Below are positions 1-64,000 of a stretch of DNA of 64,000 nt, in pieces (position 1 is the stretch's first letter; every line of letters starts with the position of its first letter). Where the stretch lies: the NCBI RefSeq assembly GCF_004010195.1, contig NC_057735.1, forward strand, positions 23,233,122-23,297,121, read 5' to 3'. Both the position numbers and the translations under genes were made by a program. The stretch is from Chiloscyllium plagiosum (taxonomy: Eukaryota). The notes under the pieces were generated by a model that had not been told where the DNA came from, did not search any database, and saw only the letters and a list, made by a program, of their open reading frames with translations.

Positions 1-2322
1 TTCTTTTCCATCATTATTTTAAATCTAATAGAATTATGGTCACTGGCCCCAAAGTGCTCCCCCACTGGCACCTCAGTCACCTGCCCTGCCTTATTTCCCA
101 AGAGTAGGTCAAGTTTTGCACCTTCTCTAGTAGGTACACCCACATTGTGAATCAGAAAATTTTCTTGTACACACTTAACAAATTCCTCTCCATCTAAACC
201 CTTAACACTGTGGCAGTCCCAGTCGATGTTTGGAAAATTAAAATCCCCTGCCATAACCACCCTATTATTCTTACAGATAGCTGAGATCTCCTTATAAGTT
301 TGTTTCTCAATTTCACTCTGACTATTAGGGGGTCTATAATACAATCCCAATAAGGTGATCATCCCTTTCTTATTTCTCAGTTCCACCCAAATAACTTCCC
401 TGGATGTATTTCTGGGAATACCCTCCCTCAGCACAGCTGTAATGCTATCCCTTATCAAAAATGCCACTCCCCCTCCTGTCTTGCCTCCCTTTTTATCCTT
501 CCTGTAGCATTTGTGTCCTGGAACATTGAACCGCCAGTCCTGCCCATCCCTGAGCCATGTTTCTGTAATTGCTATGATATCCCAGTCCCATGTTCCTAAC
601 CATGCCCTGAGTTCATCTGCCTTTCCTGTTAGGCCCCTTGCATTGAAATAAATGCAGTTTAATTTATTGGTCCTACCTTGTCCCTGCCTGCCCTGACTGT
701 TTGACTCGCTTCTGTTCTCAACTGTACCAGTCTCAGATTGATCTCTTTCCTTACTATCTCCCTGGGTCCCAACCCCCGGCTTACTAGTTTAAATCCTCCT
801 AAGCAGCTCTAGCAAATCTCCCTGCCAATATATTAGTCCCCTTCCAATTTAGGTGCAATCCGCCCTTCTTGTACAGGTCACTTCTACCCCAAAAAAGATT
901 CCAATGATCCAAAAATGTGAATCATTCCCCCATATACACCAGCTCCTCAGCCATGCATTCATCTGCTCTATCCTCCTAGTCCTGCCCTCACTAGCTCATA
1001 GCACCAGGAGTAATCCAGATGTTACTACTCTCGAGGACCTCCTTTTTAAATTCCTGCCTAACTTTCTGTAATCTCCCTTTAGAATCTCAACCTTTTCCCT
1101 TCCTATGCCATTGGTTCCAATGTGGACAATGACTTCTTGCTGCCCCTCTCCCCCGTGAGAACGTTCTGCGCCCTCTCTGAGACATCCTTGATCCTGTCGC
1201 CAGGGAAGCAACACACCATTCTGATTTTTTGCTGCTGGCCACAGAAATGTCTGTTTGTACCTCGGACTAGAGAATCCCCTAACACAATGGATCTCTTGGA
1301 ACTCGATTTACCCCTCGTTGCATTAGAACCAGTCTCAATACCAGAAACTTGGCTGTTCGTGTTACATTCCCCTGAGAATCCATCACCCCCTACATTTTCC
1401 AAAACAGCATACTTGTTTGAAATGTGTGTAGCCACAGAACACTCCTGCAGTAGCTGCCTGCCTCTCTTACCTTTCCGGGAGTTAACCCATCTATGTGACT
1501 GTATCTGAGACTTTCCCCCCTTCTTATAATTGCCATCCATCACATACTGTAATTGTTGCAAATTCCTCATTGCTTCTAATTGTCTCTCCAATTATCCATT
1601 CGATCTGATAAGATTCGCAAGCAAAGCAATTATTGCAGATATAATGTGCAGTAACCCTTAAACTCTCTTTAAACTCCCACATCTGACAAGAAGCACATAT
1701 CACTGTACTAAAGGCCATTTTTGCTCCTTCACAATCAGCAGACCCAGAAAATAACGCCATCTTATTCCTCTACAAAACACTGCCTCAAGTTAAATTAATA
1801 ATTATGGCTTATATTTTAAGTTTAATCAAGAGACATATCTCAAAAAACATATAATCAAGAAAGAACCCACTCTACTCACTACTGCAGACTTTCTGGAGAC
1901 CACACTTAAAACACATTTATCTGATTCTGCGCTGTGAACTTCACCCAAACAGTTCCTCCAAGATCAGTTGTAAATTTCACTGTTTGTTAATTTTCCCAGA
2001 CTTGCTCCGATGTCCAGCGATACATGAATTCAAACAGCAAAGGCAGTATTGTGTAGGTACACTGCTGTGTCAGTTTCTTTCTCTTTCTCTCCTGCACTGA
2101 CCTCACCATGTGCTTCCTTTGTCTTTTCTTCTCCCTTTTAAAACTGCTGCTGTTTTGACTTTTTTTTCCAAAGTTCCAAAACAATGCAACAACATATAAA
2201 ACAGTAATTGCTGCTCCTGGAATTCGAGGAAATCACCTCTAGCACCTAAAATACCTCAAAAAAGGAGCAGCTGTTACAGCCAGACATTTTTCCTGTCCTC
2301 CATCTTGGATTACCCAGAATCC
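1..2322 (-). mobile_element. CR1-clade LINE, 5' half (5'UTR, ORF1, start of ORF2 endonuclease); continues beyond window start
   Basis: Minus strand: ORF1 pieces (below), then the APE-endonuclease N-terminus LNCIYFNARG at ~630-665. Positions 1-665 are visibly near-identical to 42960-43621 of another CR1 copy. The putative 5' end is at ~2322. Confidence 0.9.
784..1760 (-). pseudogene. CR1 ORF1p: N-terminal Cys Zn-finger, coiled coil and SGNH/GDSL esterase domain, frameshifted
   Basis: ORF track 1524-1760 has CASCQMWE...CNNC; 1103-1591 has IVLGDSLVRG and CFPGD; 996-1214 has HIGTN; the downstream frame reads KKGGLHLN. These match SGNH blocks I, II, III and V, split by frameshifts and stops. Confidence 0.85.
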
Positions 2323-2517
2323 TTCTGTTGGGGATTAGAGTTATTATGAGAAAAATAAATGGGAAAGTTCAAGCGTTTCAGCATAAAAAGGAGGCAAAAA
2401 CAGAATTTGCTGGAGAATTAGTAAAAGAAGAATTATTTTATTGTAAAATAAAAGGGAGCATGGTGGAGGTGATCTTATAAAGCAAGTAGTAACAAATGGC
2501 AGAGGAAAGTTTAAGAT

Positions 2518-2794
2518 GAGATTAGATTAGATTACTTACAGTGTGGAAACAGGCCCTTCGGCCCAACAAGTCCACACCGACCCGCCGAAGAGCAACTCAC
2601 CCAGACCCATTCCCCTACATTGACCCCTTCACATCTTTGGACTGTGGGAGGAAACCGGAGCACCCGGAGGAAACCCACGCAGACACGGGGAGAATGTGCA
2701 AACTCCACACAGACAGTTGCCTGAGGCGGGAATTGAACCCAGGGCTCTGGCGCTGTAAGGCAGCAGTGCTAACCACTGTGCCACCGTGCTGCCC
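2518..2794 (-). mobile_element. HE1-type V-SINE (tRNA-derived), internally deleted
   Basis: Reverse complement of the 44388-44745 copy: GGGCAGCACGGTGGCACAGTGG head, V-domain, CR1-like tail and (AATCT)n. Confidence 0.9.
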
Positions 2795-2877
2795 ACCAAT
2801 CTGAAGTACTGCTCTGAATAAGATGAAGGAATGTTCCTCACGTGATCAATATTTAACAATTTATTTTGTGTATACAT

Positions 2878-3440
2878 GCTGGCTGGGCTAGCATTTAATG
2901 CTTGTTCCTGTTTGCCTTTGAGAAGGTGGTGATGAGCTGCCTTCTTGAACCACTGCAGAACATATGCTGTATGTAGACTCACAACACACTTAGGGAAGGA
3001 ATTCCAGGATTTTGACTCAAAGGCATTGAGGGATTGGTGATATGTTCCCAAGTCAGATGGTGAGTGGTTTGCAGGTGAATTTGCAGGTGATCATGTTCCA
3101 TTTATCTGCTCCCCTTGTCTTTTGAGATGGAAGTGATCGTGATTTTGGAAGATAGGCCTTTGGTGAATTTCTGCAGTGCATCTTGTTGATAGTGCACACT
3201 GCCAAACAATCAGGTGCTTTGTCCTAGATAGTGTTCCACCTTTTTGAATGTTGGTGGAGCTACCTTCATTCAGGCAAGTAAGGAATATTCAAGCAGACCT
3301 CTGACTTGTGCCTTGTGGATGGCTCTGGAAGTCAGAAGGCAAGTTATTTGCTATAGAATTTCTAGCATCTGATCTGTGTTTGTCGCCACTGTGTTTACAA
3401 CGCCAGTCCTGTTCAATTTCTGGTCAATGGTAATATTTAT
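2878..3440 (-). mobile_element. Old CR1/L2-group LINE 3' fragment (second LINE family)
   Basis: Reverse complement resembles the 3' ends at 7560-7670, 13330-13450 and 24460-24560. Confidence 0.6.
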
Positions 3441-4181
3441 GATGGATTTCAAAATGGAGCTTAGGGCATGAAACTCTGGAATTATTTAAAGATGCAGTAA
3501 CGGTGGTCAATAAGATCATGTAGAATGGATGAATTATGACAAACCATACAGCCTTTCTAACCCATAAGATCTTGTGATTCTGTGATCTTAATTATATTAA
3601 TTATCATCAAAATATTTTTCAAAATAGAATTTTAGCTTGTTCATTTTATAAATATTCTTTTCAATCAATTAGAAATGCAATCATGCATGACAATTTAGGA
3701 TATGAATGAATGCTAAATACACTGGCAATTGAATTATAACTAATCAATCTGTCACAGGCCAGAGTTGATTCATTTATGGCAGATATACATGCAAACTTCT
3801 GATGAAGAATTTGTGTAAATGAGTGGGAGTTATTAGTTACACTTTACAACATGTATAAATTCAGAAAATAATTAATTTTAATTAGGGTTGTCCCATCGCA
3901 AGTTCACATGGTACTTAATCATTGTGTCCTTCTGCATAGGGTTCATTGTGTCTGGAAAATTCACCATTCTGGTAATTACAATTAGCATTACATTTATTTC
4001 AATGGTATTAGATGGTGAGCATATAATAACATTATATATCAATGGCCTAATTGCAGCATTGGAAATTATTGCCAATGAATATATTTTAAAACTTTCGTAA
4101 TTTAATTAAATAGTGGACCATTGTCAGTTCCTAGGTGTCAACAAAATTGCTCACATTGTGCTATACAATATAACTGGATTG

Positions 4182-4427
4182 AAAAATGTGTCGCTGGAAA
4201 AGCTCAGCAGGTCAGGCAGCATCCAAGGAGCAGGAGAATCGATGTTTCGGGCATAAGCCCTCCTTCAGCTTATGCCCGAAACATCGATTCTCCTGCTCCT
4301 CTGAAGAAGGGCTTATGCCCGAAACATCGATTCTCCTGCTCCTTGGATGCTGCCTGACATGCTGCACTTTTTCAGCAACACATTTTTCAGCTCTGATCTC
4401 CAGCATCTGCAGTCCTCACTTTCTCCT
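4182..4427. mobile_element. Non-autonomous Penelope-derived cassette: inverted pLTRs with hammerhead motifs and a 15-bp TSD
   Basis: ~4181-4260 is the reverse complement of ~4309-4388. TSD AATATAACTGGATTG at 4167-4181 and 4428-4442. The sequence matches the pLTR of the Penelope element at 41293. Confidence 0.88.
4301..4328 (+). ncRNA. Minimal hammerhead ribozyme motif (Penelope type)
   Basis: CTGAAGA-A-GGGC-TTAT-GCCC-GAAA-CATC: conserved core, perfect stem II, NUH triplet. An antisense variant with core CTGAAGG lies at 4241-4268. Confidence 0.75.
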
Positions 4428-5136
4428 AATATAACTGGATTGTCAATATTTAAATAAATAATTGAATAATGGTTTAATGAGACATTATTTTGCAACACCT
4501 ATATAAAATATTTGTGTTTATTTTTGTCACAGAAAAATATGTAAATATATGGAAATAAATAGACAATATAAGTTCGCACTGTTACGAATACACCAAAAAT
4601 TGTATGACCAACAACTTGTGATAAAGACAGATTTAAATATAAACATGTTGGTTCAGCAGTGCAAGTAACTCTTATGTTTAGAATCTGAGGTCATTTGGAT
4701 TGATGGTGAATTTCTTTCAATACAGTAACTCACAGCATTTTGTGATACATTTTTCAATGTGGACACAAGATGGCACTAGTGATCCATTGTACAGAAACGG
4801 TTGAGGATATTTGCAGCATTAAAGATCAGCTACTTTGACTGCTTCTGGAATTCTTTCTCTAGAAGTCCATGGACCATAACTTGTGAAGACTTGGGGGGTG
4901 AAACTCAATATTGGTGGAGCAGAACATGTACAGTAAGTGAAATGGATGACCTTTATATACTCTATCCACTGAAGGTGAGTGCGATGTCAAATGAACGGCT
5001 GCCATATTGTTGTACATTTGTTCCTACACTACTAAAATATGTGCTCAGGACTGTTAGACATTGTTGTAAAGGCATAGATGATCTAAACAGTCTAAAATAC
5101 ATATTTTAAAGATAATTGTGGAATTCCCACACCTCT

Positions 5137-5524
5137 TATGGGCTTATGCCCGAAACGTCGATTCTCCTGTTCCTTGGATGCTGCCTGACCTGCTGTGCTT
5201 TTCCAGCAACACATTTTCAGCTCTGATCTCCAGAATCTGCAGTCCTCATTTTCTCCTCTAAGATTTTAACCTACTGCGAATCCTCTTACAAGGATTCCAG
5301 TGAGTCCCTCTCTCACTGCACACCCCAGGTCATCTCCTCTGCACAGAAGCTCTTCAGCCACATTCTCAAACAGACTCGCTACCACAGCCACATCTCCTTC
5401 CTCAGCACCTGCCTACGGAACCGACTGATCCCGCACAGAAGGGCTTATGCCCGAAACGTCGAGTCTCCTGTTCCTTGGATGCTGCCTGATCTGCTGCGCT
5501 TTTCCAGCAACACATTTTCAGCTC
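5137..5524 (+). mobile_element. Penelope-derived cassette: two tandem partial pLTRs around the start of the PLE ORF, 14-bp TSD
   Basis: Direct repeats at ~5140-5224 and ~5441-5524 (GGGCTTATGCCCGAAACGTCG...). The middle reads RYHSHISFLSTCLRNRLIP, which resembles a PLE ORF N-terminus. TSD ATTCCCACACCTCT at 5123-5136 and 5525-5538. Confidence 0.85.
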
Positions 5525-6299
5525 ATTCCCACACCTCTACCTATTTTGGAGATCATATATAATTTCTTTACTTTGCTTCCAGATAGTTTACCCCCTGCTT
5601 TTCCAGAAGGAAAATCAACTAAAATCTGTGAAGAATACATGCTCATTTGGCTTGTCCTGTATACCTTAAAATCGAACTCCAGTAGGACCAGTACTTTTAC
5701 TCTAAGTATTACTAGTAATTTCTCACGGGATTGTGCCATTTGATTTGGGTGACCATTTTTCTCTTGCCCATTTCTAATGGATTAACCATCTGCTCCTTGT
5801 TAAAGCTGAGATGCTTGACTTTAAGAAACACAGCACCCAACCATGTTTACTCTTAAGACCAAATTTATAATAGAACAGTCAATGACCCTTTTCATCAATG
5901 TGCTGATGATCATGAGTAGATCAAGTTGGATTTGTTTTGGTTTTTGTGACCAGGTCATTACATAAAATATTCCTCCGTCCAATTTTCAAAGTAGCAATGT
6001 CTTCAGAGACTATGCTACATGTGGAAAACTAACTACATCCACAACTATTACTGTCATATAGCACTACCAGTGACAGCTATAGTCAGAGCTGCATTGACCT
6101 TCTAAGCTACAAGGCCATTGCTGGTTACCAGGGCAACAAACTATGAGACATGAGATACATAACTATGAGACCTGAGACCTGAGGCTCAGGTTAAAAATGT
6201 TGATTTATCTTTCTGGGTTGTCATTGCAAGGATCAAGTGAGCTGTGCTGTACAGTATTGGAGACTGCAAAGACTATGGGCAACATGCTGACATCAGTAG

Positions 6300-7670
6300 C
6301 AAAGACTTTCATTCCAGAACTAGCTGCATCTTTAACCAAGCTGTTCCAATAGAGCTACAACATTTGCATCTACCTGGCAAAATGGAAAATTATCCAAGTT
6401 ATGTCCTATTCATGAAAAGCAAAACAAATCCAAACTGATCTACTTGCAATCATCAGCACAATGATGGCAGGGGTCATTGACAGTTCTATCAAATGACACT
6501 TACAAAGCAATAACTTGTTCACTGAAGCTCAGTTTGGTTTCCACCAAAGCCCGTCAGCTCCTGACCTCATTACTGCCTTTGTTTAAGCTGTACAAAGGCT
6601 TGAACGTGACATCAAATTGATTGAGGATGGCATCCGGAAGCCATAGCAAAAGTGGAGTCAATGGGAATCATGGGGGAAAGCTCTCTGCTGGTTGTAGTTT
6701 AAGGAAGATGTTTGTCATTGCTGGAGGTCTATCATCTCAGTTCCATGGCATATTTTGAAGTGCACCTCAGGGTAGTGTCTTTGGCCCAATCAACTTCAGC
6801 TGATTCACTGATGTTGTTCCCTCCAATATAATATTAGAAATAGGAATGTTTACTGATGACTGCATCATGTCAGTACCATTTACAATTGCTCAGATAGAGA
6901 AACAGTTCAGGTTCATATGCAACAAAATCTTGACAGCCTTCAGACCCTGGCTGCTAAGGAACATTAATGCCAAACAAGTATCTGGCAATGGTGAACTTTA
7001 CAAAAGATAATCTAATCTCCTCTCCTTAATGCTCAATTGCATCACTGAATCCCCAACTATCAACCCTTTCATGGTAACCATTGACCATATATTGTATTGG
7101 ATTAGCAATAAAAATACTTGAACTTACAAGAGCTGGTCAGAGGCTGGAAATCTGTGGCAAGTAACGTACCTCTGGACCCTCCAAAGCCTGTCCACAAGTC
7201 AGAAGTGCAATGGAATACTCACTACTTGCCTGGGTAAGTGCAGCTCCAACAAGACTCAAGAAGATTCCAGCCAGGACAAAGCAATACACGTGATCATACT
7301 CTATCCACCAATTTAAACATTCACTTTCTACATGATTGATACACAGTGGCAGGAGTTGTACTATACACCGTATTATTGGAACTCATCAAGGCTCTTTTAA
7401 GGGCACTTTGCAAACCTGCCCTGTATCATTTGGATGCATGGGAATACCATTGCCTGCAAGTTCTCATCCAAAACGGGCAGCAAGCTGGCTTGGGACTGTA
7501 TTGCAGTTTCCTCACTATAGTGGGATCAAAATTCTGATTGTCACTCCCAAACAGCATTTGCGGGATACTTCCACCAGTGGGTTGCAGTAGGTAAGAAACA
7601 TAGATCATCACCACCTTCTCAAGGGCAATTAGGGTTCAGAAACAATGCTGACCTAACAAGTATTGCCTAC
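6300..7670 (+). mobile_element. Old CR1/L2-group LINE, decayed RT and 3' end
   Basis: Degenerate RT motifs: QFGF at ~6530, PQGSVFGP at ~6765 and FTDD at ~6850. The 3' tail CACCACCTTCTCAAGGGCAATTAGGG is present. Confidence 0.7.
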
Positions 7671-8479
7671 ATTCAATCATAGTATTAAAAGTATGAGTAA
7701 AATAAAATTACAATCAATTGCAATCACTTTATATGTAGTTATTACATTTGTTCCTCCAGTATTATCTTTGATTCCATTATTTTTAAACATCGACTTTGGT
7801 AAAATGCAGCAATTGATATTTCAGGGTTTGGCTTTTGCTAAATTTATGAACACTAAAGAATGCATCATGTTAACTCTATTGATTTTAATATTCACTTCAG
7901 AGAAAAACATGAGAATTTAATAGCCCTCTGTAGCTTCTCATAAACATCTCACATGCTGTGATACTGGCAAATTGTCAAAAATTTGACGGAACAAATATTC
8001 TTAGCTGTCATTAAACATCACCAGGAGTTACCCTTACATTTATTTGTTAATTTTAACAAATAATAGTACAACAGTGGTAAACATTAGATTATTGATTTGT
8101 ACTGAACACTGCCCAGAGTATTTCTACAATTCCAAAATTTGATTGTCAAAAATTAGCAATAAACCCAGTAAAAAGATGTTTTGAGCTTGTTAAAACATGA
8201 TTAAACTCATTAATGTAAAATAGGTTCACCATTCTCCAGTTACACAGTCATCCAAAAGTGAGTAACAAGCTCCTTTTCAGAGCTGGGGTTGATGAGCTGA
8301 AGGCCTGACAATATCAGTACAAAGTAACAAAGGTAAATAACAAAAAGCAAAGTCTTTTTACTTGTTACCTAGTGAGAATCTCAGGAACAGTGAGCTGAAT
8401 GCTTTATGGAGTTAGTGGCTGTGAAGGTCAGACTGCATTTACTTCACTGCCATAGGGACACCTCACTCAGATGTCAGCC

Positions 8480-8521
8480 ACTTTGGTGACTCCATTTAGA
8501 CTTTGGTGACTCCATTTAGAC
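8480..8521. repeat. Perfect 20-bp tandem duplication
   Basis: ACTTTGGTGACTCCATTTAG x2 (+AC). Confidence 0.95.
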
Positions 8522-9099
8522 AACTGATGCTTACTTAATGCACAATAAAAGAATGGCAGATTGTACTGCAATAGAAGTGAATTGTTTTGTTTTGAATTGT
8601 GTTTAATTTAACTGTTGTGCAAATTGAATTTCTATGCATTGGTTGTTGCAATGTCTTCTTAATACTTGGTCCAATTTTAAAGTTAAGCTGGATATATAAG
8701 TGAGTAAGCAAGGAGAAGCTGCAAGGAAAGTGCAAAAATAAATCAACTTGTTTTAACAGTTTTTTTTTGTTTGGTGGGTGGTAGAGTTGAGGTCCTTTAT
8801 TGAAACTTCGGAAAGCTCATTGCTATTAGTGCAGGGCCACATGATGCTAGCAAACTGATCTGAAATTAATTCAAACTGGCTGCTTCTACTCTACTCCAGA
8901 CATGCTATTGCTGGAGGGCAACTCCTGAGATCACTCACTGATTTGTCTGAATACAGAACAGTGGTCATATACATGCTTTTGGCGTCCCTGCCTCATAGTT
9001 TTCTCTAACCATTCTCAAAGTGAACTGAAGATGGCTGTAACTACATTTATGGATTTTGGGCCACAAAACCTCAGAAGCAATAGAGTCTTAATTAGCAGA

Positions 9100-9300
9100 A
9101 TAAAGAAAGAACTTGCCTTTTATTGTGTTTTTTACATCCTTAACTTGGCTCAAAGCCATTTGCAGCCAGTGAATTACTTTTGAAGTGCAGTTACTATTGC
9201 TCAGCAACAGACCAGCAAATTTCTCACAGAAATGTACCACAAACAGCAGTAAGGAAATGGGTGAAATCTTCTGCACTATGTCCCTGGCAGGACAACAGGA
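9100..9300 (-). mobile_element. Decayed DeuSINE-like (SacSINE1/AmnSINE1-type) 3' portion
   Basis: AAGAAAGAACTTGC...CAAAGCCATTTGCAGCCAGTGAATTACTTTTGAAGTGCAGT resembles the reverse complement of the L2-derived DeuSINE tail (recalled, not aligned). Confidence 0.55.
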
Positions 9301-9509
9301 ACATTTTGTGTCTGGAACCTGATTTCCTACTGAGCAGGCTTTGGCAAGGCTCTTTCCTTGACAAAGAGCATTAACATTTTGTAGTCCTCCCGATTATTTA
9401 GGAAGGTTGGAAGCACTATACATCCATTCTGTAGCAAAAAAGAGTGACTAATTAAAGGAACCACAGCATGTGTGCAGCACATGAACTAAAGGCAGCAGAA
9501 ACCACAGGA

Positions 9510-9720
9510 ATGGAAGGGAGACCAAGCAAGGGTACTCCACAAATCACATATTCTTACTTGGAGACCTTGTTGTGGAATGTGAAGGACTGTAATGAGGTGA
9601 TAGCTCCAAATGACAGAAGGGGACAACCGATCAGAGTATCCAGTGGCAAAGGAAGTGAGCAGCTGACAAGTGGTTCCTTGGACGCAGCATCACTGAGGAT
9701 CTAAAACTCCAGGAGAGTAG
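9510..9720 (+). pseudogene. Decayed Myb/SANT-like domain (PIF/Harbinger accessory-protein type)
   Basis: TPQITYSYLETLLWNVKDCNEVIAPNDRRGQP, then after a frameshift VAKEVSS*QVVPWTQ. This follows the NAIF1/MSANTD-like pattern. Confidence 0.45.
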
Positions 9721-11269
9721 GAAAACTGAGTGACTGAGCACTTGCCAGTATTGAGTTCCACATTCTTACCAATCAATCTCTTGAACAGCATACCTCTGGC
9801 AAACACACCTTGCCAATCCATTCAGTCCTCTCTCTGCAGGCAGTTTACACTCCCAGCTAAACCACCAAAACTCATGCCACCCACCATTACAGTTGGACCT
9901 CAGTGTTCTCACTCCCCTTTGCCTTGTGGAGAGGCTTTTGTTTTTAAGGAGGAAGCAGCTCATGCTGCTGCTGCTGCTGCTGGAGCAATGCTGACATTAC
10001 TGTGGCTTCTGTTGTTGCCACTCATCAGCAGTGAAAGTTGGAACTGCAGACGTTGCTCCTTTGCCACATTAGAGGCTGGCAGTTGTGAATTGCAGCTTAA
10101 GATGAGTGGGGTGCCTTCCAACAAGTTGACTATCACCCGTCACATAATGAAAAAAAACTCTTTGAGAGAAGAACTGTCCTCAATAACAGCTTCTCAACTA
10201 GCCATGGTGGAGCTCTGGGATGTATGTATGAAGAAGGCACACGTGTAGACTATTCAGCCAACTCATCAGAGACTTCAGAGTTTCTCAGCTTCACTGAAGT
10301 AATTGTGCATTGGCTTCAGTTACTCTAACAAAGTGCAGATACAGCAATGTTGCTGTAGACTGTGAAGGAAAAAGGAATCCATGATTAAGATGCTTTTAAT
10401 TGCCTTTTTAATTTCTTCATACAGGACCCAAGGAAACTCAGGGCTAGTACTAGAGAAAACTGGGAGAAGGTGAGATGACAGGGTAGGCTGAAACTTCTTT
10501 TGTGTCCAGAAGAGCACTCTTGCACATATGAAAACAACAGTGGACAATGTTGGCTGGAAGTGGGCTTTCTTGCTGAATACACAGCTGGCCAACTTGTTCA
10601 GCTCACAATGGCTCCAAAGCAGAACAGCAACCTTTTAATTGTAGTGTGTTCAAGTGTCCTCTATGTGTCTTATACATGTTATGGACTAGATCAAACTCCT
10701 TCAAAAAATTCAGAAGGTAGTCTAGACCCTAATATTTTCTTTCTTTTAAAGGTAACTGTAAGGAGTTGCATTCCAGATGTAATTCGATTGGTTGAACTAC
10801 CAGATTTGAAGCAAAACACACTTTATTTATATACTACAATTGAAATACAACAAAAGAAAAAGAATTTGGAATAATTAACTTTATTGGAAAACTTAACAGA
10901 ATAATAGATTATTTAGGTACTAAACAGTGTTTATTCCACTATAGTGACATCCCATAATCACACCCTAGACAGAGGCAAATTTAGAAAATTGATTGTCTGG
11001 CATGGAATTCCAGCAACAGAAGGAAACATCATCATCAGGAGAAAACTCTGAGAGACAATGCAGCAGGAAGAGATGTACTACAGCTTCCAAACCCTGCTAA
11101 GCCTAAGCAACCATTGTTACTGGAAAACTAAAACTAGAAAAAATCCTGGTTCCATGGGAGCTTGGCCACCCGTTCAGGCTGCTTCTATTATTCCAACTTT
11201 AAAGAAAAACCTAAAGGACTCACAAGCTGTTTACTTTATTACCTTTGAGTAGACAGCTCGGTATCTCTG

Positions 11270-11406
11270 CAAGTCAGGCAGTATCCGTGGAGCAGAAAAA
11301 TCGACGTTTCGGGCAAAAGCCCTTCATCAGGATTCCTGCTGTGCTTTTCCAGCACCACTCTAATCTGGACTCTGATTTCCAGTATCTGCAGTCCTCACTT
11401 TTGCAT
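11270..11406. mobile_element. Short Penelope pLTR inversion cassette with a 15-bp TSD (1 mismatch)
   Basis: Antisense pLTR half joined to a sense pLTR 3' half. TSD AGCTC(G/A)GTATCTCTG at 11255-11269 and 11407-11421. Confidence 0.85.
11303..11330 (-). ncRNA. Minimal hammerhead ribozyme motif with intact core
   Basis: Minus strand CTGATGA-A-GGGC-TTTT-GCCC-GAAA-CGTC: canonical CUGAUGA/GAAA, GUC triplet, palindromic ACGT stem III. Confidence 0.82.
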
Positions 11407-12188
11407 AGCTCAGTATCTCTGTCTTAATACCTCTCTTCAAAAAAAATCTAATTCAAAATACACCTCTTAAAGCCATAGTACTGTCTCATTTATTTACTGA
11501 TTCCTTTTTCTCTCATGTTTCTCACTTTATGTTTATGAAATGTATCCTCCATTCACTTTATATCTTGGTGGAAATTTGTAAACTTCGGATTTAACAGGTA
11601 TGGAGACAACAGAAGAGGCTAAAATGCAATACAATCACTGTTATTTCAGTATGTCCTGATTTGTTATCAGTTTTCTAAATAAACCACTAAAACTTCTGTC
11701 ACTTGCTGTTAGTTTCTAAAGATAAAATGCAGGAATAGCTTTTTCAAGAACAAATCAACTTGTTTCTCTGCAGGCTTTTAATGACTGTTTTCCCCTTCAG
11801 TTTTAGTTATGGTGATGCATGCAAGAATATGAAGCAGTCAGTGAATGAATGTCACTGCAACAAATTCTGATTGCACGTGTGCCAAAGTGATTAATTGCCA
11901 TATTCATGCAGTGATCCTGGCATGTTAGGAAGTACTGTGGAGTAGCATTATACTCAAGATTCCCAGAAGGTACAGTCTTTATTCACATATTTCAAACAGT
12001 TTTTGAAATAGGTTGACAAAGATATTCTATTTGTACCTGAACCTTTGTTCACACTGATATTTCATTGCTCAAGCTAAGGTGACAACATGTTTGCCTTGAC
12101 ATAATTTTCCTTGAAAACACCTCAACAATGTAAATAAGGCTTCATGCTCAGTTCACATTTTTTATGTGCTAGTGCTATATGTGAATAG

Positions 12189-12581
12189 TGAAGATTAGAG
12201 TGGTGCTGGCAAAGCACAGTGGGTCAGGCAGCATCCGAGGAGCAGGTAAATCGATGTTTCAGGCAAGAGCCCTTCATCAGGAATGAGGACAGAGGAGATG
12301 ACCTGGGGGTGCAGTGAGAGAGAGACTCACTGGGATCTTTGTAGAGAGAGGAGGAGAAATTCTTGAAAGCAAGTACCCTTGCAAGAGGATTCGCAGTAAG
12401 GTGAAAATCAACTAGGCAAAAGTGAGGACTGCAGATGCAGAGAGGCCTCTATTCCTGATGAAGGGCTCCTGCCCGAAATGTCGATTTTCCTGCTCCTCGG
12501 ATGCTGCCTGACCTGCTGTGCTTTTCCAGCACCACTCTAATCTTAACTCTGATCGCCATCATCTGCAGTCCTCTCTTCCGC
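12189..12581. mobile_element. Penelope-derived cassette: inverted pLTRs with two hammerhead motifs and a 14-bp TSD
   Basis: Hammerhead cores at 12253-12280 (-) and 12455-12482 (+). The arms are reverse-complementary and the spacer is antisense to the 5230-5345 PLE 5' sequence. TSD CTATATGTGAATAG at 12175-12188 and 12582-12595. Confidence 0.88.
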
Positions 12582-13129
12582 CTATATGTGAATAGCCCAT
12601 CTTACCCAGTTATGAGAGAAATTCCACCTGATTCACATGGGTTAAAGTAAACAAAAGCCGAAAACCACAATTTTATTATGAAGAGAATAATGGTCTGTGG
12701 TGTTTTGGTGAATGGATGACAGGCAGTTTAGTATGTTGGATAAAATCAAGTATTAGACCTAAATCAGTCAGCCCTCTTTATTTTGTCAGTTGTTTTGTAT
12801 ATTATATCCATTATTTTATTTAAGATGTTGTAGCAGCAATCAGTACCATTGCATGTCATGTTGTTTGAAGCACTCCTGGTCACCAGACGTTAGCTTTGGG
12901 TCATTCTCTCTTGGGGCAGAGATCTACAGGATTTGCTTAATAGCATAAAACCTCTGATTCAAACTGGATTTGCTTGATATGTAATATTTTAGAACCTTGT
13001 AGAACCTTGTGTTGGGATATGAAAATACAATTATCTGAGAAGGTTGAAAATAATTCAGTTGGTTGACTATACTAGCCTGCTCCCTGTACCATATATTGTA
13101 AACACTTTGTCCTGGAGTAACTCATCAAG

Positions 13130-13452
13130 CATTTTTCAACATCAGCTTCCAATCCAATGACTTTGACCACCTCAAAGGATAAGGGCAGCAAACTCACAGG
13201 AACACCGCTACTCAAAGGTTCTCCTTTAAGCCACATGCCACCTTGACATGGAATGATATCATTGTTCCTTCATAGTCGCAGGATCAAAATCTTAGGTTTC
13301 CCTTCATAAAAGCACTGTGGATGCACAAACACCAGATGGATTGTAGCCATGTTTGATGGTGGCTCATCGCCACACTTGCAAAGGCAGTTAAGGATGGCTA
13401 CCAAATGCTATACTTGCCAGCAATCCTGACATCACAGGAAGGAATCAAATAA
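13130..13452 (+). mobile_element. Old CR1/L2-group LINE 3' end fragment
   Basis: Similar to the 7400-7670 and 24270-24560 tails. Confidence 0.55.
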
Positions 13453-13801
13453 AAATCTTGCATGTGAGTTTTAGGATATATTTTAAATCTTCTTTTGTAT
13501 CTTGTGGTAGCTGAGCATAGACATTTTGTGAAACCTGATAGAGTATGGTAATAAAGCATCAATTCTTCACCAGCAGAGAAAATAAAGAATGTACTCAATG
13601 TTGGCACATGGAAGGTGTTTACAGAGTGAGGTTGGTCTTTGCCAGCTGTGCAAAATGGTCTCATATTGAATTGTCAGGGGATTTTTCACAGTGCTTGATA
13701 GATCTTCCATTAAAATTCACTCTTTAAGGAGATTTCTTTCCTTGTCTCACTGCTATTTTTCACTTTGTTTATCATTAAAACTGTTGATAATGTTTCCCAA
13801 G

Positions 13802-14045
13802 TGTTATGGACAAGACCAAATATATCCAGGATTGAGCCGAGACCCTACTGTTTTCTTATTTAAAGGCAAATGTAAGATGCTGCATTCAAGATGCAATTCA
13901 GTTGGTTACACTACTTGGCTTTTACTTAAGGCTTCGCAAGTTGTTTACTTTATTGACTTGGAACAGATTGCTTTCCATCTCTGTCTCAACCTCTTTCCAT
14001 AAAAAAAGGACAATGTTTACCTCTAGGAGCCACAGTATCATCACA
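13802..14045. mobile_element. Internally deleted solo LTR
   Basis: TGTTATGGAC...CATCACA termini with flanks CAAG/CAAA. Collinear with both ends of 10677-11488. Confidence 0.6.
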
Positions 14046-14393
14046 CAAACCAAAATACAAAAACTGGCATAGGGAAAAACCCAGTTTATCTATTTTGCTT
14101 GTTGCCATCTGACGTTTTATACTTATTTCACTTATTAAAGAAACAGGATATTTCATTATTAGCATAATGTTTATGACATGCTTATTTGTCGTGCAGAGAC
14201 TGTGGGCTATTACTTTGTTCTGCCTTTTGGATCCTCAAGAACATAGAATGTGTTCTGTAGAGAGTAGAAAATCTGCTCCTTCAGATTATTTTTCAAGTGG
14301 TGGTGATGAAAATTTACCTCAAAGAAAGGAAAATCCAATTTTTCATTGACATAAGTTTTTGTGGCATTCCTGAAATGGAATATAAATGAAAAC

Positions 14394-15071
14394 TGTAACA
14401 ACAAGGTAATTAGGTGTAATTTGCCTCCTTTCTTTTTAACCTCACTCGAGATCGCAACATATTTTTAAACTTTTCTTTTAGTATTAAATTGCCAGCTGGT
14501 ATTATTACTGGACAAGGACAGATCCCAGACTGAAAATTAACTTGATAGATCATATTCTGTTTGTATTTATTGACTGAGGTGGTTTGTCATTGAAACATAA
14601 GCATGAAATGTTGCAGGCTTTATTTTAACAATGGAACAGAAGTTTATTAAGCAAAGCAAATTAAGATAAAATAGAATAAGTCAAACTACTTACATATAGC
14701 ACAATTTGAAATATTCAATATACATGATAAAAAAATATGATACCAACTATCCCTACTTTACAGTACTCAATCACCAGAAAGAGTTATCTTCTCTATCACA
14801 TCTATAGATTTGTCATATCTATTTCTTTCACCGAAAGCTTTCCAGTCAATGAGTTCTTCTCTTAAACAAAGTTAGTCGATTTCTGATTCTTCTTAACTGA
14901 AAACACGTTGAGACTTTTCAATCTTTACTCTGTCTAATTGTAAAACTCTCACAATGCAAACAAATTTCCATTATCTCTCTGGGAAGCCCCTCTCTCCTAC
15001 GTCATGGCTCCAAACTCAAAATAAATAAGATTAATGCATATGTAAGTTGCACACTTTCCATCATTGTAACA
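14394..15071. mobile_element. Possible old solo LTR
   Basis: Starts TGTAACA and has composition like the other solo LTRs. The right end is uncertain (15071 or 15169) and there is no TSD. Confidence 0.3.
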
Positions 15072-15431
15072 TGAAGCTTTAATTCAGTACTTCAACTAAA
15101 GTTGCAGTTAGTTAGACCAAAACTGTGCAATCTATTAGAATATCTTCCTCAATGAAAGGTACTGTTACATATGTTGCAGATATTCTCAAGAGTGGTCCTC
15201 TGTCTTTCTTAGTTGGACAGTTTGCAGGTAAACTTTAATATTCAATATGTACACTGTAAATGTGAATTAAAACAGGGACACAAAACCTTCTTGATGCTGA
15301 CTCTTGCTTGGTTTCAATGTATTTAGTTTATGGAGATAATTTCAATGGAGATGATTCATGGGCCTCAATCTATGATCAGATGGTCATGATAACCATTTTC
15401 GGACAGCGTTTGTCATTTATAAAACTCCGGT

Positions 15432-16160
15432 CGTCTGAGTTGCAGAGGGATCTGGGTGTCCTAGTGCATAAATCACAATATGTTAGAGTGCAGGTCTAGC
15501 AATTAATTTGAAAAGCTAATAGAATGTTATCATTTATTGTGATGAGAATTGAATTCAAAAGTAGGAAGGTTATACTTCAGTTATTTAGGGCTCTGCAAAG
15601 ATCACATTTGGAGTACTGTGCACAGCATTGGTTATTTAATTTGAAGAAACATGTAAATGCATTGGAAACAGGCCAAATAAGGTTTACCAGATTAATACCT
15701 GGAATGGATGGGTTGTCGGGTGAGGGAGGGTTGGATATATTTGGCTTGCAGAAGCTGGAGTTTATAAGAGGAAGACACATTTTGATTGAAACGTACATGA
15801 TGTTGAGGATTTTGAGAGGGCAGATGTGAAGGTGATATTTCACCTATGGGAGCATCGGTAATTAGTGTCACGGTGTAAAATTCAGGGATTATTCAATTAC
15901 GATTGAGATGAGGGAAATCTTTTTTCTCTCTGAATGTCATGAGTCTTTGGATCTCTTAGTGAAAAGGTAGTGGAAGCACTGTCTTTGAATATTTTGAAGG
16001 AAGGGATAGAGACTTGTTGAGCAAAGTGGTGAAATGTTCTCAGGACTAGGTGAGAATGAGGATTTGAGATTACAGTCTAATTAGCCATAATCTTCATGAA
16101 AGGCAGAGAAGGCTCAGTGGGCTGAATTGCCTACTCCTGCTCCTTGTTCATATGTTCAGA
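15432..16160 (+). mobile_element. CR1 3' fragment (old)
   Basis: QRDLGVLVHKS, RSHLEYCAQ and RFTRLIPGM motifs; 3'UTR GGCTGAATTGCCTACTCCTGCTCC. Confidence 0.85.
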
Positions 16161-18479
16161 TGAAAAGTCTCAGCTTGAACAATCAGATGATGGAAGTCAA
16201 AAATTATCCAAAGTTACTACTATCCAAATGATACACAAATAAACAATAGGTACTCAGGTTGCAGATATCATACAAACTATTAACACAGCTGGAATTTGAA
16301 TTTCTCAGTTAATACAAAGATACTATCTGTGAATGGGTTAATAATCATGGTAACAAAAAACACAGCATCGCTGAAAATAGCACTTCTATTTGTATCTTTA
16401 TGCATCAAATCCTAATCCTGCCAGAGAGATGTAAATAACTTCACTAACTGTTACCATATTATATTCCTTCACCTTATGAATAATAAAAGAGCAATCCTTC
16501 AAGCACTCTATTAATTTGTCAGTAATGGCCACATGGTGTAGTATTCTGTTACAACAAAGAATAGCTCGTCTTGTGAATAAAATGTGCCCCATGTAAATGA
16601 GTCTTTCGGGAAATGGAGTAGGAAATAAGGGCAGTGCTATTCATTTTACTTTATTAAAATGCTGATCTGTGCAATTTAATCTATCCAGAAGAATTTTTTA
16701 TCAGGTTGTTAAGAATAATATAAAAACTCACTAAAGATGTGGCTTCAATGTAAAAAATGCTTCAAAGTAATCATGGGCAAAGAGATGACAGAAATGCAGC
16801 AAGAAGCATAATTTTAACTACAAAACAAAGTCCTGATCTTGGGCTTCAGTAATATTCTGCACATAAGCTATTTGAAACGGAAATCTTGAACTGAACAGAA
16901 TGAACAGAAAACTCAAATGAAGTGAACTTGAGCTATGAGAATGTATGAAGGTAAGAAAAGATAATTCTGCCAGCCTTCCCCAGTCAATTGGAGCAAGCTT
17001 CAACTTCCTAATGCCTCACTGTCTGGTTTAGACCACTGTGCCATTAGTCTTATTTTTGATTGACTATAAATTAGTTGTGGAATGCAATTATTTATCACAT
17101 GATATGTATTCATTTATAAAGAACTTATTCCTCAATTTACCTAGTTCCTTAGGATAAGATCACATTCCTTGGATCTGATCAAATTGCTTCTTATACAGCT
17201 TACTGATTCATTTTATCGTTATAAAACCTCGTTATAACTAATTATAGTAATAAAAAGATGTTCTCTTCTCATCTTTTTATCAACAGTGAAACAAAGTCTT
17301 GCTCCTTTTTTTATGGCTTACTGTCAAGAACCTGTTTATATGCTTTGATTCTATCCCTGACTACTACCTCAGATGGAGACTGCTGTCCTATCAATAGTTT
17401 TTCATCAGCTATGAGTATAACCTCCTTTAGCTTATACTGTCTAGGTAAAACCAATATACCATCAAACCTGAGATAACCTTGCATTTACCACTCTGATCTA
17501 TTCTTTTAAGGATAGACAATAGATGCCAGCATTATCAGCTATGCCTATATCCCTTAAAAGAGTAAATGAAACAACTTATTTGCTTAACAACATCACTCAA
17601 ATAAATTTGCTGGTAACTTATATCATTATGGTTGCCACCCATGCATAAAAAATTCTTCAGTTTAGTGCTGTCCAATATCCAAAGGAGAAATTAAGTCCAA
17701 TGAGAAGGTTCTGAGGAGAAATTCAATTCACAACTGTTGTGGATTTTATATCTTAACACAATGCCAGGATAATGCTTGTTTTAATTTGTGCAATAGATTT
17801 TATTAACTGTGCTTTTATAACATCTACTCCAGGTTTCTGCCCCAGCTAAAGTTTATTTGTGTGCATGTGGTAGTCCTATCAGACATAGATGATTTTTGCT
17901 TGTGGCAAGAACTCTCATGCATAGCTGCTCAACATTGGGAGGCTGTTGTAGATTTACACATCGATAATCAACCTGTTTGGCTGCATTATAACACATTGTT
18001 TGTTGTCATAAACTTTTGAGATGGGACTTAACCCCTTTGATCTGTTGCCTAGAGGTAGGCACCCAACCACTGCAGCATGAGACTTCCTCTCCTACTTGCA
18101 CTTGAAAATCAAACAGCCAGGAGTTGAAAATTTGGTGTGACACCTCACCCAAGGCCCACCAGATGACAAAATCAATTTGTCTTATGAATGATTGAGTAGC
18201 CAGCCAGAATCAGATATCATTTATTAGGTTTACAATCGAAATCAGGGTGCTGTGCTGGTGTTAGGAATTTAAAGCAATCTTCATCTAAAAAAGGGCAGCG
18301 CTTATGTGGGCAATCTATAAGTTTCACACAGATGGATCCTGTCTTGAGTGATCGAACAAGTGGTCCTTAAAAAATTAGGAAAATGATTTATTTGGAGTTA
18401 TATTTTGGAGATTTTCACAACTTCACAATAACACTGCAAACTACTCGTATTCTTGGCTCAACCCGCTTGACTTCATCTC

Positions 18480-18640
18480 CCCCTCTCCTTTTTTCATGCA
18501 AAGGCTCAGTTCTCAAGAAGAGTTGTAATGCACTTGAAACGTGAACTCTGTTACTGTCTCTACAAATGGTGCCAGACGCGCTGAATTTCTCCAGCATTCT
18601 CTTTGTTTGTTTCAGATTCCCAGCATCTGACATATTTTGC
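18480..18640 (+). mobile_element. Old Penelope pLTR remnant with a degenerate hammerhead
   Basis: CTCAAGAAGAGT...ACTTGAAACGTG followed by the pLTR-type TGCCAGAC...TTTCTCCAGCA...TTCAGATTCCCAGCATCTG. Confidence 0.55.
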
Positions 18641-18894
18641 TTGTATAAGAAACAAAACTATTGGTGACACTAAAATCATATATAGGTCATACACAAAAAG
18701 TATGCTAAAGGTTTTATGACAACCCAATAGTTTCATGTTCAACATTATTGATACTATATTTCTCTTCTAGGCTTCATTAATTAACAGGATTTAAACACCC
18801 AACTTCCATGATTGGGATTTGAAATGATATCTCTGGATCATTAGTACAGGCCTTGGGATTACTAGCCTATCAGCAAAACTACTGTACTACAAGA

Positions 18895-19171
18895 CTTTTT
18901 TTTATTCATTCATAGGATGAAGGCATTTATTGCCCATCCCTAATTTCCCAGAGAGCAGTTAAAAGTCAACCACATTGCTGTGGGATTGGAGTCACATGTA
19001 GGCTGACAATTGACAATAGATTCATGGTCACCATTAGATGCTTAAGTCCAGATTTTGTATTGAATTCAAATTCTGCCATCTGCCATGGCAGGATTTAAAC
19101 CCTGGTCCCCAGAGCACAATGTGGATCTTAGGATAAGCATTGGTGATAATACCGCTGGATTGTCGCCTCCC
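18895..19171 (-). mobile_element. tRNA-derived SINE whose tail is shared with the old LINE family
   Basis: Reverse complement is similar to 22402-22745 and 54458-54795. Confidence 0.75.
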
Positions 19172-19879
19172 CTGTTATTTTCTGCTTCATTTTCAACAAT
19201 ATGTTTTTGATACATAGAGAATTCAGTGGAATGGTTTAGCTGTCATGTGAACTGATAGTTAAAAAGAGTAGGTAATTTTGAGTTTAAAAAAAGGTTTTTT
19301 TTAGAGATTATCAACTATTCACTAGCTTATTTCACAGATGCTACTGTAGCAATACTTTGTTAAAAGTTAAAACAAGTTCAAATATTATTATTGGAAAGAA
19401 GGTGCAAGATGTTCGCCCTATGGTCAAACGTAAGGGCATGTAAGATGACTCTAGATATACTGTTAGTCTCAAAGTCATAGGGCAGTGTTCGGAATGTCAT
19501 GTTTTTAAATCAGTTATATTTTAAAGTTTTTTAAAAATTTTAAGACAGAATGGAGTTGATTGTCTCAAGGATAACTAAATAACATTTCTACCTGGTTACA
19601 AGGTCCATATGATTCATGGTGTTCAACATCAGATTGCAGGTAGACCTCATGCTGAAATTGAAGAGATGATGATCATAAGGGTGTAAATGAGTCTAGAAAA
19701 TTTTTGGAACCTTAGAAAGAAGGAGAGATATTTTGCTCATGATAAGTCAGTACCAGGAGATACTACCTGACAGGAAGAGTAAGGAGGAAGTAAGCCATCA
19801 AAACTAAGAATATTTTTAGGTTGTTCTTGGAAAATGAAGTATCTGTTTTAAGGGACAGAGTAAAGTAAAACTGAGTCCA

Positions 19880-20570
19880 TGTGCAGCAAAACTTGGAAAA
19901 CATTCAGGATTTCATTGATGAATGGCAACTAACATTTATGGCACCTAGGGTTCAGGCAATGATTATCCCCAATAAAAAAAATCTGATGATTCCTCTTTGG
20001 CATTTAATGGCATTACCATCACTGAATCCTCTATAATCAAAACCGGGGATTACCATTAACCAGAAACTGAACTGGACCAACCATCTAAATATTGTGGCTA
20101 CAAGTGTACACTAAAGTTTGGAAATTCTGTGGCTAGTACCTGACCTGCTGACTCCTAAAGCTGTACACTATCTGTAAGGCAAGAGTGAAGTACATAATGG
20201 GATATTTTCCACTTAGTTGGATGAGCATAGATCCAATAACAGGCAACAAACCTGACATGATTCAGGACAAAGCAGCCTGCTTGATCGACATCTAATGTAC
20301 CACCTTAAATAATATCATTAACACAGAGAGGCAGCAGTGTCTACCAAATACAAAATAGTGCAGGATTCCAAATCCATGATCTGTACCACGAGGAGGACAA
20401 GGGAACAACTGGACTGGGAACAACAATAACTGGGAACACTTCTACCTGCAAGTTCCCATCCTGCAGGTAGAAGTGTTCCCAGTTATTGTCCCAAGTCAGA
20501 CCATGCTGACTTGGGACAATATTCACAAATCCTTCACTGTCACTGGATCTACTTGGACCTCTCTTTGTAA
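19880..20570 (+). mobile_element. Old CR1/L2-group LINE C-terminal fragment
   Basis: Collinear with 6900-7540 and 23700-24420. Confidence 0.6.
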
Positions 20571-20719
20571 CAATAACAACATTATATCAATAGTAACAAT
20601 TCAAGAGTAATTCACTATAATTTGTAAGAAAATTAGAATGGGCAACAATATTAGGGAATAAATGGAAAATAAATTAAAATCAATCAAGAACGGGGACTTT
20701 TCATAAAGCAATGTGTAGC

Positions 20720-20850
20720 TAATGCTGGAATTCTGAAATGCAACAGAATAAACAGAAAGTGCTAGAAAAAACTCAGCAGTTTTGGCAACACCTGTGGTGA
20801 GAGAAACCAAATGAACATTTTGAAACCAATATGGTTGTTCTTCAGAACAC
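20720..20850 (-). mobile_element. Old Penelope pLTR remnant
   Basis: Minus strand TTCTGAAGAACAACCATATTGGTTTCAAAATG...TGCCAAAACTGCTGAGTTTTTTCTAGCA...CCAGCAT. Confidence 0.5.
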
Positions 20851-22401
20851 AAGGAGTTTTCATTGTTTCAAAAGATAAAGGGGGAAATTATCTGTAGTCT
20901 AGAGTTTAAGTTAACTATAAAGTGTCTAGTTAATGTTCTTTTAGATTAGCTTGTTACAGTAAAAGTCTTAACTTGGAATCTTGCCATATGAATCTTTCTG
21001 ACAGTTTCTGGAAATTTATTTTTGCTTTAAAAGATATCCCTCTCTATCGAGATCATAAAAAAGGATATGTTCTGTGTGAAGTTTGCTCGTATGAGGGACA
21101 AAAGGAACAATAAAAGACTGAAGCGAACAATATTGCTATGGGGTTCTGAAGATACAGATTTCAAATGAACAATCCATCAAGTTATTTTCTAATGTTATGC
21201 ACATCCGAGATTTGAAATTTATGAGGACACACTGAAATAGATACATAATATAAGCAGCACTCTGAGGTGAAAATGAGACATTAGCTTCCTACAGCAATTT
21301 TTTTAGTATAATTATTCTGAACAAGTTAACAAAGTCAGCATATAAAATTATAATCGTGAATAGAACATCAATCATGGGTTGAATTGGCAGTGTGAAGATG
21401 CATATAAAAGTGACGGGAAACATCATGACTGCTAAGTAGCACAAAAACTTGACATTACTCACAGGAGTACAATAAGGTGTCTTTGCCAATGAGTTATGGA
21501 GTTATACACAGTCAATATATTTATTAATTATGCATTTGCCAAGAGAGAGCTGGAGCATCTCCAAACTTGGGGAAATGTATGGATCAGCAAGCTGCATTTT
21601 GACATTCAGGTTAAATTCTTTCATATCAAGGTTAAATTTGCCATCATTGCCACAGCTGATATTTTTGTAATGTGCAAAAAGAAAAAGCATTAGCTGTGAG
21701 AACAAGGCACACTATGGGAAAAATAATGTGATCCAAATGAATATATTTAATGCTAATTGTTGCAAAAAAACCCCAGAACATTAGGCAAAGAAGAAAATTA
21801 GAATTATTTGATGGCCAGACATTGAAGACATAGTTATCATGAAATCTTTGAAACTCGCGATGAAGCAGATACCATGCCTTTGACGTCAGTAAGAGACAAG
21901 ACACCAGAAAAGAGAAGTCTTAGATATCATTTGGGATACTTATGTTTTGTAATTTACTTTGTGTAGATATTCTAAAAAAAGAAATGGAATGATATATAAG
22001 AAGTCGAAGAGCTCTACTCAGCAACAAGGAACAAGCAGCATTTTGGATAGTGTACATGAGGACATCCACAGCCTGATATGTTCCAGAATGGTTTTTCAGT
22101 GTGTCGTTAACAGTATTTGTTTAAAGCACAAGGTAAACACAAAACATTAACTGAAATTCTGCTTTCAGTTAGAATCTGTCAGAAGAATGCTAACATACTT
22201 TGTAAGATCCATAGAGGAAATGTTAAATGCAGCAGTTACTTTATGTGAAAAATTCTGCTTGTTGAGTATTTCAGAGAGCCTTTCAAGCTGATCAGTGCAA
22301 ACAGCATACAGTATGAGAACGTCAGGCAAATCCAATCAATACAACCGCAAATGTAAAAGATGTTTTTTTTGTGATTAAAGCTTTTGTCTTTTCCCCGAAG
22401 T

Positions 22402-22745
22402 GGAGGCGATGGCCTAGTGGTATTATTGTGAGATTATTAATCCAGAAATCCTAAGGTAATGTTCAAGGAAGCCCACCATCGTGGGAATTTGAATTCAATA
22501 AACATCTGGAATAAAATTCCAATGATGACTATGAAACCATTGTTAATTATCAGGAAATAAAAAGACCTGATTCACTAATTAACTTTTGGGGAAAAAACTG
22601 CTGTGCTTACCTGGTTTGGCCGAAATGTGAGCCCAGACTCCTAGCAATGTTATTGATTCTTAACTGCTCTCTGGGCAATTACAGATGGCTGGCAAATTTT
22701 GGACTAGCCTTGTAATGCTCACTTCCTGCGATTGAATTAAGAAAA
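22402..22745 (+). mobile_element. tRNA-derived SINE, near full length
   Basis: Head GGAGGCGATGGCCTAGTGG (A-box like), a body shared with the 18895 and 54458 copies, and a tail ...CTCTGGGCAATTACAGATGG. Confidence 0.75.
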
Positions 22746-23329
22746 CAGCCTGAGTATGCTGAGGTGCATTTAATTTGTTGCAAATATTTCCTGTTTATTA
22801 TTTCAACGAAGAGCTAATTATGATAATCTCGCAGCATGATGTACATATTAACAAATCCCAACTGTATATGCATTTTCTGTTTTTCGCTGATTTATCTAAT
22901 TTGAGATGATAAACCTAGATTAATATATGGCTGACGGTGAATTGTGAGGGGGAGAATTCAGGTAAAGAGATCAGATAATACTGTAAACTACATGAACAAA
23001 GCAAGATGCAAATTCTTTTGGAGTTTGGAGTTTAGCCGACAGTGAAATATCATTTGCATAATCAGGCTAATCTTGTCCAAAATATCAGCTTTGCAACTAA
23101 ACCAAGACTGGAGCTTTCCTACTCTCAAGCACAGATTTCCTCCCTTCCATATTGATACAATCTTGAGATCAGAATTATGGGACTTCAGTGACAAAAATAA
23201 GATTGCAAAATGGATAAAAGTCGTGATTGAAGGCCTTACTGAAGAGATCACGTGAGACAGAGTGTCCAGATTAACCTTGCGTTTTGGGGGAGGGTATACA
23301 CTACAATTGATGACTGATCATGTTGGTGG

Positions 23330-24570
23330 CAGTACTAGTAGCAGTATCATAGTGAGGTCAGAGTGATTGCTTTTGACATCAAGGGACATTTGACTGAGTG
23401 TGGCAACAGGGAGCCATGACAAAACTGGAGTCAATGTGAATCAGGGGAAAATAAATCTTCACTGGCTGGAGTCATACTTCACACAAAGGGAGATGGTTTT
23501 GTTTGGTGGAGCTCAGTTATTTCAGCTCCAGGATACATCTGCAGGAGTTCCTCAGGGCTATGATCCTAGGCCCAACCATTTTCAGTGGTCCTCAACTCAT
23601 CTTCTCTCTCAATTACCTTCCCTCCATCCTAACGTCAGAAGTGAGAACGTGCAATCATCAGCAAACAATGTTCTGCAGCATTTTCAAATTCTCAGATATC
23701 AAAGTGGTCCATGTCCAAACGCAGAAAGATCTGGACAATATCCAGGCTTGACACAAAAAAAGGTGAGTAACATTCACGCTACACAAATGCCAGGTAATGT
23801 CCATCTCCTATAGGAGACAATCTAACCATTGGTGGCTCTACCATCACTGAATGGCCCACTATCAATATTTTGGGGTTACCATTAGCCAGAAACTGAACTG
23901 GACTAGCCATAAAAATAAAAGGCTTTGAATATGACAGCAAATAACTTATCTCCTGACTCCCCAAAGCCTGACCACCATCTACAAGGCACAAATTAGGAGT
24001 ATGATGGAATACTTTCCACCTGCCTGGATGAATGCTTGACACCATCTTGGATAAAGCAAACCACTTGATTGGTGCCATGTTGACAAACATCCTCTCTCTC
24101 CACCACTCATACTCAATAGCAGCAGTGTGTATTATCTTTAAATTCACCAAAGTTGCTTTGACAGCAGTGATTAGAATAGTTAGATTATTATTTTTGACTC
24201 GTGCTGTTTTGATGGGCTGAAGGGCCTTTATCTGAACTGTAGACCTCTATGACATTATGACAGCACCTTCCAAACTCTCAACCACCTCCATATAGAAGAA
24301 CAAGAGCAGCGCAAAAATGGGAATGCCACTACCTGCAAACTACTCGCTAAGCTGTGCACCATCCTGACTTGAAAATTGACCACTACTCCTTCACTGCTAC
24401 TGGGTTTCCTGGAATTTCCTCCCTAACACCATTGTGGGTCTACCCATATAACATGGCCTGCAACGGTTCAAGAAAGCAGTTCACCACTACCTTCTCAAGA
24501 GGCAACTAGGGAATGCCAATAAACACAGGCCCAGCCAGTAACACACAAATCCCATGAATGAATAAAAAAA
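23330..24570 (+). mobile_element. Old CR1/L2-group LINE RT and 3' end, with a nested CR1-tail fragment at 24167-24257
   Basis: LHWLESY, GVPQG..LGP and YKAQIRSMMEY motifs. The nested insert is flanked by TGACAGCA at 24159-24166 and 24258-24265. Confidence 0.75.
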
Positions 24571-24743
24571 AGGATTAAATTGTTGGCATTGGATGGGGGT
24601 ATAGTGGTGGTGAGCATTGAGAGTTGAATAGTTGTGGAGTAAAGGGCCAATTATACCTTTCTTGGAGGATATAGAGTGGCAATCAATTCCTTTGATTTCA
24701 TAGATCCACAAGTCTTATTCTATGCAGGATTCTTGGTAGTCTG

Positions 24744-25450
24744 GAGGAACAGACGGATCATAGGGTCCATGTTCATAGATCCCTCAAAGTTGCCACCCAA
24801 GTTGATAGTGTTGTTAAGAAGGCATATGGTGTGTTGGCTTTCATTAGTAGGGGGATTGAGTTTAAGAGCTGCGAGGTTATGTTATAGTTCTATTGAGTCC
24901 TGGTTAGACCACACTTGGAATATTGCATTCAACTCTGGTCACCTCATTATAGGAAAGATGGTGGAAGCTTTAGAGAGGGTACAAAGGACATTTATCAGGA
25001 TACTGCCTGGACTGGAGAGCATGTCTTATGAAGAAAGGTTGAGGGAGCTAGGGCTTTTCTCATTGGAGCGAAGAAGGATTGAGAGGTGACTTGATAGACG
25101 TGTACAAGATGTTGAGAGGCATAGATAGAGTGGATAGCCAGAGACTTTTTCCCATGGCAGAAATGTCTATTACAAGAGAGCATAACTTTAATGCAATTGG
25201 AGAAAGGTTTACGGGAGATGCCAGAAGCAGGCTCTTTACTCAGAGTGTGGTAGGTGCATGGAATGCATTGCCAGCAGTGGTAGTAGAGTCAGATACATTA
25301 CAGACACTTAAGTGACTATAGGATAGGCACATAGAAATTAGTACATTGAAAGGTATGTAAGTTAGTCTGATCTTAGAGTAGGATAGAAGGCCAGTATAAC
25401 ATCGAAGGCCAAAGAGCCTGTACTGTGCTGTACTGTTCTGTGTTCTATGT
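24744..25450 (+). mobile_element. CR1 3' fragment
   Basis: ORFs read ALERVQRTFIRILPGLE...ELGLFSLERRR and RGDLIDVYKML...VGAWNALP; (TGTTCT)n tail. Confidence 0.9.
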
Positions 25451-26095
25451 AGATATCATAATTAATAGCAAGTAAATTAATTTTAAATTGCAAGGGCAGT
25501 TGTATCTATTCTTTTGCATCTTTAAAGAAGACCTTATGTTAACTCAATCATAAATGAGCAAATGCTAAGGTACAGAAATCTTTACATCCAGTGAAGTAGT
25601 CATGATTTATGGACTGTCTCAGAACATGGAGTTAAAAAGGGATTTCCAATCATATAAAAAAGAGACCTCACAATTCCAATGCAGATGAATTTATATTTGA
25701 AATTTTGGCAGGACGAATAATGCCCCACCTGCTTTCCCAGAAGCCCTTACATGAATACATCACTGCAATCCTGCACAGGGAACATAAACATGAACTTGAC
25801 ACATTCAGAGGAAAAACTCAATTCTCAAAACAAACCCAGTAAATAGCAGAGAACAATTGCAAGCAGCTAGTTAAAAGCTGCCAAGGAATAGGAAGCGCTT
25901 AAGTCAATATTGAAACATGTCAATCTTCAATGTTCAGAAATTATTAATTATAACAAATGGCAACTAGATTCTGCAATGGAGTCTCATCAGCAAGCCCTGG
26001 AAATACTTGAAGTCCTTTTCAGTCAACAGCTATAGGATCAAGCTATAAAGATCTTGGAGATACAGTATGCCTTGGGGAAGATTAAAGTTTGGCAT

Positions 26096-26724
26096 TGTTA
26101 TGGAATAGGTCAGACCACTCAAGACATTCTTAAGCAGGCAGCCCAGATCATAACTTTGCTATTTGTTTTGGTAAGTGTACAGTGAAAGTTACCCAGAGTA
26201 AGTTAGGTAGGTTGACCACTAGATTTTAAAACAGACAAAAATTTATTCACAAAATTACAGAATGAAACACAAAGAGCAGAATAAAGAATACCTACAGAAC
26301 TCAGTCTATCCAACTAGACTTAATTATGCTGTTCCGAAAATACACAACAGTCCCAATAAACAAACTACCTTCAACACAGAGTAAAAATGAAACAAAGGCT
26401 GACAGGTCAAAGTTAGAAGGGCAGAAGGATAACAAGTTTAGCAGCCTGTTTCCATACAACTCACTGCTGAACTGACTCAAACAAGAGTTTAGCTTTTAGG
26501 ACTGACCACTCCCCTTTCATTATACAGTTTACTTCTAAAACATGAAAGCTGTGGCCTAAAGTCTCATCTGTTTACGCATAACAAAAAGGCCTCCCAATAC
26601 CCTTTTATTCCAATCCAGCCGATTCAGAGCCCGGGCTGTTTTATAAGCCCTCTGAAAGATATCAAGGACACAGTTTCCTTGAGAAAAGGAACAACTTTTA
26701 GATAAAAGGAACAGCTTTGTGACA
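26096..26724. mobile_element. Solo LTR (629 bp) of an LTR retrotransposon or ERV
   Basis: TGTTA...TGACA termini; 5-bp flanks GGCAT (26091-26095) and GGCCT (26725-26729). Confidence 0.75.
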
Positions 26725-27595
26725 GGCCTAAAAAGAAGTTTGAACAGACCAAAGTTAATACACTAGAATTGTTGCAGTCTAAGATCGCAGCAACTGACAC
26801 TCTGAAGCGATATTGAGCCTTGGAGACTTAAAGAAAAGATTAAAGAAGATTTCTAAAAGTCCTGTGTAGAGATAACCAGAGGTCTCTCATATCTTATTAA
26901 TAATAAAGATCATCTGTAGGCTAATGATGATCTTTTTAAAAATGCTGAGAAATACATAGGGAAATAAGCCAATTTGCCATACATCCTGGAGGTCACAGTG
27001 CAAAACAGGAGTTTCAGACAGATTCTGGTCCAGAAGTCCATTTTGTTTTTTGAAGACAATACACTTCTATACTTTTACACGATAATGCACATTTATTAAA
27101 CACTATTTATCTGTAGCGCGATTTGTGAATTGCTGAATTTTTTAAAAAGTGAACTCCCATTAGCTGTTATGCGATTCTTATCCTTGGCACTAGATGTCGT
27201 GTTGCGTGGAGGAGTGGACTCCACCATGTGATCAGTCGGCTTGCACGCTTTCTAGTGAAGAGCTTTGGAAAGATATTATGAGATGTTTGTGCTAGTGGAC
27301 TTAGAAAAGCATTGTGAAAATGTCTCTGCAGCCTGAGGACAAGAACTTAGGAGTAATCTGTTAATTTAAAAACTTAATGAGTTGAGATAAGTGTAATGTT
27401 TCATTGGAATTAGCTATCAGTAAAAGGACAATGTTGAAGAGCAGTTTGAAACTTGACTTTGTTGTTTGTATTAAGAGCTTTTTTCTCTCTCTTTATGTTT
27501 ACAAAATATGTTTTGATGTTAAAGAATATCTGCAGACTCGTGAATCTGTTTCAGTGACTAATTGCCATGGTAACCAACAGCAAAAATATACCAGT

Positions 27596-28417
27596 ACAGG
27601 GGCTTGGACATGGTCAGTCAGCTGCTCAGAGTGGTCAAAGTCAGGAAACATAGTGGGTGAGGGACAGAAAGGTGGTAGCCCACAGTTATTTTTGGTGGGT
27701 GTGTGGAGATGTCCTGAGGGGGTGCGGAAGAGATTCAGGGTTCATCTGATTCAGGGTCAGATGTTGGCGAGGATGAGAGTAAGTGTGGAAGATGAAATGG
27801 TAGATCCAGTAGCAAAGTAAGTGTGAGGTATCAAGAGAAGATGGTGGCATTTTCACTGGCAGAGTGGAGAAGGTCTTTGATCTTCTTCCTACATTCCGTG
27901 CATCCTTTCAGATGGTTGAAACTGCACTGGCCTGGATGGTAACCCTGGTTCAGGTTGGTGTGGTTCCAGTAGAATGGGGTCCTCTGTTAGCCTGGGAGAA
28001 AAGGACATCCTGCCTCTGCATCACCCCATCCTCACCAGCAGCATCTTCATGCCCATGCCCACAAAGAAAGGCACCAATTTTCCATTGTCTCCCAAGTCCA
28101 GAGCCAATGTCAGGAACCATACAGGGCAGCTCTGGACTGACAGCTCTTGTTTGGGTGCACAATATCTTTTCAAAGATGGTGCTGCACCATGAATGTTGGC
28201 CAATTCTGGGATATCCAGGAAGTTGAGTTGTTTTAGAAATGGCACATTGTATGATGGTGCAAGAATGTGTGAGAGGGACACCAAAGGGCGGGTTAAGTAA
28301 TAAATCAGGCAGGTTTTGTAAAATAAGGTGATAGACATCCCCAAGCATCGTGATGTGAAACCCTCCAAAACACTGGACAAAACTGGCACTTTAGTGAAAG
28401 AAAGTATGATTCAGCCC
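27596..28417 (-). mobile_element. Decayed PIF/Harbinger-type fragment with a Myb/SANT-like coding remnant (~27855-28100)
   Basis: Minus strand reads DGVMQRQDVLFSQ...QASAVST...ECRKKIKDLLHSA, the Myb/SANT CRKKxxDL signature. The element starts GGGCTGAAT at 28417 and appears to interrupt LTR-like sequence. Confidence 0.55.
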
Positions 28418-28631
28418 TTGATCTATCAAGGCAGGTTTCATTCTGGGATCTGACTTGTGCAGTGTTACCATTGGATGGGATCAGAAAACTGACTAGGATG
28501 TAATGCAGCCAGCATGTATAGATGCCAATTGAGAGTAGTCAGTTGAAGATTCTGCTGAATCGCACGATACAGTATCATACAACAGGTCAAAGTTTACTTA
28601 GACTGTGCTGGGCTAACTACTATTTCTATTT

Positions 28632-28974
28632 TTAGAATTGGAATCCCTACAGTCTGAAAACAGGCCTTTCGGCCCAACAAATCCACACCAACCTTCCAAA
28701 GAGTAACCCACCCAGGCCCATTCCCCTACTTTATATTTACCCCTGACTAATGCATCGAACCTACATATCCCTGTACACTATGGGCAATTTAGCATGGCCA
28801 ATTTACCTAACCTGCACATCTTTGGATTGTGGGAGGAAACTGGACTACCTGGAGGAAACCCACGCAGACACGAGGAGAATGTGCAGACTCCACACAGTCA
28901 CCAGAGGCTGGAATTGAACCTGGGTCCCTGGCACTGTGAGGCAGCAGTGCTAACCACTGAGCCACCGTGCTGCC
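28632..28974 (-). mobile_element. HE1-type V-SINE (older copy)
   Basis: Collinear with the reverse complement of 44388-44745, with more substitutions. Confidence 0.88.
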
Positions 28975-30050
28975 ATATTGCTGGTAATTTTGGTGGTTCA
29001 CCCCATGCCCTGTTTTTCCCATAGGCCCCATTATTTCTATTTTTGATCACATGGCATTGCACTGGAACACAGAATTACCTGTATTTTCTGATGTTCTTGA
29101 TGACAGAGGAGAAGCCTTATACTGAAGTAGTTATAAAACTGATAGCATTTTCCATTCTAGAACTTAGCAGGGAAATCATCATTCCCTCAACTACAGACTG
29201 TTCTTCATTCTTAGAATGTGGCACAAAAGGACATGAAAGAGAGAAATTTCAATTTGCTGTGTTCCATTTCCAGGACTTGAGATGGTTTCTATGTCAGTAG
29301 GTTATTACTCAATCAGATTTTCCCTGATAGGTTGCCACTGTTGTACAGCCCAAGAATAAGCTATTTCTGAGGAGCTACTACCCCCATTCTACCCTTGCAT
29401 GTATGTTCCAAGATAACATTAAAGGAGCACATACTTACTATATGTCCAGCAGAGAATTCTGCTGGAGATTATTACTTCAACCGAAAGGGAATTGCAAGGA
29501 ATGGAACAGGAGGCTGAAGGGTGATACTGGGAGTAAAGAGTTAAATGGCCATGGTTAAATGCTAATGGTTAAAAGGATTGCTGCAAAAGAACTCCAGCAA
29601 GATGAAGCATAAAGGATTAAAATGCCTCTCTTCATCTGAACATCTGTTAATGGACAATGTCCGGTCATCATGTAGCCTGAGTCTGTAGCATTCCAAAATC
29701 TGCCCTCAGTTATCATCCCTTACACTTAGTTATGTTTAATAAAACCTATCAATGTTCATTTTCCTGTGCATGGACTTCACCTCATCACCATTGTGCCAAC
29801 AATTGGTGGAAGGAGACAGATGCAGTAATCTGCATTCTTTTATTATAATGGTCAGAAAGAATACTCCTGCTCAACCTGATTCCACATTTATATCAGTACG
29901 TTAGGAGTGCTTTCCACCAGTGAAAACCATAATGGGCTCTGCGAGCTTAGTACGTGGCAGGCATAAACTGGAAACGAACCCTCAAAAATGCAGAACCCTC
30001 AAAAATTCAGGATCCTAACCCAACCATTTTGCCATGAGCACACGAACTGG

Positions 30051-32369
30051 ATTTGATCAGGGACCTCGAAGTAAAGGGGCCATTGGAAGGTAGTGACCAC
30101 AATAGAATAAGCTTTAATCTGCAGTTTGAAAGGGAGAAGGTAGAATCGGAAGTGACAATATTTCAGTTGAATAAGGGGAACTATGGAGCTGTAAGGGAGG
30201 AGCTGGCCAAAGTTCAATGGTGCAATACCCTAGCAGGGATGGCAGTGGAGCAACAATGGCAGGTATTTCTGGGTATAATGCAGAATATGCAGGATCAGTT
30301 CATTCCAAAAAGGAAGAAAGATCCTAAGGCGAGGCGGGGTGGCCATGGCTGATGAGGGAAGTTAAGGACCATATAAAGACAAAAGGGAAAAAGTATAACA
30401 TAGCAAAGATGAATGGGAAATCGGAGGACTGGGAAGCTTTTAAAGAACAACAGAGGATAACTAAAAAGGAAATACACAAAGAAAAAATAAGGTGCGAAGG
30501 TAAACTGGCCAAAAATATAAAAGAGGATAGTAAAGGCTTTTTTAGGTATGTGAAGAGAAAAAAAATGGTTAAGACTAAAATTGGGCCCTTGAAGACAGAA
30601 ACGGGTGAATTTATTATGGGGAACAAAGAAATGGCAGAAGAGTCGAATTGGTACTTTGGATCTGTCTTCACTTGGGAAGACACGAGCAATCTCCCAGATG
30701 TAATAGTGGCTGAAGGACCTGAACTGAAGGGAATTTATATTAGGCAGGAAATGGTGTTGGAGAGACTGTTAGGTCTGAAGGCTGATAAGTCCCCGGGACC
30801 TGATGGTCTGCATCCCAGGGTACTGAAGGAGGTGGCTCTAGAAATTGTGGATGTATTGGTGATCATTTTCCAATGCTCTATAGATTCAGGATCAGTTCCT
30901 GCAGATTGGAGGGTGGCTAATGTTGTCCCACTTTTTAAGAAAGGAAGGAGAGAGAAAACAGAGAATTATAGACCAGTTTACTTTGACCTCAGTGGTGGGA
31001 AAAATGCTGTAGTCAATTATAAAGGACGAAATTACAACACATCTGGATAGGAGTAACAGGATAGGTCAGAGTCAGCATGGATTTATGAAGGGGAAATCAT
31101 ACTTGACTAATCTTCTGGAATTTTTTGAGGATGTAACTCTGAAGATGGACAAGGGAGATCCAGTGGATGTAGTATACCTGGACTTTCAGAAAACCTTTGA
31201 TAAAGTCCCACATAGGAGGATAGTGAGTAAGTTTAGGGCGCATGGTATTAGGGGCAAAATACTGACTTGGATTGAAAATTGGTTGGCTGACAGGAAACAA
31301 AGAGTAGTGATAAACGGTTCCCTTTCGGAATGGCAGGTGGTGACCAGTGGTGTGCCACAGGGATCAGTGCTGGGACTACAGGTTTTTACATTGTACCTTA
31401 ATGATATAGATGAAGGTATTAAAAGTAATATTAGCAAATTTGCTGATGACACAAAACTGGGTGGCAGGGTGAAATGTGAGGAGGATGTTAGGAGAATACA
31501 GGGTGATTTGGACAGGCTAGGTGAGTGGATGGATGCATGGCAGATGCAGTTTAATGTGGATAAATGTGTGGTTATCCACTTTGGTGGCAAGAACAGGAAG
31601 GCAGATTACTATCTAAATAGAGTCAAGTTGGGTAAAAGGGCAGTACAACGAGATCTTGGTGTTCTTGTACATCAGTTAATGAAAGCAAGCATGCAGGTAC
31701 AGCAGGCAGTGAAGAAAGTTAATAGCATGCTGGCCTTCGTAATAAGAGGAATTGAGTTTAGGAGCAATGAGGTCCTTCTGCAGCTGTACAGGGCCCTGAT
31801 GAGACCGCACCTGGAATATTGTGCGCAGTTTTGGTCTCCAAATTTGACGAAAGACATTCTGGCTATTGAGGGAGTGCAGCGTAGGTTCACGAGGTCAATT
31901 TCCGGAATGGTGAGACTATCTTACGCTGAAAGATTGGAGCGACTGGGCTTGTAAACCCTTGAGTTTAGAAGACTGAGAGGGGATCTGATTGAGGTGTATA
32001 AGATTATTAAAGGATTGGACACTCTGGAGGCAGGAAGCATGTTTCCACTGATGGGTGAGTCCCGAACCAGAGGACACAGTTTAAAACTAAGGGGTAGGCC
32101 ACTTAGAACAGAGTTGAGGAGAAACTTCTTCATCCAGAGAGTGGTGGGTGTATGGAATGCTCTGCCCCAGAGGGCTGTGGAGGCCAAGTCTCTGGATACT
32201 TTCAAGAAAGAGTTGGATAGAGCTCTTAAGGATAGTGGAATCAAGGGTTATAGGGATAAGGCAGGAACAGGATACTGATTGAGGATGATCAGCCATGATC
32301 ATAATGAATGGTGGTGTTGGCTCGAAGGGCAGAATGGCCTACTCTTGCACGTATTGTCTATTGTCTATT
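30051..32369 (+). mobile_element. CR1 LINE, 5'-truncated ORF2 (end of endonuclease, full RT) and 3'UTR
   Basis: GSDHN, KSPGPDGLHPRVLKE, YLDFQKTFDKVPH, GVPQGSVLG and KFADDTKL motifs in ORFs 30053-32278; (CTATTGT)n tail. Frameshifts and an in-frame stop at 31952. Confidence 0.96.
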
Positions 32370-34344
32370 TATCCAACATGATGGTGGAGTTCTTAGAACT
32401 GGAACTGCGGGTGATTTTTTAATGCTGCCTGTGTTGAGAGTTGAATGGCATGTTGCTGCTTTTTTGGGGCTGGCAGGTTTGGGGCTGTCACTTGAGAAAA
32501 CTGTTCAATTTTAAATGCTCATACTTATGCCGTGAAATGCATCTCTCTTGTAAAAGGAAGTATTACTTTATAATATATAACCAGATTGCTCATCTTGATA
32601 TTGCAGCTTAGTAGATATTAAAATGGTAATTTTGCCAAACAGGATTAAGCTACAATGTGGAAATGGACTACAGGTAACATCATCCAAGTTCACATTTTCA
32701 CTGATAACCTTTCCCATCAGGTGTTAAAACTCTTTGACTGCTCCTGAAGATTGTTTTACATGAACTGCTGGAGATACTCCTAAAGCACAACTAATTGGAA
32801 AACACTTCAATTTCTCACGTGAATATTTTCATTTCCACTAAAAACTCCATAATACAATGGAAACTTTCTTTCCTTGCAAGGATAAAGGGTCACTTGTAAG
32901 GACACTAACAGACCATTATCACGATGAATGTGCAAAACATTTTTGTGTATTGAAACTGGTCATCAAAAATAACTTTTTTAACTGCCATTCATTAAGAAGA
33001 ACATTAGCTGCTCCTGGTGTTTCCAGTGTTATTGTCCAGAAAGCTTCTTGAAATAGCTCATTAAATGAGGGACAAATGGCACAGATCATTACACTGATTA
33101 TGGTCCTGCTGATGTTCACTATGTAGACCAGAAAAATAATTATTCCTTACTAATGGCGAGTTATTTCAGGTAAATCACTTAGGGGATTGTGTGTTTTCAT
33201 TGCCGTTCATTGTGATCCACTGAGGCACTTGTGAATTTGTAGGTGTTTTCCAACTAATACAAACTGTGCCCAGATGCTTAGTGTCTTAGCTTATTTTCAG
33301 CAGGAAAGATTAACAAACACTTGAGGCAGGGGTTTAGAGAAACATATATTTGGATCTATAAAATGCAGTTGAACATTGGATTTTGGGCAGGAGATCATTT
33401 TTGAGGGTGATTCTGCCAGATCACTGTTGGAATTATGTCTTAATCATGGACGGTAAGCCTTATTGCCCTACTACCTAGTAAGAAAACAAAATAATTAAAA
33501 ATAAAGATGCTGTAAGCTCAGATACAATTTATTATATTTTTACTTTTAAATGTGAATGCCATTTGATTTAGGATTTACAATAGTTGACCCAGAAAAGAGA
33601 GAATTAAAAACAAATGCTGTTTCTGAAAGAGTGTATTGATAGTTGTCTGGCATTACAGAGTTTTGAATATTTCTGAAAGAAGAAACATGCTGTAAAAATT
33701 TTTCATCTTGGTCTTGTCAGACCAAATGTAAATTTCAAAGGACGCAACATTTTGTGCTGCCAAGTGAAGGATGCTGATTAGTTGGCATGTTGGCTGCAAT
33801 TTGTTGAGGCATTGACATGGAGAATACATCAACGATCTAATGTTCCCATGCTTTTGTTTCTTTCAAAAAAGGTGCAATGTCTGGACTTGTTCCTTTTCTC
33901 TGCAAAGGACAGATCCTTGGTAAATGAAAATATGTAGTTCATTGCATGCATAACTGGGTCACATTGTAAATATGACTAATTGTAATTTTTTTTGTATCAT
34001 TTTTAGCTCTCTTGGTATAGTTCATTATGTGCTAGCCAATTGTGGAATTACATCTCATTTTCCACATTATGTTCTAAATTCTGCAAGCGCACACTATTTG
34101 AGCATAGTCAGAATGTGCTATATATTCATTGGGATGTACAGCCTTATCTTAGCACTAACAGTAACATTTATATTTCACAACACTTACTTGGCTGATTGGA
34201 AGAATGCCTTTTCATTTGACAGCAGCAACCAGTTCATGGAAAATAGCACTTGAATTGTCACTGCGTGGTAGTGCTGTGAAATGGTCAGCTTCACCTGTTG
34301 CTTGAAAGTTTCATCTCCATTATAATAGTAAGAGTAGATTTTGT

Positions 34345-34720
34345 GTTCTTCTTCTGAGTGTTGATCGAATTGGAGCAACGCTGATTGATCAACTGAGGGA
34401 GAATTATAGCTGGAGTTGGCTGGAAATTTCCTTTCCCAGGTTGCTATGAGATTCATAGGATATGGAAATAGTGTTGACTACCAGGATATCATCCTCCTGA
34501 TTGTATCCCACTGCGATGCACCCTTGGTTGGATCTGCCCTGCTAATGAGACAGGTATAATGATTGACGTGTCTGAGATTTTGGGTCTAAGTGATAATTCT
34601 TTGAGGATGCCTACATCAGGCTGTTGCTAGTCTGTGGACATGTGTCCAACTTCGGGAAAAAGTACCCAAATGTAAGTTAGGAACACGTTGCCATGTCCAG
34701 TGGACAAGGTGTACATTGGC
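34345..34720 (-). mobile_element. Old LINE endonuclease-domain fragment
   Basis: Minus-strand YNSPSVDQSALLQFDQHSEE resembles the YRPP region of an APE domain. Confidence 0.4.
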
Positions 34721-35455
34721 TTTCTTCCAATGTTTCAGTCAATGCGGTTGTCAATCCACTTTCATTTTTTTCATCTGCTATTCTATCTCTATTGTTGCCC
34801 TGACCATAACTTCTGTTTCCTCTTTCAGTGCAATATTCACACCATCTGTTTCCTTTGTAAAGGCAGATGCAAAGTTTTCATTCCATACATTTACTGTGAG
34901 CTTTACATGAAGTTTCCCTTTGGGTCCTTTGGCCCAACTTTATTGCTTATTCTGTAGATGTTTACGGAATGTCTAAGTACTGATTTTAACATGGTATACT
35001 AATCCTTTATTGCTAACCACTCTGCGTCCCAAATTAACTTTTTCAATTCCCTTCAAACCTTCTATAATTTTCCTGGCTAAATAACTGAAGCTCAATCCTG
35101 ATATGGTTTCATAATGTTTATTCTTAATTTTTACTTCCTTAGTCATTAAAGGTGCATTGGTTTTAGTTGCTCTGCCATTTCCTGTCAAAAGAACATGTCT
35201 ATTTTGCACCAAAACTATTTTTTCACTGAATTCCCCCCATTGATATGTAACTGCTTTACACCATATTGTTATTTCCAAACAAATTTACCACAGCAATCAG
35301 CTGACCATACAACTTAGCTAAGTTTTATGAAACCAACATGACATAATTGCAATTGCCTGAATTGAAGTGACCATTTTTATCAAAAGATACTGAAACTCAT
35401 CCATTCAGTCAGGCAGGAATGAATGCTCAACTCTTATTTTCATATAGAACTTTAT

Positions 35456-37527
35456 AAGGTAAAAACAAGAGCTGCAGATGCTGGAAACCAGATTCTAGAT
35501 TAGAGTGGTGCTGGAAAAGCACAGCTGTTCAGGCAGCATCCGAGGAGCAGGAAAATTGATGTTTCGGGCAAAAGCCCTTCATTAGGAATAGAGGCAGAGT
35601 GTCTCCAGGGTGGAGAGATAAATGAGAGGAGGGTGGAGGTGGGGAGAAAGTAGCAGAGAGTACAATAGGTGAATGGGGGTGGGGATGAAGGCGATAGGTC
35701 AGAGAGGAGGGTGGGTGAAGGTTGCAAAGAGTACAATGGGTGAATGGGGGTGGGGATGAAGGTGATAGGTCAGAGAGGAGGGTGGAGTGGATAGGTGGAT
35801 AGGCCGGTAGGACAAGTCATGGGGACAGTGCTGAGCTGGAAGTTTTGAGCTGGGATGAGTTGGGGGAAGGGGAAATAAAGAAACTTGTGAAGTCCACATT
35901 GATGGCCTGGGATTGAAGTGTTCCGAGGCGGAAGATGAGGCGTTCTTCCTCCAGGCATCGGGTGGTGAGGGAGTGGCGGTGAAGGAGGTCCAGGACTTCC
36001 ATGTCTTCAGCTGAGTGGGAGGGGGAGTTGAAATGTTGGGCCACAGGGCAGTGTGGTTGATTGGTGCAGGTGTCCCAGAGATGTTCCCTAAAGCGTTCTG
36101 CTAGGAGGCGTCCAGTCTCCCCAATGTAGAGGAGATCGCATTGGGAGCAACAGATACAATAAATGATATTGATTGATGTGCAGGTAAAGCTTTGATGGAT
36201 GTGGAAGGCTCCTTTGTGGCCTTGGATGGAGGTGAGGGAGGAGGTGTAGGCGCAGGTTTTGCAATTCCTGCGGTGGCAGGGGAAGATGCCAGGAAGGGAA
36301 GGTGGGTTGTAGGGGGGTGTGGACCTGACCAGGTAGTCACGAAGGGAATGGTCTTTGCGGAAAGTGGCTAGGGGTGGGGAGGGAAATATATTCCTGGTGG
36401 TGGGGTCCGTTTGGAGGTGGCGGAAATGTTGTCGGATGATCTGTTTATGCGAAGGTTGGTAGAGTGGAAGGTGAGCACCGGGGGGTTCTGTCCTTGTTAC
36501 GGTTGGAGGGGTGGGGTCTGAGGGAGGAGGTGCGGGATGTGGACGAGATGCGTTGGAGGGCATCTTTAACCACATGGGAAGGGAAATTGCGATCTCTAAA
36601 GAAGGAGGCCGTCTGGTGTGTTCTGTGGTGGAACTGGTCCTCCTGGGAGTAGATACGGTGGAGGCGGAGGAATTGCGAATACAGGATGGCATTTTGCAAG
36701 AGGTAGGGTGGGAAGAGGTGTAATCCAGGTAGCTGTGGGAGTCGGTGGGTTTGTAAAAAAATGTCGATGTCAAGTCAGTCGTCATTAATGGAGATGGAGA
36801 GGTCCAGATAAATTTAAGGTCAGGGTGGAATGTGTTGGTGAAGTTGATGAATTGCTCAATCTCCTCGCGGGAGCACAAGGTGGCACCAATGCAGTCATCA
36901 ATGTAGTGGAGGAAGAGATGGGGAGTCGTGCCGGTGTAACTACGGAAGACAGACTGTTCTACGTAGCAAACAAAGAGACAGGCATAGCTGTGGCCTATAT
37001 GGGTGCCCATGGCTACCCCTTTGGTCTGGGGGAAGTGGGAGGATTTGAAGGAGAAATTGTTGAGGGTGAGGACCAGTTCAGCCAAACGAATGAGAGTGTC
37101 AGTGGAAGGGTACTGTTGGGGACGTCAGGAGAGGAAGAAACGGAGGGCTTGGAGGACCTGGTCATGGTGGATGGAGGTATGGAGGGATTGGATATCTATC
37201 ATGAAGATGAGGTGTTGGGGGCTGGGGAAACGGAAATCTTGGAGGAGGTGGAGGGCATGGGTGGTGTCTCGAACATATGTGGGGGGTTCATGGACTAGGG
37301 GGGGATAGGACAGTGTCGAGGTAGGTAGAGATGAGTTCAGTGGGGCAGGAGCATGCTGAGACAATTGGTCGGCCAGGGTGGTCAGGCTTGTGGATCTTGG
37401 GAAGGAGGTAGAACCGGGCAGTGTGGGGTTCCCGGACTATGAGGTTGGAAGCTGTGGGTGGGAGATCTCCTGAGGTGATGAGGTTCTGTATGGTCTGGGA
37501 GATGATGGTCTAGTGATGGGGAGTGGG
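35456..37527 (-). mobile_element. Penelope-like element (Neptune-like), 5'-truncated: RT, GIY-YIG endonuclease and 3' pLTR
   Basis: ORF 35817-37085: QTKGVAMGT, FLHYIDDC, Cys linker CHRRNCKTC, IIYCICC...LYIGETGR. The pLTR hammerhead at 35558-35585 has a mutated core (CTAATGA). Flanks GAACTTTAT at 35447-35455 and 37528-37536. Confidence 0.95.
35623..35790. repeat. Imperfect ~70-bp tandem duplication inside the Penelope 3' region
   Basis: GAGTACAAT(A/G)GGTGAATGGGGGTGGGGATGAAGG(C/T)GATAGGTCAGAGAGGAGGGTGG occurs twice. Confidence 0.8.
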
Positions 37528-37689
37528 GAACTTTATGACAAGTTTAATGTAAAGGCTATGAAGCAAATCACCTATAATTATGAAGTTTGAAGACAACAAA
37601 CACAGACATTGAAATACACAATCTAGTGTCTATTTCAGGAAGCTGCATTTGACGGAGCAGAGGAGGTTGAGCGAGTTTTGAGAAGGGTT

Positions 37690-37945
37690 GAGGTTCTGGA
37701 TATAAGTTTGCTCGCTGAGCTAGATGACATTTCATCATCATACTAGGTAACATCTTCAGCGAACTTCTGGATAAAGCACTGGCGGTGTAGCCTGCTTTCT
37801 ATTTATATGTTTGGGTTTCCTTGGGTTGTTGATGTCATTTCCTGTGGTGATTGATTTCCTATGGTGATGTCATTTCCTGTTCTTTTTCTCTGGGGTGTGG
37901 TAAATGGGATCCAAATCAATGTTTTGTTGATAGAATTCTGGTTGG
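37690..37945 (-). mobile_element. Penelope pLTR remnant of another family, with a degenerate hammerhead
   Basis: Minus strand CTGAAGA-TGTTACCTAGTATGATGAT-GAAA-TGTC at ~37726-37759. Confidence 0.55.
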
Positions 37946-39287
37946 ATACCTGATTTTTCATTGTAAGTGTGATTTATTCAGCTGTCTGTGCAAGTAGTGG
38001 GGGAAGGTTTAGTTGCTGATGAACCAGAGCCACAGTGAGGTGTATGAATGAAGATTTGACTGGCAATATGTAGCCGATTGATCTGTAAATGAAAACTAGT
38101 TATTGATGACAAAGACTTTCTGCCTGCCAACAACTACGTAAGTGCCTCCCAGGTGATTGAACAGCCTGAGGTTGTGAAAGTTTTTGGAAACATCTGACTT
38201 CTAGAAGGGAAGAAGCTGTATATGCTCTGCAGTGAAAAGCATCTCAGGACTGAGGGTAGACAGCTCATTTACCTTCAGTGGTTGTTGCAATCTGTTCATT
38301 TTAATTAGTAAGTCAGACACTTTATAAATATGCCTTTCACAAGTAAGTGATAGTACCTGGAACAGGAAGATCAAGGTGCAGTGTCATGACAAGTCGAATG
38401 GATTATTGCAGTGAACCCTGTAGGCAGGGATCAAGGAACTGCCTTCCCCATTTTCTCACCAACTTTATTTTGTGTCTGTCTGGATGTGTGCAGAGAGAGT
38501 TCTGTAGGTGGGTTAGAGTTTTGACGAGTGGACTAATATATTGATGGTTCAAACTGTTTACCTGTAGCTACAATACATTTAATTGACATACATAATAATT
38601 CTTGTTAAGTATATAACTTATTCAGTGTTTTCTGGACCTAAAAGACAAGCAGATTGGGGAATTCTGCATACTTTTTGAAATCTCTGTAGAATGGGAGAAA
38701 GATCCCCTTATCTCAGTCTCTTGAAGGACTAAGCACCTGGTGCTGAAACAACCTTAAGATGAACATCCAAACACTAAGGACATAAACAGATCTGAACGAT
38801 TCACTTTGACTGATGGTACAAGATATCAATTAAGCAACTCAGATCCAAACCTTTCCATCTCATAGACACTGAAGGTGTTTAAGCTGAACATTCCTTTCAC
38901 TTTCCTTTCATGATGGATGCTACCCTTTTTTAATGTTGGTCTCATATGCATGCACGTTGCATATTACTTGTTTTTCTCAGAACTAGCAAATAATAAAGTA
39001 GTTATTCCTTTCATTCAACAATCTTGTAATTGTCTCCTTACTGTTATTGTAAACATTGGGTAACTACACTTTTATCAGAGGTATATCCTCATGCCAAAAA
39101 GAACATAAATCTTTGCGTAGGAAGTTAAAAAGGCGGAAGCACATTTACTCCTCCTCACCAGGTTGTAACAGCTCTGATCGAGTCATTTCTGGAGGAGGTA
39201 AATACAGCAACAAAATTCATTTTCCAGTGGTTAAAGCACTTAATTTACAAAAGAAACAATGGAAAGATGAGTCATAGAGTCATAGAG

Positions 39288-39363
39288 GGTGGGTCTTCGG
39301 AGGGTCGGTGTGGACTTGTTGGGCCGAAGGGCCTGTTTCCACACTGTAGGGAATCTAATCTAA
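39288..39363 (+). mobile_element. 5'-truncated HE1 SINE / CR1-tail fragment inserted in the CR1 3' end
   Basis: GGGTCGGTGTGGACTTGTTGGGCCGAAGGGCCTGTTTCCACACTGTA matches 44639-44685; AATCT tail. Confidence 0.8.
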
Positions 39364-41292
39364 AACAAAAGGTGTACAGCATGGAAACAGACCCTTTGGT
39401 CCAACTTGTCCATGCCAACCAGAATCCCAATCTAATCTAGTCTGATTTGCCATCACTTGGCCCATATCCCTCTAAACCCTTCCAATTCATCTATCCATCC
39501 AGATGCCTTTTAAATGTTAGAATTGCATCAGCCTCCACTACTTCCTGTGGCAGCTCATTCCATACGTGCACCACCATTTGCATGAAAAAGTTGCCCCTCA
39601 TATCCCTTTTATATCTTTCCGTGCTTACCCTAAACCTATGCTCTCGAATTCTGGACTCCCCCAACCAAGGGAAAAATACCCTATCCATGCCCCTCATGAT
39701 TTTATAAACCTCTATAAGGTCACCCCTCAGCCTCTGATGCTCCAGGGAAAACAGCCCCAGTCTATTTAGCCTCTCCTTTTAGCTCAAATCCTCCAACCCT
39801 GGCAACATACTTGTAAATCTTTGCTGAACCCTTTCAAGTTTCACAGCATCCTTCCAATAGAAAGGAGACCAGAATTGCATGCAATGTTCTAAAAGTGACC
39901 TAACTAACATCCTATGCAGCTGCAACGTGACCTCACTATACTCAATACTCTGACAAATAAAGGAAAGCATACCAAACGCCTTCTTCACTATCTTATCTAC
40001 CTGCGACTTTACTTTCAAGGAGTTATGAATCTGCACTCCAAGGTCTCTTCGTTCAGCGTAACACTCCCTAGGACCTTACCATTAAGTGTATAAATCCTCC
40101 TCTGATTTGCTTTTCCAAAATGCAGCACCTCGTATTTATCTACATTAAACTCCATCTGTTACTCCTCAGTCCATTGGCCCATCTGGTCAAGATCCTGTTG
40201 TAATCTGAAGTAACCTTCTTCACTGCCCTCTACACCTCCAATTTTAGTGCCATCTGCAAACTTACTAACTATGCCTCCATATGCTTACATCTAAATCATT
40301 ATATAAATGACAAAAAGTAGTGGGCCCAGTATCACTCCTTATCGCACTCCACTGGTCACAGGCCTTCAGTCTGAAAGGACACCCTCCCCCACCACCCTCT
40401 GTATTTTACCTTCGAGACAGTTCTGTATTCAAATGGCTAGTTCTCCTTGTATTCCATGAGATCTAAACTTGCTAACCAGTTTCCCACGGGGAATGTTGTC
40501 GAACACCTTACTGAAGTCCATATAGATAACATCCACCGCTCTGCCCTCATCAATCCTCTTTGATACTTCTTCAAAAAACTCAATCAAATTTGTTAGACAT
40601 GATTTCTCACGCACAAAGCCATGCTGACTATCCCTAATCAGTCCTTGCCTTTCCAAATACATGTAAATCCTGTCCCTCAGGATTCCCTCCAACAACCTGC
40701 CCACCACCAAGGTCAGGCTCACTGGTCTATAGTTCCCTGACTTGTCCTTACCACCTTTCTTAAATAGTGGTACCATATTAGCCAATCTCCAGTCTTCTGG
40801 CACCTCACCTGTGACAATCGATGATACAAATATCTCAGTAAGGGGCCCAGCAATCACTTCCCTAGCTTCCCACAGAGTTCTGGGGTACACCTGGTCAGGT
40901 CCTGGGGATTTATCCACTTTTATGCATTTCAAAACATCCAGCATCTCCTCCTTTGTAATATGGATATTTTTCAAGATGTTACCATCTATTTCCCCACATT
41001 CTATATCTTCCACTGTGAGCACTGATGCAAAATACTCGTTTAGTATCTCCCCCATCTCCTGCAGTTCCGCACAAAGGTGGCCTTGCTGATCTTTGAGGGC
41101 CCCTATTCTCTCCCTAGTTACCCTTTTGTCATTAATGTATTTGTAAAAACCCTTTGGTACTCCTTAACCCGATTTGTCAAAGCTATCTCATGTGCCCTTT
41201 CTGTCCTCCTGATTTCCCTTTTAAGTATACTCCTACTGCCTTGATACCCTTTGAAGGATTCATTTGATCTATCTTGTCAATACCCTGACATA

Positions 41293-42696
41293 CTTGAAAA
41301 ATGTGTTGCTGGAAAAACACAGCGGGCCAGGCAGTATCTGAGAGCAGGAGAATCGACGTTTCGGGCATAAGCCCTCCTTCAGGAATGAGGCTGGTGTGCC
41401 AAGTGTGCTGAGATAAAAGGTAGGGGGGAAGGAATTTGGGGAAGGGGCGCTGGGAATACGATAGGTGGAAGGAGGTTCAGGTGAGGGTGATAGGCCGGAG
41501 AGGGGGTGGGGAAGAAGATTGCAGGTCAAGAAGGCGGTGCTGAGTCCGAGGGTGGAGACTGAGATAAGGTGGGGGGAGGGGGGAAATGAGGAAGCTGGAG
41601 AAATCTACTTTCATCCCGTGTGGTTGGAGGGTTCCTAGGCAGAAGAGGAGGTGCTCTTCCTCCAGGCGTCATGTTGCCATTGTCTGGCGATGGAGGAGGC
41701 CAAGGACCTGCATGTCCTTGATGGAGTGGGAGAGGGAGTTAAAGTGTTCAGCCACGGGGCAGTTGGGTTGGTTGGTGTGGGTGTGCCAGAGGTGTTCTCT
41801 GAAACGTTCAGCAAGTAGGCGGCCTGTCTCCCCAGTGTAGAGGAGACCACATTGGATGCAGCGGATACAGTAAATGATGTGTGTGGAGGTGCAGGTGAAT
41901 TTGTGACGGATATGGAAGGATCCATTGGGGCCTTGGAGGGAGGTGAGGGGGGAGGTGTGGGTGCACGTTTTGCACTTCTTGTGGTTGCAGAGGAAGGTGC
42001 CGGGAGTGGAGGTTGGGTTGGTGGGGGGTGTGGACTTGACGAGGGAGTCGTAGAGGGAGTGGTCTCTCCTGAATGCTGATAGGGGTGGAGTGGGAAATAT
42101 ATCCCTGGTGGTAGGGTCTGTCTGGAGGTGGGGGAAATGACGGAGGATGATACGATGTATCTGGAGGTTGGTGGGGTGGAAGGTGAGGACCAGTGGGGTT
42201 CTGTCCTGGTGGCGATTGGAAGGGTGGGGTTCAAAGGCAGAGGTGCGGGAATTGGAGGAGATGCAGTGGAGAGCATCGTCGACCATGTCGGAGGGGAAAT
42301 TGTGGTCTTTGAAGAAGGAGGCCATTTGAGTTGTTTGGTATTGGAATTGGTCCTCCTGGGAGCAGATGCGGCGGAGGCGGAGAAATTGGGAATATGGGAT
42401 GGCGTTTTTACAGGGGGCAGGGTGGGAGGATGTATAATCTAGGTAGCTGTGGGAGTCAGTTGATTTGTAGTAAATGTCTGTGTTGAGTCGGTCGCCCAAG
42501 ATAGAAATGGAGAGGCCTAGGAAGGGGAGGGAGGAGTCTGAGACGGTCCAGGTAAATTTGAGGTCAGGGTGGAAGGTATTAGTAAAGTGGATGAACTGTT
42601 CAACCTCCTCGTGGGAGCACGAGGTAGCGCCAATACAATCATTGATGTAGCGGAGGAAAAGGTGGGGGGGGTGGTGCCAGTGTAGCTGCAGAAAAA
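41293..42696 (-). mobile_element. Penelope-like element (RT C-terminal part, GIY-YIG and pLTR) nested in CR1
   Basis: ORF 41669-42499: YYKSTDSHSYL, CNHKKCKTC, IIYCIRC...YTGETGR. Hammerhead variant at 41355-41382. TSD CCTGACATA at 41284-41292 and 42697-42705. Confidence 0.95.
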
Positions 42697-43621
42697 CCTG
42701 ACATATGCTTCCTTCTTTTTCTTAACCAACCCTCAATTTCTTTAGTCATCTAGCATTCTCTAAACCTAAAAGTGTTTCCTTTCACCCTAACAGGAATATA
42801 CTATCCCTGGACTCTCGTTATCTCATTTCTGAAGGCTTCCCATTTTCCAGCCATCCCTTTACCTGCCATCTGTGCCCAATCAGCTTTTGAAAGTTCTTGC
42901 CTTATACTGTCAACATTAGCCTTCCTCCAGTTTAAACTTCAACTTTTGGATCCAGTCTATCCTTTTCCATCACTATTTTAAAACAAATAGAATTATGATT
43001 GCTGGCCCCAAAGTGCTCCCCCACTGACACCTCAGTTACCTGCCTTGCCTTATTTCCCAAGAGTAGGTCAGGTTTTGCACCTTCTCTGGTATGTGCATTC
43101 GCATACTGAATCAGAAAATTTTCTTGTACACACTTAACAAATTCCCTCCATCTAAACCCTTAACACTACGGCAGTCCTATTCTTTATTTGGAAAGTTAAA
43201 ATCCCCTACCGTAACCACCCTATTATTCTTACAGATAACTGAAATCTCCGTACAAATTTGTGTCTCAACTTCCCACTGACTATTATTGGGTTTATAATAC
43301 AACCCCAATTAAGTGATCATCCCTTTCTTATTTCTCAGTTCTACCCAAATAACTTCCCTGATGTATTTCTGGGAATATCCTCCCTAGGTACAGCTATAAT
43401 ACTATCCTTTATCAAAAACACCACCCCTCCTCTCTTGCCTCCCTTTCTATCCTTCCTATAGCATTTGTATCCTGGAACATTAAGCTGCCAGTCCTGCCCA
43501 TCCCTGAGCCATGTTTTTGTAATTGCTGTGGGGATATCCCAGTCCCATGTTCCTAACCATGCCCTGAGTTCATCTGTCTTCCCTGTTAGCCCCCTTGCAT
43601 TGAAATAAATGCAGTTTAATT

Positions 43622-44132
43622 TGGAGAAGCTTTTTCACACAATCTGAAATGTGATATGAAAGTATGCTGGAGGCAGGTTTAATCAAGAAATTCATGAGGG
43701 AATTAGTGTATTATCTGAAAAGAATTTGCAAGATTGTGGAGAGAAGGCATTGGAAGGACAGAAAATACATTTCTCCTTTGAAGAGAAAGCACAGACAGAA
43801 AAACTCTGCCAAAGTTAAAAATCACGTAATACCAGGTTGTAGTCCAACAGTTTGGAAGTACTAGCTTTCAAAGCGCTGCTCCTTCATCAGATTTTAGTTT
43901 CAATTGCATGACACTGTCATCTTTTGCTATAAATTCTATGTCTTATGATCCTACTCCACAGCTACCTGATGAATAAGCAGCGCTTCAAAATTTAGTGCTT
44001 CCAAAAATTTAGTGTTGGGCTATAACCTGGTGTTGTGTGATTTTTAACTTTGTCCACCCCAGTCCAACACCGGTTCCTCCACATCAGAAACAGGCTGAAC
44101 AGCCTCCTCTCCCATAACAATTCTGTGATTCT
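43622..44132 (+). mobile_element. Old CR1 3' end split by a Penelope-type cassette
   Basis: The CR1-like C-terminus at 43622-43800 resumes at ~44086 with GGCTGAACAGCCTCCT...TTCTGTGATTCT. Confidence 0.45.
43811..44085. mobile_element. Second-family Penelope-type cassette with inverted pLTRs and hammerhead motifs
   Basis: AAAGTTAAAAATCAC... (43811) is the reverse complement of ...GTGATTTTTAACTTT (~44037-44051). Cores: CTGATGAAGGAGCAGCGCTTTGAAAGC (-, 43864-43890) and a degenerate one (+, 43966). Confidence 0.75.
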
Positions 44133-44387
44133 GTTACTTTCGGCTGTCTTCTGTTCCATTCTCCTGCCAAGTTAATTTGAAGTTTCAGTAAAGGAAGACT
44201 ATACTTATGTGTTGAAGCAAATTTCTGACTTTATAAATTTGCTTTGCTGATGAAGGTTTTTGTCATCAAAGGGACTATAACCAATAGTCGATAAGTTGGA
44301 TGGCCTTCAGTCATTCAAGAAGGCACTTCCAGGGTAATTAGGGATGGGCAACCCATGAATGAATAAATAAAATTTAACATAACAGTG

Positions 44388-44745
44388 GGCGGCACGGTGG
44401 CACAGTGGTTAGCACTGCTGCCTCACAGCGCTTGAGACCCGGGTTCAGTTCCCGCCTCAGGCGACTGACTGTGTGGAGTTTGCACGTTCTCCCCGTGTCT
44501 GCGTGGGTTTCCTCCGGGTGCTCCGGTTTCCTCCCACAGTCCAAAAGATGTGCAGGGTCAGGTGAATTGGCCATGCTAAATTGCCCGTAGTGTTAGGTAA
44601 GGGGTAAATGTAGGGGTATGGGTGGGTTTCGCTTCGGCGGGTCGGTGTGGACTTGTTGGGCCGAAGGGCCTGTTTCCACACTGTAATGTAATCTAATCTA
44701 ATGTAATCTAATGTAATCTAATGTAATCTAATGTAATGTAATCTA
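44388..44745 (+). mobile_element. HE1-type V-SINE, full length and young, 9-bp TSD
   Basis: A box TGGCACAGTGG, B box GGTTCAGTTCC, V-domain, CR1-type tail and (AATGT/AATCT)n microsatellite. TSD ATAACAGTG at 44379-44387 and 44746-44754. CpGs are retained. Confidence 0.95.
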
Positions 44746-45959
44746 ATAACAGTGTATGTTTTTCACCAATGACAAAGTGCATCAAGGTTTGGAAAAAGAA
44801 TATGTTGCATAGCTTAAATCAGGATATAATATTTATAGATGCTTCTATTTGTAATGCAGCAATCATATTTTTGCAGGGCAACTTTTACAGAATGGATCAA
44901 CATTAAAATTTTCCATGAGGCTATCATTGGAGGGACTGTCACTTAACTTTGCCTCTGAAATACTGACCAGGCAAATTTTTACAGGATTGCAAGCATCTGT
45001 GATCTGTATATGGTGGCAGACAGCTATACAAAACATTGATGACTCGAACTAGGGAGGTAACAAACATTAAATAAAAAGATTTTGGCTGTATTGAAGCAAG
45101 ATTAAACCATTCTGGATGGAAGTAATTTGCTGAGCCTTGAATTCCTGAAATATTCCATCTTTTGGAAATACATGATAAGTTGAGTGGAGAGGAAAATTGT
45201 GCTTTGGGGAACAATACCTGACTTCTGTCGCTGATTTATTCAATTTTTTTATATATGTAATCAAGTTAGTGCAATGAAAAATCCTGAGTAAAATGTACAA
45301 TCTACCAGGACTGCTTGATAGTCTGACTGTTTTTCTTCCTTATCCTTTGAATACTGGCTGAATAATAATGATTCTCTCCTCAGCTGAAGATCCTGGCTTG
45401 ATGTGATATTTATTAAGTTGACATTTTAAACTATCGCGCTGACTGTAATAATTTTTAATGTTTTTTTCAAATTTCTGTGTTATTGTTAAAGAAATCATAT
45501 TCTAATGGTTGATAAAGTTTAAGTTCATTTGCAGTTGTTGAGCTGATCTGTTTGGTTTCAGGTTACGATGCACTGAATTGTTTAATTTACTAATGTGAAT
45601 GATACTGAACTTGCAAAAGTCTTAAATCATGTGTTGTCATTTAGGCAGTAAATGAGTGCTGACATTGTGATTTATCACACCAATACTCTCAACAACTGTA
45701 TGATGAATAATCCTGTCAAGTAAGCTTTGTAACTTTACAATGAACTGACCTTTAGTTAATTAAAGATTTTAATTGTGTAATTGTCCATACACAATTAGGC
45801 TGGAAAATAACCAGTAGACTAAAATTCATGAAAAGTAAACACAATACTCTTCATTATCATTCACCATCAGATACGTTATTCAGTGTTAGCTAACCAATCC
45901 TCCATTCAAGCTAATTTGTTAACCCCCTGAATATGAGCTCTTACTTCGTTTATATCCTT

Positions 45960-46385
45960 TGATCTGGCACCTCATCAAATTCCTTGCACAAATCCAGTAC
46001 ACCAGTTGTATAAGTTTCCCTTTATCTAGGTTGCTTGTAATTAGAGTCATAATTTCTCAAAAAAATTTCAATAAATTAGATAAACTTGTTGACTCTTTCA
46101 CATAGTCACGTTGACTCTGCCTTATTGCATTAAGCTTTTCAAAGTGCTCGGCCATAACCTCATTAATAACGAATTTAGTGTAGCATTTTCCCAACAACTA
46201 AAAGGCCTGCAGTTTCCTGCATTCTCAGCCCTCTTTTTTTTTGAATAAAGGATTTATGTTTGCTGTTTTCACATATGGGAACATTCCAGAATAAAGGAAG
46301 TTATGCAAACTTACAATCAATGGATTTAACATCACTGCTTTTAAGACCCTAGGATACATCAGGTCCTGAGGACCTGTCAACTTTT
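45960..46385 (-). mobile_element. Highly decayed CR1 RT fragment
   Basis: Minus-strand remnants DRSSGPD...RVLK and LVYWIC...FDEVP. Confidence 0.5.
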
Positions 46386-46414
46386 AGTTCAAGTAATTTT
46401 TGCTGTAGACTGGA

Positions 46415-46712
46415 ATCATAGAAAATAGGAGTAAGAGTATACCATTCGGCCCTTTGAGTCTGCTCCACCATTCATTATGATCATGGATGATCATCCAACT
46501 CAACAGCTCGTTCCTGCTTTCTCCCATGTCCTTTGATCCCTTCAGCACCAAGTGCTGTATCGAACTCCTTCTTGAAGTCACGCAATGTTTTGGCATTGAA
46601 TGCTTTCAGTAGGAGCAAATTCCACAGGCTCAGAAACTCTGGGTGAAGAAATTTCTCCTCATCTTAACTCTAAATGGTTTAACCCATCTCCTTAGACTGT
46701 GACCCCTGATTT
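46415..46712 (-). mobile_element. CR1 3' end fragment
   Basis: Minus strand MRRNFFTQ...LWNLL and the CR1 3'UTR. Confidence 0.8.
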
Positions 46713-48614
46713 CTGCTTACACAGAGCTTTTCATGCCAAGTGGAAAACAGCTCTGTGACATCACCATAAGGTTCGTCCCGGATCCTAAAGCACCTACAAA
46801 AGAAGTACAAAAAGGGTTATTGACATACTGCAACTTTCAGTGTCTGTGCTCCAATTTTAGCTGTGCCCTTAGTTATGCTGTTCTACTGTAGCTACAGCAT
46901 TGACATCTACCCAACAAAATAGAAAATTGTCCTGGTGTATTTTTTCCAAAGAAAAATATGACAGATCCAATATGGTCAGTCATTGTCCCATCAACTACTG
47001 TGTAGTCTTGCCAGGACTAGACACCTCCACAGCTCATTACAACTTGGTCCAAACGTGTGGAAGAACTGACTTCTCGGGTGAGGTGAGATTGGCTGCCCTT
47101 AGTTGGTGTCAAAGTAGTGTTAGCCAAAAATATATTAAATGAAATTGTTTCAGAAAAACTGAAGCCACCATGTAAAACTTTTAAAGAAGGCGTTAAAGGA
47201 CAAAATAAAAGATAGAGACAAACATACAATTGTAAGACCTGTAGGTTCTGGAACTTTTATTTTGTAATAAATTTTGTTTAGACCATTGGAATTTTCATAA
47301 CCGAGGAGAAAAAAACAGATATTTAAGACTTTTTACAGGTGATTGAGTAATACAGTTGATTTTTCACCAAAGCAGGACAGTGACTGTTGATCCAGGTTTT
47401 TCTATAAGAAGATGTTATCTTAGTGCAGCAGGTTGACACAGAGGCTTACCACTCTAATAGGGAGCCATACAGAAGACTTTAGATAGTGCATTGTTATACC
47501 AACAGGTTGCTCAACGACACATCCCATTTGCAGCAGTGGATGAAATAAGACATTTTTTCTCCCTTTTCCTCTCTTGCTTATAGCTGTTCTACAAGGAGTG
47601 CTGCATTTATGTCTGCCTGTGTTATACCATCCTCATGTATCTGCTGTAACTGATCCATAACCACCATGTGATGTCTGTCATCCTTCCATACATAGGTCAG
47701 CCCCTCATTCTATTGCTTTCTCCTTTGTTCCCTAAAAGAGATCTCTGGAAGTTAAAGTGGAGAGCAGCAATAAGAGAAGTTGATCTTGAGAAATAGTCTT
47801 ATTGACATGAAAGGAATCATAAAGCTATTTATGTCACAGAGGATGTTGCTTGCGTTGTGTCCATGCTGGCTTATTTTAAGCAAGATGTATTGAAGTCAGG
47901 AACAAAGAAAAATGCACTGACAGATGTAAAGTTATTAATGGAAGCCCTGCATTTATTTAATAAATTAGTTAATAATAATTTAGGAATAAGAGTTGATCAG
48001 CAAGATAGAATTATGGGGATGTTTTATAAATCAATCTTAAAGCTATGAATTATGCAACTTGAATAATTTGTAAATACCAATCTGTTTTCTATTTGAGACC
48101 CTAAGACATTCCATTGTTTTGCTTTTACTGGCAAATTACTTATTTACCTGATGCAACTGATGGAAATTTAATTCTCCGGGAGTTGCACAAATATTTGGGT
48201 TCAGTCATATGTGGCATTATATTACTTTTGATTAAGTCATGTAAAACCCCATGAGATAAAGAGCTTGCTGGCCATTGAATATGGCTTGGCTGGGAGACAA
48301 ACATTCATACTGTGAGCTGGCTGCTGCCTCTGACAATCTCTGCAAGTTTGCAAGAGGGTTCAAACAGGAACAAATTCAGAGAATCAGATTTTCTATGCTT
48401 CTATTCAGAATGTTTGTTGAATGTTGCTGGAGTTTCAGCTTTTTCCATGGTGACTGTGTAGGCAGGAAATCAACTGTCCAAAATACAGATGACTTAGGGT
48501 TGGGAATTCTTAAATAAATGTTCTTTAGAAAAGGTAAAATGAAAACAAAAATCACAAAACTGAAGGGATTTGATTTTGTTTGTAGACTACTGTTGAGCCT
48601 CTAAGTTATAACTG

Positions 48615-49850
48615 GAAATTTAGAAAAGAATAGTAAAATTGGACAGAGCCATAAATAATGAAAGGAAAATGATATTTTCGAGGCTGTTATTTGTAGCATC
48701 AACATGATAGAACCAGTGGATGCAATGTATTTAGGTTTTTGGAAAGACTTTTGATAATGTCCCACAAAGAAAGGTAATAAATTTAACTAGTATGCATGAG
48801 ATTGGAATGTAGTGGTATGGATTGAGAACTGGTTAACAAACACAAAACAATGGGTAGAATAAACAGATCATGGTCAGAGTTCTGAGGAAGGGTCACTTGA
48901 CCCGAAATATTAACTCTGATTTCTCTCCACAGGTACTGCCAGACCTGCTGACCTTTTCAGCAATTTCTGTTTTTGTTTCTGATATACAGCATCTGTGTTT
49001 TATTTTGGTTTTTAAATCACAGAATAGCAGGATGTTACTATTGGGGTCAAATGAGGGTGAAGCTAGATCCACAACTGTTCACAATCTACATAAACGTTTG
49101 AATATGGGATCCATTTGCAATATTGCCAAATTCGTTGATGACACCAAATTAGGTGAGCATATAGAATGCGAAGCTAATGCAAGGAGACTTCAAAGGAATT
49201 TTGACAGGCTAAGTGAATGAGTTGGATCATGTCATGTGGAAAATAATATGAATAAGTGTAAAGTTATTCACTTTAGTGGAAAAAAAGAGGATATTCCTTA
49301 TATAGTGAAAGGCTAGGAAATACACTTGTCCTAAAGAATTTGAGTGTCCTTGTCTATGACTCCCTCAAAGCTGGTTTGCAGTTCCAGCAAGTAATTAGAA
49401 AGGCAAATTGTATGTTGGCACTCATTTCACAGGGATTTGATTATAGAAGTAATTATGTCATGCCACAGTTATGAAGTGCCTTGGTGAGACAACACCTAGA
49501 TATTATGTGTAGCTTTAGTCTCCTGGTCTAACTAAGGATATAATTATGATAGAGGTAGTTCAATGGATGTTCACCAGATGAATCTCTGGAATGGCAGAAT
49601 TGCCTTATAGGAGAAATGGATGAAAGTGGACCTATATCTGTTAGGAGTTTGAAGAATGAAAGATGATTTCATTGAAACTTAGAAAATTCATATGAGGGGC
49701 AGTGGACCGTGACAGGGTGGATTTAGATAGCATGTTTACCCTTCTTAATGATTCTAAAACCAGAGACATAATCTCAGGATAGGAGATGGACCTTTTGGGG
49801 TGGAGATGAGGAGAAATTTCTTCATTCAGAGGGTGGTGAATTGATAGAAT
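48615..49850 (+). mobile_element. Old CR1 RT/C-terminal fragment containing a Penelope pLTR
   Basis: WIENWLT, IAKFVDDTKLG, RRLQRNFDRLSE and MRRNFFIQRVV motifs. Confidence 0.8.
48872..49012 (+). mobile_element. Solo Penelope pLTR (third family) with a hammerhead motif at 48882-48907
   Basis: CTGAGGA-A-GGGTC-ACTT-GACCC-GAAA (perfect 5-bp stem II), followed by TGCCAGACCTGCTGA...CAGCATCTG. Confidence 0.75.
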
Positions 49851-50221
49851 TAAAATATTTCTTATACAAAATTTTGTTCATGTAACTTCTATGAACTATG
49901 ACTTTGGGACCAACAATCAAAAACAAGATATTTTACTTAAAAATGAATATGATTTGTTGTGTTAGCTTTTACTAGCATTGAACAACAAACCTTCCTATTT
50001 ATCTAGAATACACTTGTAATGGTTAAATAGTGGACACTCTATATCAGTTACAGAGTGGACTTTGCCCTACAATCCTGCACGACATCAGATAATGATACAT
50101 AAGTAATTTTGAAATTTACTTCTAGTCCTATGAATCAGAAGTATGGTCGTATTAGCAACAGTATTGCTGAGAAGGGTTTGAGAATGAAATTCTAGACATT
50201 GTAATTAGGAGGAATTCATGC

Positions 50222-50665
50222 AAAACTAGTTCACCAGACTAATTGCTAGGATGAAGAGATTATCCTATGAGGACAGTTTGGGGATGGACCTAAATTCCCT
50301 ACAATTTAGAAAAATAAGAGGCAATCTCACTGAATCATTTTTTAAAGGGCTACTGGAAAAATGCTTGGGAAGCGTCAAAAACGGGGATCACTGTCTCAGT
50401 ATGAAGGATCAGTCATTTAATAATGTGATGAGGGGAATTATATTTACTTAAAGAGTTGTGAATTGGAATTCTTTATCCTAGAAGGCTGTTGATGTTCACT
50501 TGTTGCATATATTTATAAGAAAGAATAATACAACACTGGTGATTAAGGGCCTGGAGAATTATAGGGAAAGGAGGGGAAAGTTGATTTGAGGTAGAAAATC
50601 AGCCATGACCTTACCAAATGATGAAACATGGTCTCAAGGCTGAATACCCTACTCCTGCTTATAAT
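50222..50665 (+). mobile_element. Old CR1 3' fragment
   Basis: FTRLIARMKRLSYED...FRKIRGNLTE and a decayed 3'UTR. Confidence 0.7.
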
Positions 50666-50827
50666 TCTCAATTTCATATTGTCTTTATGTACAATTGCAT
50701 TGGAATTGACTACAATGATTTCTAACAAACAAATTAGTTAACCAATTTTCATTGCTGAATATTCGAGATGAACAACTTTTGTGAAGAATGGCTGGCTTAG
50801 TTGAACACCTCACTCTCTATCTTGGAA

Positions 50828-50930
50828 TGAGGGGTTGGGGTAGGGATATGGATCTGGGCAGGATGTTCTTCAGAGAGTTGGTGTAGACCGAATAGCCTAC
50901 CTCCACACTGCAGGGATTCTATGATTCTCT
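50828..50930 (+). mobile_element. Decayed HE1-like SINE 3' fragment
   Basis: ...GTTGGTGTAGAC...CCACACTGCAGGGATTCTATGATTCT. Confidence 0.5.
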
Positions 50931-53289
50931 GATTACCCTGCAACAAAATGGCATTCATTGCAGCCAGAGGTGGGAAGTCAGCATGGAATAGTTAACATAT
51001 ATTTGTAAATCATCTGGTTAGTGTTAGTCATCATTCCTTATAAAATATGAGGCGTGATTTTACAATGTGCTACAACATTGAATCTTTTATTGCTCACAGA
51101 AAATCAATCATACTGATGAATTGGTTAGCAATGGAATTGACCTAGGTATATTAATGTAACAATGGAAAAGCTCAGCCAGTCATGATGCAGATCTGAAATC
51201 CAAGAACTGATAATGGAAGGAAAATCCATTTTGACTTAGATATACAAGCAAAGTAATAATTTACAATTGAACTTGTAGAGCTAATGCTCCTTGCTCTGTT
51301 CTAATTTATGTTAATGCCTAGGATTTAAGTTTGTCCTGGATTGTTTGTGTGAGAAAGCTATCCCTGCATCTATATGTAAAATCAAACTTTTAGGAAGTGA
51401 ATTTATGTTATAGTTAAGTTAATGCTGCTGTTGAGACTATCAGCTTCTTCATTCTAGACAAGAGGCAAAGAAATCAACTGGTCTCTGAGATCTTGCCTCC
51501 TGCCAAGTCTCTCATCCTTCACCCAATCCATAACCAGTAGTTAAACATGTGTCAAGGAATGGGTGTCTGATTCCTCTGCTGGGTAGAAGATTACGATTCA
51601 TAGTAGCACTAAGAAGGGTAGGGATCCAACTCCAATATTCCTTGTTCCATTTCCTTTCAATTTCCATCTGCTTGGAGCTTATTTGCCTGGTAGATTGCGG
51701 GTAAATCAAGTCCATGATATCCTAGAGATTTTCTTGAATGATTCTTCCTAAAGGTACACCAAAGATAAATGAATGAGGAATAAGATCTCACTAAGAGGCT
51801 GAATAATGCATTTATTTGCTGCTCAAGTAGACACTTAAATGTATTTGGTTGAAAAATATCCTCGATTAACCAGTAATGAGTGCAAAAGTACTGGACTGTG
51901 AAAGAGAAGATGGATGAAAGGACACAATCAATAGGTGTCATGCAATTAACTATTGATAAAGTGATCCTTGGACTTCACACTGTGATGTAGTAATACTTTA
52001 AAATATATGTGTATACTTACATCCATCCACTATTAATCTTTTTTTTAATGTTCCCACAATTACAGAAATAGATAATATTATCAAATTGCTATGGTAACAT
52101 ATAGTGGCAATACCATTAGACTGGAAAATGATCTGTTTCTGCCAATTAACAAGGAAAGAAACACAAAAATCATTGGATATTTCTAACAAAGAAAAGACAC
52201 ATTCAAATATAAATAGTCAAGAGGCACAGTTTCTTAAGAAGGGTGGATGAATTATCCCATTTTTATCCTCTCCATCTCTATGGAACCATTTATCTTTCAA
52301 TTTTAAAGAAGTGTTTCTGGAAATAGACACACTGAAGACTTCTCTGGAAATGAATGTGGATTGAAGGTTAAAAGGCAATCTCCATTATCTTCAGTGCTGT
52401 TCTTTCTTAAAAAAAAACTAGCCCAACTGTGGAATGTATATCAATTGAAAGACCGGATGTTCCATGTGGTTTTATTATTTGAAATGGATTTGACAAACTT
52501 AGATAGCTATTGAAGTGATTTTCTAAAAATGTGATTTTATGGAAAAGGACATTCCTGAGCGTTATTACGAACCAACCACAGTCAGCTGGAATTTACAGCG
52601 TGCCATGCTCCTCGCCCCTGGCTAGAATGTTGGGGGCAGCCAACTGTGATGATGGCCTACCTCTATTAATTTAACACTTGAAGCAATGTTAACTACTTTA
52701 AGGCAAAACTTACACTAGGAGGAAATCCTGACTAAGCAAACTGCCATCTGATTAGATGGCCAGAAATTTGGTAGTTCCAGCAGTGAGAGCAGTGGCCACT
52801 ACAGCAACTATTGGAAGTCTCAAGATGCCAAGGAAGTCATGTAAGTTGGTGGTCAGAGCAGTGCTACTGTTTTAAGAGCTATGTTTTACTAATTAACCAA
52901 GCTGATTCCACTTACAAAAATTTGAAGAAAACATTTACCCTGCAAAGTATATACCTAAATAAAAAATATCTCCTATTGTTGTTGGCTTTGTGAACACGTT
53001 TCCCATTTTGCCAAACAGAATTCCACATGGAATATAACTCCAAGAAGCTGGGGTATTTACAAGTATTCACAAAATTCTAATGAATGTGAAAAGATTCCTA
53101 ACTATCAAAGTTGGGAAAGGCAATCCACCAGAACGGTTCTGAGAACCTAATACCTAACTACCAGCCTACTGTCGGGAAATTGAACTTTTGCCTTCCACCT
53201 AATTAAGATCCACTATCCTCTATTCTAAAAGTTCTATGTAGGTGAATGGATGAAGTCAAACAATTGAAAGCTTTTGCTGCTGTTAATAA

Positions 53290-54795
53290 GGGGAGGCAAT
53301 GGTATACCTAGTAGATAGTGAGCAAAATTAGGGTGCATAGTATTGGGGGCAAAGTACTAACTTGGATTGAAAGTTGGTTGGCTGATAGGAAACAAAGAGT
53401 AGTGATAATGGCTCCATTTTGGAATGGCAGGCAGTGACCAGTGGGGTACTGCAGAGATCAGTGCTGGGACTGCAGCTTTTTACAATATATGTTAATGATA
53501 TAGAAGATGGTATTAGGAACTAACATTAGCAAATTTGCTGATGATACTAAGCTGGGTGGCAGGGTGAAATATGAGGAGGATGTTAGGAGATTACAGGGTG
53601 ACCTGGACAGGTTATGTGAGTGGTCAGATGCATGGCAGATGCAGTTTAATGTGGATAAATGTATGGTTATCCACTTTGGTGGCAAGAACAGGAAGGCAGA
53701 TTACTACCTAAATGGAATCAATTTAGGTAAAGGGGCAGTACAACGAGATCTGGTTTCTTGTACACCAGTCAATGAAGGTAAGCATGCAGGTACAGCAGGT
53801 AGTTAAGAAGGCTAATAGTATGCTGGCCTTCATAATAAGAGGGATTGAGTATAGAAGCAAAGAGGTTCTTCTGCAGCTGTACAGGGCCCTGGTGAGACCA
53901 CACTTGGAGTATTGTGTGCAGTTCTGGTCTCCAAATTTGAGGAAAGACATTCTGGCTATTGAGGGAGTGCAGCGTAGGTTCACGAGGTCAATTCCTGGAA
54001 TGGCGGGACTACCTTACGCTGAAAGATTGGAGCGACTGGGCTTGTAAACTCTTGAGTTTAGAAGACTAAGAGGAATCTGACTGAGACATATAAAATTATT
54101 AAAGGATTGGACACTCTGGAGGCAGGAAACATGTTTCCGCTGATGGGTGAGTGCCGAACCAGAGGACACAGCTTAACAATACGGGGTAGACCATTTAGGA
54201 CAGAGATGAGGAGAAACTTCTTCACCCAGAGAGTGGTGGCTGTGTGGAATGCTCTGCCCCAGAGGGCAGTGGAGGCCCAGTCTCGGGATTCATTTAAGAA
54301 AGAGTTGGATAGAGCTCTCAAGGATAGTGGAATCAAGGGTTATGGAGATAAGGCAGGAACAGGATACTGATTAAGGATGATCAGCCATGATCATATTGAA
54401 TGATGGTGCAGGCTCGAAGGGCAGAATGGCCTACTCCTGCACCTATTGTCTATTGTCTATTATCGTTAGACTGTTAATCTAGAGACCCAGGTAATGTTCT
54501 GGGGACCTGGCTTTGAAGCCCGCCACAAAAGATTGTGTAATTTGAGCTCAGTAAAATCTGGAAGTAAGAATCTAATAATGACTGAGAGTCCATTGTCGAA
54601 TGTTGGAAAAACCAATCTGGTTCACTAATGTCCCTTAGTGAAGGAAGCTGCTATCCTTGCCCAGTCTGGCCTCCATGTGACTCCAGACCCACAGCAATAT
54701 TGTTGACTCTTAACTGCTCTTTGGGCCATTAGGGATGTGTAATAAATGCTGGCATGACCAGCAATACCCTCATCCTGTGAATGAATGAAATAAAA
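53290..54795 (+). mobile_element. tRNA-derived SINE split by a CR1 insertion (head 53290-53312, body 54458-54795)
   Basis: Joining GGGAGGCAATGG..CCTAGT to TATTATCGTTAGACTGTTAATC restores the head seen at 22402. Confidence 0.75.
53313..54461 (+). mobile_element. CR1 LINE, 5'-truncated; same subfamily as 30051-32369
   Basis: KFADDTKLGGRVK and RPHLEYCVQFWSP motifs; near-identical 3'UTR and (CTATTGT)n tail. Confidence 0.96.
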
Positions 54796-55639
54796 CTCAT
54801 ATATTCAGGTAGAATATGTGGAAACACGCATATTGGATAAAAGTTGACACAAAGGCTATTGCAAGCAGCCTACTATCAGAATTCTGAAGGATATGTGTCT
54901 GGTAATCAATGATGCAAACTCCAGCAAGAAAAATTGACTACATATAATGGGTTAGCCAATCCTTACTTTGGTACATTAGCAATGAAATTCAACTAAGACA
55001 ATCTTGCAAACAAACTGATGTGTATTCTACCTAGTGGACACAAATGGACATTTAAGAGCAGGACTACCAGTATGTGCAGAACTCAATATTGCAATAGTTA
55101 ACAAAACAATCAAGATACTAATCGCAGCAGAATAGGTCAAGTGTATGCACATTGATGTCTACAACTCCCTACCCTGACTCCCGCTCATTGCCTTCAAATG
55201 TGCTAGTGGTAGAATGTAAAATATTGTCCATTAGTTCATATTTTACAGTGCTAACATTGGATTTCAATTACATTTGTCAAATTATTTTTATTTCCCCAGG
55301 ATAAATTATGAAAGCAATGCACAAGGGAAAAATTGACATTGAATATTAAATATGTTTTTAAATGTAACACTTTGCCATTGTAAATAATTGCCTGGAAGAA
55401 GTGAAAGACTAATTTTGTGAAGACTGTACAAGGTTGGCTTTCTCAATTATATGTTCCAGTTTACCATTTTCACAACATTGGCTTTCTGGATTTCAATTGC
55501 CAAAAAATGTCAGCATTTTATCAAGATTTCTGCTGTGTAATGAAATGCTTATATACTGTTGTATTCTGTTCAGATACAGAATAGGGATGCATATTCAAAT
55601 TAACACTAACAAATGTTATATATGTACACAAATGTAAAT

Positions 55640-56072
55640 TCCAGAATGTCTTTCAAGTCACACTGTCAGTCCATGTGACATTTTATAAATTCCTACTTTG
55701 GAAATAGAACTAGTCTGACTCAAGTTTGGGATACAGACTGACTCTAACCTCACACCTTTAATGCATTGTCTGAACTGAGTTGTCACTTTTCTTTATGAAA
55801 CCTAAAGTTATCTTGGGAATATGGCTTGAAAGAGACTCTGGAATTTACATATTAATGAATTGAAAGCAATTCTAAGTGATCAAAGACTTAACAGCATTCT
55901 AGGTTTGTTCAATACATCAAATCAGTTGTATGATACTTTGATCTTTTACTATAAATTCTGTGTTCTATGATTCTGCCCCACTAGCTACCTGACGAAGGAG
56001 CAGCAATCTGAAAGCTTGTAGTTCCAAATAAACCTGTCGGACTATAACCAGGTGTTGTGTGATTTTTAACTT
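55640..56072 (+). mobile_element. Second-family Penelope-type pLTR with a hammerhead-like core at 55989-56017
   Basis: CTGACGA-AGGAGCAGCAATCT-GAAA-GCTT. The 3' part is collinear with 43920-44050. Confidence 0.7.
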
Positions 56073-56149
56073 AATTGATGTTGTTACTGGTTTTCTCTCC
56101 TCAGGTACTGCCCCTTCTCCTCCATCCTTAAAAAAAAATTTAAACCTTC

Positions 56150-56700
56150 AACTTTGCAAACCATTGCCCCATTCTTTTCAACAATTTTCCCAGGCCTGCA
56201 CCTTTGAATTCCTGCACATGATTTACTGACTCTGCCACAAAACTGACATAGCTCTTTTCAAAGTCACAAATGCTAATTGCATAACTATAATCAGTCTTCC
56301 TTATTCTTTCTTTCTGCAGCTGATGATGTCAGCCTCCTCCAAAACCTCCAGGTCAAGAGGACTGATTCCATTTTTATCTAAACATGGGCAGAAAAGCCCT
56401 TGGACTGGCTTGACTTTCTGTTGCTACCCCATTGCCACTAGTGTCCTCTCAAAGTTATATCCTTGACTCAGTTCCTACTTACCATGTACATGCTGCCCTT
56501 CAGTGATATCATATGAAAATATAATGTCAATTTCCACATGGAAGTTAACAACACTGAACTCTACCTCACCACCACCTCTCTCATTGTCTGTAAAATTTCA
56601 GGCAATTTATCTGAGATTTAGAAAGAGATGAAATTTCTTCCATCCAAATATCGGGAAATCCGAAACCATTTTTTTCTTCCCTCACCACAAATGTTGTTCC
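56150..56700 (+). mobile_element. Decayed L2-type RT fragment
   Basis: YMLPFSDII*KYNVNFHMEVNNTELYL resembles the L2 YMLPLGDII...FHxYADDTQLY motif. Confidence 0.6.
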
Positions 56701-56711
56701 TAGCTTTCAGA

Positions 56712-57360
56712 AGAACATAGGGAATAGGTGTAGAAGTGCACCATTGGCTCCCTGAGACTATTTTGCCATTAAATTAAATCAAGGCTGATCTTCTACATGA
56801 ACTAAATTTTCATACACTATTCTCATATCCTTTGGAGTTAATAATATTTAGAAATTAATAGATCTCTGTCTTAAACATAATGACTGAGCTCACAATTCCT
56901 TGGAGTAGAGAATTCTGAAGATTTACCATCTCTTAGTGAAGAAATTCTGTGTCATCTCAGTCTTCATTGGCCGGCATCTTATTCTGAAACAGTGTGTCTG
57001 GTCCTCGAATCTCCAGCCGGGGAAACGTCCTTTGTGGATCCACCCTGTCAAGATCTGGCAGAGTTTTGTATATTTCAATGAGGTCTTGTCTTAATCTTGA
57101 TAACCCTAGAAATTATAGACTTGGTCTCCACAAACTCTCCTCCTGGAGCAATCCTGCCATTTCTAGAAAGCATTCCCTCTGAGACAAATACATTTTTCCT
57201 TCAGACAGGAGACCAAAACTATCCACAGTACTCCAGCTGTGGTCTCACTAATGCATTATACATTTGCAAAAAAGTAGTTAAACTCCTATAATGAAATCTC
57301 TCAGAAATAAATACCTGCCTACCAATGGCCTTTCCAATTGCTTATTGCTTCCTGTGAATG
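56712..57360 (-). mobile_element. Old CR1 3' fragment
   Basis: Minus strand ALVRPQLEYCG*FWSP and the CR1 3'UTR. Confidence 0.75.
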
Positions 57361-57654
57361 TCTTCAGACACTCTAATAAATTAAAGGTTTTACATAAATA
57401 CAAGTCATTTGTCTATTAATCTTATTGGTAAGCAACAGTTATCTCAAAGGAGTAAATTTATTTCAGTTACAAAACCTTTATAGTTGTTTCATCATCCTTG
57501 AGAAATGGCCCAGTATCCTATTTAAACTTCTAGTTAGCTTTCTTGTGGTGCTTTTGTGCTTTTTTGTGGTGTTTATAGCCAACATACTAGCTCATCTCCC
57601 AACTCATGAATGGCACAGGAACTTCCTTTTAACAGAGACTTTAAGAATTGCTCT

Positions 57655-58522
57655 TTGAAATTTTCTAAGGCTGATGAAAGTTTTACAAAACTAATCAATG
57701 TGGGAGGGTCGGGTGGGGATGTGAAAACAATTGATTTGCATTTTCCCTTCAGTAGGTTATCTTCACCTGATACAACAATGCTTGTGTTATCTGTTATAAC
57801 AAAAGAAACTGGGATGTGGGTAACATAACTTTGAAACAGATGCCTAGTACAGTTTATTAATATATTCAAATATTACTTTTATAGACACGTGTTTCTAGAC
57901 TAACAATAATCTGTTCAATTAAAAACAGTGGTATGTTTTCATCAATGTGTTATGAGTCAAGTGGCATAAGTTAAGATACAGTCTGAGACCTTTTATACAC
58001 TCAGATCACATGCTAACATACAGTGATGTAATCATGAGTGTGTCTCCGAAAGATATACTGATATACTAACAGCACACAACAGGAGTCACAAAACCCACAG
58101 AGTGTTTGGATACAATCTGATTTCAATGTGGATACCTCATTCAATTCTAGTCTTGAGTCTCCAATCAGTGGAAGTGATATTCACTTACATGGTGCTATTT
58201 CAATGGAACTATTTAAAGATAAATGGAAAATGTAGAGAAGATTGGAGCCATAGAAAAAAATGTTCAAAGGCAACATTCTTTTTCAGTGATAATTACTTCA
58301 TTGCAAGAAGAAGGCAATATTCCCAAACATTGGCAAGACAAAACTTGCTGGCATCAAGAAAATTAGGTCAGAGGTTATTGAGGAAATCAGTAGCTGAGGC
58401 ATACTGTCTTGAAACTTTCTAAGTCTGATAAAAGTTTTTATGTTTTCATCAGGGTGGGAGAAGTGGGATGGGGTGGGGATGTGAAAGCAATTGATTTGCA
58501 TTTTCCCTCCAGCAAGTCCTCT
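57655..58522. repeat. Dispersed ~110-bp direct repeat (57655-57762 and 58409-58522) containing an octamer motif
   Basis: The core GGGTGGGGATGTGAAA(A/G)CAATTGATTTGCATTTTCCCT(T/C)CAG occurs twice, 760 bp apart. Confidence 0.85.
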
Positions 58523-59239
58523 GTAGGAAATGGTTTTACATCCTAAACATTTCAGGAAAGATCTGTCTTATCAAGCTTATTCCTACATATCACTCCTCAG
58601 AATTACTTAAATTTCAACATAACCCATCATCCTCTTTCAATGCAATACTTGACCTCTCCATTTATCAATATAACTGCACCTCAAATCAATTTTATGCAAT
58701 GTGATGCCACTTCAGTCAGCTTGCCCCAATGAAAAAAAATTATATTCATGTCAGAGGCATTTGTGATGTATCTGTCTGTTAGTCATATGTTTCCAATGCA
58801 CAATATTCACTGGGTGAACATGTGGCTTATAGGCACTTAGACTTTTACCACTTCCCATTGCAGAAGAAGAGAGCAGAAAAAACAAGGAGAGAGCAATGAC
58901 CATAGTTGGTTCACCATGGAATGCACACTTAGCATCTACATAGCAGGAGGCCATTGAACTCTTTGAGATACCTGCATCCCTGATAATTGGAGATAGAGGC
59001 ACTACGGAATGACAGCAACACATATCTGACCCACATCTCATACAAGAGATTCACTTAATTTCAACATCGAGTGAAATACAACCATCTTAAGCTAAGTAGC
59101 AATATTTATACTATCCCCTTAATAATTCACATTCATCAATTTTCTCTACCAGAGCTACAATGTAAAGAACAGAAATTCAGGGTCAAATCAGGTGATAGAA
59201 TAGAAGATACATGAGTACCTTCCTGCACATTGCAGTTGT

Positions 59240-59385
59240 AAATGTTTTGATGGGCCCTGACATCGGATATCAATTTAAAACGTTAACTCTATTTCTTTCT
59301 GCAGTGGAGTAGCCAGATCCGCTAGGTTCTTCAAGCATTTTATCTTTTTATTTCAGATTTTCAGCATCTACAAGATTTTAATTTT
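59240..59385 (+). mobile_element. Old Penelope pLTR remnant
   Basis: AAAACGTTAACTCT...GCCAGATCCGCT...TTTCAGATTTTCAGCATCT, similar to 48872-49012. Confidence 0.5.
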
Positions 59386-61092
59386 GTATTATTGTTTAAT
59401 TCCCTGTCACTGCTTTTCTAGGATTGATCCTCTTGAAATTGTACTTTCTTCTCTTCGAAGGGATTTTGTTTGTTTATTTTATCTTGTTTATGTTCATTGG
59501 TTTCTATTTCCTTTCTTGTGTGTGATCAGGTATTTCACGTTACAATATTTCAAAGCCATATCTCCTTCCTCAGCAATCATCCCTGGCTCCAACTTATTTC
59601 ATGTGGATTCCAACTGAAACAGCATCCTTTATGTTTCGGATCAATTCATGATTGTGGATAATTCCAAGATATTTGGTTTTCCTCAAACCACTGAATTCAC
59701 CATATCCTGAAATCATCATTCAATGTGAAAGCACATGAAAGCTCTCAGCCTCTCCCTTCAGCAGTTAATCTCACTTTCTGTAGGTTGTAGTATTACCTTG
59801 GCACTTTCAGTACTATGAAGCAATGATGTCTGGGAGTTTCCATGAAGAGGTAGGACTATATCAACATGAAAAACAGAGAGTAAGTTTCCAGAGGAGGACT
59901 ATAAGGCAATTCCTCTGTAATTCTCTGATCTGTAAGGCTATTTGAACTGTTGACCTCATTTTGCATGAAATCTCTGTCAATAATAAAGGAACAACAATTC
60001 CCGTTCTCTCTCTGCAGGTTTTGTTTTGAAAGACTAGCTTACTCAGTCAGAAAGTTTTCTTTAACTAATCATTCACCGTGATCTTGGAGTTCAAAGCTTT
60101 TCTACAATACAGACACTTTTTCCTCCATCAAATACATCCATTTGCTGTGTCACTTGGGAAAAAGCATTGATTTTCCTCGTAGCCTGCAAGGATTGATTGC
60201 ATTGTTTGTCTGCTACCAGGTAGAGATTTAGCCCAATAGTTTCACGGGGCTGCACTGAAATATCCCAATTCTTGTTGAATTTGGATCTGTTAAAACTCAT
60301 TCTGCTACACAATTTTAAGCTTTGTTGAGGCATCTGTCAGGCCTCAAGAATTTGATCTTTCAGGCTTTGACTGAACAATCTGTCTAATGTCTCCATGTCT
60401 TGCTGATAGTTTTGCCTTGTATCTACTGTCACTTATTCAGAAAATCAGCTTTGCACATTGAATACTTACCCTGCACATGAGAATCTTTATTTTCTTTATT
60501 AGCTATTTGGAATTGTTATAGTTCTTTTTGATGGACATTTTCTGAGAATTTAAGTTTGTTTCTCTATGCATGATAAGCTAACATTGATGTTCTTTCAGTA
60601 CAACTGTGAAGATACATTGCATATAGTTGGCTTAACTGTGTAGCTGGGCACCATCCACTCTTCCTGAAACTTCAGCAGTGCTGAATTTGTTTTGAAGTTC
60701 CAAGGCTTCTTCTCTGCATGGTTAAATATTGCCTTCTAACTCCATATTCCCAAATATCACAGATTCTGTGAGGGTCTGTTTCAGTGCTGCATGCCTCTAT
60801 GATTTTGCTTTTGGACGTCTCCTTCCTTGCAAGTGGTCTAGGCTTCCACTATTGAGGTAACATTTACAGCTAACCAGGGTTGCAGTTACTGTTACTCGAT
60901 TTGCCTCTGTGCAATAAGCAGACAACTATATTTCTTCTTTTGTTTTGATAAAGGACTAACACTCCTTTTAAGAGAGAGCTGGACTTTCAGGAACAGAGTT
61001 ACCTGAGCCCAAAGATACAGGGAGGTCCAGAATTTCAGACATCAATAAATTAACAACTTGAGTGATGGTTTCCTTCTCTGTAACTATATGCT

Positions 61093-61358
61093 CGGAGAAA
61101 ATGAGGACTGCAGATACTGGAGATCCGAGTCGAAAAGTGTGATGCTGGAAAAGCACAGCACTGGGCAGCAGGATAATCACCATTTCGGGCATAAGCCTTT
61201 CATCAGGAATGTTGGGGGGTCTGTGGACAGGGGAGATGAGGAAACTGTTGAAATCAATGTTGATACCAAGCGATTGGAGGGTCCCAAGGCAGAAGATGAG
61301 GCATTCTACCTCCAGACATTGGGCGGCTTGGATTTGACCGTGCAGGAGGCCCAGGACC
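61093..61358 (-). mobile_element. Short Penelope fragment: GIY-YIG C-terminus and pLTR with hammerhead (61181-61206)
   Basis: VLGLLH...LIFCLGTLQSLGINIDF; CTGATGAAAGGCTTATGCCCGAAATG. Flanks ATATGCT at 61086-61092 and 61359-61365. Confidence 0.85.
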
Positions 61359-61899
61359 ATATGCTGAAAAAGCATCCCTCTTGTGGCACTGGGGTGGTAC
61401 CCTATGTCTAGGTTCAGGTCCTACCGACCTCAGATATGTGTCATAACAGGTTTGAACTGGTCATGTAAATTTTTTTATCTGTGCTGAAAGAGCAAACCAC
61501 TGTCTGGAGTGCCCTCTATTGGCTGTTTGGCATCTTCCTTTCCCACCATTTTCAGCTACCATTTTGAGAGTTGCTAGGGCTGGAGCATCTGTAATGGAGC
61601 GTGATTGTTGACATTCTGAGCTTAGGTCAACATCTTTGGGATCTACCATCTGAAGAAAATTTAAAGTATGCAAGTAACTCCTCTTAATAAAGAATCAGAA
61701 AGAAGACCTCTGTATTCTCTCCCATCGCAGCAAAGTGAAGCATGCACTTAATTTGATTCTAGCATTTACTTAATTCCAAAGTTGAATGGAAGATTGTGTG
61801 AGTATTCCTGGGCTCAATCACAGTGTAGCATCTGAAAGGACTGATATATCTGCCCTGGTATCCAATTTAAACTAATTCTCCTACTGTTTTATGTGGACA

Positions 61900-62275
61900 T
61901 TTGGGAGGTAGTCCGGAGAAGATTGACTAGATTGATCCCAGGTCTGAGGGACTGTCATATAAGGAGAGCTTGAGTAGGTTGGGTCTGAGAAAGGAACTAG
62001 GAGCAGGAGTAAGCATTTCAATCCCTCAAGCCCACGCGATCATTTTATAGCATCATGGCTGATCTCATCTTGATCTCAACCCCACTTTCCTGCCCACTCT
62101 TCATAACCCTTCACCCCATTGCTCATTAATACTCATTAATACTTATTGGCATTTCGAAAAAATGAGAGGTGACCTTATTTAAACATACAAGATTCTTAGA
62201 GGACCTGACAGGTTAGATAGAGAATGGCTGTTTTCCCTTATGGGAGAGCTGAGGACCAGAGAGCGTAATCTCATG
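61900..62275 (+). mobile_element. CR1 C-terminal fragment with an antisense CR1 3'UTR piece nested at ~61988-62135
   Basis: RRLTRLIPGLRDCHIRR before the insert and MRGDLI*TYKILRG after it. Confidence 0.7.
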
Positions 62276-62859
62276 ATTTCTACCAAACGTATTTAAAGTA
62301 TTGCTAAAATCCCTATGAATCTTGCATCCCTAATTGGAGGCACATCAGGGTATGCCTGCTGGTTTCAGCTGGTATGTTGCTGAGCAGAGGTGGTTGTTCC
62401 ATTAAAAAATGGGGTCAGTGAGCTCACCTCAGGAGGTAAGAAGATCAGTGGATTATCCCACCACCACCCCTTCGCTGATACTAACCATTCATCTGTCTTA
62501 GTTCTGCAGAGTAGTTGAATTTGGGGATGAAATGTGTTCAGGCAGTTGTTCCTGGTGGCTACCTACAGCCAGATTCAGATATGTTTTCACAAGTAGATGC
62601 TTACAATTATCAGCAGTGAGAAGCTTGGCAATTTCTTTGCCTCTAGCAATGGGGATGCTGAAGCCAATTTTAGCCACTATCCTTGCTGAAAATTGGTAAA
62701 CATGGTAGAAACTGGAAATCAAAACTGCCATCTTTTTGACCTGATATGCTTCAGTACCACATCCATATCCCACTTTTTGTTGTTTTTTTCTCCTTTTCCG
62801 AGTCAAAAACTGGAAAGCTTACTTAGTCACACCAACAATCTAAATCTCACAATAGCAGG

Positions 62860-63000
62860 AACAGAACCAAATAAGTTCCAGAAGGCACAGTACAGCAACA
62901 CTTCACAGGAGGCTCCAAAGCATTGAAGATGTCACCTAATTAGGAAACGAAACATCAACAAATCAACTTCCCAGCTCAGTGAACATACCCACAACTACGG
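62860..63000 (+). mobile_element. Penelope pLTR remnant with a degenerate hammerhead
   Basis: TTGAAGATGTCACCTAATTAGGAAACGAAACATC, related in layout to 37726-37759. Confidence 0.45.
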
Positions 63001-63047
63001 CAGATTTTTCTTAACCAAATTCTTTTCCCTTCCGCGTTATCTTCAGC

Positions 63048-63375
63048 GAAGATATTTCCACTGGCAGGAGGGCCCGAGGGCACAGCCTTAGAGTAAAGGG
63101 AAGATCCTTTAGAACAGAGATAAAGAGAAACTTCTTCAGCCAGAGTGGTGAGTCTATGGAATTCACTGCCACAGAAGGCTGTGGAGGCCAGGTCAATGAG
63201 TATACTTAAAAGAGAGGTAGATCAGTTCTTGATTGCCAAAGGGATCAAAGATTACGGGGAGAAAACTGGAAAATGGGATTGGAAAACCTGTCAGCCATGG
63301 TTGAATGGCAGAACAGATTTTTTGGGCCGATTGGCCTAATTTCTGCTCCTATTTCTTAGTCTTATGGTCTTATTA
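63048..63375 (+). mobile_element. CR1 3' end fragment
   Basis: RGHSLRVKGRSFRTE and VSLWNSLPQKAVEA motifs; 3'UTR and TCTTATGGTCTTA tail. Confidence 0.85.
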
Positions 63376-63589
63376 CTTCTTAATGTGTTTTTAATGTCAT
63401 AATTCCATTCTGTTTTAAGTACTCAGATTTTAACAAAATCATTGAAGACAATTGTGTGGCAATTGCAGCGGATTCATTTGCAAACCTACATATTCTATAG
63501 CATTTGATAAAAATGCAAGACACCTATTGGAAAGCTGATTGTATGTAGTTCTATTAATGTGCAGACTGTGAATGTGAAGAGTAGAGAAT

Positions 63590-63790
63590 GTAAGGTTAGC
63601 TAACAGAATGCAAGGTAAGCTAAATTTTAGGGTAAAAATTGTAACCAATGGAGCACCACAAGAATCAGTGCTGAGGCCTGAACTCTTCACCACCTGCATA
63701 TATATGGAGAAACTGAATAATAGGGAAACTTGCCGTTGACACAAAGACAATTAGGAAAATACATGGTGAGGAAAACCGAATGATCCAAGT
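63590..63790 (+). mobile_element. Decayed CR1 RT fragment
   Basis: VTNGAPQESVLRPELFT and KLAVDTK (degenerate GVPQGSVLGP and KFADDTK). Confidence 0.6.
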
Positions 63791-64000
63791 CTTCTGAGAA
63801 GTGGCAATCACCATCAAATCATCACTCTGGGTGAACTTTCTCCAATTTGATGCTGCTCCACATTTCTTGCTGGGGCTTCCAAGCCTAACTTTACTGGAAA
63901 TACAGACAGCAGCATCCCTCAGAGAGGTCCACTGAATTGAAGTAGAATTAAGTGGGGTGTGGGTAGATGTTGAGACGGGGAGACTGGACATGGTTTTATT

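Follow-up and report, generated by a model that had tools for sequence, protein, structure and literature searches.

Short and long copies of a Penelope-like element in the window

The window, a stretch of 64,000 nucleotides of Chiloscyllium plagiosum contig NC_057735.1, contains four short inserts, here called cassettes 1 to 4 (4182-4427, 5137-5524, 11270-11406, and 12189-12581), which derive from the end module of two longer copies of a Penelope-like element (PLE) beginning at 35456 and 41293 (table 1). To this extent a previous sequence-only reading of the same DNA is borne out, as it is for the direct repeats (TSDs) around the cassettes, which measure 15, 14, 15 (1 mismatch; 9 exact), and 14 bp (swapped-flank null, 1/400), and for the 9-bp exact flanks of both long copies (11 bp with 1 mismatch for the copy at 35456). 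Its claim of separate insertion events by the PLE protein is also supported, since each cassette has its own TSD, and the empty site that it proposed to look for was found for cassette 2 in contigs of a relative (one study), which join 5122 to 5525 with one TSD copy. The TSD of cassette 3 is nested in a different interspersed repeat. The short copy at 61093-61358 had been overlooked.

Table 1. Cassettes and other PLE copies in the window. pLTR positions are numbered from the first C of CCTGA (+1).
Feature	Position	Strand	Description
Cassette 1, left TSD	4167..4181		15 bp; right copy 4428-4442
Cassette 1, inverted arm	4182..4268	-	pLTR +2 to about +87; short end
Cassette 1, extra pLTR piece	4269..4299	+	+12 to +42; possibly a second pass after a jump
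Cassette 1, sense arm	4300..4427	+	+2 to about +126; tail end; hammerhead motif with GTC>ATC
Cassette 2, left TSD	5123..5136		14 bp; right copy 5525-5538
Cassette 2, first pLTR	5137..5259	+	Tail present; lacks CUGA core
Cassette 2, element 5' ORF region	5260..5436	+	To about +346; internal 40-nt deletion
Cassette 2, second pLTR	5437..5524	+	+6 to +92; short end; lacks CUGA core
Cassette 3, left TSD	11255..11269		15 bp, 1 mismatch; right copy 11407-11421
Cassette 3, inverted segment	11270..11332	-	About -1 to +62
Cassette 3, sense segment	11333..11406	+	ATTCCTG joined to +63, to about +130; tail end
Cassette 4, left TSD	12175..12188		14 bp; right copy 12582-12595
Cassette 4, inverted pLTR	12189..12291	-	ATT edge to +93; short end
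Cassette 4, tail and 5' ORF piece	12292..12440	-	+106 to +253, joined to ATT edge
Cassette 4, sense pLTR	12443..12581	+	About -11 to +128; tail end
PLE copy, subfamily A	35456..37527	-	5'-truncated; frameshifted RT/GIY-YIG; tail end
PLE copy, subfamily B	41293..42696	-	5'-truncated; short end; 9-bp TSD
Fifth, older short copy	61093..61358	-	About 74% identity; 7-bp flanking repeat

Other parts of the initial description need to be qualified. The long copies, taken there as autonomous, are both truncated (2,070 and 1,404 bp) and frameshifted. The cassettes are not uniformly ORF-less, for about 120 nt of cassette 4 derive from the 5' ORF region of the element and cassette 2 contains 177 nt of it, open for 59 codons; this 59-aa piece gave no alignment to P0001 (E 0.32) and is assigned to the ORF because at another locus (L191) it is contiguous with the downstream RT region. 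Among the three cassettes with inverted arms that had been presented as hairpins, cassettes 1 and 4 do fold back (z -18.9 and -13.8), whereas cassette 3, the arms of which overlap by about 4 nt, does not (z -0.5). The sense segment of cassette 3 skips the hammerhead by a deletion between two copies of CCTG, and the short end of this cassette (+62) is atypical.

The parent element has the organization of endonuclease-bearing (EN+) PLEs: an RT followed by a GIY-YIG endonuclease in one ORF, a pLTR over the ORF start in direct or inverted position with an optional tail of 30-40 bp, and a TSD made on insertion, as seen in the cassette TSDs and the empty site. GIY-YIG matches are present in both long window copies with scores under the Pfam cut-off; the element protein has 75 longer homologues (best 42% identity), and both of the two scanned possess RVT_1 and GIY-YIG. 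A Cys motif, C-x4-C-x2-C, lies between RT and endonuclease in both window copies and in P0001, so that the element has the Zn-finger-like motif of the RT-EN linker by which Neptune/Nematis-type PLEs are defined in PMC8557442. No intact full-length copy was recovered, ten candidates being interrupted by N, and the references for element coordinates are single real copies.

The pLTR carries a minimal hammerhead motif with the features reported in PMC4209133. That the cassettes are hammerhead-bearing is nevertheless not confirmed: only one of the nine motif matches in the window, that at 11330 (minus strand) within cassette 3, retains all core letters, neither half of cassette 2 has the core, and an Rfam scan matched no hammerhead family (a single match to mir-70 is due to chance). 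Exact minimal motifs number 30 in the ten-region sample described below and 1 in the window. Folds of single motifs gave z values near 0 in five cases out of six, the sixth being aided by a neighbouring arm. The ribozyme cut was also considered as the origin of the 5' edge and rejected, there being no peak at +29, and we saw no role for ribozyme cleavage in making the cassettes. Non-LTR retrozymes consist of two or more tandem units, each with a complete type I hammerhead on the same strand; cassette 2, the sole direct pair among the four, is not such a tandem.

Paired ends and a fixed edge in the genome sample

Ten unselected regions, the window included, were sampled (1,164,000 bases with 21,970 N). 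This 1.14 Mb contains 148 pLTR clusters, with 133 of 450 bp or less and 65 arranged head to head; stump-sized inserts are therefore the usual product of the PLE in this genome, in which copies would number about 4.6e5 by extrapolation. TSDs were called in 52 of the 133 short clusters, 44 of them with 14-16 bp. The TSDs of this element are 66% AT against a background of 59%. The contrast between 14-15 bp for cassettes and 9 bp for long copies, which the sequence-only reading had drawn, vanishes outside the window: median TSDs are 14, 14, and 15 bp for copies of up to 450, 451-1000, and more than 1000 bp. A separate TSD class for short copies is thus rejected, and this equality is what that reading had listed as evidence against a self-propagating family.

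The ends are strictly paired. All 40 of the TSD-bounded head-to-head inserts (out of the 65 clusters, the remainder having no TSD call; three of the 40 are window cassettes) combine one end at +46 to +95, the short end, with another at +110 to +144, the tail end, and they do so both ways round (26/14; binomial p 9e-13). The type of stem-II loop is the same in both arms in seven of nine inserts, with 21% expected.

The 5' edges also have a regular position, most of them lying at ATT just before the hammerhead and away from its cut site: 79 of 166 fall between -7 and +3, and 10 in the interval +26 to +36, which contains the cut site (+29). Of 119 hammerhead-core matches, 84 lack real 3' UTR sequence on their upstream side; the other 35 extend beyond ATT into the 3' UTR, hence the stop is leaky or the RNAs are mixed. 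Among 30 loci chosen by ORF sequence alone, 10 rejoin at ATT and two at +6 and +32, while the ORF breaks that rejoin at ATT are scattered from 60 to 1349 nt beyond the anchor. Two other candidates were discarded: a 3' splice site, reported in D. virilis for the helix I edge, does not account for the ATT edge because no AG precedes ATT; and a second fixed edge at -76 may be a query bias, since the edges in L002-L030 range from -108 to -6. A polyA single-cell run, possibly of another species and sampled at 2%, yielded 2,749 element reads of both strands, 98% of which continue into unlike sequence; they have no shared begin or end, so that no RNA 5' end was observed, and no reads of this run cover the unique flanks of cassettes 3 and 4. 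A second single-cell run, again possibly of another species, gave no element reads.

Origin of the cassettes

How did such stumps arise? The explanation that we consider probable is that each cassette is a stump inserted independently, with its own TSD, by an abundant PLE of the endonuclease-bearing kind, both target strands being cut and primed. The PLE protein would cut the two strands with a stagger of 14-15 bp, and reverse transcription would be primed on each, from the short start (about +90) on one strand and from the tail start (about +127) on the other. Copying would proceed to a fixed RNA 5' end, after which the two cDNAs could be joined head to head, producing cassettes 1, 3, and 4. 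Alternatively, the enzyme may jump to a position further downstream in the RNA and resume copying, which would yield the extra pLTR piece of cassette 1 and the ORF pieces of cassettes 2 and 4. The two end classes agree with the two RT start sites of an anole element and with its cutting and extension of both strands (PMC11167929). Of the two options offered by the sequence-only reading, stereotyped abortive integration is the fitting one, and the inserts are likely to be dead, one-off products.

The other option, a self-propagating non-autonomous family of retrozyme or MITE type, the RNAs of which are re-mobilised by the PLE protein, appears quite unlikely for these four. Their own TSDs and very high copy number would suit it, as would the capacity of pLTRs to mobilise cargo in trans (PMC3846280), yet most hammerhead motifs are broken, and none of the cassettes recurred as a whole among the 40 scored candidates of each junction search of the genome, nor did the full layout of cassette 1 among 40 scored of 516 candidates. 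Within the same searches, none of the four showed the pattern of a MITE- or SINE-like family, many copies that agree in their ends and internal junction and group as a clade. Of the three outcomes that the sequence-only reading had named as refuting such a family, two, unique junctions and a TSD length equal to that of long copies, are thus largely seen. What recurs is pieces. One locus (L077) shares the junction position and 3' end of cassette 2, which favours a family; the junction of cassette 3 is repeated exactly at four of the 15 loci listed, itself excluded; and another locus (L351) has the layout of cassette 4 with junctions off by a few bases. However, in loci with a common junction piece the tail switches arms and the outer ends differ, and four independent loci with one ORF-to-ATT junction have different layouts and no common private variants. 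This recurrence comes from fixed edges and microhomology; further junction twins (L087/088/089/095, L120/121, L280-282, L300/307) share their flanks and are duplications. Recurrent junctions, which it had been suggested to look for, are seen elsewhere in the genome, where an internally deleted 310-nt unit shows the same junction at 14 sites and is doubled within four, two loci (L287, L288) being retrozyme-like tandems. Against its descent as a family, the unit spans several subfamilies, its junction copies are interleaved with ordinary copies in a tree (11 changes vs 15.3 shuffled), and the variants of one copy (L291) are common to at least 38 other young copies outside the junction lists.

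Two further alternatives concern how the same stumps were shaped. The anole endonuclease most often cuts 5'-ATT-3' beside the ORF-pLTR junction, on each strand, in vitro (PMC11167929), so the ATT edge might stem from cleavage of pLTR DNA, either cDNA or a resident copy, by the element's own endonuclease. We regard this as rather unlikely, since insertion into a resident pLTR is expected to leave an end at +90 or +127 upstream of ATT instead of a scattered ORF position, and 0-10 nt of UTR are variably retained before ATT. Self-priming on an antisense template, or DNA fold-back, followed by trimming has been proposed in the discussion of PMC3846280; palindromic centres with both inner edges at ATT are indeed common (11 of 40 head-to-head inserts), and CCTG-to-CCTG deletions as in cassette 3 could postdate insertion. 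But in 15 of the 32 simple cases the short arm extends past the 5' limit of the tail arm by 5 nt or more, therefore neither arm was copied from the other; an arm has its partner as best match in only 6 of 22 inserts; and strict short/tail pairing is not predicted, all of which makes this route very improbable.

A bolder version of two-strand priming, which we advance only tentatively, is that PLEs perform strong stop and jump as LTR elements do, with a protein dimer starting two cDNAs at two fixed sites close to the 5' end of the RNA (one per target strand), a stop where the RNA begins, ahead of the hammerhead, and a jump to the RNA 3' end. If true, full copies would in this way regain their pLTR, and fold-back stumps would be left when no jump occurs; on short RNA, the scheme would roll out tandems like the 310-nt unit, that is, retrozymes being born.

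Relationship with known systems

The layout of the inserts is itself already published. Inserts of Adineta Pen2a_Av and other EN+ PLEs have an inverted pLTR, a one-sided tail, and a TSD, and resemble ours also in 5' truncation, partial tandems, an adjoining inverted copy, and a tail of 30-40 bp at one end (PMC3846280; text and legend of Fig. 2 of PMC8557442). They differ in that the pLTR-only form is here the majority product, at about 130 clusters per Mb, and in their TSDs, given as 8-10 bp in the passages compared, those of the shark being mostly 14-16 bp; the strict pairing of short with tail ends and the fixed 5' edge, both counted here, do not occur in those passages. The origin of tandem and inverted PLE structures is called open in PMC8557442 and PMC2377424. 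Among openly readable papers, none was found that deals with twin priming or strong stop in PLEs, or with non-autonomous PLEs of sharks.

The hammerhead resembles that of PMC4209133 in its core, extra base between 9 and 10.1, helix II G-C base, palindromic 15.2-16.2, and lack of helix III. Dual motifs on opposite strands 100-700 bp apart, probably truncated PLEs, were already noted there; in contrast, most window motifs are mutated, and 5' edges lie before helix I, away from the cut site. With Poseidon PAc of Anolis in vitro (PMC11167929), the shark element appears to have in common two internal RT start sites that bound the tail, cutting and extension of both strands, AT-rich targets, and no need for ribozyme cleavage. 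It differs in the Cys motif of its RT-EN linker (Neptune/Nematis type), and inverted products and a fixed 5' stop are not treated in the main text on PAc. The shark copies may be considered a fossil record giving three predictions for such in vitro systems: cuts staggered by 14-15 bp, a single start site on each strand, and a stop at the RNA 5' end followed by a jump.

Animal non-LTR retrozymes (PMC7229834; bioRxiv 10.64898/2026.07.22.740005, a preprint with one cartilaginous fish in its tables) are likewise PLE-derived, hammerhead-bearing, non-coding, and flanked by long TSDs, and the 310-nt unit of L287 and L288 forms tandems of their size. The four cassettes, unlike them, do not consist of tandem units with intact hammerheads on the same strand, and the motif alone should not put such stumps into MITE or retrozyme catalogues.

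Structure, target sites and parent element

Positions are counted from the first C (+1) of CCTGA, where the hammerhead core begins; ATT then occupies -3 to -1 and the predicted cut falls after +29. The four short cassettes, which the sequence-only reading had taken for separate insertions each with its own direct repeat, are indeed so bracketed (one mismatch in the repeat of cassette 3), a comparable repeat arising by chance in 1 of 400 trials in which flanks were exchanged between elements. An empty orthologous site for cassette 2 exists in a relative, represented by two samples from one study, whose contigs join 4403-5122 directly to 5525-5800 and lack the insert together with one copy of the target site duplication (TSD). 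The same relative carries cassette 4 at the orthologous site and probably also cassette 1, of which only 21 and 25 letters are read inside its ends. Cassette 3 interrupts another interspersed repeat (window about 11130-11480; 638 candidate copies) and is absent from two of seven other copies of it, those two being the ones readable across the site. Other parts of the earlier description need revision: cassettes 2 and 4 hold the 5' ORF region of the element and are not ORF-less, cassette 3 does not fold back as an inverted hairpin, and hammerhead motifs are present but intact in only one of the nine motif matches in the window. Within cassette 1, all three pLTR pieces have GTC>ATC at the cut triplet, hinting at a single source RNA.

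The two long copies of the Penelope-like element (PLE), at 35456 and 41293, can no longer be called autonomous, both being truncated and frameshifted. They encode RT and GIY-YIG pieces with 75 longer homologues (772-1130 aa), and the Cys motif in their RT-EN linker points to a parent of Neptune/Nematis type by the linker criterion as presented in PMC8557442. At least two subfamilies, A and B, contribute (body identity 75%). A young subfamily of at least 40 copies, with changes immediately downstream of the hammerhead cut site, is 97-100% identical over 156 nt; the element was active recently. The tail end of subfamily A resembles a 3' splice site, with CTCAC and a pyrimidine run followed by AG; 5' introns are known in PLEs.

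Coordinates of features (window, G000:C26:23233122-23297121, of the 3.56-Gb host genome, unless another contig is given)
Feature	Position	Particulars
Cassette 1	4182-4427	15-bp direct repeat
Cassette 2	5137-5524	14-bp direct repeat
Cassette 3	11270-11406	15-bp direct repeat
Cassette 4	12189-12581	14-bp direct repeat
Fifth pLTR copy, older	61093-61358	ORF 3' piece; 7-bp flanking repeat
Splice-site-like stretch of tail end	4405-4427, 12415-12430	pLTR +115..+135
Palindrome	20406-20521	short, near-perfect, unlike pLTR; weak chance mir-70 match
Other RT-bearing LINE-like fragments	30328-32369, 40429-41163, 53314-54461	self-similarity; RVT_1 matches on two
310-nt unit, L287	G000:C9:20.67 Mb	
310-nt unit, L288	G000:C3:58.35 Mb	
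310-nt unit, L290	G000:C20:42.89 Mb	

Abundance, TSD lengths and the ends of inserts

An unselected sample of ten regions, the window among them (1,164,000 bases including 21,970 N), holds 148 pLTR clusters, 74 single, 65 head-to-head and 9 direct, so that the window's seven copies represent about average density; 133 clusters measure at most 450 bp. TSDs were called in 52 of these short clusters, 44 being 14-16 bp, and in 3 of the 15 long ones (15, 15 and 19 bp). Among query-selected loci, with edge-cut loci removed and duplicates kept, the medians are 14 for short (28/63), 14 for middle (25/44) and 15 for long loci (7/31). The contrast earlier drawn between TSDs of 14-15 bp in cassettes and 9 bp in long copies thus disappears: the 9-bp pair, just below the calling threshold of the sample, is the low tail of a single length distribution.

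The ends follow three regular patterns. A TSD was called in 40 of the 65 head-to-head clusters, and every one of these 40 has one short end (+46..+95) and one tail end (+110..+144), in orientations of 26 versus 14. The 5' edges concentrate at -7..+3 (79 of 166), with only 10 of 166 at +26..+36. As an independent check, 84 of 119 hammerhead-core matches have no real 3' UTR upstream and 35 have one; loose ends in the relative's contigs accumulate at the same places. Of 30 loci picked by ORF sequence alone, 10 break off 60-1349 nt beyond the anchor and resume in a pLTR at ATT, and two resume elsewhere, at +6 (cassette 2) and +32; in the other 18, most of which contain N gaps, no sense rejoin was found within the locus. 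Neither strict pairing of short and tail ends nor a fixed edge was found stated in the literature searched.

How could such regularity arise? For the anole element Poseidon PAc, PMC11167929 describes a purified protein, dimeric by prediction, that cuts and extends both strands, two internal start sites bounding the tail, and no requirement for ribozyme cleavage. By analogy, two nicks 14-15 bp apart in the target would each prime at a different start site, and the cDNAs would halt at the RNA 5' end, to be joined or lengthened by jumps. The terms 'twin priming' and 'strong stop' belong to L1 and LTR biology. A halt at the RNA 5' end is plausible because the Penelope start site and promoter are placed within the pLTR in PMC2377424; alternatively, the ATT edge may be an endonuclease cut. 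Arms of an insert agree in subfamily (loop type in 7 of 9) and have a mean identity of 0.90, versus 0.83 across inserts. Since the best match of an arm is its own partner in only 6 of 22 inserts, and neither arm contains the other in 15 of 32, two RNA-templated passes fit better than the self-priming model outlined in PMC3846280.

Recurrence of junctions and comparison with known systems

Clustering by internal junction, proposed earlier as a check for self-propagation, reveals that pieces recur, but no second locus spanning both inner junctions of cassette 1 was found among 40 scored of 516 candidates. L310-L322 repeat its first junction, and the arm that bears the tail varies among them. Near the junction of cassette 2 lie those of 29 other loci, mostly different; L077 has an identical junction position and 3' end with another 5' end and without the 40-nt deletion, and four independent loci with one common neighbouring junction show 93-97% identity, versus a random-pair mean of 95%, and differing layouts. 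The cassette 3 junction, a skip between two CCTG copies, is exact at 4 of 14 other loci among the matches listed, with different outer ends and sometimes with the junction in the short arm, and L351 resembles cassette 4 in layout with both junctions off by a few bases. Similar junctions occur in 2 of 780 pairs of the unselected set, counting equal-length strings only. This recurrence is what fixed edges and microhomology would yield at about 4.6e5 copies (extrapolated).

A partial, retrozyme-like exception to non-propagation is an internally deleted 310-nt unit outside the window, running through a junction from ORF +236 to 3' UTR -76 with one hammerhead, and present in 20 copies at 14 sites (L279-L298). 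It is doubled at four sites: L287 and L288 have it in tandem, and L279 and L290 have it in each of their arms. The junction was therefore already part of the template or arose from it repeatedly. Descent as one clonal family is opposed by the intermingling of these and ordinary copies across the subfamily variants (11 label changes versus 15.3 shuffled, 11 or fewer being reached in 9 of 1000 shuffles), by L284 and L308, each of which combines an arm that has a deletion junction with an arm that has a normal UTR, by two different junctions in L296, and by the variants of L291, for which only 2 of the best 40 copies figure in the junction lists. Small bursts from deleted source copies, or an enzyme that jumps repeatedly from end to end of a short RNA, are both possible origins. 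Elsewhere, G000:C37915:573-907 contains an inverted pair of equal-length matches (138), suggesting another junction common to both arms.

Inverted pLTRs, one-sided tails, partial tandems and TSDs appear as standard PLE features in PMC3846280 and PMC8557442, and opposite-strand hammerhead motif pairs 100-700 bp apart are treated as probable truncated PLEs in PMC4209133. The four cassettes are real, ordinary in kind and informative in detail; they differ from retrozymes, defined in the sources on animal non-LTR forms (PMC7229834, bioRxiv 10.64898/2026.07.22.740005) as tandems of complete units, in not being such tandems.
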